DNA of 64,000 bases from Sphyrna mokarran (Eukaryota): NCBI GenBank assembly GCA_024679065.1, contig JAGIQG010000016.1, forward strand, positions 53,320,001 through 53,384,000, in the 5' to 3' direction. The notes beneath the pieces were generated by a model, which was not told the origin of the DNA, did no database searches, and saw nothing but the letters and a program-made list of their open reading frames with translations. A program made the position numbers and the translations under genes. Numbering within the stretch: position 1 is the stretch's first letter; each line of letters starts with the position of its first letter. This document shows, piece after piece, positions 1 through 64,000 of this stretch.

Positions 1-302
1 ACTGCTACTTCACAGAGCCAGCGACCAAGTTTGATTCCTGGTTTGGGTCACTGTCTGTGTGGAGTTTGCACATTCTCCCTGTGTCTGCGGGGTTTGCTCC
101 AGGGTTCTCCAGATTCCTCCCACAGTCCAAAGATATGCGGGTTAGGTGAATTAGACATGCTAAATGGCACCTTAGCATCAGAGGGACTAGCTAGGTGAAT
201 GCATAGGGTTATGGGGAGAGGACCTGGGTGGGATTGTAATAGGTGCAGACTCAATGGGCTGAATGGCCTCCTTCTGCACTGTAGGATTCTATGATTCTAT
301 GA
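1..302 (+). mobile_element. HE1/V-SINE-like tRNA-derived SINE, tail type A (cut by window start)
   Basis: B-box-like GTTTGATTCC, core GTCTGTGTGGAGTTTGCACATTCTCCC...CCCACAGTCCAAAGAT, tail GGCTGAATGGCCTCCTTCTGCACTGTAGG(ATTCTATG)n. Confidence 0.88.
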
Positions 303-844
303 AGGTCACCTTGGAACCAGGCATCAGGATGTGTCACTAGATTCAGAAGAGAAAGGGATTTACTACAGTAACTAACCCCCTGTTCTGCTCTGATGTAGCA
401 GTTTCAACATCTTTCTGCCATTTGTATTTTAATCTACAGAATTTTTGAGACAGGTACACCTGAACCATTCTGAACTAATGATATGAGGTATTGTAATTTC
501 CTGGTTCTGAAAAGTGAACTGCTGTTTTGAACTTTACCATTCAGGATCTTTCTATCTAGCCTACAACGTTCTGCTATTTAATTTAAAAACTGTTGTGCTC
601 TTAATAAACATGCATCCCTGTTTCCATGGTTGATAATTCATTGAACATGTGTAGATATTTGGCACGGCTGTATACTCATGAGGCTATCTGACCTTTTCAA
701 AATGAAGTTTTGTGTGAAGTGTTCAAGTTATTTTGGGAAGATTTCCGTGAAAATGGGCACACGATTGAAAAAACGAGTAGAGCAGATAATGTAGCTAAGC
801 ATGGGGAAATGGGAAATATACCTGGAATAATTGGAACATTATGT

Positions 845-1515
845 TTTGGGGGAGTGATTGGGGAAGGGGTGATTTGTGAAAGGAGAGATGTGGGCAGGAT
901 GGAGTCATGTGGTTGATATGGGAGGTGGTCAGTGAAGCGTGGTCGGTTGGTTAGTTGGGGGGATTTGGAAGGTTGGTGTGGGGAGAGGTGGGAGGAGTGA
1001 CCACTGATGTGGGGAGAGGGTGGTGGCGGGTGGGGAAGGGGGGAGGTGGTCAGGAAGTGAGTGAGAAGGATGAGGATATGTGGCCAGTAAGAAGTTCAGG
1101 GAGACATGGGGAGAGGTGTTCAGTGGGAGAGATTGAGTGATACATGGGGCAAGAGTGGATGAGATTGTTGGGGAGGAGAAAATTGGTGATCTGTGGGGGT
1201 TGAATTAGATGATAGGTGGGAGAAATGGTCAGTGTAGTGGGGTTAATGGTTAGTGGGAGGGGGTCAGGAAGGTAGCTGAGTGGTTGATGAGAGTTAATGG
1301 GAGGGTTAGTTGGAGAAGGAGGGTTAGGGAAGATATTGGGGGGGATCAGGAGGATAGTCAGGTGGCTGGATAATCAGGTGTTGGGAGGATAGTCAGAGGA
1401 TCAGAAGAATGGAAAGAAGCCGGGCGAATGGGGATGGATGGGTGGTTGGGGATTCAGAGGTTGGGGAGTCAGATGGGTGGGTTAGTTGGGAGGTGCAGTG
1501 GGGAGTAGTAAAGGG
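845..1515 (+). repeat. G/purine-rich low-complexity tract
   Basis: Dense GG/GGG runs with very few C on the + strand. Confidence 0.75.
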
Positions 1516-2759
1516 AAATTGAGTCAGTATAATTGTTACACAGGAGTTAGAAGTTATTTTAATTCTTCTAACATTTCCTGGTAATTATTCTTTAAGACAG
1601 TTGGAACAATCTGAAGTCTTCGCTTTAATTCAGGGGAATTTGCCCAACAGCAGTTTGAACTTTCCCAGTAATTGCCCTATAATCCTTCTGGGGGATCTTA
1701 AAGCATTGTACTCACCCTCTCCCTACTCACCCACCCATCCCAATGCCCCCCACATCTTCCCCCATTAAACAGCTCAAGCCTAAATTTTTCAGGGGCTTGA
1801 ATATCTTGGAAGACCATATTACCCTTCCTGCAATTTGAAGAGTTGGTGGGAGGCACAACCACTCAGAGCCTCACAGCTATTTCACAGTCAAATGGACGCG
1901 AGTTCCTACTTAGGGAGCAGCTGGCCTCTGATTGGCTGGTAGCTCTCCAGTTCTTGGAGTGATAAGAGCTGAGGAAATTCAGGAAGAAGCCCGAGTCTAA
2001 ATCCTGGATCTGGAGGGCAAAGCAAGACCAGCGGAGGGTGGTTAAGGAACGACTATTAGGGTGCAAAGGAGGCAATCAAGATGTCGGGGCAAAGATTGAT
2101 GTAGAAAGACAGATGTCCAGGAAATGGAGCAACACCAGGAATACCTAAAAATAAGGTATCAACCTGGTGAAGCTATTTACAAACCAAACAGCATAAGCAG
2201 CATTAGTAAACTAACACCCAACAGGCCTTATTCATGCAGAGATTTTAACCCAAGGATCTTGAGGTAAGGCTGTTTTGCATTGGCCACCTCAGATTAACAA
2301 TGGGTAAAGACTACAGGCGTTCTTCAGCCACTGTGGACTGCACAGTTCCAACATTTACTTCCAAGGCATTCCACATCAGATTTCAAGGAGACATTCCAGA
2401 TCTGGATGCTGGCACCACGTACATCTAGTTATTGCTCATACGTACAGGATGTGCTTCATACTCAGACGTTATAATGGTGCAGATTAAATGCTGCAAAATA
2501 AGATTTTCGCTAAGACAGGCTGCTGCCCTTGTACTACTATCTCTAACACATCTGATTTATTGTGAAGAAGCTGTAATTGAAACCGTTTTCCCAAAATGCT
2601 GATGCAGCAGAGGATGCGCTCTGAACCTGTTTATCTGTTCAGCTGCGATCTTACATTAAAAAAAATTGCAGAAGATTAGAAACTAGTCTGTGGAAAACCT
2701 TGAATTGATCAGACTGTTTGTCCATCCAACCTTAGAACAATTCCTTCTAGTAACATATT

Positions 2760-3140
2760 CAGAGGACCAAAGTCTTCAACTTTGACCTCTGCCATAACTT
2801 CTGTCCCATAGCCATAAATTCTATCTCTCTGCCTGGCAGCTACCTCAGTTTGAAGCAGATTACTTCCTTCCACCTCCATTAGATCACTCACCTACTGCTC
2901 CTGCTGCAGCTCCACTGCTGTGGAAATGCCGATTCATGCCTGTTTCACCTCGGCTGTTAGAGTGCTCTCTCCTGGCTGGCCTTCCATTCTCCTCTCTGTA
3001 ACCTTCGGCTCATCAAACTCTGTCTCCTGTATCTCGTCCAAAATCAGGTTCTTCTTCCCATCATCTTGGTCCTTCCTGATTGACATATGCTCCCGGCATC
3101 ACATTACCTCCAAATTAAACTTGCTGTCCTCATATTTAAA
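2760..3140 (+). mobile_element. Degenerate L2 LINE ORF2 C-terminal fragment
   Basis: Conceptual translation resembles the L2 motifs YFHL..., IHA(C)FTS, LLAGLP, ...LAVLIFK, with frameshifts. Confidence 0.65.
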
Positions 3141-3596
3141 ACTAGGCAGAGCAGCTGAATCTGCAGCAGTATCTAAAGAGAATGGATAGAAGTGAAGAAA
3201 GCTACACTTCAGAGCAGCAGCCAACATTCTTGCAAAATCCCACAGCATTAAACGTTTTACAATTGAAAGCCTTTAAGCCTCAGAGCCCACAAGAGACTGC
3301 TGCAAAGGCCTGCCCCAATCCAGTTGACTGACTTTTTTAATACATGTAATTGATAAGAGACCAATTTTAAAACCCTGTTTGTCTGAAGACTTTATTAAGT
3401 CGGACAGGTTTCAGTTGAATTTGCCAGGAAGAAACCAAAGTAGGAAATTGATGTGGAGATAAAATATATGAGGAAAACATAGCAGGCCAAAGACATGAAC
3501 ATTGTGAAGAATAGATCAATGCATCTGCTTAATTACTCTGGTTCTTTATAATCAAGAAAGTAACTGGAATAACTGATCATTTGATAGACAGCATGC

Positions 3597-3870
3597 TGGC
3601 ACAGTGGTTAGCACAGGAGTTCGATTCTGGCTTGAGTCACTGTCTGTTTGGAGTTTGCACATTCTCCCCTTATCTGCATGGGTTTCCTTCGGGTGCTCCA
3701 GTTTCTCCCACAGTCCAAATGTGTGTGGGTTAGGTGGATTGGCCATGCTAAATTGCCCTTAGTGTCAGGAGGACTAGCTGGGATAAATGCTTAGAGTTAT
3801 GGGAATAGGGCTTGAGGTCAGTACAGTCTTGATGGTCTGAATGGCCTCCTTCTGTACTGTCAGATTCTCT
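3597..3870 (+). mobile_element. HE1-like SINE, tail A
   Basis: A-box TGGCACAGTGGTTAGCAC, B-box GTTCGATTC, V-core, tail TGAATGGCCTCCTTCTGTACTGT. Confidence 0.88.
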
Positions 3871-4492
3871 CTTCGACATTGCATGTTGTTGTTTTGAAAA
3901 TAGCGCAGGTGATTATGCCATAAAAGAAATAAATTACTTTAAGTGAGTAATTGAAATCAGATGTGCAGCATTGCTATCTGAACTTTCAGAATGCTGCCTT
4001 TTAAGTAAAAGTAATTGCTAAAAGTCCTACCAGTTGCGTTGGCAGAATTACTTTACTAACTAGATGCACAGAATGCTGCTTGGTAAAGCCATATTGGACC
4101 CATCAGTTACATGTACCATTTTGGAAAATATTTTGCTAATTAAATATTTGAACTTTGATGCACAATAAAATACTCCCAGATCTACAAAGAAATTTGCTTG
4201 TGCTCCAGCTATAGATTCAGTGATAAAGTTTAAATTGTGGCTGTGTAAGTTCATACTTTCTCCAGAACTTTCCTCCTTTTGTTCTTGGCTGAAAGACAGG
4301 TTCCACAATCTCACCAACATTCCTGCAAACTGAAATGCGCAACTCTGAACATGTCAGTGTGTGGAGGATGGGGCCCAAGTGCAATAAAAATTATTATTTG
4401 CATCATTTGCTGCCCTGGAGAATACTATGTCTTCTCTCTACTTTCAGATGGCAGCAAAGGACATGCTATCATACTAATATATGTAAACAAAA

Positions 4493-4747
4493 GGGCCAGA
4501 GCAGCAGAGACATGGGAACACCATGACCTGAAGATTCCCCTCCAAGTCACTGACATTGCCATTCCTTCATGTCACTGGGTCCAATCCTGGAATTCTTTCC
4601 CCAGTAGAATTGACAGTGTGCCCACAACTCAGGGACTGCAGTTGTTCAAGTAAGTAACTCACTACCATCTTCTAAAGGATGACTAGGGGTGGGCACCGAA
4701 TACCAGTCTAGTCAGCGAAGCCAATGTTCCATAAATTAAATAAAAAA
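4493..4747 (+). mobile_element. 3' end of a CR1/L2-superclade LINE (tail shared with SINE family 2)
   Basis: RARAA-WEHH coding remnant, then ACTAGGGGTGGGCA...A-rich end; same family as 45365-45855. Confidence 0.65.
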
Positions 4748-4948
4748 GTCACATATCTGACCTGAACCACAACTTGCTGTATGCTTACAAGTCATAAAAC
4801 CATACAGTATTGAGGTAATAATGAATGACAGCAGTTTACAGTATGATTTATTATATGCACATCATATCACAACAGTACACAGGATGTGAATTATAGGTTC
4901 ATAGCTATCTAGTAGGATTATTTTGCGATGAAAGTAATTGAAACAATT

Positions 4949-5082
4949 GGCGGAATTTTCCAGTCCCAACCACTCCGAGGCTGGAAATTTCCGCACAAGC
5001 TCAACAGAACATTAAACAGTCTATCAAATTGTCCATCCTGCCGCAACAATTCCTGCGGAGGGCAGGACTGGAAAATTTACCT
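4949..5082. mobile_element. PIF/Harbinger-type MITE
   Basis: Perfect 13-bp inverted repeat AATTTTCCAGTCC (4954-4966) / GGACTGGAAAATT (5065-5077); GGCGGAATT terminus shared with other short elements in the window. Confidence 0.65.
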
Positions 5083-6584
5083 GCATGACTTCAGTTGGGA
5101 TGAGCGAATTGTCTTCAATGGATTTACGTAGTGTAGCAAATGACATGTTCAAGCTAAAGTTTCAATAGTCTTTGAACTGAAAAGTAATCAGATTGCTGGG
5201 CCTTTACAAGATAGATTATGTTATCTGATAGTTCAATCATTTGCTGGGTAGATCTCCCAGGTTCACTGTCTCCGAGAATTTCCATCTTTTTTTCAGGCAC
5301 CTTTTTAATATGGTTCCTGGGTATGATGATGGGACATGAATCATTAAGCCTGCCTCGCCATGGAAGATGGTGCAAAACCACTGGGTGCATAATTAATTAC
5401 ACCAGGAATGGAAGATATGGTGTGATGGCCCATTGGTCTCTGCAGTGGGAAACACTGTCTGATCTCACCACTGGACATAGTTCCAGAGAGAAGGATTCCA
5501 TTTTTTTTAAATTTAGAAATATATCCCACAGAACGCCTTTTTGTCTCACATTTAATCTGAAATCAGATAACATCTGACAATTTTGCATGATGATTAAATG
5601 TTAATTGATGAAGGTCATGGTGCAAAGCAAGCCCAGGAGAAATGGAAACAGTGGATGGTATTTAATGCCCTTCTTGTATTTAGTGACAGAGGCATTCATT
5701 CAGGCAGGAGAGGAGCAGATAGGGGCCCTTTCCCCACTTCCCCCCCTATATGTTGATTAACTGGAAAAGCCCAGAGGGGTTTTCCTGTCTCACCACCAGC
5801 TGGAGCCCTTAAGTGAACAATTCGTGCCCATTTTAGGCGTTATCTTGCAGGTGCTGAGCATTAAGGAGCACATCATGTGATGAATATGGTACGAAGGACG
5901 GGGGAGGGGGGCGGCGGTGGTTGGTCCCTAATTCAAAGACACTCAGTGCATGATCAAGCTATCTGGCATCAGGAAATGGGGGCTCACTGAGGCTCATCCA
6001 AATGCTGCTGACTTCCTTCCCTCTTTCCTACGACACTCACCCCGTGATTCTCCTCCTGCCATGATTCATCTCTGACCTGGGATCCAGAAATGACACTGAG
6101 CCTTGGGTGGGTGGCTACCAGTTACCGCCTCCATGGTGGCACTGTCGTTCAATAGACTTGTTGGTCTCTGACTAGTTAACAGCTTCTAGTCAATGGGACA
6201 TCTGCCCCCCACCCCACACTGAGTCCTTGATCCTAGAAAGGGCCTAAGCCCTGAGCAGCTTTGCAGTCTGTGGGCATAACATCCTTCATCCCCATTGGCT
6301 CCCTTTAAAACTGCCCTGCATATCCATTTAACCAGATTTATTATAATCTGATTTCATAAAAAAAATTCCATGGCAAAGATCAAGGACAAGAGAACATGAA
6401 GCCTTGACAGAGAACTAAAAGAGATGAATGATGACTTGAGAGGGCATTTAATGAGATTTTAAGACCTTTGAATCATGTGGCTGTTTGTGGGAAAAGCATT
6501 TTTGAAGATGTTGGCCTCAAGAGGTGACTTTATTTACTATATTGTTAGGGAGATCGAAAACAAATAGGAAGGGTAGGTTCCGTA

Positions 6585-6965
6585 ATGTGGGACTCTACAG
6601 TGCAGAAGAGGCCATTTGGCCCAGCAAGTCTGTAACAACTCTCCGACAGAGCATCTTACCCAGGCCATCTCCCTCACCCTTAGCTCAACACATTTCCCAT
6701 GTCTAATCCACCTAATCTACACATCCATGATCCTAACAGGCAGTTTAACATGGCCAATCCATCTAATCTACACATTCTGGGACACTAATGGCCAATCCAC
6801 CTATCTATCTGCATATTTCAGACTGTGGGAGAAAACCAGAGCACCTGGAGGAAACCCACACAGACATGGGAAGAATGTGCAAACTCCAGTCACCCAAGGC
6901 TGGAATTGAATCTGGCTCCCTGGAACTGTGAGTCAGTGATGCTAACCACTGTGCCACCATGCTGC
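6585..6965 (-). mobile_element. HE1-like SINE, tail A, with extra internal duplication
   Basis: Reverse complement of head, core and tail; AATCCAYCTAATCTACACAT-like unit present three times. Confidence 0.85.
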
Positions 6966-7319
6966 CTATCAAGCTAGCCCTGACAGCAATATCATTTCTT
7001 AAAGACTGGGATATCATTTTTTAAAGGCTGCCTGACGTATAGAAGTTAATAGAATGTGCCCCCCACTGCCCCATTTTGCAACCTCCGCCACCTCACCATT
7101 ACCACCATTCCATTCCCCCCTCTTCCCCCCCAATACTACCCCGGTGCACTTATCTGAGATCTTCTGAACCAATCGTAATATATGTTGACACGTCATTAAG
7201 CTGTGGTGAATGGATAATCTAACAGAAGGATTATCACGCATAGAGGCCCAAGAATTACATTCAAATTTCTGATTAGGGTGTTTTCGACATTGTAACAGGA
7301 ATCCAAGTGTTCATCGCTG

Positions 7320-8030
7320 GTGGCCGGGGGTTCTGGAGACTTGTGGTGAGCGCTGACTCCAAGAAGAGACAAACGCTGTGTGTCCTAGTCCATCGACAAG
7401 ATAATGGTGACACATCTCTAGACAGCTAAGATGGGTGAGAGGCCCTTTACCCATGTGACGGGAGCTGAAAGTTCAGCCACCTCACCACCAAGGCTCAGAA
7501 TAAGGTTGCCAGGATGGTCAGTGCTCCTCACAAGACAGCTGCTATCCAGTGCAGAAGGAGAATGAACGATGTGATCCGCTCTACCAGAGTAAATCAACCT
7601 CTGCTTACCTCAACTCACAAGGCCATCCGGCATGCATAGCGTTACAGTCCACAGGGTTCTCACACATTACCAGCATGAGGACATCATCACTCATTCTCTC
7701 TCACACACTTTCACATCTTCAGCTCTTATCGCACACATGTCGCATCTTCAGCCCTTACATTGTTCCAGTCAGTGCACACAGAAGGCAGGCAAATTTACCA
7801 TCTGCCTTGGCATCTGTCCTGCTCACAGTCTGATCATCTGTCTTTGTGCAGGAACAGATTGCTCACAACTACAGGGAGTGATCTGAGACCAGAGTGATGG
7901 GAGGTGGTGGGTGTTGGGAGATCAGGACACTTACCTACAGGTGACAGAGCTGACTGGTGAGGAGTGGCACCATATCTGCACCAATAGCCAGATTGGCATC
8001 CCCCTAAAAATCAGTGAAGACCTTTCCTCT
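7320..8030 (+). pseudogene. Degenerate Harbinger-type Myb/SANT-like gene with retained intron
   Basis: 7547-7588 reads QCRRRMNDVIRSTR, GT donor at 7589, pyrimidine tract + CAG at 7851, then EQIAHNYRE*SET..GGG; in-frame stop. Confidence 0.6.
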
Positions 8031-8231
8031 TCACTCACCTGCCAAATCTGTGCCTGTTTTTTTTAAACGTAGGTGACTGCCTAGCCATCAAATGACAAGT
8101 ACCTGGCTACAGGAGACCGAAACAAATTAATTTTGATTTGGAATCTTGCCACACGCCAACATCTTTACATATTCAGAGGATATAAAGACATAGTACCGGC
8201 CTGTCCTTTCTGAAAGACACACATCAGTTAG

Positions 8232-8640
8232 GCTCCCAATTAGATGGGTGCCTCGATTTTAAAAGTCTTAACCTTGTGCACAAATCGCTCCATGACCTTA
8301 CGTCTCCGTGAATCTGTAATTCCCTCCTGCTTCACAACTCTCCAGATATCTGAGCCCAGCTTCAATTCAGACACTTGAGCATTCCTGATTTTAATCGCTC
8401 CATCATTGACAGCTGTGCCCTCAGCTGCAAAGGCTCTCATTCTGGAATGTTCTCTCTGCCTCGCCAGTTCTCTCTCCTCTTTTCAGATGCTTCCTGAAAC
8501 CAACCTTTTTGACGAAGTTTTGATCATCTGCCTTAATATCTCCTTCTGTGACTCCTTGTCAAATTTTGTTTGATAATTCTCCTGTGGACCATTTACCTTT
8601 GTTAAAGGTGCTGGATAAATAAATACAAGTTGTTATTGTT
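8232..8640 (+). mobile_element. L2 LINE 3' end
   Basis: LDFK(S)LNLV..SLH-like remnant, L2-type 3' UTR ending AAATACAAGTTGTTATTGTT. Confidence 0.7.
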
Positions 8641-8779
8641 ACATATTGAATACAAATAATTACAGGAAAATAACAAGTTAGCTACATGGCAGCAAATAAA
8701 TTGCTTCAAGATTGTATCTGTCGATGATTTATAACTTAGTACTGTTATTTAATTTTATCATGCTATGTGGCCTTTCCTT

Positions 8780-8990
8780 GCAAGAATAACATGTATTGCA
8801 CATCCCTAATTACCCTGGAGAAGGTGGTGGTGAGCTTTTGTTTTAAACTGATGTAGTCTACGTGGTTACCAATCTCCTGCAATGTTGCTAGAGAGGAAGT
8901 TTCAGGATTTTGACCAATTGATGATGAGAAGAAAGGATATACTTCTGCTTCCTCTTCTGGGCAGAGTGGATATCCTCCTGTCTCCAAGTC
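8780..8990 (-). mobile_element. LINE 3' fragment (same family as 4493-4747)
   Basis: CATCCCTAATTACCCTGGAGAAGGTGGTGGTGAGC...CAGGATTTTGACC. Confidence 0.55.
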
Positions 8991-8996
8991 AGAATG

Positions 8997-9485
8997 ATAG
9001 AAGTTTACAGCATGGAAACAGGCCCTTCAGCCGTACTTGTCCATGTTGTCTTTTTGTTTTAAATCACGGAGTTAGTCCCAATTGCCCGCGTTTGGCTCAT
9101 ATCCCTCTATACCCATCTTATCCATGTAACTGTCTAAATGTTTTTTAAAAGACAAAATTGTACCCGCCTCTACTACTACCTCTGGCAGCTTGTCCCAAAC
9201 ACTCACCAACCTGTGTGTGAAAAAGTTGCCCCTCTGGATTCTTTTGTGTTTCTCCCCTCTCACCTTCAACCTAAGCCCTCTAGTTTTAGACTCCCCTATC
9301 TTTGCGAAAAGATATTGACTATCTAGCTGATCTATGCCCCTCATTATTTCATAGATCTCTGTAAGATCACCCCCAAGCCTCCCATGCTCCAGGAAAAAAA
9401 GTTCCGGTCTATCAGTCTATCTCCTTATAACTTAAATTATCAAATCACAGTAGCATCCTAGTAAATCTTTTCTGCACCCTTTCTT
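8997..9485 (-). mobile_element. CR1/HER1-like LINE 3' end
   Basis: ORF 9072-9344 (MRGIDQLDSQYLF...RGNFFTHRLVSVWDKLPEVVVEAGTILSFKKHLD) is a typical CR1 ORF2 C-terminus; GGCTGAAGGGCCTGTTTCCATGCTGT tail. Confidence 0.9.
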
Positions 9486-9677
9486 TCCTACAGGTATCTT
9501 CCCACTCTTTCCCCTTCCCCTGTATTTTTATAGAGGCTTTCATGTAATTTAATTTTCTCATATAAAGCTAATGCATGTCAGACAATGATTATGATTCACT
9601 TACTCTTCTTCTCTCAACCTTTGTCTATGTTTGTTCTTCCCCTTCACCTCTCCTCTCTTCCCATCCATCTAAAGTAA

Positions 9678-10180
9678 CACGTGGTTAGTACTGCTGCCTC
9701 AGCATTAGGAACGCAGATTGACTTTCAGCCTTGGATGCCTGTGCGGAGTTTGCATGCTCTCCCTGTATCAGTGTGGGTTTCCTCAGTTTCCTCCCACACT
9801 CAAAAGATGTGGTGGGATGCTTTTTTAAAGAGTTTAAGCTTTAGTTTATTTCTTAGTGTCACAGTTAGGCTTACATTAACACTGCAATGAAATTACTGTG
9901 AAAATCTCCTAGTTGTCACCTGTTTGGGTACACTGAGGGAGAATTTAGCGTGGCCAATCCATCTAACCAGTATGTCTTTTGGATTGTGGAAGGAAACCAG
10001 AGTACCCGGAGGAAACCCACACAAACAGGGACAACGTGCAATATCCACACACAGATAGTGACCTGTTGGGAAATAAATCCAGGTCACTGGCGCTGTGAGG
10101 CAGGAGTCTAAACACTGTGCCATCAGGTGGAGAACTGATGGGCCAAATGGCCTCTTCCTGCACTCTAGGAGTTCTATGAT
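9678..10180 (+). mobile_element. HE1-like SINE (tail A) split by a nested antisense copy
   Basis: Head and core at 9678-9810, tail GGGCCAAATGGCCTCTTCCTGCACT at 10140-10180. Confidence 0.7.
9832..10122 (-). mobile_element. HE1-like SINE, tail type B (nested)
   Basis: TTTATT...GTCACAGTTAGGCTTACATTAACACTGCAATGAAATTACTGTGAAAAT tail plus reverse-complement core and head. Confidence 0.85.
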
Positions 10181-10804
10181 ATCTTCGTCTTTTCCTTCAA
10201 CTTTTCCTCCTTTTTCTCACCTCCAGCTTCACTTTGCCTGACCTGCCACACTCCCAACCTTGCAGCAACATTCCATTTTCTTTTCCTCTTCTCTCCAGGC
10301 CTCTGATTATCTTCTAGCTGCTCTGTACATCTCAACATTTCCCCCTCTATCCTTCCTGGCCTTTAATTCTGTTGCATTTTATACCTCATCCTCTCAGCCT
10401 GTAACCTACTTTCTCCTGCCCCACCACCAAGCCTCTATCTGGCACCTTTAATCCTGTATTAATTTTCCACATTATTGCAGCCCTCTCTTCCTACTATTCT
10501 CCCCTAATTTCTTCTAACTTACCAACTATACAATCTTCCTACAGCCTTGGTCCAACAACTGTAACCTCCATCCTCTATCCTGGCGGGTACGATTTGTCTT
10601 GGCTTTCTTCATAAGTATTTGGTGAGTGGTGGATACCAATGCTTTCCTCTTGTTATTGCCCTGAGGCTGAATCATGCTGCGGTTTGTGTGTCAACTATGT
10701 TAGGCTGGTGATCTGTGGGCACCAAATCTGTGCTCCGAGCCAGTTCCATGGCTGGGGATCGTGAGTAAGCTGCTGACTCCTATCCAAGGTTGGCCAACAG
10801 TTGA

Positions 10805-10938
10805 AGCTTTTGGCAGGGATTTCCCAGCCCACCAATGTGGCACCCACTGCGGGGGATGCGACAAGCCAGCCAAAATCCATTGACTTTCTGCAGGACTGGA
10901 AGATCATGGCAGCAGGCAGGGCTGGAAAATCTTACCCA
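10805..10938. mobile_element. Harbinger-type MITE
   Basis: Imperfect termini GGCAGGGATTTCCCAGCCC / GGGCTGGAAAATCTTACCC. Confidence 0.55.
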
Positions 10939-10999
10939 TTGAGTGGGATGGGGGCAGGTGGTAGCAGAGACAAGGAAGGCATCTGGAGGTGATACTCAG

Positions 11000-11498
11000 A
11001 GTTCTACAGTACAGAAAGAGACTCTTCAGCCCATTGTGTCTACACTGGCCATCAAATTATCAGCTATAACTCCATTTTCCAGCAATATTCTGTAACCTCA
11101 TATGCATTTCAAATGCTTATCTAAACTCTTCTTAAATATTCTGAGGGTTCCCGCCTCGACCACACTTTCAGGCAGAGGGTTCCAGATTCCCATCACTGTC
11201 TGGAAAAAGATTTTCCTCAGAACTTTGGCCGCTTACTTTAAATCTACGCCTCCTGATTACTGAGCTCTCTGCTTTCTGTTCTTATCCATGTCCCTCATAA
11301 TTTAGTACGCCTCCATCATGTCTCCTTTCAGCTTCCTCTGCTCTAAGGAAAACCCCAGCCTATCCAGCATCTCTTCATAGCTGAAATACTTCAGCTCGGT
11401 AGCGTCATGGTGAATCTCCTCTGTACCTCTTAAGTGCAATCACATCTTTCCTATAGTGTGGCAACCAACATTTCATATAGTAATCTGGCTGTTGGCTA
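11000..11498 (-). mobile_element. Older CR1 LINE 3' end
   Basis: CR1-like reverse-strand C-terminal and tail sequence (CAGGCAGAGGGTTCCAGATTCC, CCCTCATAATTT, CAGCCTATCCAG). Confidence 0.75.
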
Positions 11499-11815
11499 AT
11501 CATAGAATCCTTATAAGGCAGAAGGAGGCCATATGGCCCATTGAGCCTACACCGACAACAACCCCCTATTTCCACAACCCCACATATTTATCTTGCCTAT
11601 CTCCCTGATACTAAGGGCACTTTAGCATGGCCAATCCACCTAACCTACACATCTCCTACACAGTGGGAGGAAACCAGAGCACACGGAGGAAGCACACACA
11701 GACACAGGAAGAATGTGCAAATTCCACACAGGCAGTTACCCGAGGTCGGAATTGAACCCTGGATCCCTGGCGCTGTGAGGAAGCAGTGCTAACCAGTCTG
11801 CCACCGTGCTGCCCG
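11499..11815 (-). mobile_element. HE1-like SINE, tail A
   Basis: CATAGAATC tail through GCTAACCAGTCTGCCACCGTGCTGCC head. Confidence 0.88.
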
Positions 11816-12678
11816 ATAAAATTGAAATAGAAATCTGCCTCTGGTGATCATGGGTGGAGCATGTGAGGTGACATTTTGTCCATTTTTATGACAAAATTGC
11901 CTATACATCATAGGATGTTGATTTGTATAAATGGCTCTACCTGAAACAAGGGGGAATTCTAGCTATCCATTTCAGGGAAACTATCCAAGATAATGGCAAA
12001 GAAACAGAGGCAGCAGATGTCCCAGCACCATGTTTGGGCTACCAACATTGACATACCAGTATGCTCGATGTGAAGGCCCTTTTGATGGACCCCCTCCCGC
12101 CCCATGCAAAGCCAATTGAGGTTGCCTAGTCTCTCAAAACCTTCACATCAGGAAATTTTGAAATTAGCAACTTCATCTGATTTATTTTGATGGTTGTCAT
12201 AGGAATTTAATCCAGCAAACATTGACACCCAGAATAAAGTAATTGCTTTAATTTTGTGTTCCATAAACACGTGAAGATAATTTGTGTTTCATTTGCAAGC
12301 AGCTGTTGAGCTGAAGAACAGCATTCTCAAAATTATAAAATGCAGCGAAATATTGGAACAAGACGAAATTGTCAGCTGAATTAGTAAAAGTACTATTCTG
12401 TGAATTACTAAAGAAGAATTAAATGTGTCCTGTGAGGCTGTGACTTCATTGTGCACGTCAGTTGCAGACCACTGGGAAATAATTATTTCCCAATTAGCAG
12501 TGTGCTCATCAGGCAGTTAATTCCAATCTTTATTGAAATTTGCTGGAAGAATTACTTCAATTTTTAAGATTTTAAGGTGGTGCAACAGCAAGCTTCCTGT
12601 ACAAAATCCCCAATTTTAGTAAATTTGCTGATGGCTGAATACGTTGCAGATTCCTTTAGAGTAATATTCCATATATTA

Positions 12679-12998
12679 GGCAGTACGGTGGCACAGTGGT
12701 TTAGCACTGCTGCCTCACAATGCCAGGGACCCAGTTTCGATTCCAGCCTCGAGTCAGTATCTGTGTGGAGTTTGCATGTTCTCCCCATGACTATGTGGGT
12801 TTCCTCTGGATGCTCAGGTTTCCTCCCACTGTCCAAAATATGCGTTGATAGGTTGATTAGTCATGCTAAATTGCGCCGGCAGAATAGTAGGGTAAATACA
12901 TGGTGTCACTGGGATAGGATAAGGGTGGAATTGTTGTCAGTGCAGGCTTGACGGGCTGATTGGCCTCCTTCTGTATTGTAGATATTCTATGATTCTAT
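12679..12998 (+). mobile_element. HE1-like SINE, tail A
   Basis: GGCAGTACGGTGGCACAGTGGTTTAGCAC head, V-core, ATTCTATGATTCTAT tail. Confidence 0.9.
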
Positions 12999-13377
12999 TC
13001 CAGCATCAAATGTAAGGTCAACACCAAAATGCCTGAGGATTGCTTTGAAGTTTCATTCATGCACATTTTGTATTAAATGAGGCCTCTTTCTACACTGTAG
13101 GGATTCTACAATTTTATTCTATGATTTAAAATTGTAGTTTTTCCTCTTGCTCCTGTAGTAGGCCCACAAGCCTGTACTTTGTTAATACGAGTAATGAAAT
13201 TGTGAAAATACATAGTTTTGAAATATGTGGCTCCTGGATATGTTTAGAAATATGTGGCTCGTGGAACAAATAGAAAGGCACAACACACCTGCAGTAATGA
13301 GCACCTAATGCTTCACAAACCACTATAGATCTCACATTTATAGTATCTTTGCATTTGAGCACCTTTCATGACCTCAG

Positions 13378-13693
13378 AATCATAGAATCTCTAAACAGTG
13401 CAGAAGGAGACCATTTGGCCCATCAAGCCAGCACCGACCACAATCCCACACAGTCTCGATCCCCACAAACCCACTTATTTAACTTACTAATCCCCCTGAC
13501 ATTAAGGGGCAATTTAGCATGGTCAATCAACCTAATCTGCACATCTTTGGACTGTGGAAGGAAACCAGAGCACCTGAAGGAAACCCACAGAGACATAGGG
13601 AGAACGAGCAAATTCACACAGACAGTGACCCGAGGCCGGAATTGAACATGGGTTCTGGCACAGTGTGGCAGCACTGTCCCACCGTGCTGCCCA
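13378..13693 (-). mobile_element. HE1-like SINE, tail A
   Basis: Full reverse-complement head, core and tail. Confidence 0.9.
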
Positions 13694-14956
13694 AGATGTC
13701 CTTAAGTATGCCATAGCGGATGGGTTATTGTTGATGTGTAGTCATTGCCGTAATGTAAGAAATAGTTATCCATATAAGTACCAGAATATTCATTAGTCCA
13801 GCTGCGGACAACAAAAGTAGTACAAAATATTTAAGATTCAAACAATGAAAACCAACAGGCCTGGCAAATTCTAATGACTTTATTAAAACATTTGATCAAA
13901 TCAACCTTCTTTTGGACATCCCCAGTGTTTGTTAATCCGTTACCATTACAGCATCATTGACAAATACATTCCTGTTTCTTCAGAAAGTGAAAATCATTTG
14001 AATTCTATGATGTCCTGCAAAACTCTGAGTGATGATACTCTGTTGCCGTCAGGCAGCACACACTTTCAGTCTGATGCTTCAAGTGAAAGATAATGGGCAG
14101 CACCGATCGAACAGAACCCTCAAGAGTCCCGTTGTCGGATCCTTGACTTCAACTGAGAAGCGCCAGATTTTGGCATCCAGACTGTTTACTGACCTTCAGC
14201 AGTCACACACAGGTTATCTCATAATTTCTCTATGAAGGTCACAGTTACTGCTCTATATTTCAGAAGGCAGTGACCACTGCATTCTGTCTCTCTGCTGTTT
14301 TGTAGGCTGTTTCCTGCATTTGCTTTGTCTTCCTGCCTTTCTCATTTTCATCCCACTTGTTTCATTCATTTATATTCTCCAGGAGCCATCATTGCTGTAC
14401 ACCACCCCTTCCCCCCCACCAGCCCCAATAACCTATCCATCACCCACAGCCTTCTTCCTGAATGGTTCTTGCCTAATCCAAACTGGGCACCTTCTGTCAT
14501 ATTCATTGCAATCACAGATATTTCCCAGAGCAGTATTCTGTTCTTATTCCAATTTTTCATTACATATCACTTCCACAAGCCTCCTGAGGCCAAATCTTCC
14601 TTTTTGCTCCCAAATCACAGGGGATCAATAGCTTCCTGCCATTTTTTAGTTTATTGTGTCATCTGACTGCCTTGTGAATAAGATCTTTCCTGTCCACGGC
14701 TTCGTGGGTGACTGAATCTGGCTAACTGATGTTGATGCTGATTATGTTTAGGCACCCAGGATGATATGAATAACAAAGCTTATTTACTCATAGTGTAACA
14801 TATGTTCTCTTTATAATTGCCCTCTGGGCAAACTCAAAAAGCACCACTCTCTATTGCATCAACAGCAAGTCCTGTCACTCATAAGATTTGTCTGGTTTAG
14901 AGTATTAAATTTGTAGAAAAGCTTTATTTTAATTTAAAGAGACCGGCATCAATAAC

Positions 14957-15243
14957 TCATAGGATCCCGACAGTGCAGAAGGAGGCAATTTGGCCCATCA
15001 AACCTGCACTGACAACAATCCCACCCAAGCCCTGTTTGCTAATTTCCCTGAGGGGCAATTTGTAGCATGACCATCCAACATACCCACACATCTTTTGGAC
15101 TGTAGGAGGAAATTGGAGCACCTGGAGGAAATCCCATGCAGATGTGGAGAGAGTGTGCAAACTCCACACAGACAGATATCCAAGGCTAGAATTGAACCCG
15201 AATCCCTAGCATTGTGAGGCAGCAGTGCTAACCACTGTGCCAC
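14957..15243 (-). mobile_element. HE1-like SINE, tail A
   Basis: Reverse-complement head, core and tail. Confidence 0.88.
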
Positions 15244-15589
15244 TGGATAGAACAATTACAAACGCATGTAAATATGAAGGAATTCATACTGTTCAGCAAT
15301 TGTAATTATAAAATTAAGGATTTGTCCCTCAAATAATAGAGTCTGAATAAAAGGTCTAGACATAATAGTTAATAAAGTGTTAAAAGTACGTATGACAGCA
15401 ATTGCAAAGGGAAATAATGTTTTACTTGTACCTTTTTCTCCTAAGTAGGTAGCAGAGAAATTTCCCATGTGATGAGTTGTGTCAGTCATGAGGGCATTTG
15501 CATCAGAAATTACTGGGACCATTCATTCTCTTATTCATTGGAGCATTGCTTGTGTGAGAAGTATAATAATGAATATTCAATATAGATTT

Positions 15590-16530
15590 TGAAAGGGAAA
15601 ATCATTATTGAATTTCTTGAAGAGGTAAAAGAGAGTGTAGACAATGGTAAAGTAATAAATGTAATTTATCGGGATTTTCCCCAGGACCTTCAATAAGCTG
15701 CCCCATAACAGACTAATGAATAAGGTCAAGGAATGTGGAATCAGGAGACAAGTGGCAAAATGGATCTCAAGAGAGAAAGCAAAGGATAGAAATAAAAGTT
15801 TCAGAGTAATTTCAGAGGAGCAGAAGGTGGGAAGTGATGTTCAACAAGAAACACTCAATTTACATCAGTGATTGGGACTTCAGAAAGAAAAGCATAATTT
15901 CTAAACTTGCTATTACAAAAAATTGGAGGGAGAGTCAATACTGAGAAGCACTGCAACAAATTACAAGAGGACATTAATAAACTTGCAAATGGGCAAATAA
16001 GTGGGAAATAAAATCAACACAGATAATTGAGATAACATATCTTAGTAGGAAGAATAAGAGGGTCATCTATTACTTGGAAGGTGCAAGTCTAGGTGGAGTA
16101 GAAATAAACCAGTCACTAAAGGTGGGGCCTGAGGTTAGCAAGGCCATAAGAACAACCAAACATTAATTTTTATTTCCAGATGGATAGAACTGAAAATAAA
16201 AAATGTTAAATTCACACCTATACTAGACCTGACTTAGAGTAATATTGTGACCAATATAGAGGCATTGGAGAGGATGCAAAAAAACGGTCTACAAGGATGG
16301 TACAGTAAAATGTATATAAGGAAAGGATTGACTGCCTGAGTCTCTTCCCCGTTGAGTATTGATGATTGAGGGGTATCCTAAAATACATTACATAGAGAGT
16401 CTTTGATCTTGTGGGGAAGAGCATAAATGGAGGCTATCAATATAAGATCATTGTCAAGAAGCCCAATAAGGAATTCAGAAAAAATTCCTAAGAATGATAC
16501 GAGCATAGAATGTGCTACCACAAAGAGTGG
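15590..16530 (+). mobile_element. Highly degenerate CR1 ORF2 (RT domain to C-terminus)
   Basis: EFLEEVKESVDNGKVINVIYRDF...KLPHNRL resembles the CR1 RT motifs EFFEEVT/VYLDF.KAFDKVPH; many frameshifts. Confidence 0.75.
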
Positions 16531-16799
16531 TTATGTATCTTAATAAGATCACCTCTCAATCTTCTAAAATCCAACAATTACAGGACTAACCTACTTTCCT
16601 TATAAGAAAATCCCTCCATTCCCAGGGTCAAACAAGTAAACCTTTACTGGATTGTCTCCAATGCCTTAGATAAGGACACAATACAGATAATTGGGATTAA
16701 AGTCTTACATTATAAAAACAAATTGCAAAACAAAAATATACCTATAAGCACTCCCAAATGACACTAACCTCAGGAGACACAGACTACTGGGTGGCAGTG

Positions 16800-16930
16800 G
16801 CAGTAAACTTGTCAAAATGTTACACATTCCACATGGAGTGAGTAGCACTGGCGCCAAGTGTTTTTGCCATGACTGCAGATGAGTACCACAAAGAAGTTCA
16901 ATGACCTGGCAAGAGCAGGTAAGGTAACAC
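16800..16930 (+). pseudogene. Second Harbinger-type Myb/SANT remnant
   Basis: 16891-16923 reads KKFNDLARAGK, followed by GT donor at 16924, the same intron position as at 7589. Confidence 0.45.
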
Positions 16931-17344
16931 AGGAGTCACTCTGGACACCAGTATATTGTTTACCTCCGATAGGTTATAGGTAATGTATTGAATCCTTTTC
17001 AATTCTCTCTGCTTAAATGGATCCAAACTCGGGAAATTACAATGCAGCTACTAATCTTCCCCAATCTTCCTCCTTTTGAAGGAGGAGTGCATTGTGACAA
17101 GTGCATGGATATGTAGCACTGATGTGCAAGATTCTTTATTGCCATTGGTAAAATTCCAATAATTTCCAGAAATCCAATTGTCAACTCACATGTTAATAGT
17201 ACAATGGGCTGAATAGCCTCTTCCTGAGTCATAGCTTTTCTATGGATCTAATTCATGGTGTGTTAAGAATTTATTTGCTGAGGTTAAAATGCTTAACCAA
17301 AACTTATTTTTCATATCGCCAAGTAATTCACTTTACTGATGAAC

Positions 17345-17683
17345 GCGATGGCCTATTGGTATTATCGCTGGACTATTAATCCAAAAACTCAGCTCATGTT
17401 CTGGGGACCCAGTTTCGAATCCTGCCACACCAGTTGTTGGAATTTGAATTCAATAAAAAATATTTGGAATTAAGGATCTACTAATGACCCATGAAATGAT
17501 TGTCGGAAAATCCATTTGGTTCACTAATGTCCTTTAGGGAAGGAAATCTCCCTGATCTGGTCTACACGTTACTCCAGAGCCACAGCAATGTGGTTGACTC
17601 TTAATTGCCCTCCAAAGATAACTAGAGATGGGCAATAAATACTGGCCAGTGAGTGATGCCTATGTGCCACAAATGAATAAAAA
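17345..17683 (+). mobile_element. tRNA-derived SINE family 2
   Basis: A-box-like TGGCCTATTGG, B-box TTCGAATCC, tail AACTAGAGATGGGCAATAAATACTGGCC...TGAATAAAAAG. Confidence 0.8.
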
Positions 17684-18312
17684 GAAATCTTATTTAAACC
17701 ATTAAACCTTTTTAGCCTGATATACTATTTTTGTTTCTCCTGTTGACCAAAAGCAAACTTCTGTTAAAATTTTCACAGCTTTTTGATGAAGATTAGATTG
17801 GATGACTCTTTGTTCGAATCAAGCCATGGTATAATACTATAGCTGATCAGGGGAAATTGCATAGCTGGTGTGTCTTACATTATAGCACCTCATTATTGCA
17901 GACTCAAATGACTCTCAGACTGACTTGGCACATGAAACTAATAGTTACATATTTATAGCACAAAGGATTCATGTTCATCAAACAGACATGACAGGGGTTT
18001 TCAAGCACAAAAATAAACTACTTCCAGCAGAGTTCTGACCAGCATGCTCATATTGAATGTGAAATCTATCTCATTACACCTCAGCTGGCTGTGGAGTCAT
18101 TTTACAAGCCCCAAGTTTTCTGTCACTGTGGTTACAGATAAAAATAAGTTTGATTTTAATACAAGTGGAAATGGATTCTGTTCAGGTGCAAGGTTAAGTT
18201 GTTATTTTCTCACCACTCTGAGGAAGTTAAACTGCCACGTAGGTTTGACTCAAAATTTGCATGCCACCTCATCACAATCTGTTCTCTTTCAGTTGACAAT
18301 GTTGGAGCTGTT

Positions 18313-18438
18313 GGCCGGAATTCTCCAGCCTTGCCTGTATTCTCCAGTCCCACTACGGTGAATGGAGATTTGGCTGAGCGCCAAATTCTCCATTCTTGCT
18401 CTGGCAGCAGAGCATGTGAGACCAGAGAATTTCAGCTC
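18313..18438. mobile_element. Harbinger-type MITE
   Basis: GGCCGGAATTCTC / GAGAATTTCAGC termini; internal GGAGATTTGGCTGAGCGCCAAATTCTC similar to 48893-49020. Confidence 0.65.
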
Positions 18439-18479
18439 TTGTCCTTCAGATCAAATATTAACTGAATACACATCCAACC

Positions 18480-18670
18480 TCCCAGACTGGTGTAAAAGAA
18501 TTCATGGCATGATGTTGAAGAACATCGGGAGAGTTACTTGAGTAGCCTTTCTACTAGTTATCGCTTAATTAACATGACAAAACTATATTATCTGGTTGTT
18601 ATAACATTGCCTTTTTTAAGTGGAAGGTTGCTGTGCACAAGTTGGCTGCCAAATTTCCTACATTATAAAA
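18480..18670 (+). mobile_element. Deu-domain SINE fragment (SacSINE1-like)
   Basis: GTAAAAGAATTCATGGCA...TGAAGAA...GAGTT...TTGCTGTGCACAAGTTGGCTGCC. Confidence 0.6.
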
Positions 18671-19024
18671 ATGGCCAATGGCCCCCTTTAAATGTTGTTG
18701 TGTGTGGCCTGTTTTTTCAGTGTACCTTTAAACTTCTTCCACACCAGCACACATTCCGTTTATCACTGAGTAAGGTGCATTGACATGCACATTGGGAGCT
18801 GGGAAGTTTGTAGAAGGGGCAGCAGGAGGCCCTCAGTGGCATCCATTGTGACTTAAGGAACTCAAGTGAAGGCAGGGCAGGAAGGTCTACTTCTGATGAA
18901 AGTGGGAAGGTGTTGAGCATCAGTTCCGACGCCAACATACCTAATTTTCAAGCCCTTCTATCGTCTTCTTTACCTCGTGAGGTGATATAAGATTCAGATC
19001 ATAATGACAACTCAATCTCTGCAT

Positions 19025-19445
19025 GCATGTAGCAGTAAAACCCAGGTGGTTTCAGCCATAACTCAGTTGAAAGCACTGTTGAGTGAGAAGATTGTTTGTT
19101 CAAGTACCAATCCAAGAATTGAGCGCAAATGTCCTGAACTCCTGAGGGAGTTATGCACTGTGCTATTTCTTGGATGAGATGTTAAACTGAGGTCCCAGTT
19201 GCCTTCTCAAGCGATCATAAATTTTAACAATTTCGAAGAGGAACATGAGAGTTATCTCTGGTATTCTGGCTAACATCTATCTCTCAATCAACATCACAAA
19301 GTAAATTTCCATTGACGTTCGAGAATGAAGTTTGACGTGTCAAATTTAGCTGTCACATTTCCTACATTACATATTTCATAAGTGCTTCATTGACTATTAA
19401 AAATAAACAATGGTCAGGAAAGGTGCTGTATGATCAAATCATTCT
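19025..19445 (+). mobile_element. Deu-domain SINE (SacSINE1-like)
   Basis: tRNA-like head, Deu core GGATGAGATGTTAAACTGAGGTCCC...TTCGAAGAG...TCAATCAACATCAC, L2-type tail. Confidence 0.72.
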
Positions 19446-19794
19446 TTCAAGCAACAGAGAAACATTACTGCTTCGCAGTCATCTCTTCAATCGATGCATA
19501 TTTAAAAAAAACATTAAAAAGAAAAAATAATTTCACATGATGAACAAAGGCTGCATTGAGACAGTTTTTAATTCTAAACAAAAGCTGGATAATTCAAAAT
19601 TTTCAGCTGAATTTTTGACTGTCAAAATTTTCATTGTATTTTCAACTGAGCAATGAGATTAAAGCAAGAATTCTCTTTGTCGGTTAAATAGACAAGTTGA
19701 AGAAATTTTAGTATTCATCAAAATTAGCATTTTCACATAAGATTAGTTGATTTACTAAAAGATCTCAAACTATTGTGTTAAATGAATGCCAGTT

Positions 19795-20137
19795 AGAATT
19801 TATAGAGTCCCTACGGTGCAGAAGGGAGCCATTTGGCCCATCCAGTCTGCACCTACTTTCCGACAGAGCATTTTACCCAGTTCCTACACCCTTAACCCCA
19901 ATACTTACCCCGCTAATCCCCCTAACCTACACATCTTGGGTCACTCAGGGGCAATTTAGCATTGCCAATCAACCTAACCTGTACATCTTTGGACTGTGGG
20001 AGGAAATTGAGCAGCTGGGAGGAAACCCACACAGACACAGGGAGAAAGTGCAAACTCTACGCAGACAGCCACCCAAGGCCAGAATTGCACATGGGTCCCT
20101 GGCACCGTGAGGCAACAGTGCTAACCGCTGTGCCACC
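19795..20137 (-). mobile_element. HE1-like SINE, tail A
   Basis: Reverse-complement head, core and tail. Confidence 0.9.
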
Positions 20138-22517
20138 TACTCTTCTAGTCTGCACATGCCTGGTGCATGTTTCCAGCACTTGTGCTAATGACCTACCCAA
20201 AATGGAATCCATATGACCTGCACCAGAAGAACCATTTTGGAAGTGAAATGGCACGTGTAGTGATTAAAATGCACAGACAATGTAAACGGAATTTGCAGGC
20301 AAAATCTGCTGATCTTACTAATAGTCAGTTACAGACTTTGACCTTTTATCCTTCATGCATTAGATTAAGAAATGAACTGTCGTAAACTGGACTCTTAGCT
20401 CAGAACGTTATTTGATAGAAGGCGCTCAGTAGACAATCCAGGCATGTCTGATTAGTGACCCTCTCGATTTTCCAGTTATTAACTTTAAAGAATGTAAATC
20501 TGCAGCACTCTGAAACAGATATGCTGACCGACCTGCCCTGTCTGCTGACCAAGACTCTGCTGGAAGTGCTAACATGCAAAATGATCCCATATATTCTGCA
20601 ACTTTTGCACAATTTTCTCCTGATATAGAGATCAGCAGAACTTCGCCAGCAACAGATATGGATGACTATTAGAGGTCATCCAGAAGTATGTAACAGATTC
20701 TGAGGGAGAGTTTAAATTTCAGGTGGCTGGCTGGTGTCCTACCAGATTCAGGCTTCATTTAAACACACCAAACGGGTTTCTGAGACAACTCACTGCACTT
20801 GCTACAGTTCGGCTGACATTAAAATCAGCCCCCACTTTGTTTTTGGATACAGTATAATACCTTGGAATGTGGGCAACGCTGGGTAAGTTACATTTATTGC
20901 CTATCCCTATTTGCCCTGAGGAAAGCAATAACAGGCCTTCTGCTTGAACTGCAGTCCTTCTGGTCATCACACTCCCAAAGTGCTGTTACGTCAGGAATGC
21001 CAATATTTTGATCAAAGTGATGAAAGAGGAAAACTCTTGGGCTGAATTTTCTTCCCTCACCCCCCGCCCCTATGGGGGTAAGTGAAGAGCTGGGTGGTTG
21101 TGAAAATTTGCATTGTCCTGCCAGTATGTTGGCACCATCTACCTTCTGCGCTAATTTCCCAGAGGTGGGGTGGAGGTTGGAAAGATCACCTGCCTGCAAA
21201 CAGTGTGCAATGAATTAAAGAAACAAAAGGCTTCTCATTGTCTATTGTCAGAGGCCGTCAGGAATTTTCCTGGCAAGGCTTTGGGGGTGTGGCCAGCAGC
21301 CAGCAAGTGTTCTCCAGGTAGGCAATGCTCCAAGCAAGGCTCCAGGCCCTCTCTGCCTCCCTGACCATAGCTGTGACCATAAATTTCCTGTGGAGGAACT
21401 AATAGATGGGTAGTTAGTTTGATTAATTATTTCACACATGGGCTATCTTTTGATTGTTGGATTGATGCCAGTATTTGCATTATTGTAACATCTGGGTTGG
21501 GAGAGCAGTGCGATACAGGTGTTCCAGTGATAAAGCCAAGGAGTTGTCCAGTACCATACACTGTGCTGTTTCCAGTGCACCTCAACATGTCTTAAGGCCA
21601 AATAGACAGACACAAATTGGCTGAATACTGATATTTATGATGAAGGGGACCACAGGAAGATACAGAGTGGGATCATTAACTTGGTACTTTGATTAAAAAA
21701 ACATAACATTTGAAACTTGTCTATTGCATTCAAGTGGTGAGTTCTACCATAGTTAACAAAAGGAATTCTTTCTATTTAGTTCCTTAGAGTCTTGAATGAC
21801 TCTCCCTATGTCTGCAAGGCTTTGCTCTGATGCAATGATTGTAGGAACTATCAAAAAGTTCCTGTTTTTGGTGTTTAACATGTTTCACTATTTTCATGCC
21901 TCACTCAGTTCTGGCTGATACTACGTTTTATTAAAACCTTAAATATAGGGTATCCAGGATATTAAAGTAAGGCAGGATGTGTGTAAAGATGATCATTCAT
22001 CAACTTAGGGAAAACACATCTTGTTCATTTACAGCTCATAACGTAGACTTGCAATCTCTTGGCTGCAACCAATTCCCAAGGTGACTCTGAGCACAGAAGC
22101 TTGCAATTATCAAAGCGACCCCACTCTCTGCTCCCCGATTGGTTCCCTAGATCATGTGACTCTTACCCAGTGGATTGATCCTTAAAGGGACACTCACCAC
22201 AATGGGTAGATGTGAATCAGAGAGCGGAAGGTACCAGGCCATTACATTAGAAAAGATAATATCATATGATAGAACATTATTAAACAAATGCATTGCAACA
22301 ACTAATGAGGGCCCATAAACAAGTTCAGTTTAGATTTATTGGTAAATAGGTTAATGTATGGTGTTCACAATGACATCACAACTTATTTTTATTCCAATTC
22401 ATATTTCATTGCCTACTCTAATCATTCCAATTATAACATAAAATTCCTCTGGCTAGATGTTTGATTAGACTTGATAGAAGGCTTTCTTTGTTTTGAACTA
22501 CCTTGTGATTAATGAAT

Positions 22518-22780
22518 AAGAACAAAGAACAAAGAACAGTACAGCACAAGAATAGGCCTTTCTAAACTCTATGCAGCCAGTATCCCTCTATTCCCTGCCT
22601 AGTCGTGTATCTGCCAAGATGCATCTTAAATGTTGCTATTGTATCTGCTTCTACCATCTCCTCTGGCAGCACATTCCAAGGACTTTTACATTCCAAAGGA
22701 CTTTTAAGCACATTTACATCTTCTTTGTAAAAAACCTACCTCTCACATCTCCTTTAAACTTTTCCCTCTTTACCTTAAAA
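22518..22780 (-). mobile_element. CR1-like LINE 3' end with (TTCTTTG)n tail
   Basis: AAGAACAAAGAACAAAGAAC tail, CTGGCAGCACATTCCAAG, AAAAACCTACCTCTCACATCTCC. Confidence 0.7.
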
Positions 22781-22999
22781 GAAATGCAGTACAGGAAGGG
22801 GCATTGAAGTGTGTTCTTATCTTTTCTTATCGAACCTTCTTATGTAGTCTTAAATGAGGGATTGCCTAATCAAGCTAAGGGAGTGCCAGTGAATTTTTGT
22901 TCATTTGTGGGTTGCTCTTGAGAAAGTGTTAGTAAGTCACATTCTTGAACCTTTGAAACCTGTGTGGTGAAGGTACACCCACAGCACAAAGGAGATCTA

Positions 23000-23300
23000 T
23001 TTAAGTTTAAGTATTATTGTCACAAGGAAGCTTACATTAACACTGCAATTAAGTTACTGTGAAAATTTCTTAGTCACCACACTCTGATGCCTGTTCAGGC
23101 ATACTGAGGGAAAATTTAACACGGCCAATACACCTAACCAGCCACGTCTTTTGGACTGTGGAGGAAACTAGAACACCCAAGGAAAACCCATGCAGACACA
23201 GGGCGAACATGCAGACTCCACACAGAGTGACCCAAGCCAAGAATCAAACTTGGGTCCCTGATACTGAGGCAGCAATGCTCACCGCTGTGCCATCGTGCTA
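23000..23300 (-). mobile_element. HE1-like SINE, tail B (inside a LINE fragment at about 22910-23385)
   Basis: Tail B, core and head in reverse. Confidence 0.85.
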
Positions 23301-23952
23301 GCGGGTCTAGGGATTTGACCCAGTGAAAATGAAAGAACAGTAATATATTTGCAAGTGAGTATGGTGCATGATTTCAACAGGGAACTCAAACTTGCTAATA
23401 GTGTTAAGCAGTCCCTCATATACCCACACTACCTTTTTGCATTTCTTTGAAGTGGTATTCATAATGTAAAGATAAGAATGACCGATTTTTATTACAGTAA
23501 TAATTTAATTTTCGCATTTTCTCTCCATTCAACTATATTATTGTTCACCACTTCGGTTATATACTCAAATCCTAGTAATCTAGGTAACAACTTGATGCTT
23601 TCCATAAAAGAATCAAATAGTGACTACGGGCCAACATTTCTAGATGTGTGTACCAACAATCCTATTTTAAGCATTGCTCCCTTTCAGTGCTTGTTTTTCC
23701 ACATCTGCCACCAATGATTCATCACCATTAGTTGAAGGAAGCAACTCTATAATCACAATGGAACAGTATAAAGAAGATTTCAGTTGCTCTGCCAACTAGA
23801 TAGAAAATGACTATGTGTTTAAATTTAAACCGAGAATATTATTTTCTGAAACTGACACAGAGGATAACAAAACTTGTGGTTGGGACAAATCCGCCTGTTC
23901 AGGGTGCTTCCATGTAATGTGTGCAAAGAGAAAGCACTGTCCAGAGCACCAA

Positions 23953-24235
23953 TTTATTTATTAGTCATAAGTAGGCTTACATTAACATTGCAATGACACT
24001 ACGGTGAAAATCCCCTAGTAGCCACACTTTGATGCCTATTCAAATACATTGAGGGAGAATTTAGCTTGGTCAATGCACCAAACCAGCACATTTTTTTATA
24101 CTGTGGGAGGAAACCAGAACACCTGGAAGAAATACACGCAGACACAGGAAGAACATGCAAACTGCACACAGACAGTGACCTAAGCCAGGAATTGAACTCA
24201 AACCTTGAGGCAGGCAGTGCTAACCACTATACCAC
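23953..24235 (-). mobile_element. HE1-like SINE, tail B
   Basis: TTTATTTATTAGTCATAAGTAGGCTTACATTAAC...AAATCCCCTAG...GCTAACCAC. Confidence 0.87.
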
Positions 24236-25480
24236 AAAACCCTGTTACAAACAGTCAATTCACAGCTGAGAGTAAGAAATGCATGAATTGATTGCTAATT
24301 AGTGATTAATTGGAGTCAGCATTGGAAAAAGTGTGAGCTTTTAACACAAATGCAAGGGTTAAACTTTTCAAGGCATGTGACTACTTGAAAAACCATATGT
24401 CACTTTTCATTTACCTTTGCAATATGATTGCTGAAGGTTCAGTAGGTCAAATCAGTCGATATACACTTTAAAAACTAGTCCTGCTTTTTTCAATCACTTT
24501 CTTATTATTGAGTAATGAGTGTTATTCATGTTCCTTCAAAGAAATTTGAAGCTCAAGGATTATAAGAATATTCAGAGCTCATCTGTTGTGTTTCTAAAAT
24601 AAGGCTAATTAGATGCTAGAATCTTCTATCCAGAGCTTTCCTGATGTTAGCTAATTGGTTATTTCTGTAGTGCAGATTGTGCTCCACCTCTGAGCCAGAA
24701 CTTTGAGTTAATTGCTTTCCCCAGAAATTGAGCTGATAACATCTACTACTATCAGTTGGGTGCAATGCCAAGGGAGTGCCAGTTTGTTGCATGGGCTGTG
24801 GGTGAGACATTGGGCTGAATTGTAATAAGTGCTAGGGCATCCTGCAGCTGGGACTGAAAAAGAGTCTGAATTCCTTGTGGGCAGATGGCAGGACCCCGGG
24901 TGGGACTGTACTGGCAACAGCCAGTTAAGAAGTAACCTTTGGGAACATTGTCCATTTAAGGACACCAGAACTACTCTTAAAGCAGCTCACCCAGCTAGAG
25001 GGCTGGTATCTCAGCTGATTCAGCAGTGCCACTGTTGGACGGAGGCCCTACTGAGGATGCAGAGAGGTGTCTCCATGTTGAGGCACCTTCAAAGGCAAGG
25101 GTATCATTTTTTTACTGTGCCTTAGCCAGGCAGGCAGGCCGGCCCTGATTATCTGAGGGGTGAATCTTCCAGCTATTTGATCAAAAGACATTCACCTAAA
25201 ATACTATTCTCCCCCACCCCGCAAGTCTCTGCCTCCAGTATTTTCTACTTTTTTATTTCAGATTTCCAGCATCTGCATTATTTTTCTTCTTTTTAACTGG
25301 ATGTTATCTTGTGATGCTCCCCAAATTTCTTCTCTCAATCAACGACATTGAAATCCATTGTTGCATTTGTAAGCTTATAATAAGTGAAAAACGGCTGCCC
25401 TATTTACTTACATAACAACAGTCAACGTAACTAAACATAGCTGTGTAACTGCAGAACACTTCTGAGATATACGATTTGAG

Positions 25481-25742
25481 ACTTACCTTCTCAGGAGCAG
25501 TGACAGCCAGAACTGTGAGGGGCACACTCTACTGAGCAGAGGATAAAGAGAGAGCCAGGCTCAGGGAAGGGAGAACACTGAGCCTGCAAGGGACACACTG
25601 TACTGAGGAGCAGATAAATAGAGAGCCAGGCTTGGGGCCTTCACTTACCTTCTCAGAAGTGGAGATTGCTGGACCTGCAAGGGACACATTGTACAGAGGC
25701 AGACGTCACAGGAAAATAGTGATTTCATTAGCTGGTAAGTAA
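25481..25742 (+). repeat. Imperfect tandem subrepeats (possible CR1 5' UTR)
   Basis: ACTTACCTTCTCAG x2 (25481, 25643), GAGAGCCAGGCT x2, CCTGCAAGGGACACA x2. Confidence 0.65.
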
Positions 25743-25879
25743 CTATTATTTAAATCACCTATCCTAAGTTGCTTTCAGAATAAAGGTTAAAAAGGCAAAA
25801 TATTTTACAGATCAAGAAGTTAAAAGCCAATTGAAAATTGAGAAACCAAATTTAAAAACAAATTAAATAAAATTTAAGT

Positions 25880-26230
25880 ACATGATGATAAACAATATTG
25901 ACAAAATGGATATAGAGTGGATGTTTCCTCTTGTGGGGCAATCAAGAACAAGAGGTTGTAGTTTTAGGATAAGGGGTAGGATTGAGATTTAGAACAGACA
26001 TGAAGACAACTACTTCTTTCAAAGGATCGTGAACCTGTGAAATTCACTACCCCAGAGTGCCATGGATGTCAGCACACTGAGTAAATTTAAGGGGGAAGCG
26101 GACAGATTTTGATTAGTAGTGGGTGAAAGGGTTATGGAGAATGGGCAAGGAAATGGAATTGAGGCTGGGATGAGATCCTACTGAATGGTGGAACAGGCTC
26201 AAAAGGCTGCTCCTAATTCTCTTAATGCAT
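25880..26230 (+). mobile_element. CR1 LINE 3' end
   Basis: IDKMDIEWMFPLVGQSRTRG...FFQRIVNL*NSLPQ and tail TGAATGGTGGAACAGGCTC...GCTCCTAATTCT. Confidence 0.8.
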
Positions 26231-26274
26231 GCTTTTTTTTGAAAGGTACTTTTAAGAACCAAATTAATCAGTAC

Positions 26275-27200
26275 TGTGCCTGTCTCACAGTCTGTTTTAA
26301 TCTTTATACAGTTGACAGAATTATGAGTAGACTTCTTGTAAATGCAATATTTATTTACACACACAATTAGTAGTCATCCAATTAACAATAAGTCATTTTA
26401 CAGAAATACAAAAGTTCAAGTCCAATAGTAGGCCTTGACTTAATTTTTTGTGTGACTGGCAAGTACCCAGGCAGACGTTGGCCTTTATCTGTGTGTTGGT
26501 CTCCATAGTCCTCTGCACAGTCTGGTCCTTTGGCCTGGCCTGGCCTGGTCTGATGCTCTGGTCTTCCTTCCTTCTTGGGTGTCCTCATGCTGGTGATGGC
26601 CACCATTCTTGTTGCTTGTTTGTGGGGTCATAGAGAGAGTGTCCTCTATTGCGTGGCACCTTTTACATCCTGTTGGTTTTCGTGCCCTTTTTGGCCATTG
26701 CCAATCAATTGGTCAGGACTAGATCATCTGACTGATAAAGTTCAATTGGCTGTTGTCACACTAATCTCTGGGTATGGCTCCAACAGCCATGTCTGTAGGT
26801 GTTGGGGACACATAGATCACATACTTCCCTCCTGAATAAGGGGTTAAGGTATCTCTATGTCAGGTAAAAATCCAGTTTGACCAGAAAGTTTCGTTTGTTC
26901 TGTGTATTCTAACTCCTGAGCTGCAGCCTGTCTTTCTTTGACCAATTTCTGTTGAGGCTGCAGCCTGTTATGTTCTAACGCTTGTCCAATTATCCCAGCA
27001 TGCTCTTGGAAACTATCCTCTTAGGTGGCCCGTTTGGCCACATCAGGCAAGAATCAATCTGTTTCTGCAAAATTATTGATCACAAGCTGCATTCGTCATA
27101 CATTTTGTAAGAAGCACCATAATGGCTCTTTATAGACAGCAGGCGCACAAGTATTGACAAAACAACCTCAGATTCTGGCTCATTAAACTGAAAACTTCAT
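26275..27200 (-). mobile_element. Possible solo-LTR-like element
   Basis: Non-SINE segment with an order resembling an antisense LTR (polyA-like signal near 26350, TATA-like near 26660, CCAAT boxes near 26700); termini not resolved. Confidence 0.25.
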
Positions 27201-27651
27201 TTTCTCTTTATTTTCGAACACATTTGTAACGATAGATTAATTTTACCCTGTGTCAATTTTAAAATGATGAACACATAAATTGATGTGGAGGGTAGGCAAA
27301 AATGATTTTAAATGGGATTTATTTGGGGGAAATGAATCAACTGGCTAAAAAAAACACTCTGGAAATGATTTTTATGCTGCACACACATTGGGTGCCCAGT
27401 GCCTGCAGGAGTTTACCTACAATTCATACAACTTTTATAGTTGCGATCAATGAGCTACCAATGTGAAACACATCAGGAACTTAGTGATTAAGAGGTGAGA
27501 AATAAAGCAGTGTGGATACATCTCTCTAATCTTCGGCAACTTTTTTTTAAAAAAAGGAGCTTTTCTTTTAGCAACTATAGAGATTAACAAAGTTATACAA
27601 CAGCAGCACTAATTATAGAAATGCCCCAAATTTCTCTGCTGTCTATCATTA

Positions 27652-27726
27652 CATCACCAATGAAGGGGCAATGCTCCGAAAGATCATGCTACCAAATAAA
27701 CCTGGTGTTGTGAGACTACTTACTGT
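27652..27726 (+). mobile_element. Penelope-like element terminal remnant with degenerate minimal hammerhead
   Basis: CCAATGAAGGGGCAATGCTCCGAAAG: core variant of CTGATGA, stem GGGGC/GCTCC, then GAAA; followed by AATAAACCTG. Confidence 0.55.
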
Positions 27727-27939
27727 ATCATTATGAAGGATCTCTGCTTCACATATAATCGACTAGCACAAGGTTGATTGGGCATGAAGGGAGGTAGCAC
27801 AAAATATGAATGCCCATCAACAATGTCCCCAAGTATTGGCTGTGGTGCATAAAGAACTTTAAAGATCTGACCGAATGTGTCAAGATAAGATTCCTCTTTG
27901 CAACTCTCTTAAATTCTGTATAGTTTTGAAGGATGCCTC

Positions 27940-29160
27940 AGGGATAAGTGACCGTAGTATGACAGAATTCTTTAGCAAGATGGAGAGTGGCATTGTTGAC
28001 TTTGAGACTAGGGTCCTGAGTCTTCCTAAAGGAAACTGATGGTATGAGTTGGCTGAACAACTAAATATATACTTTGGTTCTGTCTTCACAAAGGAGGATA
28101 CAAATAACATAGCAAAATGTTGGAGAACACAAAATTTAGTGAGAGGGAGGAACTGAAGGCATTCAGTATTAGCAGAGACATTGTATTAGGGAAATTGATG
28201 AGATTGAAGACTGATAAATCCTCAAGTCTGTTAATCAACATCCCAGAGTACTTAAGGAAGTAGGCCCAGGAATATTGAATACTTTGTGGTCATCTTCCAA
28301 GATTCTATAGATTCTGGAACAGTTCTTAATGATTGAAAGGTAGCTAATATAACCCCACTAATTAAAAAAAGAGAGGTAGAGAGAAAGCAAGGAATTCCAG
28401 ACCAGTCAGCCTAACATCAGTAGTGGGAAAAATTCTAGAATCCATTATCAAAGATTTTATAGCAGAGGACATGGAAAATAGTGGTAGAATCACACAGAGT
28501 GAGTAGGTATTTAAGAAAGGGAAATCATACTTGTTAAATGTATTGGAATTCTTTGACGATATAACTAGTAGACTTGATCGGGGGAACCAGTGGACGTGGC
28601 TTATTTGGACTTTCAGGAGGCTTTTGAATAGCCTGTAAAATTAAAACGCATGGGATTAGTGGTATTGAGATAGATAGAAAATTGGTTGGCAGACAGGGAA
28701 CAAAGAGTAGGAATAAACGGGACTGGTGTATGAGGAGAGATTGAGTTTGTTAGGGTTAAATTCACTGGAGTTCAAAAGAAGAAGGGAGAATCTCATAGAA
28801 ACCTAAACTTCTAATAGGCATAGACAGGATAAATGCATAAAGGATATTCCTGATGGTGAGAGAGTCTAGAATTAGGGATCGTGGCATAAGGATATGGGAT
28901 AAACTTCTTAAGACTGAGATGAGGAGAAATTTCTTCACCCAGGAAGTGTTCCGCCTGTGGAATTTGCTACCACTGAAAACAGTTGAGGACAAAACTGTTT
29001 TCAAGAAGGAGTTAGATATAACTCTTGCTGCAAAGGGATCAAGGTTTTTGGCAGGAAGGTTGGATTAGGTTATTGAGTTGGATGATCAGCCATGAGCACA
29101 ATGAATGAATGACAGAGCAGTTTTGAAAGATCTCCTCCTATTCCTATTTTCTATGCTTAT
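27940..29160 (+). mobile_element. Internally deleted CR1 LINE (endonuclease end, RT start, 3' end)
   Basis: YFGSVFTKED, RPVSLTSVVGKILESII, VAYLDFQEAF, then a jump to YEERL..LG and the C-terminal ORF 28853-29068. Confidence 0.85.
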
Positions 29161-29399
29161 ACATTTCTCAGTGCTTTCAATTCTACCATCCCCACAATCT
29201 AACCTTAAAGGAGTGGGAATCAAACACTGCATTTCTTTCCTGCTTGCACACACACCATCCACACCTGCTGCTGCCCTCACACAGCTTCCTTCCATTGGTC
29301 CCACCTCATGTGAATACTATGCTAAGTTGACTTATACACAGTGAAAGTGTTCTCACAGGGCACAAGAGAGGGGGCTGGAAAATCCCACTGTAATGACTC

Positions 29400-30130
29400 C
29401 AACGAGGCCATTGAGGTTGCCCTCTTGGAATATGAACTCCCTGATTGAGCTCATACCTTAGCGGGCCCTATTACTGCTGGGTGGTGGAGGTCCCCAGTGG
29501 AGGTCCTTCTACGGAGGGGTCCTCCCCCACTACCTTGGGGACCTGGAGTAGAGGGTGGTGCATATAGCAGTACTGTATGACTGTAGCTTCCTCCAGTTCA
29601 CGGGGTTCCAAGTGTGCCCTTTTTGCAACTTGGTGGAGTCTGTGGACCATGTCTACATTCTATGTTATAGGCTGCACAACCGTTTCAGTTTCCTCATAAA
29701 CCTTTTGTTGATATTTTGTCTGCACTTCAGCCCCACGCTCCTGATCTATGGGTATCCAGTGCAGAGGGGGCGGGTTGGAAGGAGGACTCCTCAGGAACCT
29801 GCTCCTGGGCCTGGCAAGGCATACCAGGCAGCAAGCAACCAAGGGGGTCATTCAACCTGACTGTTTGCACCTTTACTGCGGCTACATTCAGGAGAGATCA
29901 TGCAATGTCTGAAGACACTGTTAATGCCTTCCATGCCTGCTGGGCACCACAGGAATGGGTATGCATTATTGACCCCTTTAATCACATTTTAATTTGAAGT
30001 TTTAAGTTTCCTTTCTGCTTTGTCTTTTGTTTCAGCCAGTTCCCTGCGCCCCCACCCCCTTTTGGGAGCTGTCTCTTTTAATTTATCCCTGAGTTAATTT
30101 GAGTTAATTTAATTGGTTGGACCATAAAAG
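29400..30130 (+). mobile_element. Tx1/L1-clade LINE ORF2 C-terminus (zinc finger) and 3' UTR
   Basis: PQWRSFYGGV...GDL, CPFCNLVESVDHVYILC (CX2C..H..C), LHFSPTLLIYG. Confidence 0.75.
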
Positions 30131-31482
30131 AGGTCCCCGATTGAACTCATTATTTCTTGCCCAAATAGGGAGTATTTTCTGCGTATACAACTGCGAGTGT
30201 CAGTGCGCCTGGCACTCCGGATGCTGACACAGAACATGTCGTACTCTGTGAATTATAATAGAACTTGTAAATAAAAAGGGAACTTTCTGAGGGGACACTG
30301 GTAATGTTTCTGCTGCCTTATTTCGCCCATCACTAGACTTGTGGGAATCCTGCAATCTGTGCAAATTCCAGAACTCTATTCTGCAACTTATTGATACCCA
30401 CAATAAAAGTGAGGCAAGTCTGGACTGCAAAATGACTGATGTCATTACCCCCTGTGGTAAATGATTGAAGGAGCAAGCAATTCTGTGCTGAATCTTCCAG
30501 CTGGTCATTAGTTCTGTTAAACCTTGCCTGGAGAAGTGTAGCCTTCGTATGCACTATTACAGAGAATATGGCAGATATCTTATTGTAGGCCTCTAATATC
30601 TATTAGGAGGGCAGGAATTCTTGCACACCTCTTCAATTTTAGTTAGCTGGAGCTCTGACAGCTTCATTCTCTTCCTTTTCCTCTTGCCAGAGTGGGATTT
30701 CTAGAAACATCTCCTTGATGAAATTCTGGAGCCTTTCAGCAGCCCAAAATATTTTTGCTCCAAAATATTTTTGCCCCAAAAACAATCATCTTGGATAAGA
30801 AAGAAATGCCATAAGCTTAAGGTGAAAATGCTTCCAATTGGTGGTAATCCATTTTAACTGAGAGTGTGAAGGATCTGTTTAAATATTAAGGGAAATGGCT
30901 GGCATCCCATTGATATGTAGGATTAGAAGGCATGATGGCAATGGGTGACTTGATCCAGACTTTCATATAAATATGAACCTCCTGTCCATTTCTGTCTCCA
31001 TCTGTCCATCAACCTCCTTGACCATCCGAATAACGATCAGGGCAAATGTCATACGCAACAACTCTACTGCTTGATTTTGGGCTTGCTCCTTCCTCCTTTA
31101 TTAAGCACAATCCTGGTGGTAGCTACATTGAAATCCTAAATGAAATATAGCTCAGTTTAATTGCTCCTGCAATAATTAATTAGCATTACCCCAGTAAATC
31201 AGTATTAAAAGACATCAGCTCACGGATGAGGAAGTCAGTGAAATCACTTACAAAATGTTACCTCATCCTATGGAATGTGTTAAAATGAGACCTTTAAATC
31301 TTACAATACTAAGCAAATCGTCATTGCAAGAAGTAACAAAATAAATGCTGGAGAGACACAACCTCTGTAAAGAGGAGAAAGGCAGAGTGATGCTTCAAAT
31401 GTGGGCTCTTTAAGTTTACTGAATCATCGTTTTTAGCCTTGTATATGATTTTGGTGCTGTGAGATGACTATGAAGAGAAGAC

Positions 31483-31755
31483 GTGACACAGTGATTAGCA
31501 CTGCTGCCTCACAGCACCAACGACCTGGGTTTGAATCTTGGCTTGGGTCACTGTCCATGTGGCGTTTGCACTTTCTCCTCGTGTCTGCGTGGGTTTCCTC
31601 TGGGTGCTCCAGTTTCCTCCCACATTCAGAAAGATGTGCTAGTTAGATGAATTAACCCAAATAGACACCAGAATGTGGAAACTAGGGGAATTTCACAACA
31701 ACTTCATTCCAGTATTAATGTAAACCTTACTTGTGACTAATAAATAAACTTTAAA
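31483..31755 (+). mobile_element. HE1-like SINE, tail B
   Basis: Head, V-core, tail TTACTTGTGACTAATAAATAAACTTT. Confidence 0.88.
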
Positions 31756-33189
31756 ACTTTAGCTCGATGTGAGTTTGATCCTTTGGAAAGCTTTTATATT
31801 AAAGCAAGTCACTCCTTAAATGCAAGCTCTGTGTCAGCGAGTAAAATGAAAGCTCCCAGGAATTGGGATTTGCTTGTCAGTACTTTATCCTGATTTTTGT
31901 CGTATCACCCAATATTCTGATATTATGCCAAAGTTAAAATTTGAGAATTTATTTATTCTGGTTAGGCATGGGAGTGCATAAACCCAGTGAACAGAAATGC
32001 TAAAATCAGTCTTGGAAGAAATGTTGCTCAGAGAAATGGTCTTAAGCCTAAATAAAAGGGATTGACCTCCTTCATCTGAAGGATGCAAGTTAAATTGCCT
32101 GTGTCGGTTCAATAAACAATTTATGCCAAGAGTCTTGTTTTCATTGAACTCCTTCATAGTTAATCAGTATTACGGACAAACAAGGAAAAAGAGAATAAAA
32201 GTGCAACGCGCAGAATAGTCCTTATTTAAATGAATAATATTAGATAAAAGAAAATTTCCCTCGTTGCTTTTCTAATGTATTCAGCTGGTAATGGAGACAG
32301 AAGTGATAGACACTGATAAGTAGAAGATGTTCTTACATTATCATTTTTCACTGATTATTTTGCGATGGGAACTGAACTCCAATTTCACTACTTATCAATA
32401 GATTTTATTATTTTGAAGAAATGAACTCCTTCTATTGTGATACAATTGTCGAGCCACTTCAATCCATCATCACAGACTGATAATATTGTAGAGAGACAGT
32501 TAGTAGTGAGATACAGTGGTAATCAGAGGCAGTATATTAATCAGTTATGCTGTTTTAAGATATCTTATTGCCAGCAAAGGCAACCAGCCAGAAGAAAAAC
32601 ATATCTCTGCTGACAGGTTCTATTCTTTTGATGCTGCTGGAATGGGAATAATTCCTGGCCTCTCAAGGTAGGACGTCAACTGATTCCAGGCCACCCCCAG
32701 TGAGTGGGACCTGATTCATGACCTGTCATGGTCAGACAGGAACATTTCTCAGTTTCTCTTGGTGGGATGGGATCTTTCTATTCCTGTCTCCCTGCTCAGG
32801 TTGTTTGCCTGTGGCTCTCCCAGCATAGCTCCGGCTGGAGCTGGGCTTGAGGGCGTCTGCAAACAGTTGGTAAAGGTGCCAGGTTTCCGGACTCAGCAGC
32901 GATCCCAAATTCCAGGCTCGGCACTCATACCTCACAATGTCTGCGGCAAGTTGCTGGGCTGAGACAGAGGCCAAGACTTGAGCAATTCCCTGTTAAAGCC
33001 AAGTGAACTGACAACAACCTCTGTTTCTGACAGAACTAGTGTTAAGGGTCAATAAGCTCACATCTGCACTCAATGGTGACCCCAAAGCTCTGGCCATTTA
33101 TTTTGGGATTTTTTTTAAAGCTGATGAAAAGATGCCTTAAGTTTATTAGTTTATTTATTAGTGTCACAACTAGGCTTCCATTAACAGTT

Positions 33190-33888
33190 GGCAAAGCAAT
33201 GGTGCAGTGATATTATCGCTAGACTATTAATCCATTAACTCAGCTAATGTTCTGGGGACCTGGGTTCGAATTCCAGAATGGCAGATGGTGGAATTTGAAT
33301 TCAATTTAAAAAAAGTCTGCCTTAAAAATCTACCGATGACCATGAAACTGCTGCCACAGCAAAGCAGCCAGCATAATTAAGGACTCCATGCACCCAGGAT
33401 ATTCTCTCTTCCACCCTTTTCTTTTGTGAAAAAGATACAAAAGTCTAAGTCACATATCAACCGACTTAAGAACTGCTTCTTCCCTGCGGCTATCAGACTT
33501 CTGAATGGATTTACCTTTGTATTAAGTTGATCTTTCTCTGCACCCTACCTATGACTAACACTACATCCTTCACTCCCTCCTTTTCCTCTGTGATCGGTAT
33601 GCTTTGTCTGTATAGTGCGCAAGAGACAATACTTTTCACTGTATGTTAATACATATAACAATAATAAATCAAATTAAATCATTGTCAATTGTCATAAAAA
33701 CCCATCTGGTTCATTAATGTCCTGTAGGGAAGGAAATCTGCTATCTGTACCTGATCTGGTCTACAAGTTAGTCCAGAACTACAGCAATGTGGTTGACTCT
33801 CAATTGCCCTCTGAACAAAGGCAACTAGGGATGGGTGGTAAATGATGGCCAGCCAGTGATAGCCATGTCCCATGAATGAATTTTTAAA
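33190..33888 (+). mobile_element. SINE family 2 split by a Rex1-like LINE tail
   Basis: Head 33190-33348 with GGTTCGAATTCC, remainder 33680-33888; colinear with 17345-17683. Confidence 0.8.
33349..33680 (+). mobile_element. Rex1/Babar-like LINE 3' end
   Basis: KAASIIKD.MHPGYSLFH...RLKNCFFPAAIRLLN; tail AATAATAAATCAAATTAAATC. Confidence 0.75.
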
Positions 33889-34825
33889 AAATGAAGTTTT
33901 CCTGAAAAATCCCCTAGTCATCCCACTCTGGCGCCTTTTGGGATACAATGAGAAACAATTCACATGGTCAATGCATCTAACCAGCACGTCTTTCAGACAA
34001 TGGGAGGAAACCAGAGCACTCACAGGATGCCACATGAACAGGGAGAACAAGTAGATTCTGCACAGACAATGACCCAAGCTGGGAATCAAACCTTAAAGTG
34101 GCACCTTAACAACAGCATGAAACTCCTTCCACATTGCAGGGCTCCCTATTAGCCTTCAGTTTCGACAGCCCATCCATCATCTTTAATTAATGAGGGACCC
34201 ATATGGCCACTAATTGGCCAATCAAATCACTGCTAGGTGACTGCCTCCTACATCGTGCAGAATCAGAATGCAAACCCAACATCAGGATTGTGAGGCAATA
34301 AACAAATACCTGCTCCAATATTGTAGAGTTTTATAAACATTAAATAAACTTTAAGAGTTTCTGTATTGGTCAGTTTCATTCTTTTATGAGCTATGATACC
34401 TTTGTATTACATAGGCCATCTGTCTCTCTCAGTGTGTGTTGGGCTTTATTAGCTGGATATCTAGTGAGTTTTCAACAGTGTATAAATTAATATTAATTCA
34501 CACAATGTCAAGATTTTTTGTGTTTTTGTCCATCTAATTAAATAAGTGAGAGGTTCATGTCAAACCATAAAAAGATTTGGAAAAAGTAGCCATTCATCAA
34601 ACCTAAAATATAGGAAGTTGATTGGAAATCATTGTTAATACATCACAGAGTCATAAAATACAAGACAGAAAATGTAAATGCTCATAGTTTTGGACACTTC
34701 TACCACATTTCCTCTTAACCTTCTCTGTTCAACTCCCAGCCTCTCCAGTCTCTTCAATAACTGAAGTCTCTTAAACCTGATACCAAAGTTAAGCTGTCCC
34801 TTTCAAAGATTTTTGTATGTATACT

Positions 34826-35312
34826 GGCACAGTGGCATGGTTAGATTGGTTAGGTGTGATTGCACTTGGTCAATGCACCTAACAGCTACATTGACCCGAA
34901 CAGGTGCTGGAATGTGGTGATTAGAGAAATTTCACAGTAACTTCATTGCAGTGCTAATGTAGTGTAATGTAAGCCTTACCTGTGACTAATAAATAAACTT
35001 CAAACTTTAAAGTTCTTAAACTTAAACACTGCTGCCTCAACAGTGTCAGGGATTGGAGTTCGATTCTGGCCACTGTCTGTGTGGAGTCTGCATGTTCTCT
35101 CTGTGTGTATTTTCTCTGGGTGCTTTAATTTCCTCCCACAGTCCAAAGATATGCAGCTTAGATGGATTGGCCATGCTAAATTAAGCCTTATTGTTAGGGG
35201 GAATAGCAGAATGAATGCATAGGATTGAGGAGTTAGGGTTTGGGTGGGATTGTTGTCAGTGCAGGCGCAATAGGCCAAATGGCCTCCTTCTGCACTGTAG
35301 AAATCTATGACT
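34826..35312 (+). mobile_element. Adjacent HE1-like copies (partial tail B, then tail A)
   Basis: Tail B ends near 35000; second copy at 35026-35312. Confidence 0.8.
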
Positions 35313-35319
35313 CACCGCC

Positions 35320-36250
35320 AGGTCTCTATTCCTGCAGCTCCTTTAACACTGCATGGTTTAGTTCATATTGCACCTCTTGAATTTTCCTATCAAAATGTAT
35401 CACTTCACACATCTCTGCATTTAAATTTAAATCTGTCACGTGTTTGTCCATTTTACTGTCTGTTAAAATTCTCCTGATGTCTGTTACTATTCCCATCATT
35501 AATTGCTGCATTTCAAGTTCACGCAATCTATGAACTTTGAAATTATGCCTTTTATGCTCAATCCAAGTCATTAATATATGTCAAAAAGGGAGATGTCCGA
35601 ATACTAACCCTTGGGAAACAGCATTGTTTTTCAGACTGGAGGAAAGTTTACAATCGTTCACCTCCATTCTCTCCTTGCAGTCCCTGAGCCAATTTTGTCT
35701 CCATTAATCCCATGAGCTTCAATTTTTGGTAACAGCTCATCTGTCTTATTGTGTGGCTTGGTGTCAAATGCTTTTGATTACAATGCCTGAGAGGCATCTT
35801 GGGACTTCTTACTACATTAATTGTGCTATATAAATGCAAGTTGCTGTTGTTGATGTAGTGGTCTCAGCCATAGATTTCATTTGTGGGAAGCTACCCCGTG
35901 CTCTAATCACCATGTGTATGGAGAAAATGTCAAATTCTCCCTGGTGGTAAAATGGAAATAATTTTTCACTATTTTCCATAATTTTAAAAGCCTTTATTAG
36001 AGGCTGGCTGCTCCTTAACCTTCTTGATTGCAGTGGAACCAAATTTTCAAGCTTTTCTTCATAATTATGTCCTCTTGTCCTGGAATCATTTTACTGATTC
36101 TTCACTGTACAACTACCACAGTTCAAATATTCTTTGTATAACAAGGTGCCCAGTACTGTAATATTCCAACGATGGCCAAATCGGAATCTTAATAAAAAAT
36201 CTATATCGTTTTCTCGCTTGTACATTTAATTCCTCAATCTATAGAACCTA
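35320..36250 (-). mobile_element. Old CR1 ORF2 fragments
   Basis: ORF 35326-35571 contains LNAEMCEVIHFDRK (CR1 FN..KCEVMHFG motif); further decayed pieces to about 36250. Confidence 0.55.
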
Positions 36251-36289
36251 GAATCTCAGTGCAATTCTTCATCTCTCTCTTTCTACAAT

Positions 36290-36476
36290 CTCTGTGAACA
36301 CCTCTATCCTTCTCAACAATTCTAAAGATGTGCTGTTTAGGTGCATTGGCCATGCTAAATTCTCCATCAATGTATGGGGACAGGTGTCGGAGTGCGATGA
36401 CTAGGGGATTCTTAAAGTAACTTAATTGCAGTGTTAATGTAAGCTTTCTTGTGACTCTAATAAATAAAATTAAACT
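36290..36476 (+). mobile_element. HE1-like SINE 3' part, tail B
   Basis: AAAGATGTGCTG...GGCCATGCTAAATT...TAATAAATAAAATT. Confidence 0.8.
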
Positions 36477-36874
36477 TTCTTCCCTTTCATAGCATCCTTT
36501 AGTGCATCATAACAAGGACATACTTTAATATTTCACTTTTTAATTTCATGTACACCTCTCCCTATGCTATTTTATCCTCTTATACCTGAGCATTTAAAAG
36601 ACAGAAACTCTGTCCAGAGCTGCCTCTTTGTTTCACATTCCACATGTCTGGCTTCCCACTGATTACCTCCCACCCTGACCAGCACTCAAGTCAAGCACTA
36701 TATCCCCTAGCTCTGCACACATTTACCTTCTTGTTCAAGGACTATTCACTAACTCTATCCAGACTTTACATGGAACAAAGCAGCACACAATTCCAGGGAG
36801 AGATCCAAGGCAGGAAGGGTATCTCATAACATGGCTCACCTCCAAATGGAGCAAGAAGCCCTGGAAATTAATAG

Positions 36875-37205
36875 AAACATAGAATCCTTACAGTGCATAA
36901 AGAGGCCATCCAGCCCATCAAACCTGCACCAACTCTCTGAAAGAGCATCCCACCCAGGCCCTCCTGTCTGCCCAATTCCTGTAAACCTATGCATTTACCA
37001 ATCCATCTAATCTACACATTTTTGCATATTAAGGGGCAATTTTGCACAGCCAATCCATCTAAGCTGCACATCTTTGGACTGCTGGGGGGAAAAGGAGCAG
37101 CCGGAAGAAACACACACAGACACAGATAGGACTTACAAACACCACACACACAACTCACCCAAGACTGAAATCGAACCTGGGTCCCTGGCATCAACTGCTA
37201 ACACT
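36875..37205 (-). mobile_element. HE1-like SINE, tail A
   Basis: CATAGAATCC tail to ATCGAACCTGGGTCCCTGG B-box. Confidence 0.87.
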
Positions 37206-38777
37206 CTGAGCTCTGTGGTTCTCCGCAGCAGCTGGACTCTGCAGAAGATGATGCCTCAGAGGACAATCCTCTGGAGGATTGCATCATCACGTGTTTCACC
37301 CTTCTCGTATCCTGACACTGATATTGGTTTGCCAGCTGCCCACCAGTACGTATCAGGAGCTGGGCTGATGCGCTCTGACAGAAGTTGATGTGTACCAGTT
37401 AGCAGCCAAGCTTTCTCAGACTGAAGCATTAGTCTGAAGCATCTCTGGTTCCATGTGAACAACAGTAGTCTTTCAACAACTTTGCTGAGGGATAGGAAAA
37501 CATCTCATGGGAGTAGCATACTTAATAAATCTTCTCAAGAAAAGTACTGTGGGTTGACACTAGGCTGCAAATATAATTCAAGTCAATTATTGTGTTTGGG
37601 TTTGAGTTTGACATCTTTATCATGTGTTCTGGAAATAGCTTATAAAAGATTTGCTGTCAACATGTTTGCTGAATATTTGCCTGCTGTCTTTCGGAATTCC
37701 AACCTGTGCACAAATGAAGTAATTATTCAAGGTGCGAAATACAATAATGCACAGTTATTGCTGTCCAATGAAAGTTTAATATACAAACAATGTTGGAGGA
37801 ACGACCGCATAATACAACAACAGTTTCATGAAAGCAGGCAAAGTGACTTTGATGTTTTACTGTTACTGCTTCTTCTTCCATTCCTACAGGGTTGCAAAGA
37901 AATCACGTTGCTTCCAATTTCCATGGAAAAATAGCCTCACAGCTTGTATTCATATTCTCAAAGTGGTTACAAAGAAACCACCCTTGTGGTTCAGTGTTTT
38001 TAAATATATTTCTGGAGTTGTTTGTGCTTTCTCGTGTTGCTGTAAGTCAAACACTGCTTGCAGTGGCTGGCTACGCATTATATATCCACAACAAGATTGA
38101 GTACTATTGATTTTCATTTCTCTCTTGAAGCACTTGCAGACTGTGTCTTATTTGCAGCAAATTAGCACATGGCTTCTGAACTGCATTGTGAGTCAATTCC
38201 AGGAAGTATTCTCTCCAGTTGATCTATTACTTAGGAAGTCAGTCTGTTTACTTTAAGTAGAAGTGTAAGATTATATTTATGAGTAGCCAAAATGCCCAAG
38301 TATTTTTCAGGTGATAATTATCCTTATTTCCAGTACTGGCAATAGCACTGGCTTTATCTTCACTACAACCCGTCAAAGAATTCAATAATAACAATATTAA
38401 CAACGAACCATGATGCTACCATTGAACTTTACTAATAACACTTCAGCCTGAATATAATTAATTATTCTCAAGTAGACCTCTTGTGGAATCGTTCATCATA
38501 GTCCAAAAGATGAGATGCAGATTGAAATGCGCACTGTAGTCTCACTGCAAACTAAGGATTCCAGTGGTTTCCTATTGTTGTAGTGCAGCAAATTGACAAG
38601 CAGTTTATCACATGACTGATATAATCACTCACTTTGTTTCCCATTATTAATGATTCAGCAAAACCTGGTGTCAAGAGTACTATGGGGTTGTGAATGGATT
38701 GGAATTAATATTATGGATGGATGCCAATTAAGCTTTAACAGCCAGCATAGCCGAGCAACATCACACTGGGGGAAGCC

Positions 38778-39272
38778 TTTTGATTTGACTTAGTTTGTTA
38801 TTTTCACATGTATTAGCATACAGTGAAAAGTATTGTTTCTTGCACTTATGTGTACGAAGCATACCATATGTAGAGAAGGAAACAAGACAGTGCAGAATGC
38901 AGTGTTACAGTCTTAGCTAGGGTGTAGAGAAAGTTCAACTTAATGAAAGGAAGGTCCATTCAAAAGTCTGTTGGCAGCAGGGAAGAAGCTGTTCTTGAGT
39001 CAGTTGGTATGTGTCCTCAGACTTTTGTATCTTTTTCCTGATGGATGAAGATGGAAGAGAGAATGTCCAGAGTGCGTGGCATCCCTAATTATGCTGACTG
39101 CTTTGCAGATTCAGCAGGAAGTGTAGACAGACTCAACGGGTGAGAGGCTGGTTTGGGTGATGAATTGGACTACATTCATGACCTTTTGTCATTTCCTGCA
39201 GTTTTGGACAGAGCAGAAGCCATACCAAGCTGTGATGCAACCAGAAATAATGCTTTCTATGGTGCACCTTTA
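38778..39272 (-). mobile_element. Rex1/Babar-like LINE 3' end
   Basis: Reverse complement of the family at 33349-33680 and 58195-58850. Confidence 0.8.
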
Positions 39273-39631
39273 CAAGCTGAAGGTTAGACTTCTGCCCCTT
39301 AGTCGATTAAGGTTCTACCCTTGAAAACTACTTCGTAATCTAATGGTCCCACGGCACTTTCCATCCCAGCAACATCAGAATAAAATATTGGGTGCTAGTG
39401 GGACTGCAAGGAAGCCCTGGGATGAAGGGGGCAATGGTAGCAGAAAGAGGCAGGTCCTGGCTTTGGAATTGGGGACCCTAGGATGGGGGCCAAGAAGAGT
39501 GGGGTTGTTAGTTTTGAAAGCCAGGCAAGGGGACACAAAGTGGAGAGGTATTACCTTGGAAGGGTGGATGTTTCTGAGGTGCTCAGGGTAAACACAAAGA
39601 AGGTAACTCCTTTTCTTCCTGCTCTTTCGCA

Positions 39632-40551
39632 AGGTAAGTTTGCAGATGACACCAAGATTGGTAGCATAGTGGACAGTGATGAAAGTTATCTAGGATTGCA
39701 ACGGGATTTTGATCATCTGGGCCAGAAGGCTGACAAATGACAGATGGAGTTTAATTTAGATAAATGTGAAGTGATGCATTTTGGTAGATCGAAACAGGGC
39801 AGGACTTACTCAGTTAGTAGTAGGACTTTAGGGAGTGTTTTAGAACAAAGAGATCTCGGGGTACATGTTCATAGCTCATTGAAAGTGGAGTCACAGATGG
39901 ACAGGATGGTGAAGAAGACATTCAGCATGCTTGGTTTCATTGTTCAGAACACTGAATACAGGATTTGGGATGTCTTGTTGAAGTTGTACAAAACATCGGC
40001 AAGGCCCCGCTTGGAATACTGTGTACAGTTCTGGTCACCCTACTATAGAAAGAATGTTATTAAACTAGAAAAAGTGTGGAAAAGCTTTACTTGGATGCTA
40101 CTGGAACTTGATGGTTTCAGTTATAAGGAGAGGCTGGATAGACTGGAACTTTTTTCTCTGGAGCGTAGGAGGCTTAGGGGTGATCTTATAGAGATCAAAA
40201 TAATGAGGGGTGTTGATCAGCTAGTCAATATCTTTCCCCAAAGGTAGGGGAGTCTGAAACTAGAGGGCATAGATTTAAGGTAAGAGGGGAGAGATACAAA
40301 TAGGTCCAGAGGGGCAATTTGTTCACACAAAGGGTGGTGAGTTTCTTGGACAAGCTGCCAGAGGTAGTAGTAGAGGTGGGTACAATTTTGTCTTTTAAAA
40401 AGTGTTTAGATAGTTAGATGAGAAAGATGGCTATTGAGGGATATGGGCCAAATGTGGGTAATTGGGATCAGCTTAGTTGTTTAAAAAAAGGGTGGCATGG
40501 ATAAGTTGGGCTGAAGGGCTTATTTCCATGCTAAAAACTTCTATGACTCTA
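39632..40551 (+). mobile_element. 5'-truncated CR1/HER1-like LINE (RT C-terminal half)
   Basis: KFADDTKIG motif; 167-aa ORF 39744-40247 (MEFNLDKCEVMHFG...RPRLEYCVQFWSP...ERRRLRGDLIE); tail CTATGACTCT. Confidence 0.93.
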
Positions 40552-41761
40552 AGTCACCTATCGTCCTGATTTGGAACTATGTCACAATTCCTTCGCTATT
40601 GCTGGATCAAAATCCTGGAACTCGCTTCCTAAAGCACTGTCAGAGCTCAAAACATTGGCTCTATTCTCTGTCCACGGGTGCTGTCAGACTTGCTGAAATC
40701 TTCCTGCATTTTCTGTTGTAGTACAGAAAGAGACCTTGTTTAATGAAAAATAACATTTCCAAATAGTAACCTCTACATGATGAAAAGTCCAGTTTTTACT
40801 GAACCACTGATGTAGCTTTTAAATCATTGCTTGGGTCATTGCAGAGTGAGTTAACCGCACCACCCTTCCAATTGCACAGCTAATTTTTCTGTTAATCAGT
40901 TAATCAATGTACAAGTTTGCCTTTTTATGTGCTGTGGACTGGCAATGACATTCAGATCAGTGCAAATACAGAAAGACCACAATGTTATGTTATGATGTTA
41001 TAGAGAACATGACAAATAGGGATGCATTGTAAGGTCATGCATGATCTCATCATGTATACACACTGCTGCCAGGACAGCACATTTATTGGCCTCATGAAGA
41101 TCCGGTGGCAGTCACAATGGTCCAGCAGGAAATTAGACTTTTTGTTCGTGCTCTTAAAATCCATATGAATATTGGGCAGCAGGAAATCTGTGCTATGGGA
41201 AGCAATGGTTAAAGATCAGCAGAAAAACGGTTTGACTGTTTCAGTTAGCTTGTTGATGCAGAATGTTGAAGAAAACCATGAAAAATACATTTGCTATACA
41301 AACATATTGCTCATTGTCAGCAGAATTAACATCAAAGAAAACTGCTGGGCTGTGGTCACATGACAGTTGGGTATTGCATGTGTTGTTATGGTGATGGAGA
41401 GCAAGAGACTTGTTCAGCTGGTGCGGGGGGAGGGAGCGTTAAGAGATTGAAAGGCAACGTTGGCTCTTAAAGTGGCCGTATTTGTCTCAGGTGATGCCTT
41501 GTGATACTGTTGCTGGAAAATGGCACCAGTTCAAGGGTAGGTGACTTGGTAGCAGGCTACGCAGGCAGCACAAATTGTCTTCAAGATGCACAGCATTCTG
41601 CATTCAAATATCGCAATAATTTCATTTCCAAATTCTGATAAAGCTTTGTGCCAAATTGCTCCTGTTTTGATTCCTCAGGTTATCGCTGAAGATGTGTGAC
41701 AGAATCACTTGCTCCGTTTTTATTAACAGCAATGCTCCTCTGGCTCATCCTCATTCTGTAT

Positions 41762-41873
41762 TTCACCATGGCAACAGATAACTGATGCTGTAAACGTGTT
41801 AAGTCGGGAGAAAATGTATGAACCTTCTCAGCAATAGATATACCCACCAGTGTGAGGAGGTTACCATGGCAAT
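41762..41873. promoter_or_regulatory. Pair of RFX X-box-like motifs
   Basis: TTCACCATGGCAAC (41762-41775) and GTTACCATGGCAAT (41860-41873) versus consensus GTTNCCATGGNAAC, in non-repeat DNA. Confidence 0.4.
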
Positions 41874-43575
41874 AAAACCAGAATGAACCATATTCTGGCA
41901 TATTCTCAGTTAACACACTAATCAGCGCATCCTTTCAGTCCAAATTTTTCTCGGTGCAAATACAATTAATTACAAATATGTTGCGTACTTCCTCTCTCGT
42001 GTTCCTGGTTGAGAGGTCAATTTGTTTGGATCCCAAAACAATAGTTTGTTATGCTTCAAAACATTGCTCTGCAAAAATTCTGTAAAAATATTTTTTAGAA
42101 TCGCTAAACTAGGACATGCTAAGTTGAGTACAGAATACAGAACCAATTATAATTACGAGAAATGGTTAAAAGTACATCCAATATAGCAATAAATATGTGT
42201 ACCTGTAGATTTAATAATTCACCTTTTATCTTTAACATGTTTGGTCATCCTAAGCAGAACTTCCCGATTGCAGGAAATTGTGTATTTTAGTTAGTTAAAC
42301 TCCAACTCGAGGAAGCACATTGAAGAATTCAGGGATAACTTTTATAATATAAACAAGTGCACCCTCTGTAGAATGCATATTGGGATCTTGGGCTTAAAGG
42401 TCAATGTAGCTGCTTTGTGCTTACAAATATCTCCAAATTTAATGGATATAGAAAGTCTTGTGGAATACAAACTTGGTGAACTGACCTTTGCACTTGCATT
42501 TCTGTACTATGCCTTTGGCACCGAGTTCCGCGATGGGAATGTTATTTGCAAAAATGAATCCCTTGGTGCTTAACTGGATCACAAGCTAAAAGTTAACTGT
42601 TGAAGTGTTGGTTTCCAATGGCTGCCAACCAACGACTAAGGACAATAACAGTTTGTTGTACACTCTGAGCAGCTCTTACATACTGTGAATCTGCTCGAGA
42701 ACTTATGCGGAACTAACATATGAACCCCCCCTTATGTACCCACATCATTGCAGCATTCACACGCCCAGCCGTTTAAGTTGGAGCATTTGGTACACTGAGG
42801 TATAACAGTGTGCAAGAACAGTGACTGGATGCATACTATTTACAACCTACAAATGGAACAGGCTAACAACACACAACTATTTAAATTGTGTGAAACATAA
42901 GATGAGGCTGCCAGTAGCTGATGCGTAGCCCATTGCATCTCCTTCCCCTTAATCCAATTTCTTAATAAAAACAAGGCCAGTTATGTACCAGTCTATGATG
43001 TAGTACGGGAACCTTGTATTTGGTTTTGTCAGGTACTCTGAGTGCATGTTGGTCATGCTCTCGGATTGGTGGCCTCAGCGTGGATGGCTTCAAGTGTCCT
43101 TTTGGACTTGCTTTGTTGACCTCTGTACGAGCTCCCATTTCCACTGGTGTGGGGGCAGAGGATGCAACTACACTGTAGGCTGTATGCTGGGGTACTGTAC
43201 TTGCAGCTCAGCTGTGGCATGGCCTATTCTGCCACCAAGGGTCTATTAGAATACGCATTGGAATGTTAAAAACTTCTGGTGCCCCAGCAAGTCTGATGAT
43301 GGATGGCAGTACCATCCAGTATAGTAACAACAATGACCATTTGCTGCAAGTGATACTGCTTTAGAAAGAGGGTTCCTCAAAATCTAGGCTAAATCTCCAT
43401 AATTCAGTGCTGAGGAACTGCTGCATTGTCAGAGATGCCATCTTTCAATGCTATCTGCCTGTTCAGATGGATGTGAAAGATTTTATGGCACCATTTTGAA
43501 GAAGAGCGAGCCAGTGTCCTGGCCAGCATTTATTCCTGAATCAACATGACAAAAACCAATTTATCATGAGTGGTC

Positions 43576-44038
43576 TGCAGATAGAGGGATATATGAGGAC
43601 TGTTTAAATACTTTAATTGTTTCCACAGGCTATTCGGTCCACCTTGTTGACCAACAAGGTGCATGCATTTGGCAGGTCGTGCGAGGGCTGCTCCTGGAGG
43701 TTACTTCAGGAGTGGCCTAGCGCTTCACGTTGTTAGTGTATGCTTAAACTGGACCATCAGATGGGCAACATGACAGCTCAGAGACTATCACTGTTGCTGT
43801 GCAGACACATGGATTTGGGCCTGTGTCTGCGGGAGTTTGCGCGTTCTCCCCGTGGTTGCGTGGGTTTTCTCCGGGTGCTCCGGTTTCCTCCCACATCCCA
43901 AAAATGTGCTCTTAGGCTGATTGGGTAACAAATTGTCCCTATATTGGTCTCTATATGTCATTAAGACGTTAGGATGGCGGCGTGGGCTCGTTGGGCCGAA
44001 GGGCCTGTTTCCCATGCTGTGTTGTTCTTTGTTCTTTG
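43576..44038 (+). mobile_element. Composite V-SINE derivative with 5' extension and (TTCTTTG)n tail, copy 1
   Basis: 5' extension shared with 48600-48745(-); degenerate tRNA head; V-core; CR1-type tail; 4 mismatches in about 218 nt versus 58370-58587. Confidence 0.8.
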
Positions 44039-44046
44039 GTCATCAT

Positions 44047-44350
44047 CATACAGTACAGAAGGAGGCCATTTGACCCATCAAGTCTGCACTGACCACAATC
44101 CCATCCAGGCTCTACACCATAACCCCATACGTTTACCCTAGCTGGCCCCCCTGTCACTAAGGGGCAATTTAGCATAGCCAATCCACCTAACCCACACGCA
44201 CATCTTTGGACAGTGGAAGGAAACCAGGGCATGTGGAGGAAACCCACACAGACATGGGGAGAATGTGCAAACTTCACACAGTGACCCAAAGCTGGAATTG
44301 AACCCTTCTAGCGCTGTGAGGCAGCAGTGTTAACCACTGTGCCACCATGG
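44047..44350 (-). mobile_element. HE1-like SINE, tail A
   Basis: Full copy flanked by candidate TSD CATCAT (44041-44046 / 44351-44356). Confidence 0.9.
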
Positions 44351-45364
44351 CATCATTACATTGCTGTTTGTGGGAGATAATGTGTGCAGATTAGCTGTCA
44401 CATTTACCATGTTTCAAGTGACTACACTTCAATAACATTTCATTGGCTGTAAAGCATTTTCAGCTATCTGGTGACTATGAAAAGAGTTGTATAAATGCAA
44501 ATCTGTCTGCCTTTCTCAAGTGAGTTACAGAAAATGAAAGAAAAGTGTCACTTGTGGGAAATGGTGCAATGGAACACTCTCTGTTTTCAACCTGAGGCAT
44601 TTATATTCAATTCATTCAGGAATCTTCTGAGAATTTACTTAATCTGTTCAACAAATATATTCCCTACCTGTTTCTGAGAATTGCTCATGCCCACAATCTT
44701 ACATGTTCCCATCAAAGCACAAATCTTCTGTTCATCCAGAAAGATGGAGAATAATATAGGAGTGCCAAACCTGAAATACAGGTGACCAGGTTAATCTTTG
44801 TGGTTAAGGAATAATTTCTCTTTTCATTGAAGTTAAATATAAAATAATATGACGATATTTGCAAGGAAACCGATTGTGCTGTGTAATGTAAAGTAAAAGG
44901 CCTGTGTTTGGTGACACCAAAACAAGTACGTAAAGATGATGGCAGATAATCCTATCAAATCAATAAAGGCCCAGATGTGCCTTTCAAGAGGATGTAAATA
45001 GGTAAGGTTGAAGGAAAAAGATTTGGGTTGAATGCAGGGAATGGCTATGGACATCTTCTGCAGGACAATCTCCAGTTCACAGTCAAAAGAATCTAGAACT
45101 GAACCCCCAGCTCTGGCTGCTTGTCATCTTGTGCTAACTCGGAACTTCAGAAGGGACTTAAATTCTCCAGAAGCATGAGATTTTCTTCACCCCAGTGCCT
45201 CACAATTGGAGAATCTATTCTTGGAGATATTGATGAAGTAAGCACTTCCAATATTATTTAAGTTCACCTGGGGAACTTGGCAGGAGTCCATTGTGCAAAG
45301 ATAGAAGTCCAATTTGTTGCTATGTGGGGCTGAAGGAGGATCTGCAGATTAAGTTAAAATAGGG

Positions 45365-45855
45365 AACATTTTTTAAATCAATTGTGGGCCATGGGCCTCA
45401 TTGGCTGACCAGCATTTATTGCCCATCCTTAGTTGCTCTTGAGAAGGTGATGATAAGCTGCCTTCTTGAATCGCTGCAGTCCATGAGGTGTGGGTTGATC
45501 CACAATGCCATAATGGAGGGATTTACAGGGTTTTTACCCAGCAACTGTGAAGAAATGGTGACATATTTCCAAGTCAGAATGGTGATTGTCTTGGAAGGGA
45601 ACTTGCAGGTTATGGTGTTCCCATGTATTTGCTGCTCTTGCCCTTCTAGATGGAAGTGGTGCAGGGTTTGGAAGGTGCTGTCTAAGGATCTTTGGTGAAT
45701 TTCTGTAGTGCATCTTGTTGATAGTACACATTGCTGCTACGGAGCGTTGGTGGTGGAATGAGTAGATGGGGTGCCTATCAAGCTGGCTGCTTTTTTCCTG
45801 GATGGTGTCAAGCTTCTTGAGTGTTGTTAGAGCTACACCCATCCAGGCAAGTTGG
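45365..45855 (-). mobile_element. CR1/L2-superclade LINE 3' end (likely partner of SINE family 2)
   Basis: ORF 45534-45842 reads TTLKKLDTIQ...HHQRSVAAMCTINKMH...RRARAANTWEHH; tail GCAACTAAGGATGGGCAATAAATGCTGG. Confidence 0.78.
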
Positions 45856-47067
45856 GATAAACAGGATGCCTGCCGAATCTCTGAATTATTTGACCATGGT
45901 TAATGTAATATGTGACATCATTATCGTTTAAATCCCTCTCCACCCATCCGACATTGACTTTACCTTCCACTTCCAGCAGAAAATACAAAGTGCTGAAAAA
46001 CGCCCTGTGTCCTCTTGTCATGGGCCCACTGTACTTCACCACCACTGTGCCACAACTAGCATAATAACAGTTTCTGGGCAATAGGAAATCCTTCCCCTAT
46101 TTAGGCGATTTAAAATCTTTGCTTTGTAGTGCAGCTTAGGATTGCTATTCCAATGCACATCCATTGCTTCACTTGCTAATCAATCATTGTCATAACCAGC
46201 TAGAATAAAATCCGTACATGAAGAATGTATTCTGCCTCTTAGGAAATTCTTGCATTGTGTTTTCTATGTGCACGCATGCAAACACAATTTTGATAATTGA
46301 ATTTTTTTCTCTATTGATGCATAAACTTCTGAGGTTTAACGTGGACTTTCTGACTGCTTCACTGCAGGATATGAAGAATACTTATTAGTTTTACTGATGG
46401 ATTTCTGTTAAAGTAGTTAACCTTGAGTCTCGGAGTCTTGATAATGAGGCTAGGTTGCCACCTACCACCAAATAAAAATGCAAATAAATTGGTGACCTCG
46501 TATAGAAAACAGCCATTTGTTTGACATATTGAAAAGTTACTTTTCCCGTTCTACTGGAGTTATATGGACTCCTAGCAATGTGACAAATTACACTTGGCAT
46601 TTGGTTCAAATCTTCCCCACCCCTTTCAATTCATGATTGCATATTATATAATAGACACTGACACTAATACAATGATCAATCTCCACAAAAACCTGCTGTG
46701 AGTGATAAAGAGGCAAACCTCATCCATCAGTCCAATGAATGGGTTTTTGCAGCTGTTTTGCTACTTTTGTTTTATTTCCCCCTGTCCCAACTCGCATTTG
46801 ATTGTATCTGCCTTTTGTTCTGCTCCTGAGTCATACCGAACAGGTTCTGGTCGTTGGGTCAGATGTTTAGAACAAAGCAAAACTGTTCATTAGCTTTTTT
46901 ATTGAGGGTCAACATTCCAAACTGTGTTTTGTTTGAAAGTTAATCTGCAGGATGGTCCAACATGCCGAACTCCACATGATGAGCTTTGGGTTACAAATGT
47001 GGCAGCTTGGATAGTTACCAAGTGATTGTCGAAAGGAGTAATACAGCTACTAAAGTGCTTTAAATAT

Positions 47068-47345
47068 TAAAGTTTATTTATTAGTCACAAATAGGCATTG
47101 ACATTGCAACTGTGAAAATCCCCTAGTCGCCACACTCTGGCGCCTGTTCAGTTATTCCGAGAGAGTATTTGGCATGGCCAATGCACCTAACCAGCACATT
47201 TTTCGGATTGGAAACCAGAGCACCTGAAGGAAACCTGTGCTGATACAGGGAGAATGTACACACTCTGTACAGACAGTGACCCAAGCCGGGAATCGAACTC
47301 AGGTCCCTCGTGCTGCGAAGCAGCAATGCTAACCACCATGCTGCC
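47068..47345 (-). mobile_element. HE1-like SINE, tail B
   Basis: Tail B with CCCTAGTCGCCACACTCTGGCGCC; B-box GGAATCGAAC. Confidence 0.88.
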
Positions 47346-47641
47346 TACGTGAAATCTCTACTTGCTGTGGAAACATGAGGGTAGCCCATTCTTTTAAGCT
47401 GTTACTTTACTTCTCTCTCCTGGATAGTTAAAGAAAAGTGAACAACTCGATTCCTGGCTCTTGAAAAACTCCACAGATTACTAGACAGTAAATAAAGAAC
47501 AGATATACTCAGGGATGGAAACAGAGGGGAAACAAGGCATCAATGTCTCTCAGCCTATAAAAACCATTATTTCCTGTACTATGAATTGTTGATCCTGTTT
47601 GGTAAGCAGATTGTACAAAGGTTTGATCTATGGTTAATATT

Positions 47642-48218
47642 TGGGGGTGATTTTCTGACCTCGCCACACCTAGCATAGATCGCGCCAATCCCAGAACATA
47701 GCATGCGGGGCTAAAATTTGCTGCGCCCTGCATCAAACGGTTTCCAATTGCCCCAGTCCCCTTCTCCTGGTGCAAACCAGATCCCGCGTAGAAAGGACGC
47801 AAGGCTGATTAGCATAAGATTAACTTGATTCCAATTTCATTAGCAAATTCAGCACACAATCATCACCCTTCTCCTGGAATGTTGCCACCTCTCCAACAGG
47901 ACATCACATGGGTGTGAATTAGTTGCTGGTTTTCAGTAGTGGGCACCACGTACGATAGTCATACTAGGGTACTCAGAGGCTATTGAGACTCCCAGATGGT
48001 CAGTGGTATGGCTGGGCAGTGTCCACATGGCACACTGGCAGTACCTACAGGACATCCTGGCAGTGCCAGATGAGCAGTTGTGCCAGGACCAATTCCAAGG
48101 GGGTGGATGGGGATGGGATTGAGTGTGGGTTATGATGGGGTGGGGTTTTATGCAGTCTCACTTGCATGTTTAGGGACCCCCTCCCTTCTCCCTCCCCCCC
48201 TCCCTCCAACACTGGTGG
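47642..48218. mobile_element. Probable non-autonomous Harbinger-like DNA element fragment
   Basis: GGGGGTGATTTTCTG terminus resembling the MITE ends; GGCAGTGCCAG-type internal repeats. Confidence 0.35.
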
Positions 48219-48219
48219 G

Positions 48220-48790
48220 CAAAAGAACAACACAACACGGGAAACAGGCCCTTTGGCCCTACAAGCCTGCGCTGCCATTTTAACATTCAGTGAGTGCCTC
48301 ATTCCAATCCTCCTTCTACCTATGACTTTTGTCTATGCCTCTTGGACTCTATAATAAAGGTATGCAAATTTAGAGAATTATAAATATGCCAGATTGAGGG
48401 AGATCTAATGTGGGGACAATCTGTTAACATCAATTAGCCTAAAAGCACGTTTTTGGGGGTGTGGGAGGAAACCGGAGAAAACCCACACAAGCAGGGGGAG
48501 AATGTGCAAACTCCCACAGACACCGACCCAAGTCGGAGATCCGATCCAGGTCCATGTATCTGCACTGCAAACAGTGAAAGTCACTGAGCTGTCATGTTCC
48601 CCATCAGTTGGTCCAGTTTAAACGTACACTAATGACGTGAAGCACTAGGCAACTCTCAAAGCAACATCCAAGAGCAGCCCTTGCATGACCCACTGCGTGT
48701 AAGACCCTTGTTGGCCAACAAGGTGGACCAAATCATCTGTGGATGTGAAAAAAGAGACATCAATAAACATACACAGCTTACGCAGACAAC
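48220..48790 (-). mobile_element. Composite V-SINE derivative, copy 2 (older, longer)
   Basis: Tail AAGAACAACACAACACGGGAAACAGGCCC, V-core, head and 5' extension homologous to 43622-43820; about 100 nt extra between core and tail. Confidence 0.78.
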
Positions 48791-48892
48791 CCACTAGTCT
48801 CCAAAAAAGGTGACTGAGTTTGGAATAATTGTGGTCCAGAACATGTCTGACCGACTGGATCACTCCGATATTCCTGCCATTATGACAGTAAA

Positions 48893-49020
48893 GCCGGAAT
48901 TCTCCAACCGTTCACGCTCCTACAAGTGAGGAAGGAGAATTTGGTGCTCAACCAACTCTCTGATCGCTGCAGCATGATTTGAAGAATTTTGCCAGCATGA
49001 ACAGTCGGAGAATTCCCGCC
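48893..49020. mobile_element. Harbinger-type MITE
   Basis: GCCGGAATTCTCC / GGAGAATTCCCGCC termini; flanked by TAA/TCA. Confidence 0.7.
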
Positions 49021-49902
49021 TCATTTTATCTGGGGGAAGTTCAGGGGGTGGGGTTGGGGGTGGCGGTGAGTGCCTGGTGGCAGAAACCAAGTTCACCAGC
49101 TGCTGAACTCCTGAGGTGCCATTGTGCAGGTGCCACAATCTCCCAGTGGAAGATTCCAGAAGGCCGGAAGGTGCTGTGCAGGGAATAGGTGAGCTCTTTT
49201 AACTCTTGCAAATTGTCTTTGTGCCCTTTATGGACAGAGGTCCCACTGGAGGGAATGGCCAAAAAACTTTGACCTGCATCTCCAATTCCCTTTTGAATGT
49301 CACCATTGGACCTGTTTCCATTAGTCTTTCAGGCAGTGTATTCTACAACTCACTGCACAAAATAAATTATCCTAATCTTCCCGCTGGTTAAGGGCATGAA
49401 ATGTGCAATGTACAACATGTAGTTAATTAGCAAGCTCCATTAGCTTATCCACTCAGTTACTTAGCTGATTGTGTAAAGTAAGTTGAAATAAAATCCTTTG
49501 ATCTGTGTGATCTAATTTAAAGACAACCCATACAATTTCTTCTGAAAGCTTTCGCATATCCGAAATAAAATTGATTTAGACACTTCAAACTTTGTTCGTA
49601 ATCGATGGAATGATGGGTGAGAAAAACTGTCCCAGAATTTGAAAATCTTTACCTCAGGAATGTTATTTGGTTAGGAGTGACAAAGTATCAATAAAATATT
49701 GTGCTTATGTAGTGAGGCAAGTTGTCAATGGTTGCAATGGGACCTTGTATTGAATCTGTTTTTTATTCTATTAACCTGAATGTAAGTGACACATTCTGGA
49801 GTTCTTTTTTCAGAAGGATGTGGAAAAGATTTAAGTTATTTCATTATTGTTGTTCTTGTTGCCGCTGTCACCATCAGAATCAGTACTGGCAACAGTATTT
49901 AC

Positions 49903-50555
49903 ATAAGACCATAAGATTTAGGAGCAGAATTAGGCCATTTGGTCCATCAAATCTGCTCTGTCATTCAAGCTTGGCTGGTGTGGCATGGTTGCACAATGGT
50001 TAGCACTGATGTCTCAGTGCCAGGGATTCAGGTTTGATTCCGGCTTCGGATGACTGTGTGGAGTTTGCTCATTATCCCCGTGTCTGCGTGGGTTTCCTCC
50101 TGGTTCTCCGGTTTCCTTCCAGGATCCAAAGATGTGCGGGTCAGGTTGATTGGTCATGCTAAATTGACTGTGTCAGGGGATTATCAGGGTAAGTATATGA
50201 AGTTATGAGTATAGGGTCTGGCTTGGGCAGACTCAAAGGGCGAATGCTTTACTTCCGCATTGTAGGGATTCTATGATTAGTTTTTCAATCCCATTCTCCT
50301 GCCTTTTCCCCGTAATCCGCAATCCCCTTACCAATCAAGAGCCTATCTATCTCTGTCTTAAATATCTTCAATGACCTGTCTTCCACAATCTTCGATGGCA
50401 GTGAATTCCACAGATTCTCCATCCTCTGGTTGAAGAAATGCCTCCTCATCTCAGTTCTAAAAGGTCGTCCTTTTATTCTGAGGCCATACCCTCAGGTCTG
50501 TCCTACTAATGGAATTATCTTCCCCACATCCGCTCTATCCAGGCCTTTCCGCATT
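49903..50555 (-). mobile_element. CR1 3' end interrupted by a HE1-like SINE
   Basis: CATAAGACCATAAGA tail at 49902; resumes near 50285 (CCCATTCTCCTGCC...GAATTCCACAGATT). Confidence 0.8.
49975..50278 (+). mobile_element. HE1-like SINE, tail A (nested)
   Basis: Head, V-core, GTAGGGATTCTATGAT tail. Confidence 0.87.
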
Positions 50556-51449
50556 CAACATGGAAAGTTCCCCAAAATGAACTTGTTTCTTTGGAATGAT
50601 TCATTGAATGTGTGTCACTGTGAATCCTCTTAAATGTCTGCACTTGTGAAAATGCTAAGGTTTGTGAACAAGCCTGCCAATTTGTAGTTCCCCAAAATAC
50701 TCCTGATGAATGAGATGTGTGCAATCCTCTTGCTAGTGGCATTCCTTTTACACACTGGTATGGATTTGCATTCCAGACATCCTAATATTTCTTTTCATGG
50801 TTGATAGCCATCTGCTGATAATTAGGAATCAGGAAGGCTATAATTAGAATCTGTCAGGCGTGAAATGAACCATGTCTATTTTTAATAAAGTTTTCATTAA
50901 ATTTCTATTGCATTTAAAAATATTTCTGAAACTCTCAAACTCTGAATCCTGTCCTGAATTATTTAAACAGTGCATCAAAGGTTCCATTTGGGAGATTATG
51001 AGCCAAATGCACATATTCATTTCATATATTGGTGAAAAATGAACATTTTAGTCTTGTAATTGCTTTAGGATTCAGCGTAGCAATGCAGAGCACTGCACAT
51101 TACATACTGATGGTAATTGAATGAAATAATAGCTGGAGTGACTTCTCACACCACAGCAGTTAGTTTGAAAATCAAACATTTGAACAGAGACTTTGTTTTA
51201 ATGATTCCTTAGTCAGTCAAGTGAATATTTTGTACCATCACAATTCTTGGCCAACCACCATTTGTTATTCTTATAATTTATTTAATTTGATGTTTTAAGC
51301 AAAGATAATCCACAAAGTAATTGGGAATAAATCAGTTAAAAATTCAGGACTTGGTCAATTGGGAAGATCAAGAGAACAGGATTTCTAAAATGTTAAAATC
51401 AATAAAATTGAAGTTGATTATATTAACTGATGATATTTATTTTTATAAC

Positions 51450-51773
51450 TGGGGCAGCACATTGGCACAATGGTTAGCACTGCTGCCTCACAGCGCCAGA
51501 GACCTGGGTTCAGTTCTGGCCTTGAGTTGCTGTCTGTTTGGAGTTTGCAAGTTCTCCCAGTGTCTGTGTGGGTTTTCTCCAGGTGCACTGGTTTCCCTCC
51601 CACAGCCTGAAAGAAGTGTAGTTAGGTTGATTGGCCAGGCTAAATTGCCTGTTTGTGTTAGGTGGACTAGCAGGGGAAATAGGTCGGGTTGAGGGGATGT
51701 GGCCTGGTTGGGATGTTGGTCAATGAGATCTGATGAGCCAAATAGCCTCCTCTGCACTGTAGGGATTTTATGA
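51450..51773 (+). mobile_element. HE1-like SINE, tail A
   Basis: GGGGCAGCACATTGGCACAATGGTTAGCAC head through CTGCACTGTAGGGATTTTATG. Confidence 0.88.
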
Positions 51774-53099
51774 ACTTATTTCCCAGTTTGCTATCTACAT
51801 AGGTGTTAACCTATTTATTATCAGATGTTGATTAAAAAATGGTCATAAAAAACATTTCATCTGCTAACATTTTGATTTGGTTTGATTTCATTTGATTTAT
51901 TATTTTCATGTATGTTAGTACACAAAGTATTGTTTCTTGCACACTACACAGATAGACATTGTTAATAGCAATCTTTCCAATTCTTAACCATAACAGGTAA
52001 ACAAATGGACTGTAAATGGGACCAAGATGATTTTCTATTTCAATTATTGTGAAATAAATTTTAAAGTTAATGATCATGCAAGAAATGTCAGTTTTGATAA
52101 AATTTTTGAGAAAGTCTTTGGGATGTCAAAAGTTGTACTTGGTCATCACTGGCTTTGGAACAAGGTTAATCTGCTTCTTTTATCGTTGTTATAGTGTCTG
52201 AGTGTGGCTGAGTATTTGCTGCCAAGGCAATCCCAATATGAAGCAGAAGCAGCTATGCGTTTACTTATTTACAGCTGTGCTGTAGAGGCTGCCTATGGAA
52301 TGGAAAACATGTATGGTATTTATTCAACTGTCATGCCATTGAGTCAGCAATAAGGACTTTGGGAATAGCTTCACATTTGTCATTAAATGTAATGGGTGGA
52401 ATTCTCCCAAGCTCCTATGCTGGTGAGTTTGATGGCAGGTGTGGGGAGAGAATACAGCGCAATTCCCAGAAATCAATTTACAGCAGGATCTTCCACGGGT
52501 GCCTGCCATGGTGGCTTGGAGAACCTGTCTGAGGCTGGCGTGAACCTCATTTGTATCCTCTTAATTGGATGTAGATGAAGGTCCAACGGCCCACGCCTGA
52601 GTCTCCGTGATGCCAGCAGGCATGAAACTTGTTTAGAACAATATGGCTTGGAGATGTCGGGATTCGCCTACGCCTCCAGAGTTCACAATGGAAGTGACCA
52701 GCAGCACCATAATAGTGGCCAGAGATCCATCTACAGGTGGACTTTCCCAATTCAGAGTCCATCTTCCCAGTATCAGGACCCATCTTCATCTTCAGGAGGT
52801 CCCTCTTCTGTTCTTACAGTGCTCCCACAAACCAGGGACTGTCTTTGCATTCCAGAATGATCCTGGAATAGTCAGCAGGGACTAAAAGCAGTGACCTTTA
52901 ATGCTTTATCCAGTGCAGCTGTACCTGGTAGTGAGTGGCTAAACTATTCACTTAACTCTCTATCGCTTGGACTTGAGAGTGGCGATGAGGGCCTTACTGG
53001 AAGGAATGTGTTTATTGGAGATTAGACTATCAAATATGGAGGTGTGGGTGTGGTTGAGTAAATCAGTAACTGAGAAATGTTATAGTGAATGGAAAGCCA

Positions 53100-53690
53100 A
53101 AGGTTAAAAAGCCAATATTTTGAAAGTGCAGTTGGAAGTACGTTAGGAGTGAACTTTTCCAGGGACAGATGCAGAAAGGGTTAGTTTTGGGACAGGGAAA
53201 GGGGATGAATTAGAGAATGATACAAGGAAGTGATCAGAGATGACCTCATCTGTGATTCATACAATGGGAGTAGTTAGACCATGTGAAATGGCAAGGTGTG
53301 ATTCTGAATATGGATTGGGGAATTTAAATGGGGGGAGAGATTTAGAAGGATGAGAGGGCAGTGAACTTTGGGGGAGAAAGACAGAGACAGAATGAGCATG
53401 ATGGATTGAAATGGAAGTTGAAATCACTGAGAAAGAAAAATTGCATGGTGCAGAGAATGAGAGAGGGAAGCAGTAAAGTTCTCTTGGTGAGAACATTATT
53501 AGGGTACTTGGGTGGGTAGTAGAAAACGATGAGAGGTGTGGAACAAGTAGGATGCCCAAAGGAAGAGTAAGTGTCAGGGCAGGAATGGGACAGACCTGGA
53601 TGTGCTTTGGGGATAGGAGCCATCCTGCCATTGTGATGACTTTGGCAGAGCGAGTGATGGAGGGTGATAGCCGAGAGAGAATTCATTTAA
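53100..53690 (-). mobile_element. L2 LINE AP-endonuclease domain fragment
   Basis: ORFs 53342-53686 and 53257-53631: VFYYPPK...FLSDFNFHFN (GDFN motif)...KFTAL...HLAISHGL. Confidence 0.7.
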
Positions 53691-54524
53691 GGGGAAAAGT
53701 GTTATTACCTCTCAGCCAGGCTTAACAAAATATATTTCAAATATTGTACTATGTTTTAAAGATGATTGTAGCAAATTAGGTACAGTGCATTATTGCTATT
53801 GAGAATAGTGTGAATTTTACAATAGTTGTACCGTGCGGGTAAGAGATTTTTTAAATGTAAATTGGTACAGGATGATTGAGCAGCAGAAGATGTGGCTCAA
53901 GGTTGTTAATGCTTATGTGAAAGGGGGTTGATGCTAGATGGTCTAAGAATTCACAAAACACTGGTTCAAAATAAAAAGAAACATAGTAATCTTTTGATAG
54001 TCAAGAATAAATGTAACCAAATTAGTTTTGAATATCTAAAAGGTAATGTAACTGACATAGGAAGCAGCATCTTTTCTGTAATGCAGGAGTCAGCATGGGG
54101 ACGGAACAAACTGCTCTTATATTAGCTGCTGTTGCTCACTGGCAAAGAGCAGGAACAGCTGGTGGGAGCACAATGTCTTTGCTTGAGCTGGATTAGCAGG
54201 CAGTGAATTGTCTCACATTGCTTGAATTTGACCCCAAGCACTAAAGAGGAGATTGTTTTCAGAGTGCTTACTGGTGAATTCTATTCTGCTAAGGCTGTAA
54301 AAAATACGTTTTTTTTTAAAAAAAGTGCTCTATTCTTCAAATAAATTCACTGACAGATGTCAAACTGCAGCCTAGACCTGGTGATTCAGATAGATTTAAA
54401 AGCTATTTGAAGAAGATCAGACAGCAATGATCCTTTTGTAAGCACTGCCATCAGAACGGTTAAATTGAGTCCTTCATTCTAGTGACGTTTGTCAAATGTT
54501 GATAGTGCAGAACAGCGGCCACAT

Positions 54525-54725
54525 TTAATGTTTATTTATTTGTGTCACACGTATGCTTACGTGAATACCGCAATGAAATTACGGTGAAAATTTCCTAGTC
54601 GCCACATTCTGGCATCTGTTTGGATACACTGAGGGAGCATTTTAACATGCACCTAACCAGCACTTCTTTTAGACTGTGGGAGGAAACCAACTCACCTGGG
54701 GGAAACCCACACAAACACGGAGAAA
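54525..54725 (-). mobile_element. HE1-like SINE 3' part, tail B
   Basis: TTTATTTATT...CCTAGTCGCCACATTCTGGC...GGAAACCCAC. Confidence 0.82.
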
Positions 54726-55127
54726 GCGTTTCAGTTCAATGCTGGAATTGTCAGCAAACACTTTCATACAATCATATGACATTCCTGCTGTTCTAACAAC
54801 ATAGCTTAATCCATCCAGTAGATAATGGCAACCAAACTTTTTAAGCAATCTCCATTATCATCACCAAGCATAATTTCTAGTTCATAACTTTTTGGGAGTG
54901 TAATTTTTCTCTTGAAAAAAGTTTATGAGCTTATATTCAGAAACAAAATTTACCCATTAACAGTTTAAAACATTTCTTTATATATCACTCAAATAACAGC
55001 AAGATACTACAGATGCTGGAAATCTGGAAAAAGTCAAGTTGTCATAAGATCTGTATGCAGATAGTGGTTAGTGAAATGGGACAGCACAATAGCCTGTAAT
55101 GAAAAGAAATCTGGTCTATCTGGCTAG

Positions 55128-55702
55128 CCATAGAGTCACAGAGGTTCATAGCATGGAAACAGGCCCCTTTTTCTGAAAACCTCTAAACTAATCCCAATTG
55201 TCCGCATTTGACCCATATCCCCCTTTACCCATGTTACCCATATAACTATCTAAATGCTTTTTAGAAGATAAAATTGTACCCACCTCTACTACTACCTCTG
55301 GTATCTTGTTCCAAATACTCACCACCCTCTGTGAAAAAAATTGCTTCTCTGAACACTTGTATCTCCCCTCTCTCACCTTAAACTTATGTCTTCTAGTTTT
55401 AGACTCCCTACCTTTGAGAAAAGATAGTGACTATCTACCTTGCCTATGTCCTTCATTATTTTATAGACATCTACAAGGCCACGCCTCAGCTCCAGAGAAA
55501 AAAGCCCCAGTCTATCCAGTCTCTCCTTATAACTTAATCCATCAAATTCTGGTAGCGTTTTAGTAAATTTTTCTGTATTTTTTTCTAATTTAATAATATC
55601 CTTTCTATAATAAGGTGACCAGAATTGCACACAATATTCCAGATGTGGCTTTACCAATGCTTCGTACAACTTTAACAAGACGTCCCAATTCCTGTATTCA
55701 AC
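55128..55702 (-). mobile_element. CR1/HER1-like LINE 3' end (same subfamily as 8997 and 39632)
   Basis: ORF 55373-55678 reads LYEALVKPHLEYCVQFWSPYYRKDIIKLEK...YKERLDRLGLFSLE. Confidence 0.92.
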
Positions 55703-55934
55703 ATAATAGATTTCCTCCCTGAAATATCCATCTAATTCTTCTCCAGCATATAAATACCTTCAGCTTTCACTACCTCTCTGAGCAGCCTGTTCTACTAATT
55801 CAGCATCCTCTGCATAAGCTTGCAGAATCTATTGTGCCAATACACCCTCAAACTTTTAAGCTCCTGTCTGTGTCTTCTGTTCTAGAATTTGTGGCGAGAA
55901 GAACTTAAGAGATAGAAGCAAGCAGAATTATACA

Positions 55935-56418
55935 ATTCTTATAGTGTAGGAGACCATTAGGTCCATTGGGCCTGCACCGGCCACAATCCCACCCAGGCCC
56001 TATTCTTGTAACCGCTCATATTTACCCTGCTAATCCCTCTAACATGAAGGTTAATTTAGCATGACCCAATAACCTAACCCACATACCTCTGGAGTGTGGG
56101 AGGAAACCAGAGCACCCGGAAGAATTGGTGGAGCAGTGATTTTTAAGGCGCGTCTTGATAAATACATGAATAGGATGGGAATGGAAGGATATGCTCCGCT
56201 GAAGGATATGGTGTTTTAGTTCAGTCAGGCAGCATGGTCAGTGCAGGCTTGGAGAGTCAAAGGGTCTGTTGTGTGCTGTAATTTTCTTTGCTGTTTTGAA
56301 ACATACACAGATACTGGGATAATGTGCAAACTCCACACAGACAGTGACCTGTGGCCAGAAGGGAACCTGGGTGCCTGGAGCTGTTGAGGCAGCAGTGCCA
56401 ACCACTGTGCCACCATAC
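55935..56418 (-). mobile_element. HE1-like SINE split by a + strand CR1 tail (about 56121-56297)
   Basis: Core breaks after GAGCACCCGGA and resumes at ACACAGATACTGGG; insert has TTTAAGGCGCGTCTTGATAAATACATG and a GGGTCTGTTGTGTGCTGT tail. Confidence 0.8.
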
Positions 56419-57187
56419 CGCCTGTCATTCAGCCTCTTGAACCTGGTCAACCATTCAATGAGATCATGGCTGATCTGAGGTGACTTTAACTCCACTTTCC
56501 TGCCTATTCCCCATAATCTTGACTCCCTTTGTCAATCAAAAATCCATCTAGCTCAGCTTTGAATATGTGCAGTGGCCAAGCATTCACTGCTTCCTGGAGA
56601 AAATTCCAGAGGGAACATATCCCTCATCTCTGCCTTAATTTTAAAACAGTGATCTCAAATATACTTTCCTCAGATCAATGTATCTGCTTAACAATCTTGA
56701 ACATTTAGGTAATACTTTCTCTTAGCATCCTTTACTCCAGAGTAATGTTAAGTGAATGGGTTGAGCATTTGTTCATTAACATTGCCAATTGTAAGTCTAG
56801 GCTTTGAATGTCAGGATCATAGAGGAAGAGAGCAGGGAAATTTCTTAGACAAAATAGCCTCTGAGTGAGCATGCTATTGGAAAATTTTAACAACAACTTG
56901 CATTTATATGGCATCTTTGGAATAGAACAAGATAGGAAATGCAACTACAAACAAATCTGTCTGCGTTCCACTGATTACTTCCTTGTATCGTTCTTCAATA
57001 TGTCCCCTTTTTCCCTCCCAGAACTATCCCCTTCTGCATCTGAACCTGGGGAAGTTCACTCCTAATTCACTTCAATATATTGGCTTTTAAACCTTTGGCT
57101 CTCTATTCACTATAACATTTCTCAGTTACCGATTTATTCAGCCACCCCTCATCTCCACATTTGATGGTCTATTTACATTCTTTTCTC

Positions 57188-57408
57188 TCACTGTCTGTGT
57201 GGGGTTTGCACATTCTCCCTGTGTCTGCTCCGGCTTCCTCCCCTAGTCCAAAGATGTGCAGGTTAGGTTGATTGGCCGTGCTAAATTGACCCCAGTATCA
57301 GAGGATTAGCAGAATATATATGCGGGGTTATGGGAATTAGGACTGCGTTCAGTGCAGTCTCAATGGGCTGAATGGCCTCCTTCTGCACTGTAGGGAATCT
57401 ATACTATG
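57188..57408 (+). mobile_element. 5'-truncated HE1-like SINE, tail A
   Basis: V-core plus GGGCTGAATGGCCTCCTTCTGCACTGTAGGG. Confidence 0.85.
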
Positions 57409-58194
57409 AAATGCTGAGAATCACTGACCATTGTTGACAAACCACATTTACAAACTCTGCTGATTATTACCTTTCACCGTACGCAGGTGTTCCACTGTTA
57501 ATGAAATGCACCCACCATGACACAGAACAGAATTTCAAATGAAAACTGCTCCATAAATTTATGCGTGACAATGTGATCCTTTGACCACCTTGAACCCTCA
57601 TTTCTGCTTAAAAAAGAAACCACTATCAGAATGGCAGCTATTTTGTGCACGTGAGCATGCGAACAATCTTACTGGTGGCTTGCATGTTGCTTTTCCTTCA
57701 AATGATCGCATTGGCACTCGGTGGGTGGCTGTAGGATATCAATGGATCTTTAAGATGGTAAAATAAGAATATAAAGTCCAAAGGCAACACATGACAGAAT
57801 TCACAAAGCCAAAAAAAAAAGAAAAATTGTAATTAGATCACAACTAACAGTGATTCACGTGCATAGTGTTGAGGCTGTATGATTTATTTCGGAGTAAGTA
57901 GATTTCTTTTGGATATTGCTTGCCCAAGTGTTCTTTTTTCTCTCAATTTCCCCAACAGCCTTTTCCTATCACTGCTCCTCTCTAAAAAACAGAGCTCATT
58001 AATGGGAGCTGATTCCACAGAGACCGCTGTCTCCCCCTCCAGAGCATTACACAGCTCATGCATGACAAAGTCACAAGTGAGCTTTGTCAGTCTCTTTCAC
58101 AGTCTGCCAAACGTTGTCAGTTCAATTTTGTCACAAAAGTGAATAGATTTTGTTCTGGTTTTGCTTTGGCCACGAGCAGTTCTGTGACACATGA

Positions 58195-58850
58195 AGCAGC
58201 TTGGTATGACTCCTTCTGTGCCCAAGACAGCAAAAAAACTACAGAGGATCATGAACAAAGCCCAATCCATTGCACAAACCAGCCTCCCATCCATTGACAC
58301 TATCTACACTTCCCACTGTCTCAGAAAAACAGTCAGCATAATCAAGGATCCCACATATCAGGACATATTCTGTGTCTGCGGGAATTTGCGCGTTCTCCCC
58401 ATGGTTGCGTGGGTTTTCTCCGGGTGCTCCGGTTTCCTCCCACATCCCAAAAATGTGCTCTTAGGCTGATTGGGTAACAAATTGTCCCTATATTGGTCTC
58501 TATATGTCATTAAGACGTTAGGATGGCGGCGCGGGCTCGTTGGGCCGAAGGGCCTGTTTCCCGTGCTGTGTTGTTCTTTGTTCTTTGTATTCTCTTCCAT
58601 CTTCATCCATCTGGAAAAAGATCCAGAAGCCTGAGGACATGTACCAATCAACTCAAGAACAGCTTCTTCCCTGCTGCCATCAGGTTTTGAATGGACCTAC
58701 CTTGCATTAAGTTGATCTTTCTCTATACCCTATCTATGATTGTATTACATTCTGCACTCTCTCCTCTCCTTTTCTGTACAATATTCTTTGTCTGTACAGC
58801 ATGCAAGAAACAATACTTTTCACTACATACCAACACGTGACAATAATAAA
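58195..58850 (+). mobile_element. Rex1/Babar-like LINE 3' end (host of composite SINE copy 3)
   Basis: AWY...KKLQRIMNKAQSIAQTSLPSIDTIYTSHCLRKTVSIIKDP, resuming at 58588. Confidence 0.82.
58372..58587 (+). mobile_element. Composite V-SINE derivative, copy 3 (5'-truncated, young)
   Basis: Flanked by TSD TATTCT (58366-58371 / 58588-58593); about 98% identical to 43821-44038. Confidence 0.88.
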
Positions 58851-58927
58851 TGAAGCCACATCCAATCAGCAACATTTATACATAAATATTTTAATATGTT
58901 TCTATTGTACTCTTGAGCATGCTATTT

Positions 58928-59230
58928 TAAGTTTAGAGTTTATTAATTAGTATCACAGGTAAGTTAAGATTGTAATTAACACTGCAATGAACATACGGTG
59001 AAAATCCCTCAGTCGCCACACTCCAGCAAGTGTTTGGGTGCACCGAGGAGGGATTTAATATGGCCAACACACCTAATCAGCATATCTTTTGGATTGTGGG
59101 AGGAAATTGGAGCACCTGGAAGAAACCCAAGCAGAGATGGGGAGAACGTGCAGACACTGCACAGACAGTGACCCAAGCTGAGAATTGAATCCGGGTCCCT
59201 GGAGCTGAGGCAACAGTGCTAATCAATGTG
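58928..59230 (-). mobile_element. HE1-like SINE, tail B
   Basis: Tail B, core and head in reverse. Confidence 0.87.
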
Positions 59231-59619
59231 AAATCATCTGCCAGGTGTTAAAAGGAATGCAGTATAACCACAATGAAAAGTTGTACATGAAATTTGTCAG
59301 TTGGAATTGTGACTCTGATACCAGTTATGATGCAGTAAGTTAATCATGGATTATCGCAATCTTTAGTCAACATCAGATTTTTTTTTTAACATGCACACAA
59401 AACATAAAAGGAATCAAATTGTTTCTCTTTCAAGGGCAAGTATGTAAACATCCTTGGATGCAAATTTCCTGTAATGTGCAACTTTGACTGCTGGGCCCAC
59501 ATATTCAGGAACATGAACATTACAATCTTCCATCAATTAAAATAAATAGACAAAGAAACTTGTGAACTCATGTGTATGAGGAACTAGGTGGTTACACATA
59601 TAATTACAAATGTGCAATC

Positions 59620-59730
59620 TCAGTGTTATTGTACTGAAGTGTCAGTCTAGATTTTATGTTGTTACAAGTCTCTGGAGTGGGGCGTGAACCCACAACCTTC
59701 TGATTCCAAGGCAAGAGTGAGCCGAGCCCT
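59620..59730 (-). mobile_element. tRNA-like head of a Deu-type SINE
   Basis: Reverse strand GAAGGTTGTGGGTTCACGCCCCACTCCAGAGACTTG. Confidence 0.55.
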
Positions 59731-60132
59731 TTTTTCAGCAGTTCATTTCACAAAGTGATTTTCTTAATTTGCTGCAAGTCTCCATTTCCTTTCCTGATTT
59801 TTGTTTCCTTTTTTTTCACCTTAGAGGTTATTATGTTCATGTGAATTTTGCCAGTGTGTGTGTGTGTGAAGAAGTCATTTGCCACTGGGACAACACTGCC
59901 AAGTCTGACTCAGTTCTCAATCTCACAGCCACATTTCATGTGATCTGCAGCACAAGATGTTGTCTTATTTTTATGAGGTAAGGGCCATTGCAGTCAATTG
60001 CACTGCTATTGATGCATTTGATGGAAAAGAAAAAGACTAAACTAGATTACATGCAGTAACTCAAACACATGTTGAGACAGCCATATGGTGCCTTTAGCTT
60101 TATAACTAAATGAGACACAAATTTTGTCGGTG

Positions 60133-60430
60133 AATCATAGAATCCCTACACTGCAGAAGGATGCCGTTTGGTGCATTGAGCCTGTACCGACAACAATCCC
60201 ATTCAGGCCCTTTCCACACAACCCCACAGATTTACCTTGCTAATTCCCTGACACAAAGGGCCAACTTACTGTGGCCAATCAACCTAACTTGCATATCTTT
60301 GGAGTATGGGAAGAAATTGGAGGAAACCCATACAGACACAAGGAGAATGTACACACTCTACGCATACAGATTGGAATTGAACTTGGGTCCCTGGCACTGT
60401 GAGGCAGCAGAGCCAGCCATTGTTCCACCC
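60133..60430 (-). mobile_element. HE1-like SINE, tail A
   Basis: GAATCATAGAATCCCTACACTGCAGAAGG tail through head. Confidence 0.88.
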
Positions 60431-60583
60431 AGATCTGTTACTGCTCGTTATTGTATTCGAAATAATAAGCTTTTGTCAGAAAATAAATGATCATTCAGAA
60501 ACTAGGAATACATGAGTTAACCCTCTGGTCTTTCATTTCTGGAACCCGGTTTGAAATAAGGCCAGAAAGAGTTGACAAAAGTG

Positions 60584-60603
60584 CTCTCTCTCTCTCTCTC
60601 TCT
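60584..60603. repeat. (CT)n microsatellite
   Basis: CTCTCTCTCTCTCTCTCTCT. Confidence 0.9.
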
Positions 60604-61149
60604 TAGATGGCTGTTAAGTGTTCTGTGCTAATTCAGCAAACTGCATTACTCTGAAGTCTCAAATCAAAGAATGCACAAGGATCTCTGGCACACAAAAAGA
60701 GAAAAAAAAAACACATATCTGAGGTTCAGCAAGTTAAAACATGCTTGATCAAGGAAACAGCTTTACATTGCATTCGAGTAGAGAACAAGCGTCTCAAGTG
60801 GAAAAATAATTCCTTTCCCAAGACAAGCAACAAAAACTACCTCAAATAAAATGACGGCTGCAAACTACAATGTTGATTTTTTTTGATCATGACGTGACCT
60901 TTGATTCTTTTGATGTGGATTGCTGGGAATCTGTTGGCCTGAAAATTTTGTGCGGTGACCAGGAAATGGGTGCATAGGTTTGATCTCGCCATATTGGGAA
61001 GGATTTGAAAAATATTTTCATGCCTGAAATTTTGCATAGACAGAGGGACTTGGGCATTTTTTGCAATCTTTCGTGGGAAGTTGACATCATTGACAAGGCC
61101 AACATGTGTTGCCCATCTGCCCCCCCCCCCCCGTAAATACGTTGCTTGG

Positions 61150-61432
61150 CCATTTCAGAAGGCAGTTAATTGTCAACCACATTGCTGTGAGTCTGGAATC
61201 ACATGCAGGCCAGACCCGGTAAGGATGGCAGATTTCTCTGCCTAAAAGACTTTAGTAAACCAGATTGGTTTTTACAACAATTGACAATGCTGTTATCATC
61301 ACCACTAGAGCTGATCGTGTTTATTGAATTCAATTTCAGCATCTGCTGTGGCGAGATTAGAACTTGAATCCCCTAGAGCAGTAACCTGAACTTCTGGATT
61401 ACTCGCCCAGTGACAAAACCGCTATGCCACTA
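61150..61432 (-). mobile_element. SINE family 2
   Basis: GTCAACCACATTGCTGTG...TTTATTGAATTCAATTTC...CTGGATTACT, reverse of 17345-17683. Confidence 0.75.
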
Positions 61433-62029
61433 CTTGTTTAAGGCACCCCTCTTAAAGATTGCTCATGGCAACTGGACTGAGGAATAGTGCCTGCTGGAAT
61501 CAACCATTGTAGTTTCCCATGATTACTTAGTAGAATTGTTCACACTCACTCCTTTCCTCAATCATAACTGCTCTGATCCCCACTTTTTCGAACCCTGGAT
61601 TTGAATTCATCTCTATTTACTTGAAGGCCACAGTGATAGCAGCATCGGCTCCACCTTGTGCATGATGGGCTCCCAATGCTGCACTTGCTCCATTACTATG
61701 AGGTACAAGTTCACTATGTGCAGCTGCAGGTCTCCTACTCACGTATGCCCAAACTTTGGACTCATGAAGAATTAAAGCACTAAATAAAGGCAAGTTCTTT
61801 TATTTTTGATGGACTATCCTCAACTTTAACTTTAGTAATAAAACTATCTTCCATCAGAGAGAGAATCTTTGCTTTCAATTTCTAACTTTTGCATTTGATA
61901 CATTTGAGGCACATTGAGATTCGTGTCAGATTCAGAATCAAGCCTCATTAGGTTCATGAGGCTTTAAAAGATCCTGCCAGTTTAGTCAGGATTTGATCTC
62001 TGGGTGCATAAATCTCATGCTACAGGAAC

Positions 62030-62186
62030 CAGTGCTTGGACTGTGAGAGAAAACCGGAGCACCTGGGGGAAAACCCATGCAGATATGAGGAGAACATGCA
62101 GACTCTGCACAGAGCGTGAGCCAAGCTGGGAATCGAACCTGGGTCCCTGGTGCTGTGAGGTAGCAGTGCTAACCACTGTGTCACCC
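62030..62186 (-). mobile_element. HE1-like SINE 5' half
   Basis: GGAATCGAACCTGGGTCCCTGG...GCTAACCACTG. Confidence 0.82.
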
Positions 62187-62329
62187 TAATGATTTTTCTT
62201 CCCTATCAGATGCACATCACATCTCAGCCCTCTTTAGCATGAAAGCAAAACACCACAAATTCTGGAAATCTGACGTAAAAACAGAAAATGCTGGAAATAT
62301 TCAATGGGCTTGCAGGCACTTGTTTGAGG

Positions 62330-62630
62330 AGATTGGCATTGTGGTAATGTCACCAGACTAGTAATCCACAGGCCCAGGCTGGGATATGAGCCCAAATCCC
62401 ACCATGACAGCTGGTGGAATTTCAATTCAATTAAATCTACAGTTGGAAGCGAGAATCAGTGATAGTAGCTACTTGTCACCCAGCATTGGGAAATCAGCTT
62501 TCCTATCTGTTCTGGCTTACATGCGACTCCAGACCCGCATTGATGTGCATGATCCTGAACTGTTTTCTGAGATGGCCTAACTCAGGATAGGCCTTACCAG
62601 TGACACATACATCCAATGAAAGAATAGAAG
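62330..62630 (+). mobile_element. SINE family 2 (diverged)
   Basis: TGGCATTGTGGTAATGTCACCAGACTAGTAATCCA...GGTGGAATTTCAATTCAAT. Confidence 0.7.
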
Positions 62631-63280
62631 AAATCAGAGCTCAAGTTGAGGAACTCTGATGATACAATTAATCCTTTCGGGGAATTCCCTATTTCTCTCT
62701 CCACCAATGTAGCCAGAGCAATATCGCACCTCCCCAGTTTGTGCAGCAACTTTATTGGATTATAAATGGTGCAAATAATTTCAGAATCTTGTTTTACATG
62801 AAGGCAAACTTACTGTTTAACTGGAATGAACTAATTTTCCATCCTGCTATACATATAATTACACTACTTGGCAGATTTTGATTAACAATAAACTGCAACT
62901 AATAAACGATAAGTAGATTATATATAAAGACAATTGAAATTCTTTCTATATACATCCTGTCCTGGCTCTAATTTAGTGTTTGAACTTCTGAAACTACAAC
63001 GTACTTCAAATGGGTATCTTTACAGCTGACCCTTGTCAAAAATACAGAAGTCGTTAGCAAAATAAAACGCATTTAGGAAATTTGCTAATTTGCTTGCTGA
63101 CTAATGAGTTGTGTGCCGGACACAGGGCTTCTTTACATAAGCGATTTATTTTAAATCTTTGAAATGATTATACACTGTTCAGGGGTTAATGTATTTTTAA
63201 AAAATGCAACTTGGGAATCTCAAACATATTACCAAAATAACAGGAAGCAACACCAAACCATTTAGAAAAGGCAGATTGTG

Positions 63281-63298
63281 GTTGCTATGGTGACGTAA
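63281..63298. promoter_or_regulatory. RFX X-box-like motif overlapping a CRE/ATF-like site
   Basis: GTTGCTATGGTGAC (63281-63294) overlapping TGACGTAA (63291-63298). Confidence 0.35.
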
Positions 63299-63894
63299 CC
63301 TGGTGAGTTCACTTCCTAAGGAAAGGCTCAGCTGCATCTTTCCCTTTATTTCCATTTTTTCAGTTGAAAACACTCTGGATTGTGTTCAGAAATGTGCTGA
63401 AGCCCTATCCTTGCTGATTGAGGCACATTAAATAATCCCTTTGTTGTCAAGTTCCACTTGCCAGGGCTACAGCTATTGCATCAGACACAACACACAAGCA
63501 TCCTTCATTAAACTCTTTACTCTGAGATTTCTCTGAGCATTTCAGTTCCACGGCACTTACTATTTCAAATCACAACATCCATTTCCAGAGTCACAGAGTG
63601 AAACCAGAGTCAAGTTCTGCTTTTCTTGTACAAAATTTCTTGTTTTTCACTGGTTTGCAAAGAGAATGCTGTTTGAATCCAGGCACATTGGTTGACACTG
63701 ACAAAATAGGTCACCACAATTTCCATTACACAGAGTTATGAGATTCTCCAGAATTGTTTTTAATCAGTGTTTTGACTGATTGATAATAAAAATCAGGATC
63801 AAATAAAAGGTGTTGCATGAGGAGTAATGGCTTAGCTGTAAACTAAAGTTGTCCGAAAGGATAGTTTTGTCCTGCTGCACTTATATTATTTGGA

Positions 63895-64000
63895 ATCAAA
63901 GATTCCCTACAGTGCACAAGGCCATTTGGCCCATCAAGTCTGCACAGACTCTGACGGAGCATTTTGCCCAGGCCCTAGCCTATAGCCTCGTTTATTTATC
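63895..64000 (-). mobile_element. HE1-like SINE tail A (cut by window end)
   Basis: CCCTACAGTGCAC...GGCCATTTGGCCCATCAAGTCTGCAC. Confidence 0.8.

Follow-up and report, generated by a model that had tools for sequence, protein, structure and literature searches.

A young CR1 LINE of Sphyrna mokarran with a decayed SINE and a putative splice acceptor in its 3' UTR

Positions 43565 to 44038 of the 64,000-nucleotide stretch of Sphyrna mokarran DNA analysed here (the window) are, judged by comparison with their relatives in the genome, the 5'-truncated 3' end of a young and abundant CR1 LINE, and not a SINE. The copy consists of the last 14 codons of ORF2 followed by a 431-nt 3' UTR, which comprises a 3' splice acceptor, a 120-nt folded module, the decayed head and core of an HE1-like V-SINE, and a CR1 tail (Table 1). 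We hold with good confidence the full reading, namely that this is a truncated CR1 end whose 3' UTR contains an acceptor and a promoter-dead HE1-like SINE, likely captured, and that copies joined at this acceptor likely derive from RNAs from which the whole coding region had been spliced out. The window copy itself is unspliced, retaining both the pyrimidine tract and the ORF2 end, which splicing removes. The name HE1 for the ordinary SINE comes from an initial annotation of this DNA and is taken over here as an assumption; the homology itself is to this genome's own ordinary SINE.

Table 1. Positions of the features in the window, with the evidence on which each assignment is based.
Feature	Positions	Strand	Basis
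CR1 ORF2 end, last 14 codons; TAA stop 43605-43607; 5' truncation ~43565	43565..43607	+	translation; same C-terminus closes RT-bearing ORFs in longer copies
Linker, 21 nt: pyrimidine tract and putative 3' splice acceptor, AG 43627-43628	43608..43628	+	copies joined exactly at the homologous position
Folded RNA module, 120 nt, predicted three-way junction	43636..43755	+	folding z, pairing across relatives; Rfam negative
Decayed tRNA-derived head of HE1-like SINE; A-box homologue ~43774-43784; 18-nt deletion over B box near 43812	43763..43822	+	alignment to consensus of 57 ordinary copies; homology from SINE 5' end
SINE core, V-domain-like; boundaries set in this analysis, not from a published consensus	43823..43939	+	84% to ordinary HE1-like consensus over 131 nt
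CR1 3' tail: stem-loop and (TTCTTTG)n, common to short-UTR sister CR1 family	43971..44038	+	comparison with sister UTR
Ordinary HE1-like SINE, abutting the tail of the window copy	44040..44350	-	
Copy 2: older subfamily O, 5'-truncated, ~10% diverged from relatives, decayed B box kept; acceptor AG 48738-48737	48220..48788	-	relatives reach up to 1487 nt further upstream; ORF2 C-terminus
Copy 3: young subfamily, more deeply truncated, inserted in older repeat	58370..58587	+	98.2% over 218 nt; both flanks match 38963-39194
Older repeat split by copy 3	58236..58688		its two halves match 38963-39194

The element and its family

A search of the 2.77-Gb genome with positions 43576-43800 gave 2681 first-look candidates; the 40 that were scored match the query along its full length at 98-100% identity. 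A profile of the module matched five places in 400 kb of sample DNA, which by a very rough extrapolation would amount to tens of thousands of copies; the sequence preceding the tRNA-like head is abundant genome-wide and not confined to the two loci first seen. Upstream of 43576, the other loci fetched (29/29) align with one another for between 34 and more than 1500 nt, their 5' ends are scattered, and the translation is that of a reverse transcriptase (CR1 ORF2). Because its relatives extend into ORF2 with scattered 5' ends, the element is a LINE and not the SINE it had been taken for; the fixed 5' end and lack of coding sequence that mark a SINE were not found in these loci. The start had been placed at 43576, but the copy begins at 43565 and opens with 43 nt that close a reading frame: the 14 codons of 43566-43607 translate to a peptide closing with MSGLQIEGYMRTV and the stop, as in ORF2 of longer copies. 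The supposed unrecognised 5' module consists of the end of ORF2 and the 3' UTR of the CR1 itself. Intact Pol III A and B boxes were sought at the 5' end of the element and not found there, the tRNA-like head being internal, its A box degenerate and its B box deleted. The hallmarks of CR1-type elements are present, namely variable 5' truncation and a fixed 3' end with a stem-loop and microsatellite tail. We assign the family to the CR1 clade from its domains and its tail, the trees containing copies of this genome only, so that the placement is to be read as probable. A target-site duplication was sought for the window copy, and the longest candidate, at most 4 nt, is at the level of chance.

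Walking upstream through the relatives yields a full element of ~4.6 kb with ORF1 and ORF2. In family members, ORF2 matches Exo_endo_phos (the APE endonuclease) and RVT_1 (the reverse transcriptase) above cut-off, and ORF1 gives a weak esterase-like match (Lipase_GDSL_2, E 7.9e-5) that falls below the Pfam cut-off. When copies were selected by their endonuclease region, 11/13 carried the same SINE head with the B-box deletion further downstream. The 5' end is made of ~200-nt tandem monomers, with a TATA box ~30 nt before the start of the next monomer. Each monomer examined (L288, L289, L238, L240, L242, L246 and L252-L254) contains a donor, an acceptor-like site and a TATA box, and a short stretch just 3' of the TATA box is complementary to the donor, which it might mask in multi-monomer RNAs. 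At a second donor-like site before ORF1, no spliced copy was found among 30 loci (30/30 unspliced there). A 1060-nt RNA contig (at L101:1837-2025; run X2) follows the 5' UTR to just before this second site and then continues with other sequence.

The family comprises at least five subfamilies (Y, U, T, S and O) that share one plan, in which the stop is followed by a linker of variable length, a pyrimidine tract with AG, the 120-nt module, the SINE part and the tail. The window copy belongs to Y and copy 2 to O, the older subfamily, which also extends into ORF2. A SINE-head-like motif lies downstream of the module in 134/137 module copies, and in the old subfamily the stop and the acceptor are 167 nt apart. 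Two copies truncated near the acceptor, L199 and L221, carry a short direct duplication of their own first 9-10 nt.

Many of the observations in the initial annotation hold up. The block that begins at 43622 recurs on the minus strand in 48220-48790 (43622-43795 against 48570-48743, 174 nt at 80%; 43622-43945 at 75.7%), with ~140 nt of it preceding the head at 43763. The module profile matches just these two places in the window, so the ordinary HE1-like copies there do lack the extension, and 57 ordinary copies, taken from the window and from 400 kb of sample DNA, have 5' flanks that are unrelated. As described, the A-box equivalent is degenerate and 18 nt over the B box are absent from the window copy; copy 2 does retain that segment, but in a form itself decayed relative to ordinary HE1. 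The window copy is CpG-rich (observed/expected 0.58, against 0.24 for the whole window) and nearly identical to copy 3 (58370-58587), and the family is indeed distinct, young and without reliance on A and B boxes. A CR1 with a (TTCTTTG)n tail had been proposed as its mobiliser; the tail exists, but the mobilising CR1 is the element itself. The other promoter or source locus that had been suspected is, for the window copy, merely the LINE's own 5' end, although the idea does apply to the ~0.5-kb spliced copies and the eIF4A-intron family found elsewhere. The reading as an independent composite SINE that has a 5' module of its own, relies on another promoter and is mobilised by a CR1 has in its favour a composite anatomy, a young age and a shared tail, all of them real, and short ORF-less copies of such anatomy do occur elsewhere. 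It is nevertheless very improbable, given that the window copy holds the last ORF2 codons and an intron end, that its relatives reach into ORF2 with scattered ends, and that the short copies form no clade of their own.

Origin and conservation of the 3' UTR

A consensus built from 57 ordinary HE1-like copies shows both the A and the B box intact and a sharp 5' end; the 5' flanks of these copies are unrelated, and the homology of the CR1 UTR to this SINE begins exactly at the SINE's first bases. Subfamily O matches the SINE consensus at 157/199 positions and keeps a decayed B box, where the other subfamilies lack 18 nt. A DNA tree of ORF2 ends, for which 65 of 112 rows were used after removal of near-duplicates, unites 23 module-bearing rows and one copy cut inside the module in a single, weakly supported group nested among other CR1s (support 54/78). 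The sister of this group, a short-UTR CR1, has the same TTCTTTG tail (support for the pair 100/100), and O takes the basal position. The DNA tree replaced a protein tree of 44 rows, which was set aside, frameshifted rows having produced long branches and a split module-bearing group. Because the module-bearing group is nested among CR1s, has a short-UTR sister with the same tail and has O at its base, the long UTR is likely derived and would have been inserted between the stop and the LINE's own tail. The direction of capture, from SINE to LINE, is argued from the intactness of the ordinary SINE, the start of the UTR homology at its 5' end and the B-box remnant kept by the basal O. The opposite course, in which the SINE head and core came from the CR1 UTR and ordinary HE1-like SINEs are its descendants, is very improbable. 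LINE parts are described as seeding SINE bodies in the accessible part of PMC5786205, but the shared part includes a tRNA-like head that the SINE has intact and the LINE in progressively decayed form, and the lineage with the long UTR falls among other CR1s and has a short-UTR sister.

Between the Y and O consensuses, identity amounts to 26/41 at four-fold sites, 105/120 in the module and 109/117 in the SINE core. That the module and core stand above the four-fold sites points to constraint; the rate of change in the acceptor, module and SINE core is below that of synonymous sites, and these parts therefore likely act in the RNA. Folding of the module gives z = -6.5, with a range of -1.8 to -7.1 across six subfamily consensuses, and across relatives 93% of cells are paired, slid controls lying near 40%, with 7/46 pairs changed on both sides. 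As this covariation is modest, and related sequences can beat a shuffle control, we attach moderate confidence to a conserved module fold. An Rfam search of the window element returned no match (best E 1.5). An HDV-like or hammerhead ribozyme was considered for the module and rejected on inspection, since the required pairings are absent. A 7-nt stretch of the module resembles an HDV-like loop, but the flanking stem does not pair in this sequence.

Copies joined at the acceptor and a trapped host exon

Nineteen genomic copies are joined exactly at the acceptor, 14 of them to the 45-47 nt with which the element itself starts, complete or truncated, and five to the end of an eIF4A exon; L219 and L267, with 13 and 5 nt of the first exon, and L270, with 2 nt, were left out of this count. 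In the 14 sister copies with the element's own start, the joint coincides with a GT donor and an AG acceptor that are present in the parent, and joining at this donor removes ~4.2 kb including both ORFs. What is left is SINE-like, ~0.5 kb long and without a Pol III promoter. Among the unspliced parents fetched, 7/10 carry the first exon, ORF sequence and acceptor-module in that order on one element, and the donor and acceptor are ~4.2-4.3 kb apart in the most complete of these parents. The tail hairpin, at 398-435 nt, is present with TTCTTTG repeats in 10/13 joined copies, whose flanks are unrelated. From these DNA copies, we conclude that the acceptor is likely used and that the coding region is likely removed by splicing.

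The share of joined copies depends on how they were sought. Among young module copies, a search for those that lack the pyrimidine tract found seven matches, and a corresponding search for older types found 60, of which 50 were inspected. In one of the seven, L176, a young copy of U type, the first 45 nt are joined at the GT donor to the acceptor and followed by the complete UTR and tail. Across the young families, this leaves one spliced copy (U type) against 3416 exact unspliced matches, and no spliced copy of the window's own Y subfamily was found. With the older first exon as query, a search that favours joined copies, 30 loci matched: in 13 of them the first exon runs into the module at one and the same joint, in another 13 it is followed by the donor or a point variant of it, and in four the GT is missing. 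An outcome-blind exact pattern for the older subfamilies returned 8 joined, 29 unspliced and 4 other copies out of 41, in which the spliced share is overstated because short RNAs are more often copied completely. The patterns used for older subfamilies did not admit most partners that end in AG, and the number of host-exon traps is therefore an underestimate. Spread does not depend on splicing, since 11/26 young full-length 5' ends have lost the donor GT. The donor GT is lacking in 4/17 older unspliced 5' ends (L250, L253, L255 and L258) as well as in those young ones (L143-L171), which may represent escape from splicing.

On a tree, joined copies interleave with LINE-attached copies, and they therefore likely arose repeatedly, without amplification of their own. 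A self-amplifying spliced master within the S-like group was considered and is not supported by the tree (57 rows, low supports).

It is improbable that the LINE reading is right but that the short copies stem from template jumps or DNA deletion at the foot of the module, with the acceptor-like motif an inherited passenger. Two copies do lend themselves to such an origin: L172 has an internal deletion that reaches the acceptor through a 4-nt microhomology, without a GT donor, and L165 (2222-2223 in the oriented copy) has an ambiguous deletion ending at the acceptor with microhomology, which could reflect a weak ORF1 donor. In the 19 joined copies, in contrast, the GT donors belong to three 5' partners that are unrelated to one another, one of these donors being the normal donor of a host exon, and other internal deletions have scattered breakpoints. 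Linkers that differ in length and sequence nevertheless all close with a pyrimidine tract and AG, also in runs of three organisms. The junctions have G on both sides, so that a shift of 1-2 nt is possible. Among assembled RNA contigs from other samples, a query copy without the first exon showed no joint at the acceptor in the 15 of 89 joints listed; a query across the spliced joint found no joint and no bridging piece among the 32 pieces listed (391 further pieces were not listed), and contigs of this kind drop rare variants. Loose contig ends occur at both the donor and the acceptor sites and represent unspliced forms.

The host partner can be traced to its locus. Five copies begin with the same 15-18 nt before the module, which are the end of a 138-nt host exon matching eIF4A (E 7e-25); a sixth related copy is cut 2 nt before the joint. 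At this locus (L261/L290; G000:C960, ~10,580,000, minus strand), the next intron holds a sense-oriented truncated CR1 end whose acceptor is 367 nt downstream of the eIF4A donor, and the neighbouring exons are recognisable. Of the marks derived in L261, some occur in all six related copies and a 4-nt deletion occurs in three, an uneven sharing that is expected if the source kept evolving between rounds. L261 is the likely source of the six exon-trapped copies. The predicted chimeric frame meets a stop 34 codons beyond the joint, and Rfam returned nothing for the eIF4A locus. Five of the six eIF4A-type copies start at nearly one place, with a start motif that resembles the CR1's own first bases; this suggests a Pol II initiator, the alternative being a decay intermediate that stopped at the folded module.

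Known systems, proposed course and role of the acceptor

HER1 is listed in a table of PMC3747384 as the partner of the HE1 V-SINE of sharks and rays. Like the vertebrate canonical CR1/HER1 as far as described in the sources at hand, the present element has an ORF2 with APE and RT, 5' truncation and a 3' stem-loop with a microsatellite tail; an esterase-like ORF1 may be a further common feature, its match here being weak and below cut-off. It differs in a 3' UTR of 430-700 nt with acceptor, module, SINE head and core, the other CR1s examined mostly having 60-110 nt. L1 SpIREs, in the accessible part of PMC5860796, are likewise spliced LINE RNAs that were copied back, lost promoter sequence and look like dead ends; those, however, splice within the 5' UTR or into ORF1, whereas here a 3' UTR acceptor takes out both ORFs (~4.2 kb) and leaves a SINE-sized product. 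SVA_F1, which acquired MAST2 sequence by splicing, is a further case in which a retroposon acceptor took up a host exon and a source locus then gave rise to repeated copies of the chimera, going by the available part of PMC3287187; here the acceptor comes from the 3' UTR of an autonomous LINE, the captured piece is only 15-18 nt of an internal eIF4A coding exon, and six related copies were found. The bipartite ORF-less LINEs of the RTE, Ingi, Vingi and R2 groups similarly retain only the 5' and 3' ends of the parent (PMC5786205). In contrast, the present copies belong to the CR1 clade, which the accessible part of that paper does not list for ORF-less forms, are joined GT-AG and give no sign of self-amplification; splicing goes unmentioned in the same part. 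MER6, a Mariner MITE with a headless V-SINE (PMC6887750, in part), is another case of a promoter-less V-SINE core that spreads inside a different mobile element, but here the carrier is a CR1 LINE, the element type on which such SINEs depend, and the piece is part of the copied RNA. A survey of the CR1 group (PMC13343379) mentions 5' repeating subunits and, in the part available, no comparable UTR; PMC5499810, as far as accessible, deals with other shark SINEs.

In this literature, no description of such a UTR or of its splicing was found; repeat databases and the original HE1 papers lie outside the comparison, so the family may be catalogued under a consensus name. Functional splice sites have reportedly been found in zebrafish L2 LINEs. 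New here are the joined copies and the eIF4A-derived family; spliced LINE copies (L1), host exon capture (SVA_F1) and ORF-less bipartite LINEs were already known.

The course that we infer leads from Pol II transcription of the monomers through 5'-truncated copying, spliceosomal removal of the ORFs and copying in trans to loss of the promoter. Transcription would likely start at the initiator-like motif 30 nt behind the TATA box in the ~200-nt 5' monomers, a placement deduced from the observed repeats and motifs. Unspliced RNA would give ORF1 and ORF2 and be copied from the 3' tail, usually incompletely, as in the window. If the GT donor, which lies 45-47 nt from the start of the RNA, is joined to the acceptor in the 3' UTR, the product would be an ORF-less RNA of ~0.5 kb, which the ORF2 protein likely copies in trans by way of the shared tail. 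The resulting copies would be left without the TATA region and appear to be dead ends. A truncated copy that lies in sense in a host intron could receive splicing from a host exon, as for eIF4A.

What the acceptor does for the element is less certain. It is quite conceivable that splicing is real but a tolerated by-product, with selection acting on the module and SINE core (for example, through RNA stability or loading of the ORF2 protein) and the acceptor having come with the captured block. Young families contain few spliced copies, loss of the donor is common, and the spliced copies resemble dead ends, as do L1 SpIREs in the accessible part of PMC5860796. Such an account differs from the best explanation in the role of the acceptor alone, and it sits poorly with the persistence of the pyrimidine tract and AG amid change in linker length and sequence. 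Our own preference, tentatively held, is that the acceptor may serve as a brake, which diverts part of the transcript from coding. More speculative, and on balance somewhat doubtful, is the wider proposal that this CR1 lineage keeps its entire coding region in a spliceable intron as a maintained switch, in which the acceptor, module and V-SINE core would form a terminal exon that makes short LINE or host RNAs copied by the LINE machinery, the eIF4A-derived family being one such birth.

For annotation, these results correct a trap, in that thousands of copies resembling an odd SINE are LINE ends. They also provide DNA evidence that an acceptor in a LINE 3' UTR removes both ORFs and traps host exons. 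A V-SINE core, the role of which is unexplained, is placed by them inside an autonomous element under apparent constraint, where it is directly open to deletion and retrotransposition assays. If the proposal of a maintained switch were true, it would offer a route to SINE-like families without a Pol III promoter. Given the trapping of a host exon, sense-oriented intronic copies of a family as abundant as this one could serve shark genes as terminal or poison exons.
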